A DNA stretch of 64,000 nt from Gemmatimonadaceae bacterium (GTDB lineage Bacteria > Gemmatimonadota > Gemmatimonadetes > Gemmatimonadales > Gemmatimonadaceae), in assembly GCA_051859245.1 (NCBI GenBank), contig JBHYGA010000004.1, positions 160,001-224,000 on the forward strand, read 5' to 3'. The translations under genes and the position numbers were made by a program. Positions 1 through 64,000 of the stretch are shown here, piece by piece; position 1 is the first letter of the stretch; every line of letters starts with the position of its first letter. The notes under the pieces are model-generated. The model had not been told where the DNA came from, ran no database searches, and saw only the letters and a program-made list of their open reading frames with translations.

Positions 1-726
1 CTGCAGGACTATGACCGCGCCCTCGTGATCGGCACCACGTCGTTCGGCAAAGGACTTGTGCAGTCGCTCTATCCGCTCGACGGTGGTTACGCGCTCAAGA
101 TCACCACGGGCAAGTGGTATACGCCGAGCGGCCGCAGCATTCAGAAGGACCGCAAGCAGGGTGATGCGTTTGTACTCGATGCGATTGCCGACACCGCGGT
201 GACGGATACGTCGCGCAACGATCGCCCGGTGTACAAGTCTACGGGCGGACGTGTGGTCTACGGCGGCGGCGGCATTACGCCTGACGTCATGATCGTGCCC
301 GACACGATCAGCTCGGCGGAACAGGCCGTGCGTCGCATTTTCCTGCCCAAGACGGGTGCAGTGTTCAGCATCGTGGGTGAAATCGCCCTGGAGCTGAAAG
401 ACAAAGTGAAGCCGGACTTCACGTTGCAGCCCGAGTGGATCGAGACCTTCTACACGCGCCTTGATACGGCCGGCGTCAAGATCGATCGCCCCACGTGGGA
501 AGCCGGTCGTCGCGAGGCGGAACGGTACCTCGAAACGCGCATTGCCCGCACGGCCTTTGGCGACACGCTGACCAAGCGTCGCGAAATCAAGGACGACAAT
601 CAGCTTCGCAAGGCCATGGAACTGCTGCGCAAGGGCAACACGCAGAGTGAGCTGTTCGTCGCGGCCAAGGCCGACATGGCCAAGCCGGTCGCCCGCACCG
701 GGGCGAATCGGGGCGGCGCGCAGTAA
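1..726 (+). CDS. S41 family C-terminal processing peptidase, 5'-truncated by window edge
   Basis: Frame is open from base 1 (LQDYDRALVIGTTSFGKGLVQ). Contains ALKITTGKWYTPSGRSIQ, GGGGITPD and a DNQL C-terminal motif typical of CtpA/Prc. Confidence 0.9.
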   Translation: MQDYDRALVIGTTSFGKGLVQSLYPLDGGYALKITTGKWYTPSGRSIQKDRKQGDAFVLDAIADTAVTDTSRNDRPVYKSTGGRVVYGGGGITPDVMIVPDTISSAEQAVRRIFLPKTGAVFSIVGEIALELKDKVKPDFTLQPEWIETFYTRLDTAGVKIDRPTWEAGRREAERYLETRIARTAFGDTLTKRREIKDDNQLRKAMELLRKGNTQSELFVAAKADMAKPVARTGANRGGAQ

Positions 727-801
727 GTGCGGCCGGACCGTTGGCAGTGACTCCGTGATCCTACGGATTGTCTGGCACGCGGGAGTCTTTTACGCTCCCG
801 C

Positions 802-1926
802 ATGCCTGCCAATCCAAGACTTTCCTCGCGTGCTGCGGCGCGCGCCCTCAGCGCTGTCGCTTTCGCGCTCCTGATCACCGCCTGCGGCGAAAAGCCCGAG
901 GCTGAAGCACCCCTCACCGCCGAAGCAGAGCCCAGCAGCTCGCCGATGGTGATGATTGAGCCTGATTCGGCGGAGCGCCCGTTCCTCGCGAACGTTCGCC
1001 AGCTCACCTTCGGCGGTGAAAACGCCGAAGCGTACTGGAGCGCCAACGGGCAGTACATCACGTTCCAGAGCACGCGTGACGGCCGCACCTGCGACCAGCA
1101 ATACGTGATGCGCGCCGACGGCTCCGATGTGAAGCAGATCTCGGTGGGTGGCAAAACCACCTGTGGCTTCTTCTACAACAACGACAGCCGTGTGTTTTTC
1201 GCCGCCACCCATCATGCGGATACGGCGTGCCCGGTGAAGCCCGATCCGTCGCAGGGGTACGTGTGGCCGCTCGACAAGTTCGACATCTACACGTCGAAGC
1301 CCGACGGCAGCGATCTGCAGCGTCTCACGAACTACGGTGTGTACACAGCGGAGGGCATTCTCTCGCCCGACGGCAAAACGATTGTGTTCACGTCCACGAA
1401 AGACGGTGATCTCGACATCTACACCATGAATGTCGACGGCACGAACGTGAAGCGTCTTACGAACACGCCCGGTTACGACGGCGGCCCGTGGTGGTCACCC
1501 GATGGCACGAAAATCGTGTATCGCGCGCACCATCCCAAGGATTCGGCCGAGCTTGCGCAGTACAACGATCTGCTGTCAAAGAACATGATTCGCCCGAGCA
1601 AAGTGGAGCTGTTCGTGATGAACGCCGATGGCAGCAACCAGACGCAGATCACCACGCTGGGCGGCGCCAACTTTGGTCCCTCGTGGACGCCTGACGGCAA
1701 GCGCATTCTGTTCTCGTCGAATCACAGCAATCCGCGTAGCCGCGACTTCAACCTGTACGTGGTGAATCTCGACGGTACCGGTCTCACGCAGATCACCACG
1801 CACCCCGAGTTTGACGGCTTCCCGATGTTCAGCCCGGACGGCACCAAGATCATCTGGGCGTCGAACCGGAACGCCAAGTCAGAAGGCGAAACAAACCTGT
1901 TCGTGGCCGATTGGGTCGGCAAATAA
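802..1926 (+). CDS. TolB-like PD40 beta-propeller lipoprotein
   Basis: Lipobox LITAC. Repeated (W/F)SPDG(K/T)xIxF PD40 units. Confidence 0.85.
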   Translation: MPANPRLSSRAAARALSAVAFALLITACGEKPEAEAPLTAEAEPSSSPMVMIEPDSAERPFLANVRQLTFGGENAEAYWSANGQYITFQSTRDGRTCDQQYVMRADGSDVKQISVGGKTTCGFFYNNDSRVFFAATHHADTACPVKPDPSQGYVWPLDKFDIYTSKPDGSDLQRLTNYGVYTAEGILSPDGKTIVFTSTKDGDLDIYTMNVDGTNVKRLTNTPGYDGGPWWSPDGTKIVYRAHHPKDSAELAQYNDLLSKNMIRPSKVELFVMNADGSNQTQITTLGGANFGPSWTPDGKRILFSSNHSNPRSRDFNLYVVNLDGTGLTQITTHPEFDGFPMFSPDGTKIIWASNRNAKSEGETNLFVADWVGK

Positions 1927-2057
1927 CGCAGTGAACGGATGCCCGCGCGCACCGCTTGGTGCGTCCGGGGATCCTGAGTGACACGGCAGCCCGTTAGTTT
2001 GAGAGGAGTGGCGCGCATGCGCGCCCGCCTGTCACCCGCTGCCTGGGAGCCTCTGCC

Positions 2058-3155
2058 GTGCTTGCGCTCGCAATACTTGGTCTCATTGCTCTGGCCGTGA
2101 TCTTCTCGTCGGTGAAAATCATCGGTCAGGCTGAAGTCATGGTGGTTGAGCGGCTCGGCCGCTTTGATCGTGTGGCCCGCTCGGGATTGAACATTCTCAT
2201 CCCGTTCATTGAGCGCCCACGATCCATCGAAGTGCGATTCTTCGATTCCGATCCCGGCGGTCTCAAGCGTGTGGTGCAGTCGGTCACGGCGCGCATCGAT
2301 CTGCGTGAACAAGTGCTGAACTTTCCGAGTCAGCCGGTAATCACCAAAGACAACGTCACGATCGATATTGACGCGGTACTCTACTACCGCGTGGCCGATC
2401 CGCAAAAGGCCACGTACTCAGTGGCGAATCTTCCGTACGCGCTCGAAACGCTCACGCGCACCACGCTGCGAAATATTGTTGGCGAGATGGAGCTCGATTC
2501 CACGCTCTCCAGCCGCGATGTGATCAACACGCGCATGCGTGAAGTGATTGAAGAAGCATCGATTGGTTGGGGCGTTGACGTCACACGTGTGGAACTGCAG
2601 AGCATTGAACCGCCGCGCGACATTCAGCAGAGCATGGAGCTGCAAATGCGCGCCGAGCGTGAGCGTCGTGCGGCGGTCACGAACGCCGAAGCGAGCAAGC
2701 GCGCTGCGGTGCTCGAAGCGGAAGGTTTGCGTGAGTCGCAGGTGCGCAAAGCTGAGGGTGAGCGTGAAGCGTCGATTTTGCGCGCACAAGGTTTGGCCGA
2801 AGCACGACTTGCGATGGCGGAAGCAGAAGCGGCGGCGATTACGCGCATTGCCGGTGCGCTTCCCGATGGACAAGCGTCGACGTACTTGCTCGGACTCAAG
2901 TACCTCGAAGCGCTGCCACAACTCGCGGCGGGCAAAGGCTCAACCGTGTTCCTGCCTGTGGAAGCATCTGGTGTGATGGGTGCACTTGGCGGATTGCGTG
3001 AGCTGCTGCGTGCGCGTGAGGCCGACGACACATCGCCGGGCAGTGCGCCGCTTCGCAAGCCGGCGCCGTCTCCATCGCTCGGCTTTCCGGACCCGATGCG
3101 CGGCATGCTCGGCACCGGTCGCGACGCGACGCGCGACGACGAAAACAAAGGCTGA
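2058..3155 (+). CDS. SPFH/band-7 (stomatin/paraslipin-like) membrane protein
   Basis: N-terminal TM helix. VVERLGRF, IDLREQV, VITKDNV and SMELQMRAERERRA coiled-coil. GGGAG RBS. Confidence 0.92.
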   Translation: MLALAILGLIALAVIFSSVKIIGQAEVMVVERLGRFDRVARSGLNILIPFIERPRSIEVRFFDSDPGGLKRVVQSVTARIDLREQVLNFPSQPVITKDNVTIDIDAVLYYRVADPQKATYSVANLPYALETLTRTTLRNIVGEMELDSTLSSRDVINTRMREVIEEASIGWGVDVTRVELQSIEPPRDIQQSMELQMRAERERRAAVTNAEASKRAAVLEAEGLRESQVRKAEGEREASILRAQGLAEARLAMAEAEAAAITRIAGALPDGQASTYLLGLKYLEALPQLAAGKGSTVFLPVEASGVMGALGGLRELLRAREADDTSPGSAPLRKPAPSPSLGFPDPMRGMLGTGRDATRDDENKG

Positions 3156-3373
3156 TGAGCATTACGCAGGAACGTGCAGAACGTATTGCTCGTGCGCACG
3201 CGTGCTCCGGTTGCAAGGAGTACACATGGCGCAAAGTGAGCGTCAAGCCGAGCAGCGCCGCACTGCGCGAGTCGCTGCTGGTGGTGTGGAGTGCGTCGCT
3301 TAAATGCGGGATTTGCGGGAACGAGCAAGAGCTCGGGATCGACGACGACGGGGATATTGTTTTTGAGGGGTAG
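3155..3373 (+). CDS. small putative zinc-ribbon protein (72 aa)
   Basis: CSGC and CGIC pairs. TGATG stop/start overlap with the SPFH gene. Confidence 0.7.
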   Translation: MSITQERAERIARAHACSGCKEYTWRKVSVKPSSAALRESLLVVWSASLKCGICGNEQELGIDDDGDIVFEG

Positions 3374-4346
3374 TGCGCGTCGCGGCTCTCGGCGCGGTGC
3401 AACTGTCCTGACTTTCGTGAGCATAGCGCTCTTGGCGTGCGGTGGCACACCCGACACATCCGGCCCACCGCCAACGGCCACACGTTCCGCGCGCATCGTG
3501 ATCTCGGCGCCGGATACGATTGCGGCGTCAACACGCACACCGATTTCCGCGCGTCTCGTTGACAGCACGGGCGCGACCATCGCCGGTGGCAGCTTTGTGT
3601 TCACCGTTGAGGAAGGCGCGCAGTACGCATCGGTGTCGATCAACAGCGAACTCGCGGGAGCACCGTTTGTCACGGTTCAGCCGCGTGCTGTACGCGTCGC
3701 CGTGCAGGTGAACGACGTGCCGAACAATGTGGTGTTGCAAGAACGAACCGTGAGCAAGGCCGTGGCCGTGATAAGCCGCATTGCGTCCATGCGCCCGGTC
3801 GTGAGCGCGACGTCGTTGCTCACTGGCGACACGGCGCGCCTCACGTTATCGACCGTGTTCCGTGCCGGTGCAGAATCCGGTCCGCCGCGCGACATGCTGC
3901 TCTGGTATGTGGACAGCGAGTTTGCAGCGCTCGACAACACCGGCGTTGTTGTGGCCCGCGTGATGCCGTCGCTCTTGCCCCGCACCGCGCGCATCTGGGC
4001 GCGTACCGAAGGTGTACTCAGCGACACTGCGTTGCTCACTCTCGTGCCACCACCGGCGGTGGAGCGTTTTCAGGTGCGCACCGTTCCAGACGGTTTGTCG
4101 AACACGCTTAAGGTCGGTACGTCACGCCTGTACGACGTCGTGTTCATTGGTGCAGGCGGAGCGGTGCTACCATCGCCGCGGTACTCGCGTGCTGATCTGC
4201 TCTCGCAGGATCAGGTCACGGGTATCACGGCCGGTAACACCGTGTTCTGCGAGATTCCGGGCGTGAGTGAGGTCGAGGTGTTCTACCCAAAGCGCGACGG
4301 CGAGAATCCCGTGCGGTTCGCCTTCAACGTGACGTGTGTCCCGTAA
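3363..4346 (+). CDS. putative lipoprotein with Ig-like (Big) domains; start uncertain
   Basis: Lipobox LLAC after a basic N-region, beta-rich repeats. TTG start chosen within ORF 3291..4346. Confidence 0.55.
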   Translation: MRGSARRGSRRGATVLTFVSIALLACGGTPDTSGPPPTATRSARIVISAPDTIAASTRTPISARLVDSTGATIAGGSFVFTVEEGAQYASVSINSELAGAPFVTVQPRAVRVAVQVNDVPNNVVLQERTVSKAVAVISRIASMRPVVSATSLLTGDTARLTLSTVFRAGAESGPPRDMLLWYVDSEFAALDNTGVVVARVMPSLLPRTARIWARTEGVLSDTALLTLVPPPAVERFQVRTVPDGLSNTLKVGTSRLYDVVFIGAGGAVLPSPRYSRADLLSQDQVTGITAGNTVFCEIPGVSEVEVFYPKRDGENPVRFAFNVTCVP

Positions 4347-4381
4347 GCCGCTGACTTACGCGCGCTGAAACACGCCTCGCA

Positions 4382-4948
4382 TCAAAACGCGATCCCAATT
4401 CCGAAGTATGGATTCCACGACGCCAGTGTTCCGTAGCGCGGTCTGATTTCGTAGCGCAGTGAGAGCCCAGGTGCATCTGGTTCGCCGAAGTGCGCGCGCA
4501 CTCCATAAATGCCGCTCACCCATCCGCCGCCATTCACTCTGCCAAACTCTGACACGCTGCCACCGTATTCATGCCAGAACCAGGAGCCGGCGATGGATGC
4601 GGACGCGAACAGCTGTGCGTTACGAATGTGCACCGGTGGACTTTCCAAACCCAGTCGTGCGGTGCCCATGTCTGTGCGCCGTGTTCCTGTTCCGCCCGGC
4701 ACGGACCGGTCTTGCAGGTTGAAGGTGCCCCCAATACCGGAAATCACGCGAACTCCCGCTACTTGGAAGAAGTCCGCCTGAATCAGCGCCGTTGTCACCA
4801 GGTGCGCGCGCGAGATGTTTGAAAAGTGCCCAACACCGGCATCTACAACGAGGCCGGCATGCTGCGCCTCAAGCGGCGGTGTGATGCCAACGAGAGCAGC
4901 GAGTAACACACACGGCGCAGCGCGTTGTATCCGATAGCGCGCAGTCAC
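4382..4948 (-). CDS. hypothetical outer-membrane beta-barrel protein
   Basis: Signal peptide ending LEA|Q, amphipathic strands, C-terminal YFGIGIAF barrel signature. Confidence 0.55.
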   Translation of the reverse strand: MTARYRIQRAAPCVLLAALVGITPPLEAQHAGLVVDAGVGHFSNISRAHLVTTALIQADFFQVAGVRVISGIGGTFNLQDRSVPGGTGTRRTDMGTARLGLESPPVHIRNAQLFASASIAGSWFWHEYGGSVSEFGRVNGGGWVSGIYGVRAHFGEPDAPGLSLRYEIRPRYGTLASWNPYFGIGIAF

Positions 4949-5011
4949 TGTTTGGTGATATGCATGCTACCGATACAACGCGCCCACGCGATCGTTCCGC
5001 CGTAGACGCAG

Positions 5012-5536
5012 TTACGCCGCGACCGCTTCCGGCGCCGCCTGCACTTCGAGCTCCAGCTTCACGTCATCCGACACCAGCACACCACCCGCTTCGAGCGCGG
5101 CGTTCCACGTGAGGCCCCACTCCTTGCGCGAGATCTTCGTGGACAGCGTGGCGCTCACCTTGGTGTTGCCCCACGGATCCTTGGCCGGCCCGCCCACTTC
5201 GCCGGTGAGTGCGACGGGCTTCGTGATGCCACGAATCGTCAGTTCGCCATGCGCCTTGAGCGATTCGCCGTTGCGCTCGGTGCTCACGAGGCGGAACGTC
5301 GCGGTCGGGAATGTCGTCACGTCAAAGAAGTCCGCCGAACGCAGATGATCATCGCGCTGCGTGGAGCCGGTGTTCAGCGTGGCGACATCCACGGCCACAT
5401 CGGCGCCGCTGATCACGCCGTCGTTTTCGTCGATCGTGCCGCTGAGCGTTCCGAATGATCCGCGCACGGTGGAGATGCCCATGTGCTTGACGGAAAACGT
5501 GATCTGACTGTGTGCTGGATCGATTGCCCACTTCAT
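5012..5536 (-). CDS. yceI: YceI family lipid/polyisoprenoid-binding protein
   Basis: WAIDPAHSQITFSVKHMG, RDDHLRSADFFD, GELTIRGITKPV, DPWG. GAGGA RBS. Confidence 0.93.
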   Translation of the reverse strand: MKWAIDPAHSQITFSVKHMGISTVRGSFGTLSGTIDENDGVISGADVAVDVATLNTGSTQRDDHLRSADFFDVTTFPTATFRLVSTERNGESLKAHGELTIRGITKPVALTGEVGGPAKDPWGNTKVSATLSTKISRKEWGLTWNAALEAGGVLVSDDVKLELEVQAAPEAVAA

Positions 5537-5598
5537 GGCGGAGTTCCTCGTGATGGCGTAAGTAGATGGCGACCAATAGAAAAGTCGCTCACACGTTG

Positions 5599-5640
5599 TA
5601 TTCTCAGTACTAAGATATATTCGCCAGCGGTGGTGCGCAA
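5599..5640 (-). promoter_or_regulatory. sigma70-type promoter of yceI (TTGCGC-17-TATCTT) overlapped by an imperfect palindrome, probable MarR operator
   Basis: Minus strand -35 at 5640-5635 and -10 at 5617-5612. Imperfect palindrome TCTCAGTACTAAGA at 5602-5615. Confidence 0.5.
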
Positions 5641-5695
5641 GTGGGCAATAGGTACTTCGACCCGCGTGACGCGCGTCGGCCTGATTGAGCGACCG

Positions 5696-6253
5696 CTACA
5701 CGCCCCGCGTCGATGAGAACTCAGCCGCCGCGGCTCCGTGACCGAGCCGCTTGAGCAGTGACGCTGCCATCGCCTGCTCTTCGGGCGTGAGAGCGCCCAC
5801 GGCGCGCTCAATCATCGCGGCATGCTCCGGAAAAATGCGAGCGATCAACGCTTCGCCGTCTGCGGTGAGCGCGGCGTAGCGCGCGCGACGATCGGAAGGG
5901 CACTCCTGCCGCTCCACGAGCCCCTTGGCCACCAAACGGTCCACCAGGAAGGTGATACCACCGCTGGAGACCAGAATGCGGCGCTGCACCTCGCCCAGCA
6001 GCATGGCGCCGCGATGGTAGAGGGCCTCGAGAATCGCGAACTCGGTGAGCGTAAGCCCGTGGCGGGCCACATCGTCGGCCACGTGTGCACTGACCGCCAC
6101 CTGGGCACGAGACAGGACCACCCACAGCTTGAGCGCTGCCGCCGTGTCCTCGCTCACGTCGAGCGGGTGCGCCGTTCCGGCCACGATGCCGTGGGACTCG
6201 GTCGGCTCGTGAAGGACTGCTGTGCTGGTATCGGATTTTTCGTGAACAGGCAT
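5696..6253 (-). CDS. MarR family transcriptional regulator (MhqR-like)
   Basis: LKLWVVLSRA, GLTLTEFAILEALYHRG, SSGGITFLVDRL, DRR wing, IFPEH. ATG at 6253 preferred. Confidence 0.9.
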   Translation of the reverse strand: MPVHEKSDTSTAVLHEPTESHGIVAGTAHPLDVSEDTAAALKLWVVLSRAQVAVSAHVADDVARHGLTLTEFAILEALYHRGAMLLGEVQRRILVSSGGITFLVDRLVAKGLVERQECPSDRRARYAALTADGEALIARIFPEHAAMIERAVGALTPEEQAMAASLLKRLGHGAAAAEFSSTRGV

Positions 6254-6470
6254 AGGTACTTCAAGCCTCAGCATTGTCACAGCGTTGCGCAAGGGTACCC
6301 GTACGGACTCGCGGTTCGGACTCAAGGGACCGAATAACAACCGGCAATCACTGGTTGAACGGTTATTCTCTTATGGCTCAGTAGAGAGATGGACCTGGAA
6401 TCATTATTATGCGGGTGACGCGCTGGTGCGACGGTCGCACCACGCCTCGCACACCCGAAGAGGGGGGGTA

Positions 6471-6680
6471 ATGCGGAAGCCGAGGCCGAACACCTACAAC
6501 CCTGCACAGGCGCTGCACCTGATTGCGAGTGATCGCAGTGCCCTGCCACTGAGCTGTCCGTCTTGTTCCGGTGAGATCACGCGGGAACCCGCGCTGTATC
6601 CACCGCCAACCAACTCACACGTCACGCTCAAATGCGCGGTGTGTGGTCGCTTCGCTCGCTACATCGCCGGCAACGGCTGA
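6471..6680 (+). CDS. small putative zinc-ribbon protein (69 aa)
   Basis: G-rich RBS before ATG 6471. CPSC and CAVC pairs. Followed by a hairpin. Confidence 0.6.
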   Translation: MRKPRPNTYNPAQALHLIASDRSALPLSCPSCSGEITREPALYPPPTNSHVTLKCAVCGRFARYIAGNG

Positions 6681-6710
6681 GCGTCTCCACCTTATCACGC
6701 AGTGAATGCA

Positions 6711-6746
6711 ACAACGCCCCGGCCACTTTGGTAGCCGGGGCGTTGT
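6711..6746. terminator. hairpin between convergent genes
   Basis: ACAACGCCCCGGC / GCCGGGGCGTTGT 13-bp inverted repeat. Confidence 0.65.
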
Positions 6747-6818
6747 CGTTGTGGCAACGGTACACCGTGCACGCGAAACGCGCACGCGCGAAACTCGCAC
6801 GCGCGACACCTGCACGCA

Positions 6819-7103
6819 CTACCAGTTGATCGTGCCCTGCTTGCTCGTGTCCACGTTTTCTGCGTCGCCGGACTTGAACAAAAATCCATCACGATTGCGA
6901 CTGAGAAATGTGCGCGCTTGCGCATCCATCAGGTTCAGGCCGTAGTGATTAATCAGCATGGTCTGCTGTTTCAACCAATCGGCCCAGCACGTTTGACAGA
7001 CTTCAGCGACCAGCCGTTCAGCGGTTGCACCAACAACACCAATCGGTGCTTTCTCAAAACCAGCGCGCGTTTGTCCGCAGCGCTTGCACGTGATATCGGG
7101 CAT
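6819..7103 (-). CDS. yggX: Fe(II)-trafficking / oxidative damage protection protein, YggX-like
   Basis: WxxWLxxQTMLINxYGLNLMDxxARxFL signature. GGAG RBS. Confidence 0.85.
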   Translation of the reverse strand: MPDITCKRCGQTRAGFEKAPIGVVGATAERLVAEVCQTCWADWLKQQTMLINHYGLNLMDAQARTFLSRNRDGFLFKSGDAENVDTSKQGTINW

Positions 7104-7175
7104 GTGTGATCACTCCGTGGCAACAATCGGAAACAGAACATCCGTTGCCACAATCTAGCATGCGCGCGCGCGTGG

Positions 7176-7709
7176 TTAGTGCGGCGGCGCCGGTTCCAGC
7201 CGCAGCAGCGTTGTTGGCGGTGGCGGCGTGGTAACGTTTGGTGCAATCCAGATCACGTCCACCGCGTACACACCGGCAGCCTGCGTTGTGGACAACGTCA
7301 CGCGCTCCGCGCTCCAGGACACCAGTTGGCCGCTGGCGTCAACAATCTGCCAGTCCGGGCCGGGGGCGCCGGCTTCGACCACCAGACGAGCCGGCACATT
7401 GCTGCGCACATCCACCGTGGCGATCCAGGCGCGTTGCGCGAGCTGCGCCGTGGCCGCGTCACCCAGCCGCTCACGCATCAGCGACACACCGGGCCGTGAA
7501 TGTGATGAAATTGCCGTCCGTGTGACGATCGGGACGCTACCCACGAGGGTGTGACGCACCGTATGTAGCGGCGATCCTGCAGCTTGTGCACCGCTCGCCC
7601 GTGGCGCCAACGCCACGATGGCCAGCGCCAGCCACACGCCGGCCAGGCCAACGTGCCTGTGCGGCGCGGCGGGAGGTGCGAATCGGCGGGAGGAACAGAC
7701 AGAGCTCAT
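7176..7709 (-). CDS. secreted pilin-like protein 4 (divergent)
   Basis: Signal peptide ending ASGA|Q. HTLVGSVP and VDVRSN resemble HTLNAVVP and FDVKAN of the 13784 protein. Start uncertain (7709 or 7727). Confidence 0.5.
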   Translation of the reverse strand: MSSVCSSRRFAPPAAPHRHVGLAGVWLALAIVALAPRASGAQAAGSPLHTVRHTLVGSVPIVTRTAISSHSRPGVSLMRERLGDAATAQLAQRAWIATVDVRSNVPARLVVEAGAPGPDWQIVDASGQLVSWSAERVTLSTTQAAGVYAVDVIWIAPNVTTPPPPTTLLRLEPAPPH

Positions 7710-7852
7710 GCCGAAGCGTATCGGCACAGTGCGTGCCGAAGTTGAGCCTCGGCGGGTGGAAATCGCCCCCGAATTCCGGCGTTGTAACGGTAGTGCCTGA
7801 CATCATCGCCGAGGACGGCCGCGAACCGTTACCGAGCCGCACAGGCTGCAGG

Positions 7853-8488
7853 CTAAGGCGCGGTCACGTTGATCGTGAGCGGCAGGCTGTACGTGCCCGG
7901 TGGATTCGTGGCGAAGATCCACCGTACACGAAAGCACAGCTGGCGCAACACACCATTCATGCCGGCATTCGATTGCAGGAGCACACGCGGTGCGTTGCGC
8001 TGAATGGCGATCGGACTGGCGCTGAGCGGGGTCATCTGGACACCGGTACACATGTTCTCGATCGTGGACACGCCGAGGTCCACATCGGAAGCGGACTTGA
8101 ATGCTGGTCCGCTGAAGATCGGTTCGTTGACCAGCGTCACGCTGATTCCAAAGTTGGACTGCGCGCGCAACGTGGGCCCGACAATCACAATGCCGGTATC
8201 GGCGGCGATACTGAATCCGACAGACGCGGCGGCGACGCCACCCGTGAGATCGGTGGTGGTGCGATTGAGTTGCACGAGCGATTGCACGGGCAATTGCACC
8301 GATGCGGTCAGACTCACCGTGCAGGTGCGCGTCTGCCGTCGTCCCGGCTGCTGCACGTTGCAACTCGACTGCGCTGACGCGGCCGTGCTGTGCAACAGGG
8401 GCGCGAACATGATCACACAGATGAATCGTGAGTACACCGTGAATCTTGCTCGGACGGTGTGCAACACACGCTCGCTCGTTGCCCTCAT
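7853..8488 (-). CDS. secreted pilin-like protein 3 (paralogue of 13784..14332)
   Basis: ATGA overlap with upstream gene. AASA|Q signal, 4 Cys in the mature part, ends QLCFRVRWIFATNPPGTYSLPLTINVTAP. Confidence 0.7.
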   Translation of the reverse strand: MRATSERVLHTVRARFTVYSRFICVIMFAPLLHSTAASAQSSCNVQQPGRRQTRTCTVSLTASVQLPVQSLVQLNRTTTDLTGGVAAASVGFSIAADTGIVIVGPTLRAQSNFGISVTLVNEPIFSGPAFKSASDVDLGVSTIENMCTGVQMTPLSASPIAIQRNAPRVLLQSNAGMNGVLRQLCFRVRWIFATNPPGTYSLPLTINVTAP

Positions 8489-8904
8489 GGTTGTCGCACC
8501 AGCACAAACGCGCCCGACGTGAAGGACGCGTCGAGTCCGCTGTCGTGAAACCACGTTCCGGCAATACTGTCTCCCGAAACGCGCCCGATGTGGCGGACGA
8601 CGGCGCCATCGAGCGTTGCTTCAAACTCCATGGCGTCACTGCTACGCCGACCGACAATCAATCCGGCGACGCGCTGCACCTGACCCACCGGATCTGTCCG
8701 CCGAATGTCAAGCATACCTTCGAACCGATCGCCGCCAACGCGGGTGAGCTGCAACGCGCCTTCGAGACGCAACGCGGCGGGTAGACGCTGCTCGCCTGCA
8801 TACCGCCACTGTTCCGTGCTGCCGTTCGGCTCCAGCGAGGCGTTCACACACGCCGTCGCCGATACCAGCACCATGATCAGGAGCGCACGAGGCACGCGAA
8901 TCAT
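8485..8904 (-). CDS. small lipoprotein within the pilus-like locus
   Basis: Lipobox ATAC, all-beta composition, ATGA overlaps at both ends. Confidence 0.65.
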   Translation of the reverse strand: MIRVPRALLIMVLVSATACVNASLEPNGSTEQWRYAGEQRLPAALRLEGALQLTRVGGDRFEGMLDIRRTDPVGQVQRVAGLIVGRRSSDAMEFEATLDGAVVRHIGRVSGDSIAGTWFHDSGLDASFTSGAFVLVRQP

Positions 8905-11900
8905 TTCCGACCCGCTGCGGCCGCGGGACGTTCCACCGGCGTTGCACGGAATACGCGCACACGCCGGGGACCGAGCAGCACGCGCACGGACTGTCGCGCG
9001 CGCTGTCCGTCAAGCCGTACCGTGGGCGACGCGCCCTGTACACTCAGCGGCTCGCGCGCCGCGGAACCGTCCACGTCAATACGATAGACACCGGGTGGCA
9101 ACGCGTCGAAGAGGGCGCGACCGTCGGGTAGTAACGTGGCGAGGTGTCGACGTCCAGCTTCATCAATCGCACTTACCGTGACACCAGCGAGTGAGAGTGT
9201 GGTGCCATCAACCACGGAATCGCGCACAATCTCAAGCTGCACTTCGACTGCACCCACGGGAACAACAGGAATATCGAGGGACCCATCGCGCAGGGCACCC
9301 GCCGTCGCGCGGCTGACCTGCGGCGCAAGCATCAACCCGAATGGCAGCGAGCGTTCATCAAGCTCGGGTATTCCGGCACCCACACGAGTGAGTCGGTAGC
9401 TGCCATCGCGATCGGTTACAACCACTTCTCCACCAATGCGCACCAGGACGCTGGCCAACCCGCGTTCGCCGCGATCACGTACACCGTTGCCATTGAGATC
9501 TTCAAACACAACACCCATGCCACGTCCACCACGCAAAAACGCGGGCGCGCCAAAACTGCGTTCAACACGCAATGCGGTGGTCCAGCCGCGCGCACCGTTT
9601 AATGCGAACGCCGGATTGCGCTCGAAATCAACTCGCACGTACGTCTGAAACGGCAACAGCGATGCCAATCCCACGCGCTGTGTGAGCACTTCCGATCCGG
9701 TGCCCAGACTCACAGTGCGACCAAGGGCCGCGTTGACATACAGTCGCTTGTCGGTGAATGGCAGCGCGATCTGCTCAGCGCGCAGCGCCATGTCGTGTTG
9801 TCCGTCGCCAAGCACCGCCGAGCCGGATCGACGCTGCACCGCGGAGTAGAAGTCAATCGTACCGAATGCAGTGGGCCACAGCAGCTGCGTCGACCAGAAC
9901 AGTTGATTCTCACGCTCACGCGGCAACCGAGAATCGAAGTACGCGAAATCTCGCTGCAACTGCGTGTACGTCGCACTGGCCGATGCCGTGAACACACCAA
10001 GACGCGTTGAGCCAAACAGTCCGGCAATCTGTGACAGCGTGGACAGACGAACGGCCTCATCACCACTGCGTGAACTGCCTATGCGCGCTTCCAGGCCAAG
10101 ACTGCTCGAACGCCCAATGCGAAACTGCGGCATGACGCCCACGCCGCTGGTCTGTTGCACCACACCCTGCTCACCTTCGTCGCTCGCATACCAGCCGAGG
10201 TAACCCAGGCGCAACGCGCCCAAGCCCTGTCCGCCGGTGAACGTGATGTCCGTTTGTGCGCGGGCAAAGGCGCGGCTTCCACCGGGTGCGTGCGTTGCAC
10301 GCAGACGCCAGTCACTGCGCGGTGAACGATTGCCAAGTTCAGCGGCGGCACCCACACCACTGCCATCGTTCCAGCGACGATACGCCAGTTCGCCGCGTGC
10401 GTCGACGCCCATACTAGCAACACGTTCGGCGCCTACGGCAAACGCATCGAGTTCAGCACGCGTAATGAGCGGATCACGCAAGTGACTGGCCGACGCGGTG
10501 TACGCGATGCCACCTCGCACCGCACGAGCGCGCAAACCGGCCAGCACACCGCCGTATTGCACAATCAGTGATCGGTTCAGACGCGATGCGTTGTTGTCCG
10601 ATTCCGCGACACCAAGCGTGAATGGCCGCGCCGCGAGTGCGGAAAGCTGCCACGCGGTGTCTCCCACCGTCGCGGACACACCGCGGCCGCTGCGCGTGAG
10701 ACCGGCCATATCACCGAAATCTGCGGCCGCGTTGCCAGCGTCAACACGCCAGTTCGGATGGATGAACGCGATTGTGGGAAACGCTTGCCCACCACCAATA
10801 CGCGAGAGTCCAGGCGCACCACCCACGGCGCGCTGCGTCCACGCGGCACTCACATTCACGCGCGAGCTGATCGGTCCGGTGAGTGTGAAGCCCCAGCTGT
10901 CGAGATAGTCCTGTCCCGGCTGCTGCACCGCGTTGTAACTCAAACCGAGCACCGGACCGAACGCGCCACCACGGCTGGCCGACAGCACTTCAACCGGCAG
11001 CGAGAGTGTGCGTGGTGCGGCGTCGTTCGATGTTGCATCATCTTTGAAACGTGCGGCGTACACCTGCACGCTTGATGCACCAGACTCGTGATCACGCGGC
11101 ACAGTGATTTCGATGTCTCGCGTGACAGTCGCGCCCGGCGCCAAGACAATGCGCGCCGATTGCTGCACACGACCGCGCCATGCCTGTGGCAGGGTGAGCG
11201 AGAGACTGACGGTATCTTCCACGTTGCCGCCATTGGCTACCACGACACGCACCGCCGTCTTTTTTCCCGGCATGGCGTGCATGGTTGGTGCAGCGGGCGT
11301 GACGCTGATCGCGCGCACCGGGGCAACCATCACATCCACGGGTACCACCACCGTTTCGCGGCGTACCGCTTCCGGGCCACCGGGCATATCGAAGCGCACC
11401 TCAGCGAGCCGCAGTGTGCCCGCCAGCGCTTTACTCGGCACCGACACACTCAACGTCACACGCGCGTCGCTGCCAACCACAATGCCGGACGTTGGCCCAC
11501 CAATCACGGCGCCAGGCGATTTGTCGACGGTGTACGTGACCGAATCGCGCGCACCAAGCGTGGCCGGTGGTGCGACGCGCACCAGATGAATGCTGCGCGG
11601 CACGGCATTGAGCAGAGTACCAGCTGCCATACGAACGCTGCCGGTGGCAGCGCTGGCTGTTCGTGGAGTCCCCGAGACCATCACGTCGTTTGGATCGGTA
11701 CTTGGCGTAACCGTCAGTTCGATCGGTACAATCACGCGATCACCGGTACCGTCGGCAGCCCAGAATCGCACGTCCGCGAGTCGGTGCACACCAACTGCGG
11801 CCGCCGCCGGTGCACGCACAAGCAGTGGCACCATGGCATCGGTACTCATGAACGTTCCGTCGCCCGCACCATTCACCGCACCGGCGAGCGTACGGTTTAC

Positions 11901-12101
11901 ATGAAAACTCACCGAATCACTGCCACGAAGCAGCGCCGGCACCGGAACACGCAGTGTAGTACTGGTTCCGGATTCCAGTGTGATGCGAATGGTTGGTGCC
12001 ACCCGAATATTCGGAGGCGCCGCTTCAAGCGCGTGCGCGAATGCGGCCGAGAACGCAAGCGAGCTGCCAAACGCGAACGCAAGTACGGCGCGCGCGATCA
12101 C
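8901..12101 (-). CDS. large usher-like outer-membrane protein: Ig-like N-domains, beta-barrel, SdrD-B/Cna-like C-domains
   Basis: GTG start overlaps the upstream stop (GTGA). Signal peptide, NGGNVEDT...LAPGA Ig-like domain, long amphipathic-strand region, VFEDLNGNGVRDRGERGL...TDRDGSY motif. Confidence 0.65.
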   Translation of the reverse strand: MIARAVLAFAFGSSLAFSAAFAHALEAAPPNIRVAPTIRITLESGTSTTLRVPVPALLRGSDSVSFHVNRTLAGAVNGAGDGTFMSTDAMVPLLVRAPAAAAVGVHRLADVRFWAADGTGDRVIVPIELTVTPSTDPNDVMVSGTPRTASAATGSVRMAAGTLLNAVPRSIHLVRVAPPATLGARDSVTYTVDKSPGAVIGGPTSGIVVGSDARVTLSVSVPSKALAGTLRLAEVRFDMPGGPEAVRRETVVVPVDVMVAPVRAISVTPAAPTMHAMPGKKTAVRVVVANGGNVEDTVSLSLTLPQAWRGRVQQSARIVLAPGATVTRDIEITVPRDHESGASSVQVYAARFKDDATSNDAAPRTLSLPVEVLSASRGGAFGPVLGLSYNAVQQPGQDYLDSWGFTLTGPISSRVNVSAAWTQRAVGGAPGLSRIGGGQAFPTIAFIHPNWRVDAGNAAADFGDMAGLTRSGRGVSATVGDTAWQLSALAARPFTLGVAESDNNASRLNRSLIVQYGGVLAGLRARAVRGGIAYTASASHLRDPLITRAELDAFAVGAERVASMGVDARGELAYRRWNDGSGVGAAAELGNRSPRSDWRLRATHAPGGSRAFARAQTDITFTGGQGLGALRLGYLGWYASDEGEQGVVQQTSGVGVMPQFRIGRSSSLGLEARIGSSRSGDEAVRLSTLSQIAGLFGSTRLGVFTASASATYTQLQRDFAYFDSRLPRERENQLFWSTQLLWPTAFGTIDFYSAVQRRSGSAVLGDGQHDMALRAEQIALPFTDKRLYVNAALGRTVSLGTGSEVLTQRVGLASLLPFQTYVRVDFERNPAFALNGARGWTTALRVERSFGAPAFLRGGRGMGVVFEDLNGNGVRDRGERGLASVLVRIGGEVVVTDRDGSYRLTRVGAGIPELDERSLPFGLMLAPQVSRATAGALRDGSLDIPVVPVGAVEVQLEIVRDSVVDGTTLSLAGVTVSAIDEAGRRHLATLLPDGRALFDALPPGVYRIDVDGSAAREPLSVQGASPTVRLDGQRARQSVRVLLGPRRVRVFRATPVERPAAAAGRK

Positions 12102-12613
12102 GGTCGGTACACCGACAACGTGAGCGCAATATTGCTGGCCACAAGTGACGGCGCCGGATCTGCCCAGGCGATCCGGACCCGTAACCAGATGGTACCCGAC
12201 CACGGATCGTTCAATCCGTTCGGTATCACTGTGCGTGACTCAACACTGTTGTCGAGCTGCGTCAGCGCACGCCACGGCCCCACTGGCCCGCTGCGCCACT
12301 CTACGTCGGCGCACTGTTTCGGTCCGGTGACGGCGACGCAGCGAATCAGCACGGTGGTAATACGCGTGCTGTTCTGATTGAGCACGCTCACCGTGAATGG
12401 GACGGCAACAGAATCGGTGACAGGCCCCGTCGCACTTGAAGGCCACGCGGTGTAGTTCGACATGCGCGGCGTGGGGATGGTCACAGCGCCAGTCGTGAGC
12501 GAAAAGCCCGTACTCTGACCGTTTGCCGAACGCCACGGCGAAACGCTCCCGATCAGTAGCGTCGCCGTGAACATGCAGCGTGTAATGTGCGAAGCGATGC
12601 GCGAAGTCGGCAC
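12098..12613 (-). CDS. secreted pilin-like protein 2
   Basis: GTG directly abuts the chaperone stop. SANG|Q signal. KQCADVEW parallels KSAGDVRW. Ends in a beta-strand followed by Pro. Confidence 0.6.
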   Translation of the reverse strand: MPTSRIASHITRCMFTATLLIGSVSPWRSANGQSTGFSLTTGAVTIPTPRMSNYTAWPSSATGPVTDSVAVPFTVSVLNQNSTRITTVLIRCVAVTGPKQCADVEWRSGPVGPWRALTQLDNSVESRTVIPNGLNDPWSGTIWLRVRIAWADPAPSLVASNIALTLSVYRP

Positions 12614-13495
12614 CTACCGAACCTCGTACTCCAGCTGGCCCGCCACGAGTTCACTGCCACCAAAGTCGAGGAGCGCGAGCATCACGTAGCGTCCGGCGGG
12701 TAGCTCGGGCAACACCTGTTGCAGCATGCGCCGTGAGCCGGGCAGCACGGGAAACGTGGCGACATCAGCACGATGCGCGATTGAGTTGTCGGCGCGACGC
12801 ACTTCGATTGAGCCTTTCACAAGCAACTGCACGTCGCCAACATTTCGAAAGCCAACCAGCAGAGTAGGCGGTGCAACGTGGCGCGACTTTGTTGCGGACG
12901 GCGCGCTGGATTCCGGTGGCGGCGATGCTGGCGCATCACTGAGCGTCATCGCGTCGATCAATCCGTCGCGCAGCGCACTCGTCGATTCGCCGTACACCTT
13001 GATGCCCGTGCGTACGTTGTAGCTCAGTTGACGCCCCGCCTCCACGGCGGACGCACGATTTTCGAGGAACACAATCGACCAGCAGTTCGCCGGCACCTTC
13101 TCACCCGCGGCGAGTGAGACGCGCACGTTGGCACTCTGGCCTGGTCCAAGCACCATCGATTTCGGGAACACCTCAAGTCCTGCCGCACAGCTGTTCTTCG
13201 TGGTGTGCGCGGGAAAGAAGCGATTCGTACCCGCTTCATCGCGGTCCCAGTCTTCAATCGTGACCACGGCCTGCACGGTCTTGGCCGTCTCGTTGCGTAC
13301 CGCCACCATGCGAACTGTAGGTGTGGCCGATGGCGTGATAAACAGCTCGAGCTCGTCTACGGTGAGCTGTGCATCCGCTGTGGCGGGCAGCAACAGACAG
13401 GCCGCAGCCAGCAAGACGCGGCGCCAATCACTTGTGCGCTGCGGGCGATCGGGGCGTGGTTCCTGATTGGTGCGGACAGGCTGGCGGGCGGTCAT
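12614..13495 (-). CDS. periplasmic pilus chaperone-like protein (PapD/DUF916-like two-Ig-domain)
   Basis: ADA|Q signal. VRN, VFPKSMVLGPGQSANVRV, WSIVFLE, GIKVY, FRNVGDV, VLPGSRR and LPAGRY motifs. Confidence 0.75.
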   Translation of the reverse strand: MTARQPVRTNQEPRPDRPQRTSDWRRVLLAAACLLLPATADAQLTVDELELFITPSATPTVRMVAVRNETAKTVQAVVTIEDWDRDEAGTNRFFPAHTTKNSCAAGLEVFPKSMVLGPGQSANVRVSLAAGEKVPANCWSIVFLENRASAVEAGRQLSYNVRTGIKVYGESTSALRDGLIDAMTLSDAPASPPPESSAPSATKSRHVAPPTLLVGFRNVGDVQLLVKGSIEVRRADNSIAHRADVATFPVLPGSRRMLQQVLPELPAGRYVMLALLDFGGSELVAGQLEYEVR

Positions 13496-13699
13496 GCGAG
13501 GCGGGATGAATGCGGTGGGGCGCGAATCGCTAAAGTTCCGCGCGCTGGTGCCGATACTTGAAACCGAGGTGTCGCGGGGATGCAGCAACTAGACGCGTCT
13601 GTGCCAGCGCGGTAACGCGGCGCGTCGGTCTTCCGCAGTTTGTGAGAGAGCGAGCCATGGCCGTAACGCGGGACGATTCGGCGGCGGCGCCGTAATCGC

Positions 13700-13734
13700 A
13701 AAAGGGGAGCCCGCAGCGTGCGCAGACTCCCCTT
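13700..13734 (-). terminator. intrinsic terminator downstream of the major pilin-like gene
   Basis: Minus strand AAGGGGAGTCTGC-gcacgct-GCGGGCTCCCCTTTT. Confidence 0.7.
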
Positions 13735-13783
13735 CAGTTCCGTCATGTGTGCATCGCGCGGACGTCAGCGCCCGCGCCGTGCC

Positions 13784-14332
13784 TTACGGAGCGCTCACGC
13801 TCACGTTCAACGGCAGCGAATAGTTGCCCGGCGTATCCGAGGCGTAGTTCCACACGATGTCAAAGCAGAGCTGCTGACGTGGCGCCGTGCCGGCCGTGCC
13901 CGTGTACACGCCAACCGCCGTCGTGCTCACCGCCGCGTACGCTCCAGCAGAACCGCATCCTGCGGCACCCGTGACTCGCGCCCAGCGAACGTCACCAGCC
14001 GACTTGGCCGCATTGGCGCCGCCGTTCGCGGTGAACGTCGCATTGACCGACGCGAGCGTGATGGAATAGCCACGATTGGCTTTGACGTCAAACAACGGGC
14101 CGGCAACCTGCTGGCCGTTGTCGAACTGTGCCGCGGTGATGTTGCCGAGCGCCGTCGTGGCGTTCTCAAGCGTGAGCGTCACGAGTGTCGGCACGACCGC
14201 GTTGAGCGTGTGACCACACGCCGCGCCACCTGCGGAGCAGCTCGGGCCGGTGAGCGCCTGGGCACTGGCGTTCGAAGACAAGACAAGACCGAGCGTAAAC
14301 ACGCCGGCAACAACTGAAAGGCGACGGAACAT
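13784..14332 (-). CDS. putative major pilin-like subunit
   Basis: GGAG RBS 9 nt before ATG 14332. NASA|Q signal, Ala/Gly/Thr-rich beta protein, 4 Cys, ends QLCFDIVWNYASDTPGNYSLPLNVSVSAP. First gene of the locus. Confidence 0.75.
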   Translation of the reverse strand: MFRRLSVVAGVFTLGLVLSSNASAQALTGPSCSAGGAACGHTLNAVVPTLVTLTLENATTALGNITAAQFDNGQQVAGPLFDVKANRGYSITLASVNATFTANGGANAAKSAGDVRWARVTGAAGCGSAGAYAAVSTTAVGVYTGTAGTAPRQQLCFDIVWNYASDTPGNYSLPLNVSVSAP

Positions 14333-14604
14333 GCGATGCATCTCCAGTGAGGTTTCACGGAATCAGGGGCGGGATCGAAAAATCTTTGGCGAAACGCTCA
14401 AGTTCTGGAGCGATGCTGCCGAGACTCTTCGAGGATTGCTATCCGTGTGTGCCCTGAAGACGCGAGCGCCGCGCTCGTCGTAACGGGCGCGGCGCAAATG
14501 TGCCAGACAGTGAACAGGTGTGCCATCGCTGTAATGCTTTTCACACGATCCGTGATGCCATTCGCCGTTTCTGTAACGGTGCGTGGCACCATATCGCGTT
14601 GTCG

Positions 14605-16095
14605 CTACAGCGATTTGACCTCGGACACCAGCTTGGTGAGCGACGTCTTGGCGTCGCCAAAGAGCATGTTCGTTTTTTCGTCGAAGAACAACTCGTTTTC
14701 AATGCCGGCAAATCCGGGATTCATGCCGCGCTTGAGCACGATGATATTGCGCGCCTCATTCACATTCAGAATGGGCATGCCATAAATCGGCGACGTTTTG
14801 TCGGTCTTCGCGGCTGGATTCACCACGTCGTTGGCACCAATGACCACCACCACATCTGTTTCGTGGAAGCTGTCGTTGATTTCATCCATGTCGTACATCT
14901 TGTCATACGGCACGTTTGCTTCGGCGAGCAACACGTTCATGTGGCCCGGCATGCGACCGGCCACCGGATGAATGGCGTACTTCACTTCGCCGCCATTCTT
15001 CTCAATGAGCTCAGCGAGTTCGCGCACCTGATGCTGTGCCTGCGCCACGGCCATACCATACCCAGGCACGAACACCACGCGCCCGGCATACGCGAGCTGC
15101 ACCGCGGCATCTTCCGCGCTGATGCTCTTGGCCACCAGCCCTTCTGACGTTTTTCCGCTCGACGTCACCACGCTGCCGAACGCACCAAACAGCACGTTGC
15201 CAAACGAGCGGTTCATGGCCTTTGACATGATGATCGACAGAATGAATCCGGACGCACCGTCGAGGGCGCCGGCAATGATCAGCACGTCATTGTCGATCGC
15301 AAAACCAGTCGCCGATGCCGCAAGGCCGGCGTACGAGTTGAGCAGCGATACGACCACCGGCATGTCGGCACCACCGATTGGCAGCACCATGAGCACACCG
15401 ATCGCAAATCCGGCCGCGAGCATCACGTAGAACACACGCACGTCGAACGGATTGAAAATCATCCACACAAAACAGCCAATCGCCGCGGCGAAGAGCAGCA
15501 GGTTGAAGAAGTTCTGACCCTTGAACGTGATCGGACGGCCGGTGATGAACTCCTGCAGTTTACCGAACGCCATGAAGCTGCCGGTCACAGTGAGTGAACC
15601 GAACAACACTTCAAATCCAATGGCAGCCATCTTGAAGCGCTCGATACCCTCGGCGCCTTCAATCTGAATGGAGTGGTAGTACTCACCCACACCCACGAGC
15701 GTGGCCGCCAATGCACCAAACATGTGCGAGAAGGCAATACGCTGCGGCATCGCCGTCATTGGCACGAACTTGCCCAGCGGATAGCCCAGTACGGTGCCGA
15801 GGATCAAACCACCAATGATCCACGAATACGTGAGAATGCCGCTGTTCAGCAGCGTACCCACAATCGCGAACACCATGCCGAGCGCGGCGAGCTGCATGCC
15901 GCGTCGCGCCTGATCGGGCTTGGTGAGCGAACGCAGGCCCAGAATGAACAACACCGACGACGCGAGATACGTGAGCTGCACCATCAACTCGCGACCACCG
16001 AGTGCATCCATGGACGCACCGGTGGGACTCGACATCAGCAAATACGCCGCTGCCGCCGCGGTGGGCAGGCCGGCCAGGAACAGAAGCAGACTCAC
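14605..16095 (-). CDS. pntB: NAD(P) transhydrogenase beta subunit
   Basis: MTAMPQ, GGADMPVVVSLLNSY, VPGYGMAVAQAQ, IHPVAGRMPGHMNVLLAEA, GANDVVNP. Start placed at the GTG overlapping the pntA2 stop; it may be later. Confidence 0.96.
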   Translation of the reverse strand: MSLLLFLAGLPTAAAAAYLLMSSPTGASMDALGGRELMVQLTYLASSVLFILGLRSLTKPDQARRGMQLAALGMVFAIVGTLLNSGILTYSWIIGGLILGTVLGYPLGKFVPMTAMPQRIAFSHMFGALAATLVGVGEYYHSIQIEGAEGIERFKMAAIGFEVLFGSLTVTGSFMAFGKLQEFITGRPITFKGQNFFNLLLFAAAIGCFVWMIFNPFDVRVFYVMLAAGFAIGVLMVLPIGGADMPVVVSLLNSYAGLAASATGFAIDNDVLIIAGALDGASGFILSIIMSKAMNRSFGNVLFGAFGSVVTSSGKTSEGLVAKSISAEDAAVQLAYAGRVVFVPGYGMAVAQAQHQVRELAELIEKNGGEVKYAIHPVAGRMPGHMNVLLAEANVPYDKMYDMDEINDSFHETDVVVVIGANDVVNPAAKTDKTSPIYGMPILNVNEARNIIVLKRGMNPGFAGIENELFFDEKTNMLFGDAKTSLTKLVSEVKSL

Positions 16096-16418
16096 GCGGC
16101 CCCGCCTGTGGTATCCTGCGGTGCCGTTGGCTTGGAGTCCGCACGCTTGAACATGCTCAGCATGCGGTCCGTAATGATGAATCCGCCCACCACGTTCGTC
16201 ATGGCGCACACCACCGCGATGAAACCAAGAACCGTCGCGACGGTGCCGTACTGTCCGCCCGCAAGCACGATGCTGCCCACGAGTGAAATGCCGCTGATCG
16301 CGTTGGTCGCCGCCATGAGCGGCGTGTGCAACAGCGGGGGCACTTTGGTGATCACCAGAAAGCCGACAAAACCGGCCAGGATGAACACGTAGAGTTGAAT
16401 GATTTGTGTAGCAGTCAT
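16092..16418 (-). CDS. pntA2: NAD(P) transhydrogenase alpha-2 (membrane) subunit
   Basis: VPPLLHTPLMAATNAISG and NVVGGFIITDRMLSMF. Confidence 0.95.
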   Translation of the reverse strand: MTATQIIQLYVFILAGFVGFLVITKVPPLLHTPLMAATNAISGISLVGSIVLAGGQYGTVATVLGFIAVVCAMTNVVGGFIITDRMLSMFKRADSKPTAPQDTTGGAA

Positions 16419-16453
16419 GTATGCAGTCCGGAGAATCGGTCGGGTACCACGTA

Positions 16454-17560
16454 CTAGCGGCGCACTACACCCGCGTGCGCGACAGCCATCGCACCAGTGA
16501 TTTCATCGTCAAGGTCCACGTGCAGTGCACCGTCTTTGTTCAGGTGCTGCAGCAACGTGAGCATGTTGCGGCTGTACATCTGGCTGGCGTGCAGCGGTTG
16601 CGTGGCCGGCAGGTTGCGAGCACCAATGATCGCCACGTCGCCTTCCATGACGGTTTCACCGAGCACAGTGAGTTCACAGTTGCCGCCGGTCTCTGCCGCG
16701 AGATCAACAATCACCGAACCCGGCTTCATGCTGCGCACCATTTCGGCCGTCACCAGTCGCGGTGCAGCACGACCCGGAATCTGCGCCGTGGTGATCACCA
16801 GATCCTGATCGGGAATGTGTCGGGCAATCGCGGCCAGCGTGCGCGCCTGTTCATCATCACTCTGCGCCTTGGCGTATCCACCCTTGTCTTCGGCGCCTGC
16901 GCTCACGAGATCCGTGGCCACGAACTTCGCGCCCAGCGATTGGACTTGCTCACGCGCCGCCGCGCGCACATCAAACGCACTCACCTGCGCACCGAGGCGA
17001 CGCGCCGTGGCAATCGCCTGCAAGCCCGCCACACCAGCACCTATGACAAACGCCTTGGCCGGCTGAATCGAACCGGCGGCGGTTGTGAGCGACGGCAGAA
17101 AACGCGGCAGTGCGGCGGCCGCCATCAAAACGGCCTTGTAGCCGGCCACGGTCGCCTGCGAGGAGAGCACGTCCATGCTCTGCGCCCGCGTAATGCGGGG
17201 GACGAGCTCCATGGCCAGCACCGTGATGCGACGCGTGTTCAGCGCGCCAACCAACGCCTGTGCACTGGCGGGCTGGAGCAGGCACGCCACCGCCGTGCCC
17301 TCCGGAAGCGCCGCCACTTCCGCGTCGGACGGTCGCTGCACCTTGGCCACCAACGCCGCGCCATTGACCGTCGCAGCAAAACCGCTGGCCAGCTGAGCCC
17401 CCGCCTGTTCGTACTGCTCGTCCGGGAAGTACGCCATCGCGCCGGCGCCGCGCTCCACGACCACCTCGTGCCCAGCCTTGACCAGCTTGGCCACGCTGTC
17501 CGGGACCAGGGCTACACGGCGCTCAAACTCTTCTGTCTCCCGAGGAACACCAATGCGCAT
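16454..17560 (-). CDS. pntA1: NAD(P) transhydrogenase alpha-1 (dI, NAD-binding) subunit
   Basis: ERRVAL, RITRAQSMDVLSSQ, GAGVAGLQAIATA, TTAQIPG, DLAAETGGNC. Confidence 0.96.
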   Translation of the reverse strand: MRIGVPRETEEFERRVALVPDSVAKLVKAGHEVVVERGAGAMAYFPDEQYEQAGAQLASGFAATVNGAALVAKVQRPSDAEVAALPEGTAVACLLQPASAQALVGALNTRRITVLAMELVPRITRAQSMDVLSSQATVAGYKAVLMAAAALPRFLPSLTTAAGSIQPAKAFVIGAGVAGLQAIATARRLGAQVSAFDVRAAAREQVQSLGAKFVATDLVSAGAEDKGGYAKAQSDDEQARTLAAIARHIPDQDLVITTAQIPGRAAPRLVTAEMVRSMKPGSVIVDLAAETGGNCELTVLGETVMEGDVAIIGARNLPATQPLHASQMYSRNMLTLLQHLNKDGALHVDLDDEITGAMAVAHAGVVRR

Positions 17561-17755
17561 AACAGCAAGTGCAATGAGGAAGCGCCTGCGACCACGGCAG
17601 CGAGGCGCAACGATTGTTCAGGAATTTGATCTGATCCAACTGATCCAGGCCGCTCACCGTCAAGCGTACCAATGCCGAGCGAAGCTACGCGCTGCCGACC
17701 GGAGCGCAAACCCGTCCCAGCCCAACTCCGAGGCAGGGAACCGGGTTCCGAGCGC

Positions 17756-18676
17756 CTAGGCCGGCGACTTGAACCGATTCAGCCAGGTCACGACTTCGTG
17801 AAAGACGGTCTGTTTTTCGTAGTCAACGGTAATCACGTGTCCCGACTCGTCCAGCCAGACAAAGCGGCGAACCGGGGCGTTGACGCGCGTCCAGTTCCGG
17901 AGTGCGTCCAGTGCCGGCACACGATTGTCCTGTCGCGAAGCAATGTAGAGCAGCGGCGTGTCGATTTCCGGCAACGCCTCCTGGGCGATCTGAGTGACCT
18001 CGTGAAGCTCGCCGATGAGACGCCCTGAAACCACGCCCATGCCGCGGCTGGCCGGCCAGGCCTCGGGATTATGAATGGAGTTTCGCTTGCCGGTGCTCCG
18101 TCTGAATGGCGCCAGCGGACCGGCAATGCGCAGCAACGGGGCGAGGCGACGCACCTGCGGTGGCATGCTTAGATACGGAGAAAGCAGCACCACCGCATCG
18201 AGATCGCTGTGCTCGGCGGCCACAATCGCGCACAGCGCCGCGCCCATTGAAAGTCCCACCAGAGACACGTGCGGATAGATGCGGTGCAGTCGTGCCACCT
18301 GATCGCGAATATACCCCACCCAATCGTGCACGCGCGCGTTGCCAAACTCCGTAAGCGTACGCCCGTGCCCGGGAAGCAGGGGCACTTCAACCGTGTAGCC
18401 CTCGCGGTGCAAGACATGCGCCAGTTCACGCACCGATTGCGGTGTGTCGCCAAAGCCATGCACCACAAGCACCGCGTGTGTGGCGCTGCCGATCAACGAT
18501 TCGGGTTCCGCACCGTCCACAATTCCGTTGGCGCCCAGACGCAGTCGGTTGGCGACTTCCGCTTCCAGACGGCGTGCACGCACGCGATCGCGAACTAACA
18601 GTGCGGCAATACCTACCGCGGTCACGCCCGCGATCAGCGGGACGAGCGATTTTTTAGTAGCGCGGTAACGACGCAT
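17756..18676 (-). CDS. alpha/beta-hydrolase carboxylesterase with N-terminal membrane anchor
   Basis: HGF oxyanion motif, GLSMG nucleophile elbow, D..V and SGHVIT. Start uncertain. Confidence 0.85.
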   Translation of the reverse strand: MRRYRATKKSLVPLIAGVTAVGIAALLVRDRVRARRLEAEVANRLRLGANGIVDGAEPESLIGSATHAVLVVHGFGDTPQSVRELAHVLHREGYTVEVPLLPGHGRTLTEFGNARVHDWVGYIRDQVARLHRIYPHVSLVGLSMGAALCAIVAAEHSDLDAVVLLSPYLSMPPQVRRLAPLLRIAGPLAPFRRSTGKRNSIHNPEAWPASRGMGVVSGRLIGELHEVTQIAQEALPEIDTPLLYIASRQDNRVPALDALRNWTRVNAPVRRFVWLDESGHVITVDYEKQTVFHEVVTWLNRFKSPA

Positions 18677-18974
18677 CGACCTCAAGACTCCAGGCATCGA
18701 TGCCGCCTTCAAGGTTGGCCACGTTGGCAAAGCCCTGACTGCGCAACCATTGCACCGCCCGCGCACTGCGACCTCCGTGATGACAGTACACCACGTACTC
18801 GGCGTTACGATCCAGCGTGGGTGACACGGCCTGCAGTGTGCCCAGTGGAATCAGCTTCGCATTGGGCAACGCGGCGATCGCGTGCTCCCAGGCTTCCCGC
18901 ACATCGATCAGTACAGGTTGATCTCCCGCAGCCAGGCGCGCGGACAGTTTGGTGACTTCAAGGTCCTGTGACAT
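18654..18974 (-). CDS. single-domain rhodanese/sulfurtransferase
   Basis: LIDVRE, YCHHGGRS, NLEGGIDAW...PRY. Confidence 0.92.
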   Translation of the reverse strand: MSQDLEVTKLSARLAAGDQPVLIDVREAWEHAIAALPNAKLIPLGTLQAVSPTLDRNAEYVVYCHHGGRSARAVQWLRSQGFANVANLEGGIDAWSLEVDASLPRY

Positions 18975-18997
18975 GTGTCGGCTTTTGGGTCGGCTTG

Positions 18998-21139
18998 TTA
19001 GTTGGCTCGCATGATGGCCGCTCGTGCGTCAACGAGCGCCTTGGTGGCGGCTTCAAACGCTTTGGTGAGATCGGCGATTTCTGTTGTTGCACGCGCATCA
19101 TCGCGCGCGCGCACGGCTTCGTTCACGCCGGGAAAACTCATGGTGGCGTACCCATTGTCCACATCAGCCGCGTAGATCAGCGAGCGCCACCAGGGACGCC
19201 CCAACAAACCTTGCGGACGCGTAAGGGAACGTTCAACACTGCGCAGCGCGCTATTGGTTTGTTCACGCACTGTTTTGGGTAGCAGGACAGCGAGTCGTGC
19301 GTCGCGACTCGCGGAGAATCGCTCCGCCGCTGCCTGCATACTGTCGATCGCCACGGCCAGTGGTTGCACCATGGCACTGTCCCAGCCGTTTCGGGCGAGC
19401 CCTCGTGACACGAGCGGCACGTAGCCTTTCATGGTGCGCGCAAACTCCACATAGTCGTACGGGTGCACATCGGCGTTGGCCAATCGCAAAGCCATCGCCG
19501 CACCAATACGTGCCGCGGTCGCATGAAAGAGAAATCCGGGATCGCCCCACGTGCGCATCCATTCATACGTGTCATACGCCGAGTGGTACACACCCGCCGG
19601 TCCGGAAAAACCCCAGTCTGCGTGCGGAATACCAAGGTGATTGTAGAAGCCGGCAAAATCAGAACCGCCGCCGGGATCACCCATGGCGGGCTCCGCTTCG
19701 GCGCGTGTGGTGCCGGTGGTCAAGCGCCACACATCGTACACCATGCCTCGACCACGAGGGTCTGGCACCTGGCTCACCACAGAGCGCAGTGTGGAACGGA
19801 GTGACGGACTACCGCCCGCACCAAACGATGGGCCCTGCGCCGCCACGTCCTGATTCAAATACGCGACGCCGCCGCGAAGCAGTTTGAGTGAATCGTCTTC
19901 GACGTATTCCGTCGACCCGATCAGACCCCACTCCTCGGCATCCCACGTGGCGAACACTATGCTGCGACGTGGACGCTCGCCGCGCTTGGCGAGTTCGCTG
20001 AGCGCCTGCGCCGCCTCGAGCACACTCACCGTGCCACTCACATTATCCGCCGCCCCTGCACCCCACCCATCCCGATGTGAACCGATGTAGATGTACTCGT
20101 CGGGAAACTCGCTGCCCGGCAAGATGCCAAGCGTATTCCAGATCGTCTTGACACCCTTCGTATCGGCGTCTGTTTCTACCGTCATCTTTACGCGCACGGG
20201 TCCGGCGCCAATGTGATAGCGCAGCGGCAACCCGCCCTGCCAGCCCGCAGGAATGTCGGTGCCGCGCAAATCGCGCATCAACAGTTCGGCATTCTGGGCG
20301 CTGAGTGGCACCACCGGAATGCGCGGCACCGCGGTTTGTTCAAGCGGCACGCGCACGGCGGTTTTTGTGCTTGCATACCCGGGCGTGGTGGGATCACCCT
20401 GGCCGTTGAATACGCTGCCACGCTGCACGCCCGTGGTGGGACGCATCGGGCCCTGCGGATACACATCACCGCGAGCAAAACCGTCGTCGAGCGGATCGGT
20501 GTAAATGAACAATCCAACGGCGCCACGCTTCTCCGCCTCACGCGCTTTGATGCCGCGGAAGCTGCGACCGTAGCGCGCCAGGACGACTTTTCCTTTAACG
20601 GACACACCGAGTGAATCGAGCACGGCGTAGTCTTCGATCAACCCGAAGTTCACAAACACAAGTTCACCTTCGGCCGTACCCGCCGCGCTGTACCCGTTGA
20701 CCGTGGGATACTGCGGCATCGCGGTGGTTTCGTCGCCGGGAATCGGCGGCTCCTGCAGCGCGAGCTCAAGCGTGTCGCGCCCCAATCGCCACGCACGAAC
20801 CGACGTGGCATGCGGCAACCACACGTCATACGCCCGCACTTCGGTGCGCAGCCCCATGCGCTTCATCTCGTTGATCACATAGTCGCGTGTTCTCGCCTGC
20901 GCGTCGGTACCGGCCACGTGCGGCTCGGCAGACAGCGCTTTGGCGTGCGCCTGCGCGCGGACCGAGTTGGGCGTGCCAATCGCTTCGCGTTCCAACTGCT
21001 GCTGCTGCGTGCTGTTCGCGGGTGAGAAACCCGGCAATCGATCGAGCGGTCGCGGCGCGGATTGTGCGCACAGGACGGAAGCGGCTGTGAGCAGCAGCAC
21101 GCCCGCAAGCGGCAGGGAGAATTTGGGCAGAAGTGTCAT
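18998..21139 (-). CDS. M28 peptidase, glutamate carboxypeptidase II / transferrin-receptor-like with PA domain
   Basis: PHVAGT, RYGRSFRGIK, VQRGS, GSHRDGW, DNVSG, WDAEEWGLIGSTE, GSDF, YHSAYD. Signal peptide from ATG 21139. Confidence 0.92.
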   Translation of the reverse strand: MTLLPKFSLPLAGVLLLTAASVLCAQSAPRPLDRLPGFSPANSTQQQQLEREAIGTPNSVRAQAHAKALSAEPHVAGTDAQARTRDYVINEMKRMGLRTEVRAYDVWLPHATSVRAWRLGRDTLELALQEPPIPGDETTAMPQYPTVNGYSAAGTAEGELVFVNFGLIEDYAVLDSLGVSVKGKVVLARYGRSFRGIKAREAEKRGAVGLFIYTDPLDDGFARGDVYPQGPMRPTTGVQRGSVFNGQGDPTTPGYASTKTAVRVPLEQTAVPRIPVVPLSAQNAELLMRDLRGTDIPAGWQGGLPLRYHIGAGPVRVKMTVETDADTKGVKTIWNTLGILPGSEFPDEYIYIGSHRDGWGAGAADNVSGTVSVLEAAQALSELAKRGERPRRSIVFATWDAEEWGLIGSTEYVEDDSLKLLRGGVAYLNQDVAAQGPSFGAGGSPSLRSTLRSVVSQVPDPRGRGMVYDVWRLTTGTTRAEAEPAMGDPGGGSDFAGFYNHLGIPHADWGFSGPAGVYHSAYDTYEWMRTWGDPGFLFHATAARIGAAMALRLANADVHPYDYVEFARTMKGYVPLVSRGLARNGWDSAMVQPLAVAIDSMQAAAERFSASRDARLAVLLPKTVREQTNSALRSVERSLTRPQGLLGRPWWRSLIYAADVDNGYATMSFPGVNEAVRARDDARATTEIADLTKAFEAATKALVDARAAIMRAN

Positions 21140-21191
21140 ACCGCAGCTTCGCGCTCCCCCCGCGCTTGAGCAAGAGGGTGAAACCCCACGT

Positions 21192-21806
21192 TTAGTCGGC
21201 GTCGTGATCCTCGAGCGCCCGCACGAGCGCCTGCTGCAAGCGCGCTTCGGCATCGTCTGATTGACCAATCGCTGGTGACAACGCGGCGTACTGGCGCAGC
21301 ATCTCGTCTCCCACCACCGCGTCGCTGGGGGTGCGCACACCGAGCGCTTGCAGCTGCTGCAACGCCAGTTCGTGGAGCAGCGCGATGCTATCGGCTTCGA
21401 GCGCGGCCAGCTGCGGTACGACGGGTCTCGAGGTGGGCTCGATATTGCGTCGGCGCTTGGGCGCTTCGAACAACGCGCGCACAGGCGCTGGCACAATCAC
21501 AAACGAGCCCGCCGTGTGCTCCTGCCATTCCTTCACCACATTGCGTCGCCGGAGCACGGGCATCAGCGCGAGCACCGCTTCTCGCACCGGACTCACTCCA
21601 CCAATGCTCCGCATGCCTCGCCCGGTGATCACCAGCACCTCGGGTGCGCCCTCCACCTGCTGCTGCCGCAGCCAGCGCTCGCAACGCGCCACCGCGTCGG
21701 CCACGGTCGGTTGCTGCGCACGCAGGTTCAATGTGCGCCGCGGTCCAAAGCGCACCTCGTCGAAGGCCTGCTGTAGCGGGACCGAGGAGCGCGGCGTGTG
21801 AGCCAT
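21192..21806 (-). CDS. Smr/MutS2-domain protein
   Basis: TLNLR...EVLVITGRG...GSF Smr pattern. Confidence 0.75.
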   Translation of the reverse strand: MAHTPRSSVPLQQAFDEVRFGPRRTLNLRAQQPTVADAVARCERWLRQQQVEGAPEVLVITGRGMRSIGGVSPVREAVLALMPVLRRRNVVKEWQEHTAGSFVIVPAPVRALFEAPKRRRNIEPTSRPVVPQLAALEADSIALLHELALQQLQALGVRTPSDAVVGDEMLRQYAALSPAIGQSDDAEARLQQALVRALEDHDAD

Positions 21807-21876
21807 GGCGTGTGCAGAGGGTGACGCCGCGCGAGCTGGACGAGAACCTGGTCCAGCTCGGCGGTTTCGCAAATCG

Positions 21877-23571
21877 CTATCGACGAACCGGAGGCAATGT
21901 ACCTCCGCGCGGGTCGCCGCCCAACGCTTCCTCCAGCACGCGTCCGTCGATGGTCTCGATCGGGACAATGCCGAGCGCCTTCGCGAGCGTTGCCGCAACG
22001 TCGACGGTGCGCGCGGGCGCATCGTAGTGACCCGTACGAAAACGCGGCCCAAGAAACACGATCGGCACGCGCGCGTCACTGTCGTGCGGCATGCCATGCG
22101 ACGCGTTGGTCTGCGCGAACCAGTAGTAGTTGGGCTCGAGCGTGATGGTCAGCACCGCGTCAAAATCCGCCGGAATCGCGTTGTACCACCGGCGGGCATA
22201 CGTGTCATTCCGCGCCATCAGCGCTGGAAGCTCTGACACCGCGTCCACTCGCATCACACCGGGGAGTGCGCGGAACTCGGCGCGCAACGCGGCAACGACA
22301 GAATCCACCGGTACGCGCTTCGCACGCAATCGCGCCGTATCAAGCACCACCAGACCAGATTCGAACTGCAGCGCGTCGCCTTCCACACCAAAGGCGGCCA
22401 GGGCACTGCGTCCGCGTGCAAACGTGGGCCGCACGTCCACGCGCCCACGTGCGGAGTCCGTGCCCGGAAACGTGAGCTCGGGATACGGCGTCACGCCGTG
22501 GTCGGCGCTCAACGCAAACAGAATGCGCGAGGAATCGCGCATGCGGTACAGCGAGTCAATGAACTGGCCAAGATACTGATCAACACGCAGCACCTGATCA
22601 TGGACTTCGCGTGAATCCGGACCATATCGATGGCCCACCGCGTCCGTGGTAGACAACGAGAGACCCAGGAAATCAGTGCTGGTGCCATCGCCGAGCTGCA
22701 TGGCATCGATGCCAGCGAGCGCGAGTTGCACGGTGAGTGAATCCATCACCGGGTACTCCGTAAGCGATGACGCGCGGCGCGGCGCCGAGTCGGGAAGCAG
22801 GTGCGGGAACACAAAATCCCGTCCACTGTTTTCGCGACGCACCGCATCCGGCTCAGGGTACGCGCTCTCGGGCTTGAGCGTGGTCCACCGTGCGCCCTGC
22901 AATGCGCCAACAAAGTCGCGCTGATTGAACGCTTTCACCCAGCTCGGCAACGTGTCGGCGTAGTAGCGGCTGGTGACAAAACGACCATCCGTAGAATACC
23001 AGAAGGCCGATTGCTTGGCGCGGCCAATCGGAAGAATCGCGCCGCGATCTTTGCGTGCGACCGAGAGTGCGCGGGACCACTGATTATTGGAGCGCATCCA
23101 GTCGAACAATGACGAGCCACGAAAGCGATCCGGCGACGCACCGCCGCCTCGCCCGCCTTCAATCAGTGGTGACTGCGGATCGCTGACACCGGCGTCATTG
23201 CGAACGATTCCGGTACTGCGCGGATGCCGACCGCTGCCGAGCGCGGCATGACCCGGGGCTGTTTCGGTGACCGCGTGATCGTGCAACGCGTTCGTAAACA
23301 ACGCGCCCTGATTCACAAAACGAGCCAAACCACCGGTAAACTCGCCGCGCCACTTCATGAGGTAGTCAGGGCGCAACTGATCCACGGTGATCAGCACCAC
23401 CAGCTGCGGACGACTGGCGTCTGCCGCCGGCTGCGCAAAGGCAGGCGACACGGTGAGGACGGCAGCGCATGCCAGCGTCAGCGCGGCGGCGAGCACCGCG
23501 CGAGCTGACGTGAACACGGCGCACGAGCGCGCAACGTCGCGCGCCGATTCAGAGTGTAGAGAAAGTCGCAT
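21877..23571 (-). CDS. alkaline phosphatase family (PafA-like) protein
   Basis: VDQLRPDYL, TETAPGHA (Thr nucleophile), KDRGAI, DAVGHRYGP, SADHG, HG. Confidence 0.9.
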   Translation of the reverse strand: MRLSLHSESARDVARSCAVFTSARAVLAAALTLACAAVLTVSPAFAQPAADASRPQLVVLITVDQLRPDYLMKWRGEFTGGLARFVNQGALFTNALHDHAVTETAPGHAALGSGRHPRSTGIVRNDAGVSDPQSPLIEGGRGGGASPDRFRGSSLFDWMRSNNQWSRALSVARKDRGAILPIGRAKQSAFWYSTDGRFVTSRYYADTLPSWVKAFNQRDFVGALQGARWTTLKPESAYPEPDAVRRENSGRDFVFPHLLPDSAPRRASSLTEYPVMDSLTVQLALAGIDAMQLGDGTSTDFLGLSLSTTDAVGHRYGPDSREVHDQVLRVDQYLGQFIDSLYRMRDSSRILFALSADHGVTPYPELTFPGTDSARGRVDVRPTFARGRSALAAFGVEGDALQFESGLVVLDTARLRAKRVPVDSVVAALRAEFRALPGVMRVDAVSELPALMARNDTYARRWYNAIPADFDAVLTITLEPNYYWFAQTNASHGMPHDSDARVPIVFLGPRFRTGHYDAPARTVDVAATLAKALGIVPIETIDGRVLEEALGGDPRGGTLPPVRR

Positions 23572-23644
23572 GGGGAGAATTTACCCCGCGCACTCAAATG
23601 CGGTGCGATTGTTGTGCGACTGTGACGCGGCGCGCACCGCGCAC

Positions 23645-23745
23645 ATGACAAGGGTTCGGCCGGCGGTTCCCGCTCGAGCCTCGGACGCGCCGCCGGATCG
23701 GCGCATTCGAACGGGAACCACCCCGCCGGCGAACACTCAGGTCAT
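23645..23745. ncRNA. unassigned ~100-nt imperfect hairpin, candidate structured RNA
   Basis: Nested complementary segments ATGAC/GTCAT, GTTCG/CGAAC, GCCGGCG/CGCCGGC, GGTTCCCG/CGGGAACC, TCGA/TCGA and GCGCCG/CGGCGC. No family motif confidently matched. Confidence 0.35.
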
Positions 23746-23846
23746 CTGATGCGCGCACCGTCGGTGCATCGCACGCACTTCCGCGAGGCGCAGGAAGCTG
23801 CGTCAATATGTGACACCACGGCGCAATGCGCCAGCGTGCGCGCCAA

Positions 23847-25061
23847 CTAGTTGTCGAGCAACGCGGATTCGAGCAGTGCGATCGCTTCGCTCAACTCATC
23901 GCGCGTCATGATCAGTGGAGGCAACAGACGGAGCGTGTGTTCACCCGCGCCAACGAGCAACAGTCCGCGCTCGTACGCACGCGCTACAATCGCGGCGGCT
24001 GGTTCGTGCGTGTCGAGACCCCACATGAAACCCATGCCGCGAATGGCGCGAATTTTTCCGGTACGCTTCATCAGCGCGTTCAACTCCGCGCTCAGCCAGC
24101 AACCCGTTTCGAGTACGTGCTCGAGCAACACCGGATCCGCGAGACGCTGAACCACGTGCTCCGCCACCGCCGCAACGAGCGGTCCACCACCAAACGTGGT
24201 GCCGTGATCACCAGGCTGCATCGCACCGGCAACGGGTTCATTCACGAGCACCGCACCAATCGGCAGACCATTCGCCATGGGCTTCGCGAGTGTGACCATA
24301 TCGGGCACGACGCCAAGCCCCTCGTACGCGAACAGATGTCCCGTGCGACCGAGTCCGCACTGAATCTCGTCGAGAATCAGCAGCACATTGCGCTCCCGTG
24401 TGAGTGCCCGCACCTCGCGCACAAAATCGGGATCAAGCACCCGCACGCCACCTTCACCCTGGATCGGCTCGAGAATCAGCGCGGCCGTTGTGTCAGGATC
24501 AAGCACGGCGCGCAACTCTTCGATATCCCGTTCCACGATCTGCACGCCGCCCATGAGCGGAAGAAACGGCTGCCGGTAACTCGCACGATCGGTCGCGGCG
24601 AGTGTTCCGGGCAAACGGCCATGAAACGCACCACGCAGGCTCACGATGCCAAACTTGTTGTCGTTGCCCTGCGCGCGCCCCCAGCGCCGCGCAAACTTGA
24701 ACGCCGCTTCGTTGGCTTCAGCGCCCGAGTTACAAAAGAACACCTGACTCGCAAACGAGTGCTGGACAAACCACGCCGCCAGTCGTTCGCCAGCGGCGGT
24801 GCGGTACAGGTTCGACGTATGAATCAATCCGGTGGCCAGCGCCTCCTGCATCACGCGCGCCACACCAGGATCGCCATGGCCGAGCGACACCACCGCAATA
24901 CCAGCCACCATATCGAGGTACGACTTGCCCGTCTCGTCGAACAGTCGCACGCCCTCACCGCGCACAAACAGTGCAGGCTGGCGCTTGTAGGTGCCGAGAA
25001 TGGCGTTGGCGGAGCTGGCCGGCGCGGTGGCGGCGTCAGGAATTGCGGTTGCGGTAGACAT
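23847..25061 (-). CDS. argD: acetylornithine aminotransferase
   Basis: NSGAEANEAAFK, FHGR, EPIQGEGG, DEIQCGLGRTG, AKPMANG, HGTTFGG. Operon context. Confidence 0.93.
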   Translation of the reverse strand: MSTATAIPDAATAPASSANAILGTYKRQPALFVRGEGVRLFDETGKSYLDMVAGIAVVSLGHGDPGVARVMQEALATGLIHTSNLYRTAAGERLAAWFVQHSFASQVFFCNSGAEANEAAFKFARRWGRAQGNDNKFGIVSLRGAFHGRLPGTLAATDRASYRQPFLPLMGGVQIVERDIEELRAVLDPDTTAALILEPIQGEGGVRVLDPDFVREVRALTRERNVLLILDEIQCGLGRTGHLFAYEGLGVVPDMVTLAKPMANGLPIGAVLVNEPVAGAMQPGDHGTTFGGGPLVAAVAEHVVQRLADPVLLEHVLETGCWLSAELNALMKRTGKIRAIRGMGFMWGLDTHEPAAAIVARAYERGLLLVGAGEHTLRLLPPLIMTRDELSEAIALLESALLDN

Positions 25062-25128
25062 GGCAGTCGGAGTCGATGGTCAGACAACACACAGCGTGAG
25101 AGACGAACACTTCAGCGGGAGCCGCAGC

Positions 25129-25935
25129 TCAACCGCTCACCATCGTGGTGCCTGCACTTCGTCGGAGCAGGGCCGCGAGGTCCCCAATGCGCACCTGACG
25201 TACACCAGTGTTCAGCGCGCGCAGCCCCGCTTCAAGTTTCGCCGCCATACCACCCTCGGCGATGCCGTTGGCAATCAGCTCGGCGGCGTCTTGCGGCGTG
25301 ACGACGCCAATCGGTGCACGCTCACGATCGAGCACGGCGGGCACGTCGGCCATAAAGAACAGTTCGTCCGCACCGAGTGCGCCGGCGATCGCCGCCGCTG
25401 CGTCATCACCGTTCACATTCATGGCCTGCGCACGATGCGCGTCTTCATGCGCCGCCACCGGTGAGAGCACAGGCAGAAACCCGCGCTCGAGTAGCAGCTG
25501 CGGCAATCGCGCGTCAATGCTCACCGGGGTGCCCGCGAAACCAAACGTGTCGACATCAATCGGTGTGGCGCGCAGGAATCCCGCGTCTTCACCACTGAAA
25601 CCAACGGCCGGAACACCCGCAGCAACAAGCGCCGACACGAGTTGTTTATTGGCCAGTCCGGAAAGCGCCATGCGCACGACATCGAGATCACCTTCGGTGG
25701 TCACACGACGTCCGCCCACAAAGCGTGGCGTATCGCCGCGCTGCTTTTGCAGCACCGAGATCTGATCACCACCGCCGTGCACAATCACCACGCGCCCCGC
25801 CCGCGCGCGCCACAACTCGCCAAGCGCGACCGGCAATGCGGGATCGGCCTGCGTACGTCCACCGAGTTTGACCACGATGAGTGATGACACCGTCGGCGTG
25901 TCTGCCGGCGGTGCGATGTGCGCAGGCGTTGTCAT
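25129..25935 (-). CDS. argB: acetylglutamate kinase
   Basis: VKLGG, VHGGG, GRRVT, NVNGD, GGMAAK. Confidence 0.93.
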   Translation of the reverse strand: MTTPAHIAPPADTPTVSSLIVVKLGGRTQADPALPVALGELWRARAGRVVIVHGGGDQISVLQKQRGDTPRFVGGRRVTTEGDLDVVRMALSGLANKQLVSALVAAGVPAVGFSGEDAGFLRATPIDVDTFGFAGTPVSIDARLPQLLLERGFLPVLSPVAAHEDAHRAQAMNVNGDDAAAAIAGALGADELFFMADVPAVLDRERAPIGVVTPQDAAELIANGIAEGGMAAKLEAGLRALNTGVRQVRIGDLAALLRRSAGTTMVSG

Positions 25936-26936
25936 CGCGGGAGTCCGGCGGTTTCGTCGAGGCCGAGCATGATGTTGGCGTTCTGCACCGCCTGGCCGGC
26001 CGCACCTTTGACCAGATTGTCGATCGCGGCGAAGAGCAGCAGCGTGGGTGTGCGCACGTGCTGCACCGACACGGCGCTCACGCGCACGACATTGCGATGC
26101 ACAACATCGGCCAGCGCGGGCAACTCCGCGCTGACTTCCACGAACGGTTCATTGTCGTACGCAGCGCGCAGCACGCTGAGCGGATCGGCAATCGATGCCG
26201 TAAGCGGCACGGTGATGGTGCTCAGAATCCCGCGATCTACCGGTAGCAAATGCGGCGTGAAAAGCAGATCAACGTCGCCACCGAGTCGTGCAAGGCTATC
26301 CGTCATTTCGGGCAGATGGCGATGCACGTTACCGGCCGCGTAGGCTCTGAAGTTCTCCGTCACTTCGGCGAACAACAGCTCCGGCTTGGGCGACGCACCT
26401 GCTCCGCTGACACCGCTGGCGGCGGCCACCGACACCAGCGCGCCCGGTGCAACCAGTCCCGCGCGTACGAACGGGGCGAGCGCCACCAGAATGCTGGTGG
26501 GATAGCACCCAGGATTTGCGACGACGCGTGCATCGGCAATGTCGGCGCGGAACAGTTCCGGCAGTCCGTACGGTACGTGCGCCGGCACGCTGGCCGGAAT
26601 CGGATGCGTGCTGCCACCGCGACCAGGCCGCAGATCGCTGGAGAGATCGACCACGCGCACACCCGCGTCGAGCACGCGACCCACCCAGTCCACGCTGGCG
26701 CCGTGCGGCAACGCGCTAAAAACGAGCTCGACCTCATTGAGGTTTGCATCGTCTGGCGCGATCATGGGCACATCTATCAAAGCGCCGTGGCCGGAGCGCA
26801 CACGCATGGTTTGCCCCCGCCGTTCATTGGCGGTGGCAAAGCGCAGATTGCAGGAGGGGTGGGACGCAATTAATCCGCACAACTCTCGTCCAGCGTACCC
26901 GCTGGCGCCGAGGACCCCGATCGGAATACTATGCAC
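25932..26936 (-). CDS. argC: N-acetyl-gamma-glutamyl-phosphate reductase
   Basis: GASGYAG, ALPHG, ANPGCYPT, SGVSGAG, HRHLPE, DNLVKGAAGQA. Start is GTG 26936 or ATG 26957. Confidence 0.95.
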   Translation of the reverse strand: MHSIPIGVLGASGYAGRELCGLIASHPSCNLRFATANERRGQTMRVRSGHGALIDVPMIAPDDANLNEVELVFSALPHGASVDWVGRVLDAGVRVVDLSSDLRPGRGGSTHPIPASVPAHVPYGLPELFRADIADARVVANPGCYPTSILVALAPFVRAGLVAPGALVSVAAASGVSGAGASPKPELLFAEVTENFRAYAAGNVHRHLPEMTDSLARLGGDVDLLFTPHLLPVDRGILSTITVPLTASIADPLSVLRAAYDNEPFVEVSAELPALADVVHRNVVRVSAVSVQHVRTPTLLLFAAIDNLVKGAAGQAVQNANIMLGLDETAGLPR

Positions 26937-26958
26937 ACTGAATGCATATTCTTGCATT
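26920..26958. promoter_or_regulatory. tandem ARG boxes between divergent argC and argR
   Basis: Cores CGGAA-TACT-ATGCA (26922) and TGCAT-ATTC-TTGCA (26943), 21 bp apart. Confidence 0.6.
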
Positions 26959-27006
26959 GCCGCGCTGTCAATCGTCGCGGGAAAAACCTTCTGGTGGGAG
27001 TTTGGG

Positions 27007-27465
27007 GTGAGCGACAAGAGCACGCGGCATACGGCGATTCGGGAATTGGTCGGCGAGCGGGCTGTGGGCAGCCAGGAAGAGCTGCGCAAGCTGTTGCACC
27101 AGCGTGGCTGGGATGTGACGCAGTCCACGCTCTCGCGCGATTTGCGGGAGTTGCGCCTGGCGCGCATTCCCGACGGACACGGCAGCGCGCGCTACGCCTT
27201 TCCCGAGTCCGCGCCCGACGAGTCCGGCCCGAGCCTCGAACAGCTCCTGCCACAGCTGCTGATTGCGGTGGAGGCGGTGCAGGTGCTGGTGGTGGCCCGC
27301 ACGGTGCCGTCAGGCGCGCAGCCGGTCGCGGCGGCGCTCGACAGCGCGGCCTGGGGTGACGTGCTCGGAACGATCGCCGGCGACGACACGGTGCTGATTA
27401 TCTGCCGCTCGCCGCAGGGGCGCGAGCGGGTCGTGCGCCGTCTCAAGACCCTGACGCGCCCCTGA
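27007..27465 (+). CDS. argR: arginine repressor
   Basis: SQEEL, VTQSTLSRDLREL, GTIAGDDT. GGGAG RBS before GTG 27007. Confidence 0.96.
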   Translation: MSDKSTRHTAIRELVGERAVGSQEELRKLLHQRGWDVTQSTLSRDLRELRLARIPDGHGSARYAFPESAPDESGPSLEQLLPQLLIAVEAVQVLVVARTVPSGAQPVAAALDSAAWGDVLGTIAGDDTVLIICRSPQGRERVVRRLKTLTRP

Positions 27466-27505
27466 GGGTCTAGATTCCCCCGGAGTCGCCGACCGTCTGT
27501 GGCGC

Positions 27506-27544
27506 TTCGAATCATTATGCACATTGTATGCATAAGTTCTCAAC
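27506..27544 (+). promoter_or_regulatory. tandem ARG boxes upstream of argH
   Basis: Cores CGAAT-CATT-ATGCA (27508) and TGCAT-AAGT-TCTCA (27529), 21 bp apart. Confidence 0.65.
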
Positions 27545-27568
27545 ATTTCCTGATCGTTCGTGGCTCCT

Positions 27569-28996
27569 ATGAACTCGTCTGCTTCTCCTGAATCGTCCGC
27601 GACATCCTCAGAAGGCACTCACAAGCTGTGGGGCGGCCGCTTCGCGAGCGGACCACATCCACTGCTCGACGCCGTGAACCGGTCGATTGGCACGGACTTC
27701 CGGCTGTGGCCGCATGACGTGCGCCTGTCGCGCGCCTGGGCGCTCGCCTTGCGCGATGCCGGCGTGTTCTCGGCGGACGAGTGCGACGCGGTGCGCGCCG
27801 GGCTTGAGCGTGTGGGCGAGCGCCTCGCCGCCGGCGAGAAGCCAGTCGACACTGACGAAGACATTCATACCATGATCGATCGGCTGTTGCACGAAGAGGC
27901 CGGCGCGCCGGCCTCCCGTCTGCACACCGGGCGCTCGCGCAATGATCAGGTGGCAACGGCCACACGTCTGTGGACCATGCACGCGTGCCAGACGCTCGAT
28001 CAGGCAATCGCTGAGCTGCAACAATCGTTGTACGCGCAGGCCGAACAGCTGCAGGACGCGGTCCTGCCCGCGTACACACACTTGCAGCGCGCGCAGCCGG
28101 TCAGTGGCGCGCATTGGTTGCTCTCACACTTCTGGGCGCTGGATCGGGATCGTGGACGCATCGTCGCCGCCGCAAACGGCGCGAGCGTGATGCCGTTGGG
28201 CTCGGGCGCAATCGCCGGCAGCGCATTTCCGGTGTCGCGCGAGCTGCTGCGTAGCGAGCTCGGCTTTAACGCGATTTCGCAGAATAGCATTGATGCCACC
28301 GGCGATCGAGACTTTGTGGCGGAGACGCTGTTTACGTGCGCACTGACCGCGGCCCACTGCTCGCGTCTGGCCGAAGACCTGATTGTGTACGGATCGAGTG
28401 AGTTCGGTTTTGTGAAGTTTGGCGATCGCTTCAGCACCGGCTCCAGCATGATGCCGCAGAAGCGCAATCCCGATGTGTTTGAACTGGCGCGTGGCTCTGG
28501 CGGACGATTGTTAGGCGACCTCGTCAGTATGCTGGCCACGCTCAAGGGTTTGCCCAGCGGCTACAGCAAGGATTTGCAAGACGACAAACGCGCGCTGTTC
28601 AACGCCGTTGATATGCTGTTGCTCGTATTGCCGGCTATGGCGGGAGCGATCGCCGAGCTGACGTTCAATCGTGAGCGCATGCGCGCGGCGGTCAGCGGAG
28701 CAATGATGGCCACGGATCTTGCCGACTATCTGGTACGAAAAGGCGCGTCGTTTCGCGAGGCCCACGGTGCGGTGGGACGACTGGTGCGTGAATCGGAGGA
28801 AGCCAATGTGGAGCTGAACGAACTGCCCCTCGCGCAGGTACGAGCGGCGCACGCGTTGTTTGGAGACGATGTGATGGACGCGTTGAGTATTGACGCATCA
28901 CTCGCGGTACGAAACGTTGACGGAGGGACAGGGCGCGACGCGGTTGCGAAACAACTGCGAGCGGCGCGCGAACGTTTGAACGTCGCTGCGCAATAG
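27569..28996 (+). CDS. argH: argininosuccinate lyase
   Basis: LWGGRF, LHTGRSRNDQ, YTHLQRAQP, GSSMMPQKRNPD. Confidence 0.97.
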   Translation: MNSSASPESSATSSEGTHKLWGGRFASGPHPLLDAVNRSIGTDFRLWPHDVRLSRAWALALRDAGVFSADECDAVRAGLERVGERLAAGEKPVDTDEDIHTMIDRLLHEEAGAPASRLHTGRSRNDQVATATRLWTMHACQTLDQAIAELQQSLYAQAEQLQDAVLPAYTHLQRAQPVSGAHWLLSHFWALDRDRGRIVAAANGASVMPLGSGAIAGSAFPVSRELLRSELGFNAISQNSIDATGDRDFVAETLFTCALTAAHCSRLAEDLIVYGSSEFGFVKFGDRFSTGSSMMPQKRNPDVFELARGSGGRLLGDLVSMLATLKGLPSGYSKDLQDDKRALFNAVDMLLLVLPAMAGAIAELTFNRERMRAAVSGAMMATDLADYLVRKGASFREAHGAVGRLVRESEEANVELNELPLAQVRAAHALFGDDVMDALSIDASLAVRNVDGGTGRDAVAKQLRAARERLNVAAQ

Positions 28997-29090
28997 GTCA
29001 CAAAAACTCTTGACCGAAATGGACTTTGGTCGCTTATTAGTGGCACTGTAACTGATTGCAGAAGTCTCTCCCCAATCCACAAGGACACTC

Positions 29091-29609
29091 ATGCTCAAGT
29101 CACTCCGACCGTTTGCCTTCGCACTCGCTGCGGCAATCTCGCTTCCTGCCAGCGCCGCCATGGCGCAGGGCGAGTTCACACCTGGAACGAAGATCCTCAG
29201 CCTTGGTGTGCTGAGCGACAACGGAACTGGTTTCAGCGGTGCGTTTGAGTACAGCTTGCTCGAGCTGGCTCCGAACATCCGTCTCGGCGTCGGCGGCTCG
29301 GTTGGTTACTTCAGTGAAGATGTTGCTGGCTTCAGCTTCTCATCAACGCCGATCCTGGCGAACGGCAACGTGCACCTTGCACTGCCCGACGTGCCGGCGC
29401 TCGACCTCTTTGGTGGCGCATCGTTCGGTATTGTTCGCTTCTCGTATGACAATGACTTCCCGGGCGGCGATGACGCATCCGATTCCGACACCGTGTTTGG
29501 CATCAACCTCGGCGCGCGCTACTACTTCACGCCGCGCGTTGGCGCCGTCGCCCAGTTTGGTATCGGCGACGTGCCGGAACTCTTCTTTGGCGTCACGTTC
29601 AAGTTCTAA
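29091..29609 (+). CDS. small outer-membrane beta-barrel protein
   Basis: AAGGA RBS, AMA|Q signal, alternating strands, ends GVTFKF. Confidence 0.75.
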   Translation: MLKSLRPFAFALAAAISLPASAAMAQGEFTPGTKILSLGVLSDNGTGFSGAFEYSLLELAPNIRLGVGGSVGYFSEDVAGFSFSSTPILANGNVHLALPDVPALDLFGGASFGIVRFSYDNDFPGGDDASDSDTVFGINLGARYYFTPRVGAVAQFGIGDVPELFFGVTFKF

Positions 29610-29636
29610 GCGGTTCTGCACTCGCGGGCAGTAACC

Positions 29637-29667
29637 AAGGGCGCTCGGCATTAGCCGGGCGCCCTTT
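29637..29667. terminator. intrinsic terminator between convergent genes
   Basis: AAGGGCGCTCGGC-ATTA-GCCGGGCGCCCTTT. Confidence 0.75.
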
Positions 29668-29695
29668 GTCTTGATCAATACGGTGTCGCGTAGTG

Positions 29696-31036
29696 CTATG
29701 TTCGAACGCCGGCCAGTATCGCCTGAGCGGCCATCAAGCCACCGCGCGCTGCACCATCCAGTGAGCTCGAGTGCAACGTTTCACTCGCTCGCCATAGACC
29801 CGGTATTGCCGTGCGCGCCGTTCGCGGCGCGACCCCGCTGTTGATCACTGGCTGAGCATACTGGGCAAGCGGCACCCGCCAGATCGCAATACGCGTAAGC
29901 GTTGCTGGTGACGTTGCCTGCGACATGCGGGCGATATCGGTTCGCACCGCTGCATCCAGTGCATCATCTGCTCGTACCGCTTGTTCTCCCAACACGGTTG
30001 CGGCCAGCAGGTGTGCATCGCGTGGCGAGTATTCAGGCGCCACGTCAGAGATGGTGATCGCATGACTGACCACCGCATCTACCCGTGCGTTCAACCACAG
30101 CGCCTTGCCAGGCAACGTGGGCGACGCGACGTGATAGTACAGCGTGGTGCAGCCAAGCAGCGCGCGCGGTTCGCCCAGCGATAGCCCAACGGTATGCGCG
30201 AGCGCGTGTGCGGCGATCAGATCGGTGGCTACAACAACATCACGCGCTGGTATCACGCTTCCGTCATCGAGCACCACGCCGCGTGCCGCACCATCCAGCA
30301 CGTGCAATGCGGCCACGCGCGTATTGCAGCGTACCACGCCAGCGGGCAAATGCGCGGCGAGTTGTTTTGGAATGGCACCCATACCCGCAGCGGGCACCGC
30401 CGTTTTGCCTTCCGACAACATCTTGAAGGTGAACAGCAAGACACTGGCGCGCGTGGTGAGCGATCGATCAAGCAGAATTCCGCCGTAGAACGGCGCAAAA
30501 AATCCGTGAATCGCGCGATCGGAGAAGCCGCGCGCCGCCAGGAAATCTCGCGTCGACACACGGGCGTACTTTGCATCGAAACATTCATCCACGCTCAGTG
30601 ACATCGCGAACTTACGCAGCCGTAACAGGCGCCACAGATCGGTCATCGGCAGCGCGCCACCGGTGAGCGATGGCAGAATAAGTGCAGGGTCATTCAATGC
30701 GTCACCCACGAGTGCCGGCGCGCCTGATTCACGCGTGATTCGCGCGGCCGGCAAAAAGGGACGCAGCTGCAGCGCCGCGTGATCGAGGTAGCGATTGAGC
30801 ACCGGATACGCGGTGAACAACACCTGAAAGCCGTGGTCCAGCTGGAAACCATCACGTGTCGTGGTGCGCACGCGTCCGCCAACCTCTGGCGCAGCTTCAA
30901 GCACGATCACGTCGCGGCCAGCGCGATGCAGCTCAATCGCGGCAATGAGTCCGGCAATGCCGGCACCAACAACAACTGTGGGTTCAGTGTGCTGCACTGG
31001 TGATGTCACTCGTGATGTCGCCTGGCATGTCTTCAC
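29696..31036 (-). CDS. FAD-dependent oxidoreductase (amine oxidase / protoporphyrinogen oxidase-like); start uncertain
   Basis: VVGAGIAGL, LEA...GGRVRT, DHGFQVLFTAYP, SSLDGA. Confidence 0.85.
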   Translation of the reverse strand: MKTCQATSRVTSPVQHTEPTVVVGAGIAGLIAAIELHRAGRDVIVLEAAPEVGGRVRTTTRDGFQLDHGFQVLFTAYPVLNRYLDHAALQLRPFLPAARITRESGAPALVGDALNDPALILPSLTGGALPMTDLWRLLRLRKFAMSLSVDECFDAKYARVSTRDFLAARGFSDRAIHGFFAPFYGGILLDRSLTTRASVLLFTFKMLSEGKTAVPAAGMGAIPKQLAAHLPAGVVRCNTRVAALHVLDGAARGVVLDDGSVIPARDVVVATDLIAAHALAHTVGLSLGEPRALLGCTTLYYHVASPTLPGKALWLNARVDAVVSHAITISDVAPEYSPRDAHLLAATVLGEQAVRADDALDAAVRTDIARMSQATSPATLTRIAIWRVPLAQYAQPVINSGVAPRTARTAIPGLWRASETLHSSSLDGAARGGLMAAQAILAGVRT

Positions 31037-31147
31037 GCCACAGACGGTTGTATTGCATGCGGGCTGGTCTTGACTCGGCGGACCCAGTGCTCATGTTCCC
31101 CCAACCTCCAGATGGTGTCCGACCTTCCCGCAACGAAGGAGCGTTCG

Positions 31148-31825
31148 ATGAAGCTAGTAACGTACGCATTGGTGTCGTTGACCGCGATCGCCGGTTCGGT
31201 CGCCACGTTGGAAGCACAAACGTGTCTCGGGCTGCCAGCGTCGAGTGTGTCGTCACGCAACATTTCACTGACCGCCGCATTTCCCGAAAGAGTGACGCTG
31301 TTTTCGGCCCGCGTCGGCGGCATCATGTCCAGCGGTGGATTCGGTGGACTCTCGGTGGCCTATGAATCCTACGACGACGCCGACGATGCATCGGCATTCG
31401 GCTTTGCCGCCGATGTTGGCAAGGAGTTCGTGCTCGCCACAGGCTCGGCCGTTCGTGTTTGCCCCACCGCGTCGGCACAACTGGCGTTCGGTCCAGACTT
31501 CGATCTTGGTCTCGGCGACGACGTGTCCGTGACGCGGTTCGGTGGCAACGTTGGCGGCGCCATCGGCACGGTCATTGCGGCAAGTCCCGGATTTTCACTC
31601 ATTCCTTACGCTCAGCTGTCGCTCGCGCACCTTCGACTTCGCGTGTCGGCGGGCGAATTCACGGAAACGGACAGCCAAACCGGCGGAATTCTTACGGCCG
31701 GTGTGGGACTTGGATTTAATGATCGCGTCATCGTGCAGCCGTTCCTCACGAAAGGATTCGGCTTTGAGGGCGACACCGATGTGTACTTTGGGGTCGGCGT
31801 TTCGTTTCCCGTAGGACGACGCTGA
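31148..31825 (+). CDS. putative outer-membrane beta-barrel protein
   Basis: AAGGAG RBS, LEA|QTC signal, ends YFGVGVSFP. Confidence 0.65.
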   Translation: MKLVTYALVSLTAIAGSVATLEAQTCLGLPASSVSSRNISLTAAFPERVTLFSARVGGIMSSGGFGGLSVAYESYDDADDASAFGFAADVGKEFVLATGSAVRVCPTASAQLAFGPDFDLGLGDDVSVTRFGGNVGGAIGTVIAASPGFSLIPYAQLSLAHLRLRVSAGEFTETDSQTGGILTAGVGLGFNDRVIVQPFLTKGFGFEGDTDVYFGVGVSFPVGRR

Positions 31826-31883
31826 TGATGTGAACACACGTTGGGATCGCATGATCCGCGTGTTGTAAATCCAGCGAGTACAA

Positions 31884-31918
31884 AACGGGGGCTTCCGATC
31901 AGATCGGAAGCCCCCGTT
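31884..31918. terminator. bidirectional terminator
   Basis: Perfect 17-bp inverted repeat AACGGGGGCTTCCGATC-A-GATCGGAAGCCCCCGTT between convergent genes. Confidence 0.85.
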
Positions 31919-31944
31919 GCACATCGCCGCCGAAGCGGATCAGA

Positions 31945-32520
31945 CTAGAAACGAATACCGAACGTGATCGGGATCCAACGCGCGTCGCTATCGCCATCGC
32001 CGAACACATTCACGAAGCGAGCTTCGGCAAACGTGGAGAAACCGGCCAGCTTGAACTCAACACCACCACCAACGCCGATGCCGAGATCATTCGAGGCTTC
32101 CGATTCCTGACCCGACGCGGCGCCCGTGCCTTCGAACTTCGTGCGATACAGACCACCGCCACCAATCAAGTACGGGCGGATGCTGCCTTCAGCCACGGTC
32201 GAGGACAACGGAAACAGGATGTTTCCCGTGACCGAGAGCACGTTGAGGTCAAAGCCGGCAACGCTGTTGCTGGCCTTGCCGCCGAAGCTCTCGTATCCAA
32301 CGTCACCGCGGAAGCTGAAGCGCGACGCACTGGGCTTCAAATAGATGTTACCCGTAATGTTGTATCCGCTCTCTACTCCATCAGCCAGATCACCCATCGG
32401 CAGCGACAAACCGCCCATGACGCCAATGGAAATCGGCTTGGAATCCTGAGCACCAGCAACCGCCGGCAGAAGCGCGAAGGTGCCGACGGCACAGATCGTA
32501 CGAATAGCGCGAAGCGACAT
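31945..32520 (-). CDS. outer-membrane beta-barrel (OmpA-TM/OmpW-like)
   Basis: AAAGGAG RBS, AGA|Q signal, RPYLIGGGG, FAEARF, ends ITFGIRF. Confidence 0.8.
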   Translation of the reverse strand: MSLRAIRTICAVGTFALLPAVAGAQDSKPISIGVMGGLSLPMGDLADGVESGYNITGNIYLKPSASRFSFRGDVGYESFGGKASNSVAGFDLNVLSVTGNILFPLSSTVAEGSIRPYLIGGGGLYRTKFEGTGAASGQESEASNDLGIGVGGGVEFKLAGFSTFAEARFVNVFGDGDSDARWIPITFGIRF

Positions 32521-32671
32521 ACAAACTCCTTTTGATAGGAATAAACAAAATGATGCGCAGTGTAACCCAACCGAGTCGATCGACTCGTTCCTCGGCGTAC
32601 GACTTCGTACACCGAACACTTCACAGTTGCTCGTACCCTAGAGCATCACGGAAAGTACAACAACGTTGCAA

Positions 32672-32687
32672 TGTGACTTTCATCACG
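32672..32687. promoter_or_regulatory. possible CRP/FNR-family binding site
   Basis: TGTGA-N6-TCACG in an AT-rich intergenic region upstream of the 31945..32520 gene. Confidence 0.3.
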
Positions 32688-32726
32688 CTTGCCCCAACAT
32701 TAATGCGCTGTGTGAGCAATTCGCGC

Positions 32727-33377
32727 CTAGCGGCCTGACAACCGAATCGACAGGCCAGCATACACGGAGAACGACCCGTTCTTGGCGGATTCGCGAATGT
32801 TGCCGGCTTCAAAATCAGCAACCTTCGAAACGCCAAAGTTGTATCGCGCACCACCAGTGAGGATTGCGCCGCCCAGGTCAAAATCCAGGCCGCCGCCGAC
32901 AACTCCGCCAACGTCCAGTGTCTGGCTGTTCAAGTCGTCGAAATCATCGCAATCACCGTCAACACCACCAAAGTCAACTTTGCACGCGATGCGAAAGCCA
33001 AGGTACGGGCCAGCGTACGCATGCGGCGCAACTTTGGCGCCTGACAGGGGAGACAGACGCAGCAACACTGGCACCTGCGCGTAGGTGAGGCTCACACCGT
33101 CATCACCCGAGTTGCTGGATGTCGCGCCGCTGGTCATGACCAGACCTTCCGTTTGCAGTGACAGCAAACCGCCAAACGGAATGACGAGCTGCACACCGCC
33201 CATGCCTCCGGTGCGTCGATCAAGATCATCAACGCCGCGCAGTTCGGCGAAGTTAGCGCCGCCGAGAATGCCAAGCCGCAAGCCCTGAGCCTGCGTTGTA
33301 CTCGGCACCACAATCATGATCGCCGCCACAGCCAACAGCGCGGCCACACGTGAAATCCCAACTCGAGCAGTCATCAT
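32727..33377 (-). CDS. porin family (PorT-like) beta-barrel protein
   Basis: TQA|Q signal. GILGGAN, LQTE, LTYAQVPVL, YAGPY and RYNFG pattern. Confidence 0.75.
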   Translation of the reverse strand: MMTARVGISRVAALLAVAAIMIVVPSTTQAQGLRLGILGGANFAELRGVDDLDRRTGGMGGVQLVIPFGGLLSLQTEGLVMTSGATSSNSGDDGVSLTYAQVPVLLRLSPLSGAKVAPHAYAGPYLGFRIACKVDFGGVDGDCDDFDDLNSQTLDVGGVVGGGLDFDLGGAILTGGARYNFGVSKVADFEAGNIRESAKNGSFSVYAGLSIRLSGR

Positions 33378-33426
33378 CGTGAATACTTCTCCGCTAAGGG
33401 TGAAGCATGTTGAGACCCGACTGGCG

Positions 33427-33924
33427 CTATTGTGGTTCCGGTGCGTTTCCCACAACACGAACGCCGGTCACAAAGTAATTCGTCTCACCAAAACAACTGG
33501 TCGGAACCCACGGCTTTTCGTCATACGTCAACACAATCCGCTTGCCGTTGGTCGCCTCAATGGCGTGCGCCACGGAATCACTGCGCACACTGAAGGTCCA
33601 CAGCTGCGGCATGCTGCCGGGAATGGTTGAGATCGCCATTTCCCCTTCCCAGGTTTTGCACAGCCATCCCTTCTGAGAGATCTTCTGCACAAACCCGGCG
33701 CGCTCGCCCGACGAATACACAAAGTTCAGGCCAACGGCGGCCCAGACGGCCAACGCCAGCGCGGGCGCGCCAACGAGTGCAAGCAGCGTGAGCTTGCCCC
33801 AGTGTCGCCGCGCAAAGGAACCCTGCTTCCCCTTCGCCTTGTTTGAACCAGCGGCGGGTTCAGCAGCGGCGCCTGCCGCCTCGGGCGTCGGCTCAGACGC
33901 GTCGGGATTGTGTGGTCCTGTCAT
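33427..33924 (-). CDS. conserved hypothetical membrane-anchored protein
   Basis: One TM helix followed by [26 protein letters not shown]...FSV...GETNYFVT. Confidence 0.75.
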
Positions 33925-34028
33925 GCCTCAAAGCTCGTGCCACAGGTGGTGCGGCGGAAGGGTGGGACGCGAAGTACGCCGCAGCTATTTTGCATAGGTC
34001 CTCTTCATCCCCGTTCTCCGAGAATCGT

Positions 34029-35243
34029 GTGACGTTTCGAGCCCGACGACAGACTGCAACCGTGCACGTGCGCGGCACCCCCGTTGGTGGATCACACCCG
34101 ATTGTGGTGCAATCCATGACGAACACCGATACGGCCGACGCCGCCGGTACCGCCGAGCAGGTTGCCCAACTCTACGAGGCGGGCTCGCAAAAGGTTCGGA
34201 TTACCGTCAACAATGACGAAGCGGCGCAGGCCGTGCCGGAAATCCGGCAGCGACTCACCGATCGCGGCCTCGACGTCCCGCTCATTGGTGATTTTCATTA
34301 CAACGGACACCTGCTGCTCACCAAGTATCCGGCGTGTGCCGCGGCGCTCGACAAGTATCGCATTAACCCCGGCAACACGGGCACTAAACATCGCGACACG
34401 AACTTCACCACGATCGTGCAGGCCGCCATTGATCATGGCAAGCCGGTGCGCATTGGCGTGAACTGGGGCTCGCTCGATCAAACGTTGCTCACTGACATGA
34501 TGGATGCCAACGCACGCTCGGCGGAGCCGCGCGATGCGAAAGACGTCTACATGGATGCCATGCTGGAAAGTGCACTGCGTTCTGCCGCGCTCGCGGAAGA
34601 AGTGGGCCTACCGCACGATCGCATCATTGTCAGCGCCAAGATTTCCGTGGTGCAGGATCTCGTCGAGTGCTACCGCCGACTGGCGGCGCGCTGCGATTAT
34701 CCGTTGCACCTGGGATTGACCGAAGCGGGCATGGGCAACAAGGGCGTGATTGCCAGCACGGCCGCACTCAGCATTCTGCTTGGCGAAGGTATTGGGGACA
34801 CCATTCGTGTCTCACTCACACCCAAACCAAACGGTGATCGCCGCGAAGAAGTGTTTGTCGCGCAGCAGATTCTGCAATCACTCGGTTTGCGTTCGTTCGC
34901 TCCGCAGGTGACCGCGTGCCCTGGTTGTGGACGCACGACGAGCACGTTCTTCCAGCACATGGCGGAAGACATTCAGGGCTATCTGCGCGAACAGATGCCG
35001 GTGTGGCGCGAGTCGCGTCCGGGGGTGGTTGATATGAAGGTTGCTGTGATGGGCTGCGTGGTAAACGGACCCGGTGAGTCGAAGCACGCAAACATCGGCA
35101 TTTCGCTGCCCGGCACGTTCGAGGAGCCCAAGGCGCCTGTGTACGTCGACGGCAAACTCTTTACCACACTCAAGGGCGACCGAATCGTCGCCGAGTTTCT
35201 CGATATTCTTGAGAACTATGTGAGCACCACCTACGCCGCGTAA
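34029..35243 (+). CDS. ispG: (E)-4-hydroxy-3-methylbut-2-enyl-diphosphate synthase
   Basis: [55 protein letters not shown]. Confidence 0.97.
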
Positions 35244-35256
35244 ACTCGACCGCTGA

Positions 35257-35865
35257 TCACGGCGCCGCGCCTTCGAGCGCGGCGGTTGCCACTTCGAGTT
35301 CGTCCACAATGGGCGCAGAAAAACCAACGTCGCGCAAGCGGTCGCACACCGCACGATACCAGCGCACCGTGCCTTCACGACCGGCGCTGAAGCGTCCCCA
35401 TACGGTTTCGGGAAACGACGTGCGCGCCAGGTCGTACACAATGGTATTCGCGTTGTGCAGCGTGTCGGCGGTGCATACCCAGCGCGCCGCGTCCGATGCG
35501 CGATCCAGACGCGCCAGCATGTCGGTCTTGCGATCATCAACCGAGAGTTCAACACCGTCGTCATCAACACGACGCTCAATCACGGCCAGCACGGTCTCGA
35601 GCGCATCCATGCCAAACTTGCGGCCGATGCGTTCTTCAAGTGCGGAACGATTCCACCCATCACGTACCGCGTCTTCAATCGTATCGTGCAGAATTCCCGC
35701 GACCACGGTGGACTCATCCTGGCCATACCGCGTAAGAATCACTGCCACATTTGCCGGCTGCGTGAGATACGGCAGACGTGTGCCACTGCGCACCTGTTGA
35801 TCGTGGTGCTTGGCCGCGAATGCGAACGCGTGATTGATGCGATCGGAGTAACCGGTCACCGTCAT
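35257..35865 (-). CDS. HD domain protein, SpoT/Mesh1-like hydrolase fold
   Basis: AFAAKHH.QQVR...PYL..P..VA, LHDTIED, ADTLHN. Confidence 0.8.
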   Translation of the reverse strand: MTVTGYSDRINHAFAFAAKHHDQQVRSGTRLPYLTQPANVAVILTRYGQDESTVVAGILHDTIEDAVRDGWNRSALEERIGRKFGMDALETVLAVIERRVDDDGVELSVDDRKTDMLARLDRASDAARWVCTADTLHNANTIVYDLARTSFPETVWGRFSAGREGTVRWYRAVCDRLRDVGFSAPIVDELEVATAALEGAAP

Positions 35866-35965
35866 GAAAGCCTCGGCGTGAATCCGCAAACTTCGCGGTA
35901 ATAACAACGCGCACGAAAGTGCGCCGGAAAATGCGTCCCGTTATCCACGAGCGCAATCTACCTGA

Positions 35966-36460
35966 TCACGCGGTCGCGACGCGAAACCAGCGCATGAGTG
36001 CTTCGAGGCCCTCGGCGTCGACCGTATCGAACATGGCCTTTGCGCCGCTATCAATATCCAATACGGCGATCAGCGAATCATCGTTCGCAAACACCGGCAC
36101 CACAATCTCGCTTTGCGAGCGTGGGTCACAGGTGATGTGGCCCGGAAACGCGTGGACATCAGGAACCACAACCGTGCGTCGTTCAGCCGCGGCCGTTCCG
36201 CACACGCCGCGCCCGAACGTGATGTCGAGGCAACCGAGTGACCCTTGATAGGGCCCAACGCGAAGTAAATGTCCGGGTTCTACGACGCGGTAGAAGCCTG
36301 TCCACAGATGCGCAAACGCATGATGCAGCAGAGCGCTCGTTGTTGCCATTCCGGCAATCACGTCGTTGCTGCCTTCCAGCAACAACGACTGCATCTCTAG
36401 CAACTGCTGATAGGCCTCGGCGCGGGGCGTCTCGCGCAGGTCGGGAATTGCCGGTTCCAT
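35966..36460 (-). CDS. msrC: GAF-domain free methionine-R-sulfoxide reductase
   Basis: WTGFY, GPYQG..GC..I.FGRGVCG, FPGHITCD..SQSEIVVP, VLDIDS. Confidence 0.85.
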   Translation of the reverse strand: MEPAIPDLRETPRAEAYQQLLEMQSLLLEGSNDVIAGMATTSALLHHAFAHLWTGFYRVVEPGHLLRVGPYQGSLGCLDITFGRGVCGTAAAERRTVVVPDVHAFPGHITCDPRSQSEIVVPVFANDDSLIAVLDIDSGAKAMFDTVDAEGLEALMRWFRVATA

Positions 36461-36499
36461 GTGTTGATCTATTTCGATGAAGTCAAAGGTCGCGCGAGG

Positions 36500-36940
36500 T
36501 CACGCGGCACGCGCGGCCGCAATTTGCGCGAGCAATACAAGATCGAGCAGCGCCAACGCGAGGCCTTGCACGATGATGCCAATGCCCGCGCCCACACCAC
36601 CAAGTTTTTGTCCAAGCCGCCAACTGCACAGCGCAATCGTCAAACCGACGCCCGCGTAACCCGCATCCAGTCCGACGTTGAGCCACAAGAAATTGATCAA
36701 TGACGTGGCGCCATCGAGATCGCGAAGCGCAAGCGTTCGCGCCGCCCAGGCACAGATCGCCAGATCAACGGCGCCCCAGGCGGCAGTTTGAATCGCGAAG
36801 TGTCGCAACAATGGTGAGCTCGAGCCGCGCAGGGCCAGCCAGGCGAGCGTGAGAGTACCGAGCAGCACACTGCTGCCGCCCCAGATCGCCAACCGGAGCA
36901 GGTGCGCGCGTTCGAGCGAGAGAAGCGCATCGGCCCACAT
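36500..36940 (-). CDS. 4-TM hypothetical membrane protein
   Basis: ATG 36940. WGAVDLAI, LNVGLDAGY and GIIVQG hydrophobic segments. Confidence 0.7.
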   Translation of the reverse strand: MWADALLSLERAHLLRLAIWGGSSVLLGTLTLAWLALRGSSSPLLRHFAIQTAAWGAVDLAICAWAARTLALRDLDGATSLINFLWLNVGLDAGYAGVGLTIALCSWRLGQKLGGVGAGIGIIVQGLALALLDLVLLAQIAAARAA

Positions 36941-37038
36941 GCAGAAGGACGCTAGCGGGCGGTCGCGCGGCAGAGAAGGGGGAGCCGCGTGGGCGCGAGG
37001 TGTGATAGTTTGTATGTCATGCGAGTTGATGTCGCCCC

Positions 37039-37731
37039 ATGAGCAACGAGGCTCAATCCGAACGCAGCCCGTCTGCAGCCCCGTCGGCCGCGGATCGGGA
37101 GGCGGTGATGTCCGCACTCGGCGACGCGTACGCCGCCGATCAACTCGAGCTTGATGAGTTGGAGCGGCGCATGGCGCGCGTGTATCGCGCCACGTCGCAC
37201 GACGCATTGGCGGAGGTGCTCACCGGGTTGGGTAATCGAGGCGCCATCGCCCGCGCGCCAATGGCGCCAGCCAACTCACCCGCTGCCGCGGCGGCCGCGC
37301 AGCGAGCGCAGACGGACCTCTCGATTCGCGCGTACGACTATGGCGTTGCCACCATCGCACGCGCCGAAATTGTGCCGGAACGAGCGGTGCTGATGGGCGT
37401 GATGGGCGCGGCCGAGCGGAAGGGGGCGTGGGTTGTTCCTCGGCAGCTCAAAGTGTTCGCGGCCATGGGCGGCGTGGATCTCGACTTTCGCGAAGCGCAG
37501 TTTGGAAGTGGCGTTACGGAGGTCGAAATATTTGCGCTCTTTGGCGGCGTCGATATCAAAGTGCCCACCGGTGTGCGTGTCGAGTCAACCGGAGTGGGCA
37601 TCATGGGTGGCTTCAGCGTGAGCGGTGCTGATGCGGATCCAGGTCCGAACGCGCCCGTGCTGCGCATTAACGGAGTCGCCATCATGGGTGGCGTTGAAGC
37701 CAAAATGAAAAAGATCAAACGCCCGAAATAG
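37039..37731 (+). CDS. DUF1707 (SHOCT-like) plus LiaF-like beta-solenoid protein
   Basis: DRE...L..AYA..QL...E...R N-domain. AAMGGVDLDFREA and FGGVDIKVP repeats. Confidence 0.8.
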   Translation: MSNEAQSERSPSAAPSAADREAVMSALGDAYAADQLELDELERRMARVYRATSHDALAEVLTGLGNRGAIARAPMAPANSPAAAAAAQRAQTDLSIRAYDYGVATIARAEIVPERAVLMGVMGAAERKGAWVVPRQLKVFAAMGGVDLDFREAQFGSGVTEVEIFALFGGVDIKVPTGVRVESTGVGIMGGFSVSGADADPGPNAPVLRINGVAIMGGVEAKMKKIKRPK

Positions 37732-37745
37732 CGGTTGGCGCAAAC

Positions 37746-37786
37746 AAAAATGGGGGCCGACGATTTCTCGTCGGCCCCCATTTTTT
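37746..37786. terminator. bidirectional intrinsic terminator
   Basis: AAAAA-TGGGGGCCGACGA-TTTC-TCGTCGGCCCCCA-TTTTTT. Confidence 0.9.
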
Positions 37787-37803
37787 CACGCGTTACAGCC
37801 AGA

Positions 37804-38301
37804 TTACGGCGTAACGATGACTTTGCCCTTCATGCCCATCGCGAGGTGCGGCGTGCAGAAGAACTCGTACGTGCCAGGCGCGACGCCAGCGAAGGAGAGC
37901 GTGTACTCTTCGTTCGCGTTCATCATCATCGGGCTGCTCAGCTCGCTCATCTGGTTCGGCATGTTGGCGATCAGCTGCGCCTTCACGTCGGCCGGGAGGA
38001 GCGTGGCGTCAAACGCAACGTTGTGCGGCGCGCCGCTGATCATGACGAACTTGATGCCGTCGCCAGTCTTGATCGTGAGTTCAGCCGGCTCGTAACGGAA
38101 CGTTGCATCGCCGACCATCTTCACTTCGTGAATCGTGCCGGTGATTGCCTGTGCGGCACCAGCAGCCGGAGCAGCCGGAGTTTCCACCGCGGGCGCTGCG
38201 ACGGTCGTTGAATCCGCCGTCGTCTCCGCCGCCTTGTCACCACCACCGCACGCGCCGAGCAGCATCGCTGCGCCTACTACTGCAAATCCAAGAAACCGCA
38301 T
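37804..38301 (-). CDS. plastocyanin/azurin-family blue copper lipoprotein
   Basis: Lipobox LGAC, Ala/Pro linker, type-1 Cu ligands PHNV and CTPHLAMGM. GGAGG RBS. Confidence 0.9.
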   Translation of the reverse strand: MRFLGFAVVGAAMLLGACGGGDKAAETTADSTTVAAPAVETPAAPAAGAAQAITGTIHEVKMVGDATFRYEPAELTIKTGDGIKFVMISGAPHNVAFDATLLPADVKAQLIANMPNQMSELSSPMMMNANEEYTLSFAGVAPGTYEFFCTPHLAMGMKGKVIVTP

Positions 38302-38384
38302 TTCGAAAGGCCTCCAAAGCCAGATCGACGGAATGGACATATGTCCACGAGAAACAACGAACACCCGCAGCACCCCTGCGAGCC

Positions 38385-38402
38385 TTGTGAATATATTCAC
38401 AA
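38385..38402. promoter_or_regulatory. Rex-type operator (perfect palindrome)
   Basis: TTGTGAA-TATA-TTCACAA matches the Rex consensus TTGTGAA-n4-TTCACAA. It also fits CRP TGTGA-N6-TCACA. Confidence 0.7.
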
Positions 38403-38439
38403 ATACGTCGCGACGTAAGGCCCGCTGTTCACATGCCCC

Positions 38440-38469
38440 TTGACCGGACTCCCCGGTCCCCGCTAGCAT
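38440..38469 (+). promoter_or_regulatory. sigma70-type his operon promoter
   Basis: TTGACC-18-TAGCAT. Predicted +1 coincides with the leader ATG at 38476. Confidence 0.55.
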
Positions 38470-38475
38470 TGCCCC

Positions 38476-38565
38476 ATGCGCTCAGCTCTCCAGCATCACC
38501 ACCACGTGCATCATGGTCACGGCCCGACGGGTCGCGGACTCGCGTACGTGCTGGCTGGAGCCTGA
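38476..38565 (+). CDS. hisL: his operon leader peptide (29 aa, 7 His)
   Basis: MRSALQHHHHVHHGHGPTGRGLAYVLAGA*, immediately upstream of the attenuator and hisG. Absent from the ORF track. Confidence 0.85.
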   Translation: MRSALQHHHHVHHGHGPTGRGLAYVLAGA

Positions 38566-38601
38566 ACTCGCTCCAACGTTAGCTCTGCCCGACTTGCCGC
38601 T

Positions 38602-38631
38602 GGCCCGTCCTCCCGAGGATGGGCCTTTTTT
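38602..38631 (+). terminator. his attenuator terminator
   Basis: GGCCCGTCCT-CCCG-AGGATGGGCC-TTTTTT. Its left arm is also complementary to 38526-38537 (antiterminator). Confidence 0.85.
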
Positions 38632-38708
38632 CATGCCCGGCCTTTCATTCTCGGGATCTGTTCGGTTCTTTCGGCCCAACGTTCCCGCTTTCGACCTTCG
38701 AGATCGCC

Positions 38709-39587
38709 ATGCTTAGAATCGCGCTGCCAAACAAAGGGCGGCTGAGTGAAGAAACGCGCACACTGTTCAACGATGCCGGCCTGGAAGTCCGAGCCGCCGG
38801 CGAACGCGCCCTCACGGCGTCGCTCGGCGGGGAGTTCGAAGCGATCTTTGTGCGCGCTCAGGACATCCCCGAGTTTGTCGCTGACGGGGCCGCAGACGCC
38901 GGCGTAACCGGATGGGACCTGGTGAACGAGTCCGGGCGAGCGCTCACGGATCACCTGGATCTCGGATTCGGTCGCTGTCGGCTCGTGGTGGCCGCCAAGG
39001 ATGATTCCGGCATCACCAGCGTCAACCAGATCGGCGAGAACGGTCAGGCGGTGCGCGTGGCGTCCGTATTTCCGCGCATCACGGCACGGTTTTTTGCTGA
39101 GCGCGGACGACCGGTTGAAGTCGTGCCGGTATCGGGTGCCGCAGAGATTGCGCCGCATCTTGGCATTGCCGATATCGTGGTGGATCTCACGTCCACCGGC
39201 TCCACGCTCAAGATGAATGGACTGCATGAGGTGGAAACAGTGCTGGAAAGTTCAGCACGACTTGTCACTGCAGCCGGCGGGCCACGCAACGGCAACGCAG
39301 AAGCCGCCGCCCAACTCGAAGAACTCGTCACCGCACTTGGCTCCGTCATTCGTGCGCGTGGCCAGCGGTATCTCATGGCCAATGTGCCACGCAACGTGCT
39401 CGAGCAGGTGAAGCAGGTGTTGCCGGGACTCAACGGACCAACTGTTGTTGATATCATGAATGGCGGCACCTACGTCGCGGTGCACGCCGTGGTGCCCGCG
39501 AAAATGGTGTATCGAGTGATCTCGCAACTGCGCGCGCTTGGTGCCGAGGGACTGTTGGTGACACGCATTGAGCGACTGGTGCCATGA
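38709..39587 (+). CDS. hisG: ATP phosphoribosyltransferase (long form)
   Basis: IALPNKGRL, RAQDIP, DIVVDLTSTGSTL, C-terminal regulatory domain. Confidence 0.96.
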   Translation: MLRIALPNKGRLSEETRTLFNDAGLEVRAAGERALTASLGGEFEAIFVRAQDIPEFVADGAADAGVTGWDLVNESGRALTDHLDLGFGRCRLVVAAKDDSGITSVNQIGENGQAVRVASVFPRITARFFAERGRPVEVVPVSGAAEIAPHLGIADIVVDLTSTGSTLKMNGLHEVETVLESSARLVTAAGGPRNGNAEAAAQLEELVTALGSVIRARGQRYLMANVPRNVLEQVKQVLPGLNGPTVVDIMNGGTYVAVHAVVPAKMVYRVISQLRALGAEGLLVTRIERLVP

Positions 39588-40903
39588 GCGACTCCAGCAG
39601 TGTAGTGTTGCGCGCGCGTGGTGCGATCGATGCGCTTGATGACGGCACTCGTCGCGATCTGATGGCGCGTAGTGCCGGAGTCAGCGATGCCACCGTGCGC
39701 ACGCGCGTGAGTGCAATGATTGACGATGTGCGCACGCGCGGTGACGCCGCGCTGCGGGACTTTGCGCAACAGTTTGACAACGTATCGCTCGACACGTTTG
39801 AAGTACCGCGCGCGGAGTGGGTTCGCGCGTTGAACGCGCTTGATGCACCGCTTCGCAAGGCGATGGAACGCGCGGCCGCAAACATTCGCACGGTGCATTC
39901 CGCATTTCGTCCGCAGGCAACTGAAGTCTCGCCGGAACCGGGCATCATTGTTGGGCGACGTCCCGATCCACTATCACGCGTGGGTGTGTACGCGCCAGGC
40001 GGACGCGCCGCGTATCCCAGTTCGCTGCTGATGGGTGCGGTGCCGGCGCGCGTTGCAGGTGTTGGTGAAGTGATTGTGTGTTCACCGCCGGGCCCGTCAG
40101 GCCAACCGAGTGATGTCGTGCTGGCCGCCGCTGAACTCGCGGGTGTTGATCGAGTGTTCGCGCTCGGCGGCGCTGGTGCGATCGCGGCAATGGCGCTTGG
40201 CACCAACAGCGTTCCACGCGTCGATCGAATTGTCGGACCCGGCAACGCGTACGTGGCCGAAGCCAAGTTGCAACTCGTCTCCAACGTCACCATTGATTCG
40301 CCCGCCGGGCCGAGCGAGTTGCTGGTGCTGGCCGACGGCACGGCCAAGCCCGAGGTCGTCGCACGAGAGATGATCGCGCAGGCGGAGCATGATCCCGACG
40401 CGGCGGTGATTGCAGTGGTGGCCGGTGCTGACACGCTGGCTTTGGACATTGAACGTGCGGTAGCGGCGCTCCTGCGCGAATCGCCCCGTGCACACATTGT
40501 GGCCGCAGCGCTTGCCGCTCGTGGCGCAGTGCTGACAGCGGCGTCACTCGACAAAGCGGTGCGCTTTGCCAACGAATGGGCCGCTGAACATCTGCTGCTC
40601 GTGGTGAATGACGCGCTGATCGGTGATACGCTCGCGGCGCTGCGTCATGCAGGGACGATCTTTGTTGGCGAAAGTGCATCGGTGGCATTTGGCGATTACA
40701 TGACCGGCGCCAATCATGTCTTGCCAACCGCGGGTTTGGCCCGCTGTTACTCGGGGTTGTCGACTCTCGACTTTGTGCGATGGACCACGTGGCAGCTGGT
40801 CACGCCATCGGCGGCGGCGTCCATGTCCGAAGACGTTGGTGTGTTTGCCGACGCCGAAGGATTGCCAGGACACGCTGCAGCAGCGCGTGCGTGGGGGGCT
40901 TAA
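39584..40903 (+). CDS. hisD: histidinol dehydrogenase
   Basis: GVYAPGGRAAYPSS, VGPGNAYV, IDSPAGPSE, QAEH, GDYMTGANHVLPT. Confidence 0.97.
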   Translation: MSDSSSVVLRARGAIDALDDGTRRDLMARSAGVSDATVRTRVSAMIDDVRTRGDAALRDFAQQFDNVSLDTFEVPRAEWVRALNALDAPLRKAMERAAANIRTVHSAFRPQATEVSPEPGIIVGRRPDPLSRVGVYAPGGRAAYPSSLLMGAVPARVAGVGEVIVCSPPGPSGQPSDVVLAAAELAGVDRVFALGGAGAIAAMALGTNSVPRVDRIVGPGNAYVAEAKLQLVSNVTIDSPAGPSELLVLADGTAKPEVVAREMIAQAEHDPDAAVIAVVAGADTLALDIERAVAALLRESPRAHIVAAALAARGAVLTAASLDKAVRFANEWAAEHLLLVVNDALIGDTLAALRHAGTIFVGESASVAFGDYMTGANHVLPTAGLARCYSGLSTLDFVRWTTWQLVTPSAAASMSEDVGVFADAEGLPGHAAAARAWGA

Positions 40904-40905
40904 TA

Positions 40906-41982
40906 ATGAACCAACTCTCGACTGACCGTCTGTCGATTGCGCGCGCCGCGTATCAAGATGTGCCGCTCTACGACCCCAAGCGATCGCCCGTTGAAATCGA
41001 CCTCACCGACAACACCAACTTGTGGGGCATTCCGCCGCGTGCGGAACAGGTGCTGCGTGAATCGCTCTCGTCGGTGATCACACGCTATCCGTCGCTGTAC
41101 GCGGGTGAACTGAAGGCGGCCTTGGCACACTACGCTGGTGTTACGCCAGACATGATTGTGACCGGCTGCGGTTCAGACGATGTGCTCGATTCGGCGATGC
41201 GCGCGTTTGCTGCACCGGGCGAGCGCGTGGTGTCATCGTTGCCATCATTCGCCATGGTCCCGATTTTTGCGCGCATGAATGATCTTGCGTGGACAGGCGT
41301 TACGGAAACGCCGGATCATGCGATCGATGTAAACGCACTGCTGGCCGAGCCATCGAAGGTGTTGTATGTGTGTACGCCGAATAATCCAACCGGTGCGGTA
41401 ACACCGGTGCGAACACTGCGTGAACTGGCATCGCGTTGCGCGGGTGTGCTGGTTGTTGATGAAGCGTACATCGAGTTTGGTGGCGAGCCTGCGACCGAGC
41501 TTGTGCGCGAGTTTGATCGCGTGCTGTTGGTGCGGACCATGTCCAAGGCGTTTGGGCTGGCGGGACTGCGTGTGGGCTACGCGATCGGACAGCCGTCACT
41601 GGTGCTTGAAGTGGAGAAGTCGCGCGGACCGTACAAGGTCAATGCGCTGGCCGAGCAGGTTGCCACGGCGGCGCTTACGCACGACATGGCGTGGGTGCAG
41701 GAGCATGTCACCCTGGCCGTTGAACTGCGCGAGCGACTCAGCGCTGAGCTGCGTACGCGTGGACTGAATCCGATTCCATCCGGCGCCAACTTTGTGTGCG
41801 CGGCTGTCCCGCACTGCGTGGCGGTCGGACAGGCGATGCGGGCGCGCGGAGTGGCCGTGCGACCGTTTCCCGATTTGCCGCACATCGGCGATGCGCTGCG
41901 TTTTTCCGTGGGCCCGTGGCCGTTGCTTGAACGCTGCCTGGCAGCGTTTGATGCAGCGCGCGCCGAAGTGGAGGGACTATGA
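40906..41982 (+). CDS. hisC: histidinol-phosphate aminotransferase
   Basis: GSDD, PNNPTG, DEAY, RTMSKAFGLAGLRVGY. Confidence 0.95.
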   Translation: MNQLSTDRLSIARAAYQDVPLYDPKRSPVEIDLTDNTNLWGIPPRAEQVLRESLSSVITRYPSLYAGELKAALAHYAGVTPDMIVTGCGSDDVLDSAMRAFAAPGERVVSSLPSFAMVPIFARMNDLAWTGVTETPDHAIDVNALLAEPSKVLYVCTPNNPTGAVTPVRTLRELASRCAGVLVVDEAYIEFGGEPATELVREFDRVLLVRTMSKAFGLAGLRVGYAIGQPSLVLEVEKSRGPYKVNALAEQVATAALTHDMAWVQEHVTLAVELRERLSAELRTRGLNPIPSGANFVCAAVPHCVAVGQAMRARGVAVRPFPDLPHIGDALRFSVGPWPLLERCLAAFDAARAEVEGL

Positions 41983-42629
41983 CTTCTGCTCCACTTCGCG
42001 TCACGGTGTTTGACTACGAGGCGGGCAACTTGCACTCCCTCGTGAAGTCGCTCGAAACCGAGTTCACATCGGTACGCGTGGAAACGGATCCGGCGGCCGC
42101 CGTGCGTGACACGGATGCACTCGTACTGCCCGGCGTTGGTGCGTTCTCACCGGCGGCAGTCAAACTCGCGCCGGGACGCGAAGCCATGCGCGACGCGCTG
42201 CTCGCCGGACTGCCGTGTCTGGGCATTTGTCTGGGTATGCAGCTGTTGTTTGATGGCAGTGAAGAGGGACCGGGAACTGGCCTTGGCGTGTTGACGGGAC
42301 AGGTCACGAAACTCACCGCCGAGCGCGTGCCACAGATTGGGTGGAATACGCTCGAAGACACGGCGCCGCGCGATGCGTTGCTTGTCGCATCGGATTTGCA
42401 GACGGCGTACTACGCGAACAGTTTTGTGTGCCGACCAACCGGCGAGTCCGCGCGCCATGTGATTGCCTACACCACGCACGAAGGCGATCGTTTTCCCGCT
42501 GCGGTGCGTGTGGGTAATGTGGTCGGTACGCAGTTTCATCCGGAAAAATCGAGCGCGGCCGGTGTGCGCTTTGTTCGCGCCTTTCTTATGGAAGCCGCAT
42601 CTCACGTGACTCGAGGAGTTGAGCTGTGA
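41979..42629 (+). CDS. hisH: imidazole glycerol phosphate synthase, glutaminase subunit
   Basis: GNL.S, LPGVGAF, GICLGMQ, QFHPEKS. Confidence 0.96.
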   Translation: MTSAPLRVTVFDYEAGNLHSLVKSLETEFTSVRVETDPAAAVRDTDALVLPGVGAFSPAAVKLAPGREAMRDALLAGLPCLGICLGMQLLFDGSEEGPGTGLGVLTGQVTKLTAERVPQIGWNTLEDTAPRDALLVASDLQTAYYANSFVCRPTGESARHVIAYTTHEGDRFPAAVRVGNVVGTQFHPEKSSAAGVRFVRAFLMEAASHVTRGVEL

Positions 42630-43339
42630 TTGTCATTCCCGCGGTGGATCTGCGCGATGGGCGCTGTGTGCAGCTTGTCGGCGGTGAGTACGATAAGGAG
42701 TCGGTGCGCCTTGAGAATCCACCAGAAGTCGCGCGTGAATGGGTGCGGGAAGGATTCGCTCGACTGCACGTGGTCGACCTCGACGCGGCCACCGGTCGTG
42801 GACGCAATGACGAAATCATTCGCGAGATCATTCGCGATTCAGGCGTTCCCGTGCAGGTGGGTGGCGGTGTACGTGACGAAACGCGAATTGAAGAGCTGTT
42901 GCTCGACGGCGCCGCGTGGGTCGTGGTTGGCACTCGTGCCGTGGAGGACACCAGCTGGCTCAGCGAGATGGCGCATCGGTTTCCCGGCCAGTTGATCGTG
43001 GCGGCAGATGTTCGTGAACGAAAGGTGGTAACGCGCGGCTGGACGCACACCCTGCCGCTCGATGTGGTGTCGTTCGTGGAAGATTTGAGCGCGTTGCCGC
43101 TGGCGGGCGTGCTTGTCACCGCGGTACACCTGGAAGGACAGATGCAGGGCACCGATCTCGCGCTTATGGAAGATGTGGCCGACGCCTCGGAATGGCCCGT
43201 GTTTGCCAGTGGTGGTGTGACCACCATTGAAGATTTGCGCGCACTTGAGCACCGCGGCGTACACGGCGCAGTACTCGGTATGGCTCTTTACACGGGCGCG
43301 ATTGAACCGCGCCGACTCATCGAGGAATTTGGCGCATGA
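42626..43339 (+). CDS. hisA: ProFAR isomerase
   Basis: IPAVDLRDGRCVQL, LHVVDLD, QVGGGVR, ASGG. Confidence 0.95.
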   Translation: MIVIPAVDLRDGRCVQLVGGEYDKESVRLENPPEVAREWVREGFARLHVVDLDAATGRGRNDEIIREIIRDSGVPVQVGGGVRDETRIEELLLDGAAWVVVGTRAVEDTSWLSEMAHRFPGQLIVAADVRERKVVTRGWTHTLPLDVVSFVEDLSALPLAGVLVTAVHLEGQMQGTDLALMEDVADASEWPVFASGGVTTIEDLRALEHRGVHGAVLGMALYTGAIEPRRLIEEFGA

Positions 43340-43875
43340 CCACCGTGGTTCGTGAAAGCAAAGAAACACAGATTCGGTTGACACTCGTGGCCGGAACCGG
43401 TGTGGCGACGGTAAGCACGGGCGAACCGTTTCTCGATCACATGCTGGTCGCGCTCGCCCGCTACAGCGGCATCGACATTACGCTCACTGCCACCGGGGAC
43501 CTGCCTCATCACCTGATTGAAGACGTGGCCATTGCGCTCGGACAGGGCATGGCCGCGTTCGCGCCCGCCACCTGCGCGCGCTACGGCGATCGCACGGTAC
43601 CGATGGACGACGCGTTGGTGCATGTGTCCATCGATCTTGGCGGTCGGCCGTATTACAAGGGCCCGCTGCCGAGCAACCTGTACGATCACTTCCTGCGCTC
43701 GTTTGCGGACAATGCCAAGGCCACACTGCACGTCCGCGTGCTGCGCGGTCATGATCGGCATCATATCATCGAGGCGGCGTTCAAAGCACTCGGTCTCGCG
43801 TTGCGTGAAGCACTCGTGGAATCCGGCGCTGTGTTCAGCACCAAAGGTTCGGTGCGTCTTGAAATTTCGGAGTAG
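43336..43875 (+). CDS. hisB: imidazoleglycerol-phosphate dehydratase (monofunctional)
   Basis: FLDHML, HHLIEDVAI, PMDD, HHIIEAAFKA, STKG. Confidence 0.95.
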   Translation: MTTVVRESKETQIRLTLVAGTGVATVSTGEPFLDHMLVALARYSGIDITLTATGDLPHHLIEDVAIALGQGMAAFAPATCARYGDRTVPMDDALVHVSIDLGGRPYYKGPLPSNLYDHFLRSFADNAKATLHVRVLRGHDRHHIIEAAFKALGLALREALVESGAVFSTKGSVRLEISE

Positions 43876-43878
43876 CAC

Positions 43879-44658
43879 GTGCTCACACGACGATTGATCG
43901 TATGCCTCGACGTGAAAGGCGCACGTGTTGTGAAGGGCGTTCAGTTTGTGGGGCTGCGCGATGTGGGCGACCCGGTGGCGCTGGCCACTCGGTACGAGGC
44001 GGAGGGAGCTGACGAAATTACCTTTCTCGACATCTCCGCCAGTGCGGAGGAACGCAACACGCTGCTCGACGTCGCGCGTCGCACCGCTGAACAGCTGTTC
44101 ATTCCGCTCACGATTGGTGGCGGCATTCGCACGGCTGATGACGTCGCACGAGCACTCCGAGCGGGCGCTGACAAAGTGAGCGTGAACTCCGCGGCCGTCA
44201 CGCGCCCGGAAGTGCTCACTGAGTCGGCTGATCGGTTCGGCGCACAATGTGTTGTCGCAAGTATTGATGCGAAACGCGATGAAAATGGCGTGTGGCGCGT
44301 GTGGGTAAAGGGCGGCCGCGAGCAAACACCCCTTGAAGCGGTAGCCTGGGCGCAGGAGTGCGTGTCGCGCGGCGCGGGTGAAGTGTTGCTCACCAGTATC
44401 GACCGTGATGGCGCGCGAATTGGTTACGACACAGAACTGACCCGCGCGGTTGCTGACGCGGTGCGTGTACCGGTCATTGCAAGCGGCGGCGCGGGCCGCG
44501 CCGAGCATCTGGTGGAGGCAATTGAAACGGGTCACGCCGATGCGGTGCTCGTGGCCGGAATTCTGCATGACGGCGTGACGACCGTGCGTGCGCTGAAAGA
44601 CGTGATGCGCAGCGCAGGCATTCCCGTGCGTGATATTCCGGTCGAGGTAGCCGTATGA
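43879..44658 (+). CDS. hisF: imidazole glycerol phosphate synthase, cyclase subunit
   Basis: CLDVK..RVVKG, GADKVSVNS, LTSIDRDG, IASGGAG. Confidence 0.97.
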   Translation: MLTRRLIVCLDVKGARVVKGVQFVGLRDVGDPVALATRYEAEGADEITFLDISASAEERNTLLDVARRTAEQLFIPLTIGGGIRTADDVARALRAGADKVSVNSAAVTRPEVLTESADRFGAQCVVASIDAKRDENGVWRVWVKGGREQTPLEAVAWAQECVSRGAGEVLLTSIDRDGARIGYDTELTRAVADAVRVPVIASGGAGRAEHLVEAIETGHADAVLVAGILHDGVTTVRALKDVMRSAGIPVRDIPVEVAV

Positions 44659-45437
44659 GCGCGCGGGAGTCGTCGCAATCATTATTGCAGGCGGTCACCG
44701 AGTTGTCGCAGGCGTCTGCTGCGACGGCAATGCGCTGGTTTGGTCAGTCGTTCGCTGTTGATACCAAAGGTGACGGATCGCCGGTTACCATTGCCGATCG
44801 CTCGGCCGAAGAGTTTGCACGCGAGTGGATCAGCGCGCGCTTTCCGCACGATGGTGTGATCGGTGAAGAGTTTCCTCCGCTTCGACCAGACGCCGCACGC
44901 AAGTGGATCATTGATCCGATCGACGGCACCAAAGCATTTGTGCGTGGTGTGCCACTTTGGGGAACACTGGTTGCGGTGTGCGAGGGCGAAACGGTGTTGG
45001 CCGGCGCGGCGTGTTATCCGGCGGTGAATGAAGTGGTGAGTGCGGCGCCCGGTGAAGGATGTTGGTGGAATGGTGCGCGTGCAGCGGTGAGCACGTTGGA
45101 TATCCTCGCAAACGCGACGGTGCTGGTCACCGACGATCGGTTCCCGGAGCACGCGCATCGTGGCGTGAAGTGGCGTGCGCTGGCGGCGGAGAGCGGGGTG
45201 GTGCGCACGTGGGGCGATTGTTACGGCTACCTGCTGGTGGCAACCGGTCGTGCTGAGGCCATGATGGATGACATTGTGAATCCGTGGGACGCGGCTGCGC
45301 TCAAACCGATCATCGAGGAAGCGGGTGGTGTGTTCACCGATTGGCGTGGTAATCACACGGCGTTTGGCGGAGACCTGATGGCGACCAACGCAGCACTCTC
45401 GGCGACGATCCGTTCGCGCCTGCTGGACACTGAATAG
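44655..45437 (+). CDS. hisN: histidinol-phosphatase, inositol monophosphatase family
   Basis: SPVTIAD, GEE, WIIDPIDGT, GDCY, WD.AA. Operon context. Confidence 0.9.
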   Translation: MSARESSQSLLQAVTELSQASAATAMRWFGQSFAVDTKGDGSPVTIADRSAEEFAREWISARFPHDGVIGEEFPPLRPDAARKWIIDPIDGTKAFVRGVPLWGTLVAVCEGETVLAGAACYPAVNEVVSAAPGEGCWWNGARAAVSTLDILANATVLVTDDRFPEHAHRGVKWRALAAESGVVRTWGDCYGYLLVATGRAEAMMDDIVNPWDAAALKPIIEEAGGVFTDWRGNHTAFGGDLMATNAALSATIRSRLLDTE

Positions 45438-45495
45438 TGCGGGTCACGCCGCTTCTGCGCTTCCAACTTTTCGCATCTGATCAGGGCAGGCACGA

Positions 45496-46161
45496 ATGAG
45501 CGACACCAATCCAAGCGTTGGCGGTCTCGCGGTACGCACCGCGGCCGACATTGATCGTTTGAACTTTGCCAAAGGCAACGGGTTGATCACGGTGGTTGCA
45601 CAGGATGCCGTGAGCGGTGCCGTATTGATGGTGGCACACGCGGATCGCAATGCCGTTGAGCGCACGCTCGCCACGGGTGAAATGCATTACACCTCGCGCA
45701 CGCGAGGATCGTGGCACAAGGGTGAAACGAGCGGCAACGTGCAGGCCGTGGTCTCACTGACCGCCGACTGCGATGGCGACGCCTTGCTGGCGCGCATACT
45801 GCCAGCCGGACCGGCGTGTCACGAAGGCACGGTCAGTTGCTTTCGCGATGTGGCGCTCGCGGCCGACGAGCTCGGCACGCTTGACCAGACCATCGCGGCA
45901 CGGGCCAGTGCGTTACACGCATCAGCGCCTGCGGCGGCGGATCGTCCGAGCTGGACACAGCGCCTGCTCAGCGATGCCAACCTGCGTCACAAAAAGCTCG
46001 GCGAAGAAGCGGTCGAGCTGACCATGGCGTGCATGGAAAACGATCAGGCCCGCGCCGCGGAAGAAGGCGCCGACCTGATCTATCACACACTCGTGGCGCT
46101 GCGCGCGGTTGGCGTGTCACTCGATGACGTGCGCAAGGTGTTGCACGCCCGCGCGCAGTAG
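45496..46161 (+). CDS. hisIE: bifunctional PR-AMP cyclohydrolase / PR-ATP pyrophosphatase
   Basis: SRTR..WHKGETSGN, DCDGD, ACH.G..SCF, KKLGEEAVE, ADLIYH. Confidence 0.95.
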   Translation: MSDTNPSVGGLAVRTAADIDRLNFAKGNGLITVVAQDAVSGAVLMVAHADRNAVERTLATGEMHYTSRTRGSWHKGETSGNVQAVVSLTADCDGDALLARILPAGPACHEGTVSCFRDVALAADELGTLDQTIAARASALHASAPAAADRPSWTQRLLSDANLRHKKLGEEAVELTMACMENDQARAAEEGADLIYHTLVALRAVGVSLDDVRKVLHARAQ

Positions 46162-46180
46162 CCGCGCGCGCGATGCTCGG

Positions 46181-47542
46181 CTAGAACCGTTCGAAGAGTC
46201 GCCGGTCGACGCGCAGCGCATCACCAATGAATGCCCAGCGCACATTGCGAAAGTATCGCACCGCCGCCTGACGGATGTCTTCCGGCGTGACGGCCCGCAA
46301 GTCGTCCACAAAGTTGGCGGCCGCGCGGTAGTCGCCCTGATACAGTGAGGCCCGCGCAAGCAGGTCGGCCTGATCGGCGTTGGTTTCGTTGTCGAGGAAG
46401 TAGTTCACAATGAACTGCTGCACGAGCCGGTCGAGTCCTTCTTCGGAGATTGTGCCCTGCTGCAGCGCACGCATTTCGCGTTGCATGATGTTGAGCACGG
46501 CATCGGGTTGCGTGGTGGTTACGTACAGGCCGCCCACGGCGAACGCCCGCTCGCGGAATGGCGCATCGACCGCGTACGTGAGATTGTATTTCTCTCGCAC
46601 TTCTGAGAACAGTCGGCCAGAAAGCACGGCACACGCCAGGCGGAGCGCGGCGTAATCGGGAGACGTGGCCAGCGGGCCCACGAAGTACCCCTGCAGGTAG
46701 TTGGTCGGGAGCCGGCGATTGACGAAGCTCGCACCAGACACGCGCGCGGCTGGCGGCTCGGGTAATGCCCACGTATAGTCGCCCGCGGGAAGAGTGGACA
46801 GTGTGCTGCGCACAAGCCGTTCCACTCGTTCACGCGTCACATTCCCGACAATCACTACTCGCAACCGCGAACGCACGATTTGTTCGGCTTTGTATTGCGT
46901 GAGTTGCGCGCGCGTAATCGAGCTGATCGACGCTTCCGTTCCGACCGGCGAGAGCGCATACGGATGTCCGGCAAACGCGGACGAATCGGCGAGGTACTCA
47001 AGCAAGGCATCGGGGCTTTCGGTCCGCTGCTTTACGGCCGAGAGAATCTGCGAACGCACACGCTCAACCCCGGACGAATCGAGCCGCGGTGCAACGAGCC
47101 GGTCGGCCAGAATCGCCCATGACGAGTCAAAGTTGGCAACGGTGGACCGCAAACTGATCGTGCTCCAATCCACGCCGGGGCTCACACCGATGGCACTTCC
47201 AAGCCGCGCCATTTTCTGTCGTAGTTCTTCACGAGGATATCGTGCCGTGCCCTGTTCGGTTGCCTCCAGCAGCAGCAGCTCAATACCCTGTGTTTCAGGT
47301 GTGAGCTGCCGAACGCCACCGAGCAGATACACATTCGCGGCCACCACACTGTTCGCGGTAACGCGGCGGAGAATCACCGAGACGCCATCCACGTCAAAGC
47401 TTGTGGTCAGCGTGTCGGTGTTTGCCGATGCCGTCAGGCGAGCGGCAGCAGGACGCGGTGACACTGGTGGCGTAAACTGCGCGTGGACCGATAGTGGCAT
47501 GCAGAGGAACAGTGCACACACCGCACGACGCATTCTGGTCAT
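46181..47542 (-). CDS. M16 peptidase-like subunit, probably non-catalytic
   Basis: M16 fold motifs (HPY, SGRLFSEVREKYNLTY) but no HxxEH. ATGA overlap with its partner. Confidence 0.85.
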   Translation of the reverse strand: MTRMRRAVCALFLCMPLSVHAQFTPPVSPRPAAARLTASANTDTLTTSFDVDGVSVILRRVTANSVVAANVYLLGGVRQLTPETQGIELLLLEATEQGTARYPREELRQKMARLGSAIGVSPGVDWSTISLRSTVANFDSSWAILADRLVAPRLDSSGVERVRSQILSAVKQRTESPDALLEYLADSSAFAGHPYALSPVGTEASISSITRAQLTQYKAEQIVRSRLRVVIVGNVTRERVERLVRSTLSTLPAGDYTWALPEPPAARVSGASFVNRRLPTNYLQGYFVGPLATSPDYAALRLACAVLSGRLFSEVREKYNLTYAVDAPFRERAFAVGGLYVTTTQPDAVLNIMQREMRALQQGTISEEGLDRLVQQFIVNYFLDNETNADQADLLARASLYQGDYRAAANFVDDLRAVTPEDIRQAAVRYFRNVRWAFIGDALRVDRRLFERF

Positions 47543-48975
47543 GGCTGCGCTCCAGACCGCACGCCGGCTCGCAGTTCGTTCTCGGTGAGGTTGAGCGACT
47601 GACGCGCCGCGGGTGAGAGCAACACGCCTGTCAATCGCGGTTTTCCGACAATGTAGGTGTTCACGTATCGCTGCAGGTCCTTGGCCGTTTGCGCGGCCAT
47701 CGCATCGTTGTAGCGCAGGAAATAGTCGAGGCCTACCACACTCCACCAGAATCCGATGGTGTGCGCAATGCCACTGGCCTTTTCAATTCCAAACGCGCTC
47801 GACGTCACCCGTTGTGCTTTCACATTCTCCAACTCGGCCGTGGTCACGTAGCCTGCTTCACCAAAGCGTGCAATTTCTCGGTCAAGCGCCGCCATGGCAT
47901 CGCGCAGTTTTTCCGGTGACGTTTGCCCGCTGATCGTGATCGGACCCACATGGTTGAGCGTGTAGTAGTTCACGACAACGTCTTCCCACAAACCACTGTC
48001 AACGAGGCGCGTGCGAAACGCCGAGCCCGGTGTGTTGAGTGCGTCGCTGAATACGTCGGCGGCGAACGTAGCATCGGGGTCTTTGCTCGCACTCGGTCCC
48101 TGCCACTGCACCAACACGCTCACCGCGCTCACGGCGGCTTCGTGAATAGCGGCTTCGTTCTTTGTGAGTGCCGGAATCACGGGAATAGGCGCCTTCACAA
48201 ACGGATCAGCGCCGCGCGGCCAGTCGCCAAACACACGTTCGGCCAGCGCGAAGACGCGCGCGGGATCCACATCACCCGTCACAATGAGCGCGCAGTTGTT
48301 CGGCACGTAGTAGAGTGACTGAATGGTGCGCATCTGTTCCGGCGTCACATTGCGAAGCACCGAACGATCGCCCAGTGCGTCTTTGCGGCTGGCGTTTCCG
48401 GGATAGAGCAGTGCCGTCATGCGCTGATCAAGCGCGAAGAACGGACTGGATTCCGCGCGATCGTACTCGCCCAGCACCACTTCTTTTTCGCTCGCCAGGT
48501 CTTCTTCCCGAAACAGCGGATCACGCAGCGACGCGGCCAGAAAACGCAGACCGCCTTCGAGCGAATCCGCAGGGAGCGTGAGGTAATAGTTGACACGCTC
48601 TTCCTGCGTGGTGCCGTTGTAGATCGCGCCGAGCTCCGAGGCCCGTCGCGCAAACGCGTCTGGATTGGGATACGTGCGATTGGCCTTGAAGAACATGTGC
48701 TCGTACATGTGCGCCAGGCCGGCGTACTCGGGCGGCTGGGTAAACGCACCGTTCTTGACGTCGATTTCGAGCGTGGCAATCGGCACGCCGTGATTCTCCA
48801 CCACAATCACTTCGAGGCCATTTGCCAGCACGCGTCGCTGCACAATGCGCTCCAGCTCGGCCCGGGTTTGCGCCGTCAGAACAGCCGCAGGCAGCACGGT
48901 GAGCGCCAACGCAACGGCGAAAAGAAAACGAATCCGATCGAACTTTGACCGGAAGTAGCTACGAGACGCTGGCAT
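47539..48975 (-). CDS. M16 (pitrilysin) zinc peptidase, catalytic subunit
   Basis: LANGL, GLAHMYEHMFFK (HxxEH), EKEVVLGE, YYVPNN. Signal peptide. Confidence 0.92.
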   Translation of the reverse strand: MPASRSYFRSKFDRIRFLFAVALALTVLPAAVLTAQTRAELERIVQRRVLANGLEVIVVENHGVPIATLEIDVKNGAFTQPPEYAGLAHMYEHMFFKANRTYPNPDAFARRASELGAIYNGTTQEERVNYYLTLPADSLEGGLRFLAASLRDPLFREEDLASEKEVVLGEYDRAESSPFFALDQRMTALLYPGNASRKDALGDRSVLRNVTPEQMRTIQSLYYVPNNCALIVTGDVDPARVFALAERVFGDWPRGADPFVKAPIPVIPALTKNEAAIHEAAVSAVSVLVQWQGPSASKDPDATFAADVFSDALNTPGSAFRTRLVDSGLWEDVVVNYYTLNHVGPITISGQTSPEKLRDAMAALDREIARFGEAGYVTTAELENVKAQRVTSSAFGIEKASGIAHTIGFWWSVVGLDYFLRYNDAMAAQTAKDLQRYVNTYIVGKPRLTGVLLSPAARQSLNLTENELRAGVRSGAQP

Positions 48976-49004
48976 TGTGGCGAGGGAAGCAAGATGTTTC
49001 GGTC

Positions 49005-49967
49005 ATGACGGATTCCATCATGACGACCAACTCGGCGAGCGCAATTGAGACGCTCGCGCAACGACTGGACCCCGAACAGCTGCATCGCGCGGAGCCGTTG
49101 GCTCCGTACACTACGTTCAAGATCGGAGGTCCAGCCGACCTGCTGTACAATGCCACGTCGGCCGATGCCCTCGCTACCGCCGTGAGCGCAGCGCGCGAGC
49201 TGGGCGTGCCGTGGTTTGTGCTCGGTCTGGGGGCGAACATCCTGGTGGGCGACAAAGGGTTTCGCGGGCTGGTGATCCGTAATCGTGCGATCGCGCACGC
49301 CATTGCGCCGGACGGCAGACTGGTGGCCGAAAGTGGCGCTGTGGTTCGGGATCTCGTGCTCGACAGCGTGCAGCAGGGATGGTCCGGGCTGGAGCACTAC
49401 GTGGGTATTCCGAGTACTGTAGGAGGCGCGCTCTGGCAGAATCTCCACTTTCTGTCGCCAGCACCCGAGCGCGAGCGCACCATGTTCATCGCTGAGGTGT
49501 TCGAGTCGTGCGACATTCTCAGCGAAGAAGGTGAACGACGCACCGTTGATGCAGACTACGTGAAGTTTGGCTACGACGACACGGTGTTTCACCACCGTCG
49601 TGACGTCATTTTGTCAGCCACCTTTCAACTGCAGCGTGGGGATTCTGTCGCGCTGCATCGCATTCTGCAGGAGAATCTGTCATGGCGGGGGGCGCGTCAT
49701 CCGTGGCTGGAGATTCACCCGAGTGCGGGATCGATCTTCAAGAAGATCGCGGATGTTGGAGCGGGCCGACTCGTGGATCAGTGCGGACTCAAAGGGTTTC
49801 GCGTTGGCGACGCGGCCATTTCGCACATGCATGCGAACATCATGGTGAATCTTGGACATGCAACCGCGGCTGATGTGCGTGCCCTGATCGCGCACGCACA
49901 GCAGGCAGTGCTCGAGCGATTCGGACATGCGCTCGAGCCAGAGATTGCGTTTGTGGGCGAGTTTTAA
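49005..49967 (+). CDS. murB: UDP-N-acetylenolpyruvoylglucosamine reductase
   Basis: TTFKIGGPA, LGLGANILV.D, GIPSTVGGA, SAGSIFK, HANI, LEPE. Confidence 0.9.
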   Translation: MTDSIMTTNSASAIETLAQRLDPEQLHRAEPLAPYTTFKIGGPADLLYNATSADALATAVSAARELGVPWFVLGLGANILVGDKGFRGLVIRNRAIAHAIAPDGRLVAESGAVVRDLVLDSVQQGWSGLEHYVGIPSTVGGALWQNLHFLSPAPERERTMFIAEVFESCDILSEEGERRTVDADYVKFGYDDTVFHHRRDVILSATFQLQRGDSVALHRILQENLSWRGARHPWLEIHPSAGSIFKKIADVGAGRLVDQCGLKGFRVGDAAISHMHANIMVNLGHATAADVRALIAHAQQAVLERFGHALEPEIAFVGEF

Positions 49968-49987
49968 CGCTCGAGTTTATCGTGGCG

Positions 49988-52315
49988 TTACAGCTGCTGA
50001 CTCAGTGTTACCAGCCAGCGCCACTTCTCGCCTCGCTCCAGCGGCTGTGCTCCACCCACGAACATCGAGCCGGAGAAGAATCGTAGCCCCGCGCTCACGC
50101 TGGAGCGCCAACGATCGGACGCAACCGACACCGGAACGAGCGTTCCCGCCGAGTCGGCCACGGCGCCAAGCCGGGCCACACTTGCGCGTGCCGCCGCGGA
50201 AGGCGCACCCGTCCAGCCACTCTGTGCGCCAACACTGAAGCCAGGTGCCAGTGCCGGAAGAAAGAGACCGCGTCCGATAACAATTGGCTGCCGTAACCAC
50301 GGACCGGTGTAGAGCAGCAACGCGCGCACCGCACTCGACTGCGTGCCTGCAAACGCTTTGTACTCGTACCCTGGCAGTCCCTGGCTTCGCCCAAGTTCAA
50401 AGAGCTGCTGTGTTGGCAGCGACGCACCGAGCACAACACCGGCGTCGGCACGCGCAACCGCAGTGAACGGACCGATCAGACGACGTGTGGTAAGCCGCGC
50501 TTCAAGACGTGTGTAGTCGAGATCGCCAATACCGTTTTCGGCGTACACACGCGCACTCCAGCCGGGACGCATGAACTCGGCGCTGCCATCCGGTCGCCAG
50601 GCGAGTGTAAACGCGTTGCGCCAGTACGTGCCTTCATCAACAGCGCGATTTTCACGAAAATCCACGCGTCCCCACGGCGCCACGGTAAACGCGGCCGGAG
50701 CATTCGCATCACGCGCGATACCCGTTTCCATGCGCCACTGCCACGCACGGGCGCCGATGGTGCGCACCACCTGTGCTCCGGCGAATGTGCGATCTACATA
50801 GTCGTACTCGTCTTGTGCGGCGAGCGCGGCGAGACTGCTTCCGGAATCGAGTGGATTGCGAAAATCATTGGTGATGTCGAGTGAGCGTCCTGCACGCAGC
50901 ATCACACGCCACGGCCCACGATCTTGCAGCGCTTCCACACGACCGCGCACCGTTCCTTCACTCCACGCATACCCGGCAGAGGCGCGTAACACGGTGCCCG
51001 GCATAAGATCACGCAACGCCAGCCGCGCTCCAAATCCGGTGAATGCTCCTTCAACACGATTGAAGCGGAACAAGTCACTGCCCTGCGGCACACCCCAATC
51101 AAATCGCGGCGCTCCTGTGGGACGCCACCGATCCGGACCGAACGCGTCAAAGTCATCCGCGTGCAATCCTTCAGACATGCCGCCGAGCGTGGACTGCCAG
51201 CGGGCAAATGCGGAGAGCGAATCGGGTGGTGCATACGTGAGACGGCGACGTACGCGCGGTGGTTCCGAATCGGCAGATGCGATTAACCGTGCGGAATCAA
51301 GCACCGTGTCATTGACCGCCATGTCGCGAAAGCGGGATACGACTCGAACAACGGCGCGGCCGTCCGTTGCCATGGGCGCTGCCGCCTGCAGTTCAATGCG
51401 CTGCACTGTTGGCAACCAATACGATTGATCCCGCTCGGCATTTTCGTAGTCAATGAACGCCACCGCATCAACAAGCGAACCGGTGAGTCGCGCGATCGGC
51501 CCGCCTGGTTGCGGCCAGCTCCCCACACGAACAAACGCACCGCGCATACGCACGAGCGTGCCGCGAGACGCATCGAGATCCAGCTCGCCGCGAAAAAGCG
51601 TCGCGCGTTCTGAGACATCGGCGCGCGGTTCGACCGCTACGCGAACAATTGGAATACGTCGCTCGCCCACTTGCAGCGTGACGAGCGTATCACCGCCGCT
51701 GTACCGATACCACGTGTCGCGATCGGTGGCGAGCGGATGCACGATCGCCGCGGTATCGGACGGATCATTCGCTCTTTCACCGCGGCGCGTGGTGCGCGGT
51801 GTGGTGCTTGAATCGCTCGCGGCGGTGTTCTGTCTCGCGCGGAGGCGATTGCCGTACAACGTAGGATTGAGCCAACCAGTCCGGAAAAGGCTGAGCATCG
51901 AAATGCCCAAACCCGTTTGCTGCGCACGATGTCCCTGCACACGTTGTTCGTACAGGCCAATGCGGCCCCATCGCAACGTACTGGCAATCTGCTCCACGCT
52001 GCCAACAATCTCTGTACCGTCAGCGCGGCGAATGATCAGTGCGATCTCGGTTTCGACATTCGCAGAGTACGACTCCAGCGATGCCGGTGTACGGTTGCGA
52101 AGTGCGGCGTTGTCAACAAGTGTGCGAAGCGCAGGACGCTCGTACATGGATGAGTCTGCCAGCGCAGACGGTGGTGTTTGAGCCTGCGCCGCGTGCGGGA
52201 ACATTGCGAGCACGCACAATGCAGCGGCCGTCGCCGCGTGTAACACGCGCGATTGAGTGAGCAGAGCTGAAACCAAGAGAAAGCAACCGGTTAGGAGGTG
52301 GGCGCCCGTCAACAA
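49988..52315 (-). CDS. large hypothetical outer-membrane protein
   Basis: AQA|Q signal, soluble N-domain, then RFNRVEG and a barrel-like C-half with QLFELG...LPGY..KAFAG. Start uncertain. Confidence 0.65.
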   Translation of the reverse strand: MLTGAHLLTGCFLLVSALLTQSRVLHAATAAALCVLAMFPHAAQAQTPPSALADSSMYERPALRTLVDNAALRNRTPASLESYSANVETEIALIIRRADGTEIVGSVEQIASTLRWGRIGLYEQRVQGHRAQQTGLGISMLSLFRTGWLNPTLYGNRLRARQNTAASDSSTTPRTTRRGERANDPSDTAAIVHPLATDRDTWYRYSGGDTLVTLQVGERRIPIVRVAVEPRADVSERATLFRGELDLDASRGTLVRMRGAFVRVGSWPQPGGPIARLTGSLVDAVAFIDYENAERDQSYWLPTVQRIELQAAAPMATDGRAVVRVVSRFRDMAVNDTVLDSARLIASADSEPPRVRRRLTYAPPDSLSAFARWQSTLGGMSEGLHADDFDAFGPDRWRPTGAPRFDWGVPQGSDLFRFNRVEGAFTGFGARLALRDLMPGTVLRASAGYAWSEGTVRGRVEALQDRGPWRVMLRAGRSLDITNDFRNPLDSGSSLAALAAQDEYDYVDRTFAGAQVVRTIGARAWQWRMETGIARDANAPAAFTVAPWGRVDFRENRAVDEGTYWRNAFTLAWRPDGSAEFMRPGWSARVYAENGIGDLDYTRLEARLTTRRLIGPFTAVARADAGVVLGASLPTQQLFELGRSQGLPGYEYKAFAGTQSSAVRALLLYTGPWLRQPIVIGRGLFLPALAPGFSVGAQSGWTGAPSAAARASVARLGAVADSAGTLVPVSVASDRWRSSVSAGLRFFSGSMFVGGAQPLERGEKWRWLVTLSQQL

Positions 52316-52365
52316 GACGTACGCGCCACGTGCAAGGGAGTTTCCCTACCGCACCCCGTCAGACG

Positions 52366-54312
52366 TCACAGAGCGCCGAGCGAGTCTGCTATCTCTGACG
52401 CTTCCGTCCAACGGGCTTCGGCCTTGGCCAGAGCGGCCCGCGCCGCCGCCAGTTCGGCACCTAACTTTTTCGCCCTTAATGCGGAGTCGGACGATCCGTC
52501 ATACAGCGCCGGTTCTTCCAGTGCCGCCGCCAGTCGACCCACCGTGGCCTCGGCCGCGATCACCGCGCGTTCGGCGTCTTCCACAGCCTTCGCCGCGTCG
52601 CGCTGCGCCCGTCGATCCTCTCGAGATTTTTCTTTTCGCACATCGTGCGAGGATGGTGGCGCAGCAGCGGCCTTCCCGAGACGAACCTGTCGCGCGGCAC
52701 CGGCTTCGTCCGCTCGGCGCTGCGCCGCCAACTCTTCCCACTCGGTAAACGGACCCGCAAAATCGTGTAGCTCGCCGTCGCGAATTTCCCAGACGCGTGT
52801 GGCAAGGCCACGCAGCACGGCGCGATCATGTGATACAATCAGCACGGTGCCATCGTACCCATCAATCGCGTCTTCAATTGCCTCGATACTTTCGACATCC
52901 AGGTGATTGGTGGGTTCGTCGAGCACGAGCAGATTCGCGCGTGACAGTGTGAGCAGCGCGAGCGCAACACGCGCCCGTTCGCCGCCCGACAGTGATCCGA
53001 TTACACGCTGCGATTCTTCGCCGCCAAACCCAAAGCGTCCAAGATGACCATGCACCTCGCGACGCTCCCAGAAGGGACGCAGCGACGTGATCGCATCGTG
53101 AATCGTGGAATCGAGCGCGAGATGTCCGAGGTCCTGCCGGTAGTACGCAACCGTCGTTGACAATCCGATTTTGCACGTACCACCGTCGGGCTCGCGTTCA
53201 CCGAGCACTGTTTTGATGAAGGTGCTCTTGCCGGCGCCGTTTGGTCCGACGAGGGCGATCACTTCTGTTCGCGGCATCACCAACGTGACGTCCTTGAGCA
53301 GCGTGCGATCCTGAACACGCAGCGTCAACTTGCTCGTTTCGAGCACGCGATCGCCGCTGCGATCGCCAGCTTCCAGACGTAATGCCATCACGGCCTCACC
53401 ACCAATGGGCGATGACAGTCGCGGCATGCGTTCGAGCCGCTTTCTACGGCCTTTTGCCTGCGAACTGTTCTGGCCGGCGAGATTGCGTGCGATGTACTCC
53501 TGCTCGGCGGCAATCTTCTTGCGCTGCTGATCGAACTGACGCGCCTGTGTGAGTCGGCGCTCTTCGCGTTGCTGGACGAACGCCTTGTACCCGCCCACAT
53601 ACGTGAAGCCGGTGCCGCCCTCGAGATGCAGTACGTGATCGGCCACGTTTTCAAGGAATGCGCGATCATGACTGACCAACAGCAGCGTGCGATCACTTTC
53701 ACGCAGGTACTGCTCCAACCAGCGTGTGGTATCGAGATCGAGATGATTGGTTGGTTCGTCGAGCACGAGCAGATCCGCGGGTTGCACGATCTGGCGAGCC
53801 AGGGCAACGCGACCTCGCTCACCACCGCTGAGTACGGCGGTCAGCGTTGTGCGCGCCCAGTCAGGGTCGAAGCCAAGGCCTTGCAGCACCTGATCCACGC
53901 GGGTTGCCATCTGATAGCCACCCTCGTGTTCAAAGCGTTCGAGATCGTGACCGTAGGCCGTAAGAAACTCCTCGCTGTGATCCGTCTCCATACGGATCAC
54001 CTGCTCCGCGAGCGAGCGCTCGAGCGCCCGAAGCTCCACGAAGGAGTCCGCCACGGTGTCCCAGACCGAAGCCTTCGGATCGAAGCTACGGTGTTGTTCG
54101 AGCATGGCGATACGCATGCCGGGGCGACGCGCCACTGAACCCGTGGTGGGCGCCAGTTCGCCAATAAGCACCTTGATCAGCGTGGTCTTGCCAGCTCCGT
54201 TGCGCCCAATCAGCGCCCAACGATCGCGATCACCAATCGTGACGCTCACGTCACGGAAAATTTCTGTGGCTCCGAACGATACGGAGGCGTTCCCAATACT
54301 GAGCAGCGTCAT
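52366..54312 (-). CDS. ABC-F family ATP-binding protein
   Basis: Two ABC cassettes (GRNGAGKT and GPNGAGKS, LSGGE, LDEPTNHLD), linker, C-terminal coiled-coil. Confidence 0.95.
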   Translation of the reverse strand: MTLLSIGNASVSFGATEIFRDVSVTIGDRDRWALIGRNGAGKTTLIKVLIGELAPTTGSVARRPGMRIAMLEQHRSFDPKASVWDTVADSFVELRALERSLAEQVIRMETDHSEEFLTAYGHDLERFEHEGGYQMATRVDQVLQGLGFDPDWARTTLTAVLSGGERGRVALARQIVQPADLLVLDEPTNHLDLDTTRWLEQYLRESDRTLLLVSHDRAFLENVADHVLHLEGGTGFTYVGGYKAFVQQREERRLTQARQFDQQRKKIAAEQEYIARNLAGQNSSQAKGRRKRLERMPRLSSPIGGEAVMALRLEAGDRSGDRVLETSKLTLRVQDRTLLKDVTLVMPRTEVIALVGPNGAGKSTFIKTVLGEREPDGGTCKIGLSTTVAYYRQDLGHLALDSTIHDAITSLRPFWERREVHGHLGRFGFGGEESQRVIGSLSGGERARVALALLTLSRANLLVLDEPTNHLDVESIEAIEDAIDGYDGTVLIVSHDRAVLRGLATRVWEIRDGELHDFAGPFTEWEELAAQRRADEAGAARQVRLGKAAAAPPSSHDVRKEKSREDRRAQRDAAKAVEDAERAVIAAEATVGRLAAALEEPALYDGSSDSALRAKKLGAELAAARAALAKAEARWTEASEIADSLGAL

Positions 54313-54321
54313 ATCAACTAA

Positions 54322-55737
54322 TCAAATGGGTAGAGCAACGTTGTGCGCGGGGGAGAGAGCCGATTGGCCCCCGTCAACGTCCTGCGAGGGCGCATCCGCC
54401 GCCCGCGCTGCCTTCGCTAGCCGGTCACTCAGATCAGGCAGTTCGGTACGCAGCTGCGCAACGAGCCTTCGGTCGTTCCACCAGTCCAGCGTATTCATGG
54501 CCGCATCGCCGAGCCGTGGCGCGCACACGAGCACAGCAATTCCGGCCAGCGTTGCGAGCACCGCGTCAAAACCCAGCCACCATGCGAACGAACTCACGCT
54601 CATGGCGAGCGCCGCATACCACGCCACCATCATGTACAAGCCGGGCACAATGCAGCGAGGAATAACATCCGCGGCGGTGGCTGCTGCGCGTTGCGCCTTC
54701 GCGGAAATCACGCGCCACACCCACCAGTGAATTGCACCACCCAGCAGGCCGAGGGGAAGGCGCCACCACACGGCGGCCTTCGTGCTCCAGTTGCTGCGCG
54801 CGTGCGTCGCACTCCATGCGATCAACGCGCGATCCCCGGTGGTGCCAGGCATCGCGCGTTCGATGTCGCGCCACAGTTCAATCGAAGGTTGCACACGAGT
54901 GTTCTCGTGCACTGGCTCGGCAATGCCCGGACCGTATGTTTGCGCGGCAATGTTGCACCAGACGTGCGTAGCCACGTGCATCGCGAGGTCACCCCGCGGC
55001 GTGCTCGCCGCCACTACCGCCGCGACGGCGCGCATCGCCGCTGCCGTGTGCTCGTCTGGCGCGTTCCGTGTGATGGCCCGCAACTGCGACGCGATGTGGG
55101 CCGTGAGTTGAGGCGCCGCCGCTCTGTCTTCAGGGGCTTGCCACTTGTCCATCTCGATCGATTCACCAAACTCAACGAGCACACGCGTACGTTTTTCATA
55201 ACGCGATTCGTACGTGATGCCAACGGGTATGATTCGTACGTTGCGCAGGGCCGCGTGGTCGCGCGCTTCGAGCGCCATGCGGGCAAGTCCGTTGCGCAAG
55301 GCGCCGAGATGCGACGTTGTGTTCACGCCGCCTTCAGGAAACACGCACACACAACCGTTGGCGGCAAGCACATCGCGTACACGCGTGAATGCCAGCGCAT
55401 TTGCCTGCGCACTGTCTTCGCCACGCGCTTTCGCTTTGCGCGCGTCGCGCACGCGGTGCACCGGAATCACACCCATTTGCTCGTACGCCCACGCCACGAT
55501 GGGCTGTTCCGCCGCCGATACATTCGCCACAAAATTCACGCGACGCGGTACGTGTGCGAGCACCACACAGATATCCGCGAGATCGTTTGGATGATTGACC
55601 GCGAGCAACAACGGCCCCGTCGCGGGCAGGCTGCCCACCACGTGTACCTCTCGGTAACACCAACGCAGCGCGTGTCGCGAACTGAGCGCGAGCAGTGCAT
55701 AGAGCATGATCTGTAAAGAAAGCGGGACGAGTCGCAC
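54322..55737 (-). CDS. PlsC-family acyltransferase with C-terminal membrane domain
   Basis: NHPNDLAD (HxxxxD) and FPEG motifs. Confidence 0.8.
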   Translation of the reverse strand: MRLVPLSLQIMLYALLALSSRHALRWCYREVHVVGSLPATGPLLLAVNHPNDLADICVVLAHVPRRVNFVANVSAAEQPIVAWAYEQMGVIPVHRVRDARKAKARGEDSAQANALAFTRVRDVLAANGCVCVFPEGGVNTTSHLGALRNGLARMALEARDHAALRNVRIIPVGITYESRYEKRTRVLVEFGESIEMDKWQAPEDRAAAPQLTAHIASQLRAITRNAPDEHTAAAMRAVAAVVAASTPRGDLAMHVATHVWCNIAAQTYGPGIAEPVHENTRVQPSIELWRDIERAMPGTTGDRALIAWSATHARSNWSTKAAVWWRLPLGLLGGAIHWWVWRVISAKAQRAAATAADVIPRCIVPGLYMMVAWYAALAMSVSSFAWWLGFDAVLATLAGIAVLVCAPRLGDAAMNTLDWWNDRRLVAQLRTELPDLSDRLAKAARAADAPSQDVDGGQSALSPAHNVALPI

Positions 55738-55829
55738 GGTGGAATGGCTCCGCGTCTGGCGCCGCCCACCGCGCTTGCTGCACTTTACCCCGTCTCCCCG
55801 GTCTCACAGCTCACTCGCGGATCGCTTCC

Positions 55830-56426
55830 ATGCTCAAGAAGATTCTGCTCGGTCTGGTTCTGCTGCTGGCGGTGCTGGTCGGCGTCGCCTACCTCCTTCC
55901 GCGCAACATCACGGTCACGCGTACGGCGCAACTTGCCTCGTCGCCCGACGTCATCTTCCCGCTGCTCGAAACGCCTGCCGAGTGGCCGCAGTGGTCGCCC
56001 TGGAACAAGCGTGATCCGAACATGAAAATCACGTATTCCGGTCCGCCGAACGGTCAGGGCGCCAAGTGGGCCTGGACAAGCGAGTCGGAAGGCGACGGCG
56101 AAATGGTCATCACCGAATCCGTCCCCTCGGTGTTCGTGAACTTTGAGCTGACCATTGTGGGCATGGGCCCGCCTTCGCGCGGCGGCTTCCGGCTCGCACC
56201 GAACGCCAGTGGCACGGTCGTGGAGTGGAGCATGACCGCCGACATGGGCAACTCACCCATTGGCCGCTGGATCGGACTGATGATGCCGAAGTGGCTCGCC
56301 AAAGACTTTGACGATGGACTCGCGGCGCTCGACGCGTACGCCAAAACGCGTCCGCCGAGCGAGCATATCATGGGCTTCGAAATTCCTGGAGCGGCGCTTG
56401 TGGCGCCCGATAGCTCGCCGCCGTAA
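55830..56426 (+). CDS. SRPBCC (START/polyketide cyclase) family protein
   Basis: N-terminal TM. WSPW..DP, G.GA..W, DFDDGLAAL. Confidence 0.88.
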   Translation: MLKKILLGLVLLLAVLVGVAYLLPRNITVTRTAQLASSPDVIFPLLETPAEWPQWSPWNKRDPNMKITYSGPPNGQGAKWAWTSESEGDGEMVITESVPSVFVNFELTIVGMGPPSRGGFRLAPNASGTVVEWSMTADMGNSPIGRWIGLMMPKWLAKDFDDGLAALDAYAKTRPPSEHIMGFEIPGAALVAPDSSPP

Positions 56427-56458
56427 GTGCTACTGCCGCGATGCGCCGTCGGTGTTGG

Positions 56459-56740
56459 TTACCACTGCGCGTCGCCACGATCAACAGCGCGCTTGAGTCC
56501 CCACACCACGCTGCCGAGCACACCGAGATCGCCGATCAGCAGTCCCGAGTACAGCCAGCCGCGCCCCAGATCTTCGTTCGACACGTGCGCGGACATCGCC
56601 ATCATGGGGATCGCGATCAGCAGCGAAACGACAATACCAGCCGCCATTCGCACGTTGTCGCGTTTGCGCTCGCGAGACATCCATTGCAACTCGGTTTCGA
56701 GCTGCACGCGACGCTTCTCGTGCTCGGCATCCCGACTCAC
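56459..56740 (-). CDS. small 2-TM hypothetical protein
   Basis: GTGA overlap with the upstream stop, two hydrophobic helices. Confidence 0.55.
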   Translation of the reverse strand: MSRDAEHEKRRVQLETELQWMSRERKRDNVRMAAGIVVSLLIAIPMMAMSAHVSNEDLGRGWLYSGLLIGDLGVLGSVVWGLKRAVDRGDAQW

Positions 56741-57105
56741 CGTCCGACCCACTCCTTCCACGTGGCTTCGGCGAGTCCCACGGTGACCTTCTGCTGAAAA
56801 CGCACCAGCGGCTGCACGAGAAGTAATGGTTCTTCGCTGAGCAGCGTGAGCCACTTTTCTTCGCCGTAACGCGACGGGCCGAGTCCCATCTCGGCGAAGC
56901 GTTTGCCTTCGCGGTCAATGAGCTTCTCCACGCCGTACTTCTGCGAGAAGCGCTTGAGTTCACCAAGCGACGGGGAGCGGATTGCGAAGTCCATAAAGTG
57001 CACTTTGATACGCCGCTCCTTGAAGAAGCGTTCCGCCTTGCGGGTATCGCTGTGTTTTTTGGTGCCGAGAATCTGCACCTCGATTTGTCCGGGCACCGAA
57101 CTCAT
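56737..57105 (-). CDS. ArsC/Spx family protein lacking Cys
   Basis: GTKK..TRKAERFFKER, S.GEL, P.LL..PLVR...TVG..W. Confidence 0.8.
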   Translation of the reverse strand: MSSVPGQIEVQILGTKKHSDTRKAERFFKERRIKVHFMDFAIRSPSLGELKRFSQKYGVEKLIDREGKRFAEMGLGPSRYGEEKWLTLLSEEPLLLVQPLVRFQQKVTVGLAEATWKEWVGR

Positions 57106-58352
57106 CAGGCGCGCGCCTCCGATTCACAGGCTAGCCGTTTGCTGTCATCAAACTCGCCCTCGCTTCGCGCGATGACCAGTGTGGCCACACCATTGCCGAT
57201 AAAGTTGGTAATTGCGCGCGCTTCCGACATGAAACGATCCACACCAAGCAAGATCGCCAGCCCTTCGATTGGTACCGTTTTGGTGGCGGCCAGCGTGCTT
57301 GCGAGCACAATGAATCCGGATCCGGTGACACCAGCGGCCCCCTTGGACGTGACCATCAGGATACCGAGCAAGGTGAGCTGCTCACCGATGTTCATGTCCA
57401 CGTTGTACACCTGGGCAAGAAACATGGCCGCCATCACCAGATAGATCGCCGTGCCATCGAGGTTGAATGAATATCCTGCGGGAACCACAAGTCCGGTCAC
57501 GGGACGCGACGCGCCGTAACGTTCAAGTTTTTCAAGCAAGCGCGGAAATGCGGATTCAGAGCTCGACGTACCGAGTACGAGGAGCAGTTCCTGGCGAATA
57601 AACACAAGGAATCGCCAGAGTGAAAATCCATACTGCCGCATGATCAGATTGAGCACCACGAAGATGAACAGCGCCATCGTGATGTACACGGACAGCATGA
57701 GCTTGCCCAGCGGTAAAAGTGTACGCACGCCGAACGTTCCCACCGTGTACGCCATAGCGCCGAACGCACCAATGGGCGCGACCTTCATGATGATGGACAC
57801 GATCTTGAACAACACTTCGCTCAGTCGTTCGAAAACATCATGCACGAGCTGCACACGCTCGCCAAGCATCGCCATGGCCGTGCCGAACAACACGGCAAAG
57901 AACACGACTTGCAGCAGTTCCCCTTTGGCGAAGGCGCCTACAACGCTTGATGGCACAATGTTCGAAAGAAAGTCAATCACTCCGACTGGTTCCGTACCCG
58001 CACCAGGAAGCGTTGCATTGGCAAGATTGTCCGGTCGGATGAAGCCGGCGCCCGGCTTGATCACATTGACCACCACCAGTCCAATGACGAGCGAAAGCAG
58101 CGACGCAAAAGTGAAGTAGACAAATGCTTTTCCCCCAACACGTCCGAGCCGTCGCAAATCCTGCATCGACGAAATGCCCGTCACAATCGTGAGAAACACG
58201 ATTGGCGCGACAATCATCTTGATCAGATTGATGAAGGTGTCGCCAAGCGGCTTCATCGTGCGCGCAACGTCGGGCGACACAATGCCGAGGGTAACGCCCA
58301 CGGCCACAGCGAACAGCACTTGTACGGTGAGATTGCCAGCGAGCTTTCGCAT
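57105..58352 (-). CDS. dctA: C4-dicarboxylate/H+ symporter (DAACS family)
   Basis: MKPLGD.FI.LIKM, LGTSSSES, GYSFNLDGT, TSKGAAGVTGSGF, DRFMSEARA. Confidence 0.93.
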   Translation of the reverse strand: MRKLAGNLTVQVLFAVAVGVTLGIVSPDVARTMKPLGDTFINLIKMIVAPIVFLTIVTGISSMQDLRRLGRVGGKAFVYFTFASLLSLVIGLVVVNVIKPGAGFIRPDNLANATLPGAGTEPVGVIDFLSNIVPSSVVGAFAKGELLQVVFFAVLFGTAMAMLGERVQLVHDVFERLSEVLFKIVSIIMKVAPIGAFGAMAYTVGTFGVRTLLPLGKLMLSVYITMALFIFVVLNLIMRQYGFSLWRFLVFIRQELLLVLGTSSSESAFPRLLEKLERYGASRPVTGLVVPAGYSFNLDGTAIYLVMAAMFLAQVYNVDMNIGEQLTLLGILMVTSKGAAGVTGSGFIVLASTLAATKTVPIEGLAILLGVDRFMSEARAITNFIGNGVATLVIARSEGEFDDSKRLACESEARA

Positions 58353-58524
58353 GCGGGTGCGTGGAGGTGAGTGAGTCGCCCGCGGCAGGGTAACGCCACG
58401 CGCTTCGCGGGAACAGGGCCTCGGCTCGACGCGTGCTTTGTCAGGTGTGGCGACTGGTGCGATGGCTGGCAGCTGCGTGCATAGATTTCCCCGCGCCACC
58501 GGACTTTCGCCTTCACCGCACCGC

Positions 58525-59316
58525 ATGCAGCACACCGTCACCTCCCTTGTCACCATCGCGGCCGTCGCAGCCGTTGGCAGCGCTGCGAACGCCGTGGCCG
58601 GTGGCGGGACGTTGCTCACGTTCCCGGCGCTCATCGCGCTCGGGGTCCCGCCCGTGGCCGCTAACGCTACGAGCACGGTAGCGCTCTGGCCCGGCACGAT
58701 CAGCAGCATGCTGGGCTATCGACGCGAACTCGCCGGTGCACGCAGTTGGGCAACCCGGTTCGCGATCCCCAGTGTGTTGGGCGGCATCGTTGGCGCGGCG
58801 CTGCTGCTACTGACCAGCGAGAAACGCTTTGCCATGCTCGTGCCATGGCTGGTGTTTGGCGCCACGCTGTTGTTTGCGTTGCAAAAGCCGGTCGTGCGAT
58901 GGCTGCTCGCTCGCGGGAGCGTGAAAAATCCACTCACCGCCGAAGCACAACTCGCGCCACCAAGTACCGGCTTGTTGTTTGCGCAGTTCGCGGTGGCGAT
59001 TTACGGGGGATACTTCGGCGCGGGTGCGGGAATTGTCATGCTGGCGGCGCTTGGCCTGATGGGGCTCACCAACATTCACCAGATGAATGGTCTCAAGAAC
59101 TGGGGCGCGGTGTGTTTTAACGGCGTCGCCGCGCTGATCTTTGTGGTCATGGGATTGGTGAACTGGCCTATTGCACTCGCGATGGCCGCAGGATCCATCA
59201 TTGGGGGCTACGCAACGGCAGGCATTGCGCGTCGCGCACCGCAGGTGGTTGTGCGCGGCATCGTCACCGCGATCGGACTGGGCTCAACGGTGTGGCTGTA
59301 CTCGCGCATGACGTGA
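58525..59316 (+). CDS. TauE/SafE family (sulfite exporter) membrane protein
   Basis: NAVAGGGTLLTFPAL, ANATST, YGGYFGAGAG, NGLKN. Confidence 0.9.
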   Translation: MQHTVTSLVTIAAVAAVGSAANAVAGGGTLLTFPALIALGVPPVAANATSTVALWPGTISSMLGYRRELAGARSWATRFAIPSVLGGIVGAALLLLTSEKRFAMLVPWLVFGATLLFALQKPVVRWLLARGSVKNPLTAEAQLAPPSTGLLFAQFAVAIYGGYFGAGAGIVMLAALGLMGLTNIHQMNGLKNWGAVCFNGVAALIFVVMGLVNWPIALAMAAGSIIGGYATAGIARRAPQVVVRGIVTAIGLGSTVWLYSRMT

Positions 59317-59389
59317 CGCACTGCGCGATGCATTGAGCGGTGCATTGAGCGCTGCACCGCTGCACACCGGTGCCGCGATCTGCGGCGTT

Positions 59390-60307
59390 TTATCGCTTAC
59401 TAAAGGTCGACCCGTCAAACAACATTTTCCCATTCGCAAACTTCACGTCAACCGTAATGCGGCCTTCGGTTGACGCGAGCACCACCGCCCCACCGGTCGC
59501 ATACCAGCGGCCGTTTTCATCGCGTTCCTCGGGCGTGATGGACGCACCTGGAACGTTCACGGAAAACCGCTTGCGATAGGTGAAGGTCCCGTCGGGCGCA
59601 AACGCCCACGACTCCTCGTTGGTGTAACTGCCCGCCGCGGTATTCGCAGTGGCTGGCGGTTCGACGTGCCATGTGCCCGTGAGCTGCGATTGCAACTGCA
59701 GATCAGGTGTTGCGGCACGCGACTCCGTGGCGGAAAGCACCTGCGCCACACTCGCGACCGCCGCTGCCAGCGTGCTGTCTGGTGCGCTGGCTTCAAGCAC
59801 GGCGACAGCGCCAATCATCGTGGAATCGTTGATGCGCGCCACGGCAACGTGCGCGACCACAGGCTTGCTGCCCTTCACGCGCAAGGAGCCGGCGAGCCCG
59901 CTGTGCGCGCCGAATGTGGTCGGCGCCAGCGGCGCGATAATCTGCGTGTCCTCGTCACGGGGGACGCCGAGCACGCGCTGCGCATCGCCGAGCGCAAGTT
60001 CGAGCGATGAGAAGTGTCCGGCGTACAACACCAGTGCGACGGTTTGCGCGCCGTTGGCGAGGGCGTGAATGCGGCCGTCTTTTCCGGAAAGGGAAAAACC
60101 AGAGGGTGCGGTGTACGAAACACCGAATCCGGCGATCAGGGCGGGCTCGCTGCGTGAGGCCACTGCGCTTGCGGTGGACTGCGCCGCGCTGGGGGTCGCC
60201 GCAACACACCACAGCAGCGCGCCAAGGGCGAGGCTGCCTGTCAACTCACGGAATCGATCGGTCCGGCTACGTCGCATTATCTCTCCAAACTGAACCGGTG
60301 CGGTCAT
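59390..60307 (-). CDS. hypothetical secreted protein
   Basis: SAA|Q signal, C-terminal LTGTW...F.PDGTF...GRW domain. Start 60307 or 60277. Confidence 0.6.
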   Translation of the reverse strand: MTAPVQFGEIMRRSRTDRFRELTGSLALGALLWCVAATPSAAQSTASAVASRSEPALIAGFGVSYTAPSGFSLSGKDGRIHALANGAQTVALVLYAGHFSSLELALGDAQRVLGVPRDEDTQIIAPLAPTTFGAHSGLAGSLRVKGSKPVVAHVAVARINDSTMIGAVAVLEASAPDSTLAAAVASVAQVLSATESRAATPDLQLQSQLTGTWHVEPPATANTAAGSYTNEESWAFAPDGTFTYRKRFSVNVPGASITPEERDENGRWYATGGAVVLASTEGRITVDVKFANGKMLFDGSTFSKR

Positions 60308-60409
60308 TCGAGCTATACGTCACTCCGGCATCACGACGCACAAGGTTGGATGCAGGGCACAGTGATCTACAGCATAGACATTGTACAACCAGCCGGTCAG
60401 ATTCGAATC

Positions 60410-61192
60410 ATGTCTACTCCTCAGAACCACTCCAGCACTGCTCCCTCTCCGCGCCGTCGCATGGTGCAGGCGGCGATCGCCCTCGTGTCGGCGTCGCACC
60501 CGTCCGGGCCCACAAAAGGGCGCGCGACGCGGGCCACCGCACTGGGCGCCGAAGCTGTCGGCATACGAGCCGTGGCCGAAGCCGTTGGCGTGACCCACGC
60601 CGCGCCTCTGCACCACTTTCCCGACCGCGTGTCGCTGCTGGCCGCGATGGCTGCGGAGGGCAATCGACAGCTCGCGCAGGAGCTCGCGGCCCCATCGCCC
60701 TCGGCCCAACTGTCCGCACGCGAGCGACTGGGCGCCGTGGTCCGTGCGCAGGCGCTCTGGGCGGCCCATCATCCGGGATTGTGGGACGTGATGTGCAACC
60801 CGCATCTCACCGCCGACGTGGCCGCCGTGTGGCGTGGTCGACAGAATGGGCGCACCGCGGTGGAGGTGCTGTCGAGCGCGGACGTAACGGGGCTCAAGCC
60901 GGCCGAATCGCGTGCCCTGGCGCGTCGAGCCGAAGCATTCGATGAACTGGTGGATGCCAAACTGCTTGTGCTCCAGGCGTTCGCCGACGCTGTCGCCGCG
61001 TGCGGTGCGCAGGAGATTGACGAAACACGATTGGTCCGCGGCGATCGACGTCCCCTTGTGAACGCGCTTACCACAATCGCAGACGGACTGGCGCTGCAGT
61101 TTGTTGCCGAACGCGATACGCCCGACGCAGCACTCGCGGCGCACGTGGACAGCACACTCGATTTGTTGTTGGCCGGCGTCCTCCGGCGATAA
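60410..61192 (+). CDS. TetR-family regulator (WHG-like C-domain)
   Basis: IRAVAEAVGVTHAAPLHHFPDR..LL..A.EG helix-turn-helix. Confidence 0.8.
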   Translation: MSTPQNHSSTAPSPRRRMVQAAIALVSASHPSGPTKGRATRATALGAEAVGIRAVAEAVGVTHAAPLHHFPDRVSLLAAMAAEGNRQLAQELAAPSPSAQLSARERLGAVVRAQALWAAHHPGLWDVMCNPHLTADVAAVWRGRQNGRTAVEVLSSADVTGLKPAESRALARRAEAFDELVDAKLLVLQAFADAVAACGAQEIDETRLVRGDRRPLVNALTTIADGLALQFVAERDTPDAALAAHVDSTLDLLLAGVLRR

Positions 61193-61197
61193 ACGAA

Positions 61198-61228
61198 CGC
61201 CGGCGCGTCACAACATGACGCGCCGGCG
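61198..61228. terminator. hairpin between convergent genes
   Basis: CGCCGGCGCGTCA-CAACA-TGACGCGCCGGCG. Confidence 0.7.
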
Positions 61229-61257
61229 GACAACTGATCGACCTGTACGGGAACGCG

Positions 61258-63501
61258 CTACGACCAGCTCAGGTCATGCTTGGACAGCGGCAATGAGCGC
61301 ACACGCTTTCCGGTGGCTGCAAAGATCGCGTTGGTTACGGCGGGCACAACGGGTGGCAGTGCGGGTTCGCCGATTCCCGTAGGCGAGTTGTCGGTGAGAT
61401 TCCAGTGCACTTCCACGGGTGGCGCCTGGGTGAGTCGAAGCAGCGGAAAGTCGTGGAAGTTGCTTTGCACCGCGCGACCGCCCACGATCGTGATTTCCTG
61501 AGCCAACACCTGACCAATACCGTCGAGCGCGGCACCCTGCGTTTGCTGCTCCGCACCGCTCGGATTGATGATCTGGCTTCCGACGTCACCGGCGGCCCAC
61601 ACTTTGTCGACCTTCACGTCACCGCTCTTGCTCACGGTGACCTGCGCAACTTCGGCGAAGTATCCGCGATGACTGAAGTAGAACGCCACGCCCATGCCAG
61701 TGCCTTTGGGCAACGACGCACGTTTGGCCCAGCCTGATTTTTCGGCCACGAGATTGAGCACACCCAGCATTCGCGCCGCATCAAGTCCCTGCGGTTGCGG
61801 ACGACCGGCAACCGGCGCCGGCGCAGGCTGAACGTTGGCGAGCACGCCGCGCAAAAACTCCACCGTATCTTTGCCAGCGGCGTGCGCGCATTCGTCGAGG
61901 AAACCCATGAACGCAAACGACAGCGCGTTGCTGCGCGGTGCACGCAGCGCACCCGTTGGGACGCCGAGTGGCATGACCGACGTAGCGATCTGCAAGTTGG
62001 GAACAAACCGGGCGGGAAACTCGGTGGGTCCGATGTCGGCACTCGCCGCAAATCGCTCGCCTTCACCAAACGTCGCAAAGTGATTGGCGAACGCTGTCAT
62101 CGCGCCGTTGGCATCAAAGCCCGCGCGGAACTTGTGGAATCCGCCCGGACGATAGAAGTCGTGCTGCATGTCGTCTTCGCGCGTCCACAACAACTTCACC
62201 GGCACGCCCGTTTCTCGGGCGATCCAGGCGGCTTCCACCATGAAGTCGTTGTACAACCGTCGACCGAATCCACCACCTGAGCGAATGATGTGCACGGTGA
62301 TGTCATCGGGTGCGAGTCCGAGTGTGCGCGCCACCAACTGCCGACCGCTGTCGGGCAACTGCGCCGGCGCCCAGAGCTCCATTTTGCCATTCGCAAAGTG
62401 CGCCGTGCAATTCTGCGGCTCGAGCGGCGCGTGCGCGATAAACGGGTAGCTGTACTCGGCTTCAATGGTCTTTGCGGCCGTGCGCATGGCGGCGTCAACA
62501 TCCCCATCGCTCCGAATAGTGCGCTGCGGTGCGGCCGCGAACAACGCGTTGGCCTGCGCTGCAAAACCTGAACTGCTCTGCGACGCCGTGGCGCCTTCAT
62601 TCCACTGCACCTGCAGTGCCTTGCGCGCCGTCTGCACTTTCCACCAGCTGTCGCCAACAATGGCGACACCACCAACGAGCGCGCCAAGATTGTCGCCACC
62701 TTCGACGACAAACGCGTGCGTGATGCCGGGCATTTTGGAGATCGCGTCAGTGTTCGCGCTCGCCACTTTTCCGCCGAACACCGGACACTTCACGAATGTG
62801 GCGTACTTCATGCCAGGTCGTGTGATATCAATGCCGAAGAGCGGCTTGCCAGTTACGATGGCGTGATTGTCCACACCGCGTGTACGCTGCCCGATGATCT
62901 TGAAATCTTTCGGATCCTTGAGCGGTACCGTCGCCAAGTCGGGCGGCGCAATCGTCACCGCCGCACTCGCGAGTGCGCCGTAGGTGAGTGAGCGATTGCT
63001 CGAACGGTGATGTACAACGCCAGCCTCGGTTGTGCACTCACCCGCGGGCACATTCCACTGCTGCGCGGCAGCACCAACCAGCATGGCGCGCGCCGCTGCA
63101 CCAACCCGGCGCATCGGCAGCCAGTTGCTCGGCGTCGCGGTGCTGCCACCGGCTGTCTGCCCCTGGAAGTTTTTCGTATCAAGACTCGCCTGCTGCACAC
63201 GCACCTGGGTCCACGCGACATCGAGTTCTTCGGCGATGAGCATGGGCAACATGGTCTTCACACCCTGACCAATTTCCGGATTTTTGGCCATGATGGTGAC
63301 CACGCCATCCGGCGTGAGCGATATGTACGCGCTCAGACGCGGATCGTCGGCTGGTGGCACCGCACCGTCGATGCGTGGTGACGTGAGGGCTTCCACTGCA
63401 TCCAGCGGCTCGAACACGCTGGCGAACAGCAATCCACCACCAGCAATCGCGGACACGCGCAGGAACGTGCGTCGTGAGACTTGTACCGTCGGCGTGGTCA
63501 T
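61258..63501 (-). CDS. xanthine dehydrogenase family molybdopterin-binding subunit (IorB-like), Tat-exported
   Basis: SRRTFL Tat motif, EIGQG...AEELD, AHAPLEP, GGGFGRR, GIGEP. Confidence 0.92.
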
Positions 63502-64000
63502 TCTGGTGTCCCTCGGCCGGAGGTCCCGTTGCGCGGCGCACCTGCCGGCGTGGGCGCGGCCAGCATTTCCGCGGCGCGATGAATGCCCTGGCGAATGCGC
63601 AGATATGTGGCGCAACGACAGAGATTGCCGTTCATGGCGGCGTCAATATCGGCGTCGGTCGGCTTGGGATTCTTTGCCAGCAGCGCTGACGCAGACATGA
63701 GCTGTCCGGCCTGACAGTAGCCGCACTGTGGCACGTCGAGCTCATCCCAGGCGCGCTGCAGGGCGTGCGTGCCATCGGGCGACAACCCCTCGATGGTTGT
63801 GATGTCGGCACCCTGCACCGCCGTCGCGGGTAACACGCAGGAGCGTGTTGGTGCGCCATTGACGTGAACCGTGCAGGCGCCACACTGGGCGGCGCCGCAG
63901 CCGAACTTCGTGCCCTTCATATCGAGTTCGTCGCGCAAAACCCAGAGGAGCGGCATATCCGACGGTACATCGACCGTGCGGGACTGCCCGTTTACCTTGA
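63498..64000 (-). CDS. (2Fe-2S)-binding subunit (IorA-like), 5' end beyond window
   Basis: GTKFGCG..QCGACTV, QCGYCQ, NLCRC. Frame remains open toward the window edge. Confidence 0.92.

Follow-up and report, generated by a model that had tools for sequence, protein, structure and literature searches.

We found that a Gemmatimonadota genome carries what is probably a self-contained operon for a surface fibre made by a very divergent chaperone-usher pathway, a reading to which we give a probability of about 75%. The operon lies within a window of 64,000 nucleotides, the whole stretch of DNA analysed, and consists of seven co-oriented genes on the minus strand (positions 7176-14341, read as ORFs from the sequence), denoted G1 to G7. 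The reading rests on the gene content and coupling, on co-conservation, on homology of the chaperone, and on the pilin and usher folds of predicted models. Judged by sequence, the subunits, the outer-membrane pore and an extra lipoprotein fall in no described protein family. An earlier sequence-only reading had proposed an uncharacterised, non-canonical chaperone-usher-like branch, and this is what the PapD-related chaperone, the pilin and usher folds, the lack of a Pfam family and the co-conservation point to in Gemmatimonadota.

In the proposed pathway, G1, G3 and G6 would be exported by Sec and held in the periplasm by the PapD-like G2. They would next be polymerised, presumably by donor-strand complementation and exchange, and pass through the barrel of the usher-like G4. 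G1 would be the bulk subunit, since it is first in the operon and has an attenuating hairpin behind it, and G3 and G6 would act as minor subunits. The end domains of G4 would be periplasmic, and G5 may help to anchor, gate or insert the usher in the outer membrane.

Operon layout and conservation

Direct reading of the DNA confirmed the layout that had been described from the sequence, with seven co-oriented genes, abutting or overlapping junctions and a terminator after the first gene. G1 lies in an ORF at 13784-14341 (minus strand) and has a likely ATG start at 14332, giving a protein of 182 aa that matches P0001. The chaperone gene G2 (ORF 12614-13588, minus strand) has a likely start at 13495, giving 293 aa (P0020). 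Its stop codon abuts, at 12614/12613, the start of G3 (12098-12613, minus strand), a putative minor-subunit gene of the pilin superfamily located between the chaperone and usher genes. G3 shares a GTGA overlap at 12101-12098 with G4 (8901-12101, minus strand), which encodes 1066 aa (P0097) in a frame that is open up to 12203. ATGA overlaps join G4 to G5 (8904-8901) and G5 to G6 (8488-8485). G5 (8485-8904, minus strand) encodes a small orphan lipoprotein of 139 aa with its lipobox cysteine at position 19, and G6 (7853-8488, minus strand), 3' of it, encodes a second pilin paralogue of 211 aa. A gap of 125 nt separates G6 from G7 (7176-7727, minus strand), a clade-specific accessory gene for an exported protein of 183 aa. 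Export signals had been claimed for all seven proteins, and a hydrophobic N-terminal stretch was indeed seen by eye in each. All seven genes are under purifying selection when compared with the closest locus, L001 (dN/dS 0.06-0.26), with the weakest constraint on G7 (0.26). No further copy of the operon was found within the 64-kb window.

The hairpin after G1 (13701-13735, minus strand) resembles an intrinsic terminator, with a 15-bp stem, a 5-nt loop and a U-run. The 101-nt stretch analysed here folds at -54.2 kcal/mol, compared with -37.6 +/- 3.2 kcal/mol for 200 shuffles (z = -5.3). This stem-loop was missed by a simple terminator scan; generic scans returned one promoter-like site against 1.2 expected and four terminator-like sites against 7.5 expected. 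A comparable hairpin with a T-run follows the upstream pilin gene in five of the nine closest loci (L001, L003, L004, L006 and L007) and also in L013, L071 and L075. The hairpin probably acts as an attenuator, so that far more subunit than machinery is made. Together with the overlaps of stop and start codons, it gives the operon a logic that supports the fibre reading.

A survey of gene neighbourhoods agreed with the expectation that the genes would be conserved together across genomes. The gene order recurs in 80 loci, and 77 of these are titled Gemmatimonad*. We counted only anchors with room for the gene or genes in question. The full core of pilin, chaperone, G3, G4, G5 and pilin was found in this order at 33 of 40 anchors. 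G4 was present at all 56 anchors with room for it, G3 at 69 of 76, and the downstream pilin at 40 of 45, while G5 adjoined the operon at all 40 anchors with room on both sides. The flanks varied by clade (pntB in the window; acs and ccmA in L039). We looked for extra conserved partners up to 5 kb away from the operon at each of the 80 loci; the upstream side gave housekeeping synteny only (acs, ccm) and the downstream side gave none, using a six-frame ORF clustering that is noisy at high GC. The subunits, the pore and the lipoprotein seem to be restricted to one poorly studied phylum of soil and freshwater, and our literature search found no paper linking Gemmatimonadota to usher pili.

The chaperone and the subunits

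G2 is predicted to be a distant PapD-type periplasmic chaperone, a relationship that appears at the level of the family. PapD_N (PF00345) was matched by 14 of 36 aligned family members (best E = 2.1e-7), and the window G2 alone gave no PapD_N match in Pfam even at E <= 1. JGI gives the name 'P pilus assembly chaperone PapD' to 19 of 77 homologues, and three of the 77 carried a precomputed PF00345 match. The sole chaperone-type matches of the G2 profile in the PDB were CupB2, at a weak E = 0.023, and FaeE (E = 0.25). In the HMM alignment of the family to CupB2, P111 and K166, both invariant, align with the Pro of the chaperone's ...P... motif and the Lys of its R..K motif, and a near-invariant Glu aligns to the Arg that anchors the carboxylate in classical chaperones. 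Domain 2 of the family contains an invariant R233 and an invariant Y270. For non-classical chaperones, the cited part of PMC4654587 describes a carboxylate anchor to which strand F of domain 1 contributes a conserved Arg and domain 2 contributes a Tyr and a second Arg; R233 and Y270 are a lead only toward an anchor of this kind. Signal cleavage in G2 is predicted before Q43. The protein also contains a G1-strand-like motif, which is a sequence hint, and ends in ...GQLEYEVR with no hydrophobic or membrane helix.

G1 has a Sec-type signal and four conserved Cys. Its C-terminus carries an invariant ...PG.Y.L......AP, and none of 19 G1 homologues carried a Pfam domain. The AF2 model of G1 (pLDDT 85.7) has the predicted Ig-like fold of a pilin. 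Its Foldseek matches in the PDB were mostly chaperone-usher pilins (CfaB, PapA, CsuA/B, FimA/G, PapH/E and CupE) at probabilities of 0.90-1.00, including CfaB at E = 1.5e-4 and CsuA/B (7zl4_B) at TMt 0.57, with TM-scores to pilins that are modest (0.33-0.57). The best match was TLP-1a/b (E = 1.1e-4, TMq 0.51). All matches with E <= 1e-2 were chaperone-usher pilins or complexes containing one, except for TLP-1a/b, a TasA fibre and the Hyper2 tube. Profile searches gave no match to a known pilin: Fimbrial (PF00419) and SCPU (PF05229) were matched by none of the four window proteins searched (E <= 1) and by none of 132 family members (E <= 0.05), a PDB search with the pilin family profile found no pilin, and one with G3 returned chance-level rows only.

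G1 and G6 matched each other in BLASTP (E = 7e-13, 31% identity), and the upstream and downstream pilin families were joined by hhalign (prob 100, E = 4e-46). The G1 and G3 families were also joined by hhalign (prob 98.9, E = 1.9e-17; prob 91.8 in another comparison). These comparisons place G1, G6 and G3 in one superfamily. The claim of four related pilins therefore stands for these three and is unsupported for G7, for which BLASTP (E = 0.84) and hhalign (prob <= 3 against the pilin families) detected no relation to the pilins. G7 is present in only seven loci, all in the near clade of the window (L001-L003 and L005-L008), and had no match in Pfam or the PDB, where rows were at chance level. 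In the Atlas, its nearest Pfam-carrying clusters were SCPU/DUF4402 (0.90/0.89), a weak language-model lead with a recognition of 1908 against a threshold of 2300.

G1, G3 and G6 are three small single-domain proteins (171-211 aa), and their signal peptides have no lipobox Cys at the predicted cleavage site by eye. The N-terminus of G3 following the signal peptide is donor-strand-like, and an alternating-hydrophobic N-terminus in both G1 and G3 is a further sequence hint. The same machinery might make a product other than a discrete pilus, such as a thin capsule-like or matrix polyadhesin or a surface coat of subunits. Tip-less chaperone-usher systems make thin, capsule-like or matrix polyadhesins, and both the lack of a two-domain tip adhesin gene in the operon and the small, single-domain form of all three subunits would fit such a product. 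However, the conservation of the minor subunits G3 and G6 suggests a differentiated fibre, and we consider a polyadhesin or coat unlikely.

The outer-membrane protein and the lipoprotein

The large protein G4 had been expected to form a barrel, and its AF2 model (pLDDT 79.1, pTM 0.46) shows a large one. The model comprises a signal peptide, three Ig-like domains (approximately residues 30-132, 155-259 and 265-372), a beta-barrel (approximately 384-850) and two C-terminal beta-sandwiches (862-925, SdrD_B-like; 944-1045, CarboxypepD_reg-like). In the DSSP layout, a barrel of about 470 aa is flanked on both sides by periplasmic-type beta-sandwiches, which parallels the NTD-barrel-CTD1-CTD2 order of ushers. 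Searches of all seven proteins against Pfam and NCBIfam found nothing but Ig-type domains in G4 (NEW3, SdrD_B and CarboxypepD_reg). Two relatives of G4 carry LysM at the C-terminus, consistent with this end being periplasmic.

The best Foldseek match of the G4 model was FimD (9fy9_D, 1.8e-13). FimD and PapC account for 14 of the 47 matches listed, including the isolated translocation domains 3ohn_A (2.2e-8, TMt 0.41) and 2vqi_A, and no other outer-membrane barrel is among the matches listed. TM-scores to ushers are low (0.22-0.41), at a model pTM of 0.46. By sequence, the usher family PF00577 was matched neither by G4 (E <= 1) nor by any of 34 relatives (E <= 0.01). A profile of the barrel found no PDB chain at E <= 10, and the full-length profile found SdrD B domains only and no usher. 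The barrel profile recovered only 246 representatives among 1.84 billion proteins, indicating no spill-over into the large usher family. The predicted fold suggests an usher-like G4, with no sequence link to PF00577 ushers. The earlier remark that no part closely matches FimA, CsuA/B or PapC holds by sequence but not by predicted fold, as the Foldseek matches of the models show.

G4 could instead be an outer-membrane barrel with a different role, for example a surface adhesin or a porin with Ig-like domains. Its PapD-like and small beta-sandwich companions would in that case be periplasmic or surface partners and would form no polymer. The missing sequence homology to ushers and the low TM-scores leave room for this, and NEW3, SdrD_B and CarboxypepD_reg end domains are typical of surface adhesins and enzymes. 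We nevertheless regard it as quite improbable: ushers are the sole outer-membrane barrels among the 47 matches listed, at all 56 anchors the gene occupies the usher position and is coupled to genes for pilin-fold proteins and a PapD-type chaperone, and the LysM domain of the two relatives points to a C-terminus in the periplasm and not at the surface.

The lipobox Cys of G5 (C19) is invariant in all 38 family members. G5 belongs to no family in Pfam, the PDB or NCBIfam (PDB profile rows were at chance level), and an Atlas search found only clusters of Gemmatimonadota hypothetical proteins. The gene is translationally coupled to both G4 and G6. We know of no lipoprotein component of this type in the known chaperone-usher systems.

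The sequence-only reading had also likened the subunits to WxL proteins and the chaperone to DUF916 proteins, which would make the locus a diderm relative of the WxL/Elr pilus of Bacillota, with a DUF916/DUF3324 chaperone guiding donor-strand exchange. In its favour, a Trp is conserved in the subunits and their C-terminal strand is hydrophobic, and the S/A-G-G-T-I-T-F N-terminus of many G3-family members fits the ElrC/D consensus [S/T]-x-[G/A]-x-[V/I]-x-F given in the cited part of a preprint (bioRxiv 10.64898/2026.10.17.759780), but so short a donor-strand motif is generic for beta-strand donors. We rejected this reading as hardly credible, given that the WxL Pfam family was matched by none of the four window subunits (E <= 1) or 132 family members (E <= 0.05), that DUF916/DUF3324 was matched by 0 of 36 chaperone relatives whereas PapD_N was matched by 14, that G2 lacks the membrane helix which the same part of the preprint reports for 96.7% of WxL chaperones, and that the positives of the screen reported there, 48 of 4,698 genera from 81 phyla, were Bacillota only.

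Significance and comparison with known systems

The textbook example of donor-strand assembly is the chaperone-usher pilus, and the classification of these pili is based on usher sequence homology. To our knowledge, almost all of them come from Proteobacteria. In this operon, a recognisable PapD-type chaperone is paired with candidate subunits, a pore and a lipoprotein that are unknown to profile libraries, in a phylum with scant cell-surface biology. If confirmed, the pathway would extend the known range of chaperone-usher assembly and offer a natural way to learn which features of ushers and chaperones are essential (the N- and C-terminal domains, the plug and the carboxylate anchor). It would also add a lipoprotein partner without precedent in the pathway and give an annotation to several hundred 'hypothetical' proteins from soil and freshwater metagenomes. 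The locus joins other recent donor-strand fibres (WxL/Elr, CPR Pam and TLP-1), whose assembly machines are mostly unknown. A broader idea, which we put forward tentatively as possible if doubtful, is that Gemmatimonadota own a deep fibre-assembly lineage outside the alpha-to-sigma classes. Its translocator would share only its fold with PF00577, having been recruited independently or having diverged beyond recognition, and would have new periplasmic domains; a dedicated outer-membrane lipoprotein would be needed as a fourth core component, and the subunits would form a new pilin family.

The operon follows the same logic as those of classical chaperone-usher pili (Pap, Fim and CFA/I): the putative major subunit comes first and an attenuating hairpin follows, ahead of the chaperone, the predicted outer-membrane pore and the minor subunits. 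The G2 family is related to PapD_N, and in the PDB the G1 and G4 models are best matched by pilin and usher folds, respectively. However, the locus has no sequence match to PF00577 or PF00419, where we take the classical families to be usher PF00577, chaperone PF00345/PF02753 and Fimbrial PF00419. The end domains of the usher appear to be replaced by three N-terminal Ig-like domains, one of them NEW3-like, and by C-terminal SdrD_B-like and CarboxypepD_reg-like domains. The locus also has the extra conserved lipoprotein, lacks a two-domain adhesin, and its chaperone family has a Glu where the classical anchoring Arg aligns. In Type V pili (FimA/Mfa of Bacteroidota), the pilins are made as lipoproteins and no chaperone or usher is known, whereas G1, G3 and G6 have no lipobox Cys at the predicted cleavage site and are accompanied by a chaperone and a predicted pore.

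Among chaperone-usher pili, only the archaic (sigma) class is reported to occur across many different phyla (PMC9452303). Its members include Csu of Acinetobacter and CupE of Pseudomonas, and the TM-score between CsuA/B (7zl4_B) and the G1 model was among the highest. The subunits in our locus differ in not being SCPU proteins (no match among the four window proteins or 132 family members), G4 does not belong to PF00577, and in the PDB the G2 profile retrieves CupB2 and FaeE but not CsuC.

TLP-1a/b fibrils (PDB 9ikj/9ikk) consist of Ig-like protomers joined by donor-strand exchange, and the cited part of PMC11494351 gives their source organism and assembly genes as unknown and their closest predicted relative as from Flavobacteriales. 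TLP-1a/b shares 11% identity with G1 and is larger (236 aa), and we claim no homology between them. As far as the cited part of the preprint describes it, the WxL/Elr pilus (bioRxiv 10.64898/2026.10.17.759780) likewise concerns Ig-like subunits that a chaperone helps to assemble and that lie outside the classical families, and the donor-strand-like N-terminal motif of G3 is similar. Compared with that system, our locus has no LPxTG protein or sortase; its chaperone family matches PapD_N rather than DUF916/DUF3324 and G2 has no membrane anchor, an outer-membrane pore is predicted, and the host belongs to another phylum.

Layout and conservation of the operon

Seven ORFs, G1 to G7, lie in a row on the minus strand (7176-14341). 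The first, the pilin-like G1, spans 13784-14341, where an ATG at 14332 preceded by GGAG gives a 182-aa form (P0001). It is followed on the same strand by the chaperone-like G2 (12614-13588; likely start at 13495, 293 aa, P0020), the subunit-like G3 (12098-12613), the usher-like barrel protein G4 (8901-12101; 1066 aa, P0097), the lipoprotein G5 (8485-8904), the second pilin-like protein G6 (7853-8488), and the exported protein G7 (7176-7727). The close gene junctions described in the sequence-only reading were confirmed. G2 and G3 abut, GTGA is common to G3 and G4 (12101-12098), and ATGA is common to G4 and G5 (8904-8901) and to G5 and G6 (8488-8485). G6 and G7 are separated by 125 nt. The signal peptides of G1-G7 were read by eye. 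Because dN/dS was 0.06-0.26 for all seven genes in comparison with the nearest related locus (L001), we consider all seven to be real genes. Long plus-strand ORFs antisense to G4, such as that at 11088-12377 (429 aa), were not counted as genes, being shadow frames typical of DNA of 60-65% G+C.

A hairpin lies downstream of G1 at 13735-13701; its stem has 15 bp, its loop has 5 nt, and a U-run follows. The 101-nt stretch at this hairpin folded 5.3 sd better than 200 shuffles. Of the 9 closest loci, 5 have a similar hairpin behind the first pilin gene, as do three more remote loci, but it is absent from most of the distant clade. The hairpin is a likely attenuator; in the pap and fim operons, attenuation occurs behind the major subunit gene.

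A scan with the chaperone alignment, run on a single genome for each species, uncovered 92 relatives, 80 of which were kept. The titles of 77 of these loci named Gemmatimonadota or a taxon below it, and three named no organism; because the scan relied on a single family-typical peptide pattern and the library of representatives has no taxonomic labels, these figures do not argue for absence from other phyla. Gene presence was then scored by tblastn with the seven window proteins around 82 chaperone anchors, and each gene was counted at those anchors whose contig extended far enough. G4 was present at 56 of 56 anchors, the upstream (G1-like) pilin at 67 of 71, G3 at 69 of 76, and the downstream (G6-like) pilin at 40 of 45. 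G5 was found downstream on the same strand at 47 of 52 anchors, and at all 40 anchors with room on both sides when a position upstream on the opposite strand was also allowed. The entire six-gene core was found in order at 33 of 40 anchors, and G7 at 6 of 40.

Five loci (L014, L015, L017, L036, and L042) carry a variant operon in which a G5-like gene lies upstream of the pilins on the opposite strand and no G3 homologue was detectable between the chaperone and the pore protein. One or two additional pilin genes lie upstream in three of these loci (L017, L036, and L042). Tandem complete operons were observed in two Gemmatimonadaceae MAG contigs, L031 (214-4748 and 5312-10978) and L034 (3543-8414 and 9425-15204); no second copy was found within the 64-kb window.

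Ordinary genes flank the operon in the window (14605-17560 and 5012-7103), each of them on the minus strand. On the upstream side, pntB (14605-16209) is accompanied by a pntA-like alanine dehydrogenase/PNT gene (16454-17560). The downstream side carries genes for a YggX-type Fe(2+)-trafficking protein (6819-7103), a MarR regulator (5696-6340), and YceI (5012-5536). Because the neighbours change from clade to clade, with acs and ccmA found in locus L039, the operon forms a unit of its own.

The chaperone and the subunits

G2 itself matched no Pfam or NCBIfam family. Among its 77 homologues, 19 bear the JGI name 'P pilus assembly chaperone PapD', and three have a precomputed PF00345 match. When 36 aligned members of the G2 family were scanned singly, 14 matched PapD_N (best 2.1e-7). 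The sole meaningful matches of the family profile in the PDB were the chaperones CupB2 (E = 0.023) and FaeE (E = 0.25). In the CupB2 alignment, the invariant P111 and K166 of the G2 family coincide with the chaperone Pro (...P... motif) and Lys (R..K motif). This Pro is described in PMC4654587 as the single residue invariant across the entire chaperone superfamily. At the Arg of the N-terminal (first) strand of CupB2, the HMM alignment places a near-invariant Glu (E50), so the classical Arg and Lys carboxylate anchor seems to be only half present in the G2 family. With K166 kept, this may point to a different mode of gripping the subunit C-terminus, whose last residue is invariably Pro in the G1/G6 alignment. 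R233 and Y270 are invariant in domain 2 and might be the counterpart of the domain-2 anchor that PMC4654587 describes in non-classical chaperones; we regard this as a lead. G2 also contains a conserved stretch, Y-x-V-R-T-G-V-K-V-Y, which is a candidate for the strand that would be donated to the subunits. The C-terminus of G2 has no membrane helix.

The sequence-only reading counted four related pilins, and this held for three of them. G1 and G6 are paralogues (BLASTP E = 7e-13). In hhalign comparisons of subunit families drawn from the 80 related loci, upstream and downstream pilins matched each other (probability 100, E = 4e-46) and the G3 family (probability 98.9, E = 1.9e-17; 91.8 with a narrower alignment), while G7 matched no pilin or G3 family above a probability of 3. 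G7 is exported, yet no fold could be assigned to it. It was found only in seven loci, all of the near clade of the window. A language-model search of the Atlas placed SCPU and DUF4402 clusters (0.90 and 0.89) as the nearest Pfam-bearing ones to G7, under the recognition threshold, and no alignment-based method confirms this.

None of the four window proteins (G1, G3, G6, and G7) matched a known pilin family at E <= 1. From 185 family members, 132 were sampled (45 upstream and 35 downstream pilins, 45 G3, and 7 G7); none of these matched Fimbrial, SCPU, DUF4402, or WxL at E <= 0.05, and no hit reached a curated cut-off. Only 19 homologues of G1 were identified in a set of 5.8 billion proteins, all unnamed and without Pfam domains, and the pilin and G3 profiles recovered no pilin from the PDB.

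An AF2 model of G1 built on a 16-sequence alignment was confident (pLDDT 85.7, pTM 0.72). Its Foldseek list consisted mostly of chaperone-usher pilins, including CfaB (1.5e-4), PapA, CsuA/B in the Csu pilus (TMt 0.57), FimA, FimG, PapH, PapE, and CupE, together with three other donor-strand fibres (TLP-1a/b, TasA, and an archaeal bundling pilus). The TM-scores were modest (0.33-0.57). The best structural match was TLP-1a (PDB 9ikj/9ikk), at an identity of only 11%, and we claim no homology. TLP-1a is a pond-water fibril whose source organism and assembly genes are given as unknown in PMC11494351.

G1, G6, and G3 all carry an alternating-hydrophobic stretch right behind the signal peptide, preceded in G1 and G6 by a small Cys-Cys loop, and many G3 proteins contain S/A-G-G-T-I-T-F. 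The last subunit strand is conserved as P-G-x-Y-x-L-P-L-x-x-x-V-x-A-P. Its C-terminal Pro is invariant in the G1/G6 alignment and is the last residue in 22 of the 23 G3 rows shown. Judged from sequence, the N-terminal stretch, G3 motif, last strand, and C-terminal Pro would be compatible with a donor-strand subunit.

The putative pore protein and the lipoprotein

The only Pfam domains of G4 are NPCBM_assoc/NEW3 (278-349), SdrD_B (864-911), and CarboxypepD_reg (963-1012). The AF2 model (24 sequences, pLDDT 79.1, pTM 0.46) predicts three Ig-like domains (~30-132, 155-259, and 265-372), about 28 consecutive strands (384-850), and two beta-sandwiches. FimD (9fy9_D, 1.8e-13) was the top Foldseek match in the PDB. 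FimD and PapC account for 14 of the 47 matches listed, among them 3ohn_A (2.2e-8, TMt 0.41) and 2vqi_A (3.1e-8), which are isolated translocation domains. The rest of the list comprises proteins in which Ig or cadherin domains are repeated and chains belonging to large assemblies (ciliary central apparatus and nuclear pore); no non-usher outer-membrane barrel family is among the 47.

The missing sequence link to ushers counts against reading G4 as an usher. PF00577 was matched neither by G4 nor by any of 34 relatives. The full-length profile recovered only SdrD B domains from the PDB and no usher, and the barrel-only profile (A5; 30 sequences with 23-91% identity to the G4 barrel) recovered no PDB chain at E <= 10. 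Searched against 1.84 billion representatives, A5 returned a closed group: 246 proteins, 228 of them at <= 1e-10. Almost all are 850-1100 aa long, and their barrel begins near residue 260. Two G4 relatives (P0136 and P0137) end in a LysM domain behind the SdrD_B/CarboxypepD_reg region. This suggests that the C-terminal domains of the family face peptidoglycan on the periplasmic side, like those of ushers.

All 38 sequences of the G5 family share the lipobox Cys, and the motifs G-x-W-x-Y and G-T-W...S-G-T-F are conserved. No relatives of G5 were found in Pfam, NCBIfam, or the PDB, and in the Atlas the closest clusters consist of hypothetical proteins from Gemmatimonadota.

Proposed assembly pathway and comparison with known systems

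A chaperone-usher type pathway is the best-supported account of the operon. The operon encodes a PapD-related chaperone within a tightly coupled, co-conserved gene set, three paralogous proteins (G1, G3, and G6), one of which was modelled and has a predicted pilin-like fold, and a predicted pore protein (G4) whose only barrel matches among the PDB matches listed are ushers. In such a pathway, G2 would cap the open groove of each subunit, and at G4 the chaperone strand would be swapped for the N-terminal strand of the next subunit. Its position and the likely attenuator that follows it would make G1 the bulk subunit, and G3 and G6 would be minor subunits. From its position and co-conservation, G5 may support the pore.

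The WxL/DUF916 likeness proposed from sequence was not borne out, as WxL was absent from the 132 subunit-family members and DUF916/DUF3324 from the 36 chaperone relatives. We therefore ruled out the WxL/Elr pilus, whose chaperone-guided assembly was reported recently and which, according to bioRxiv 10.64898/2026.10.17.759780, is confined to Bacillota. Archaic chaperone-usher systems are the sole class reported from many phyla (PMC9452303), but their SCPU subunits are absent from the operon. The boldest reading, a translocator that is independent or diverged beyond recognition and has an obligatory lipoprotein partner, has in our view a modest probability. We found no publication on a chaperone-usher type system in Gemmatimonadota in the literature searched. 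New donor-strand fibres are still turning up, as the reports on the CPR Pam pili (PMC13278184) and TLP-1 (PMC11494351) illustrate. Operation in the manner of a chaperone-usher machine remains the best-supported reading. Compared with the described chaperone-usher classes, the operon lacks the class-defining usher PF00577 and Fimbrial or SCPU subunits in sequence tests, and has an extra lipoprotein and different usher end domains.
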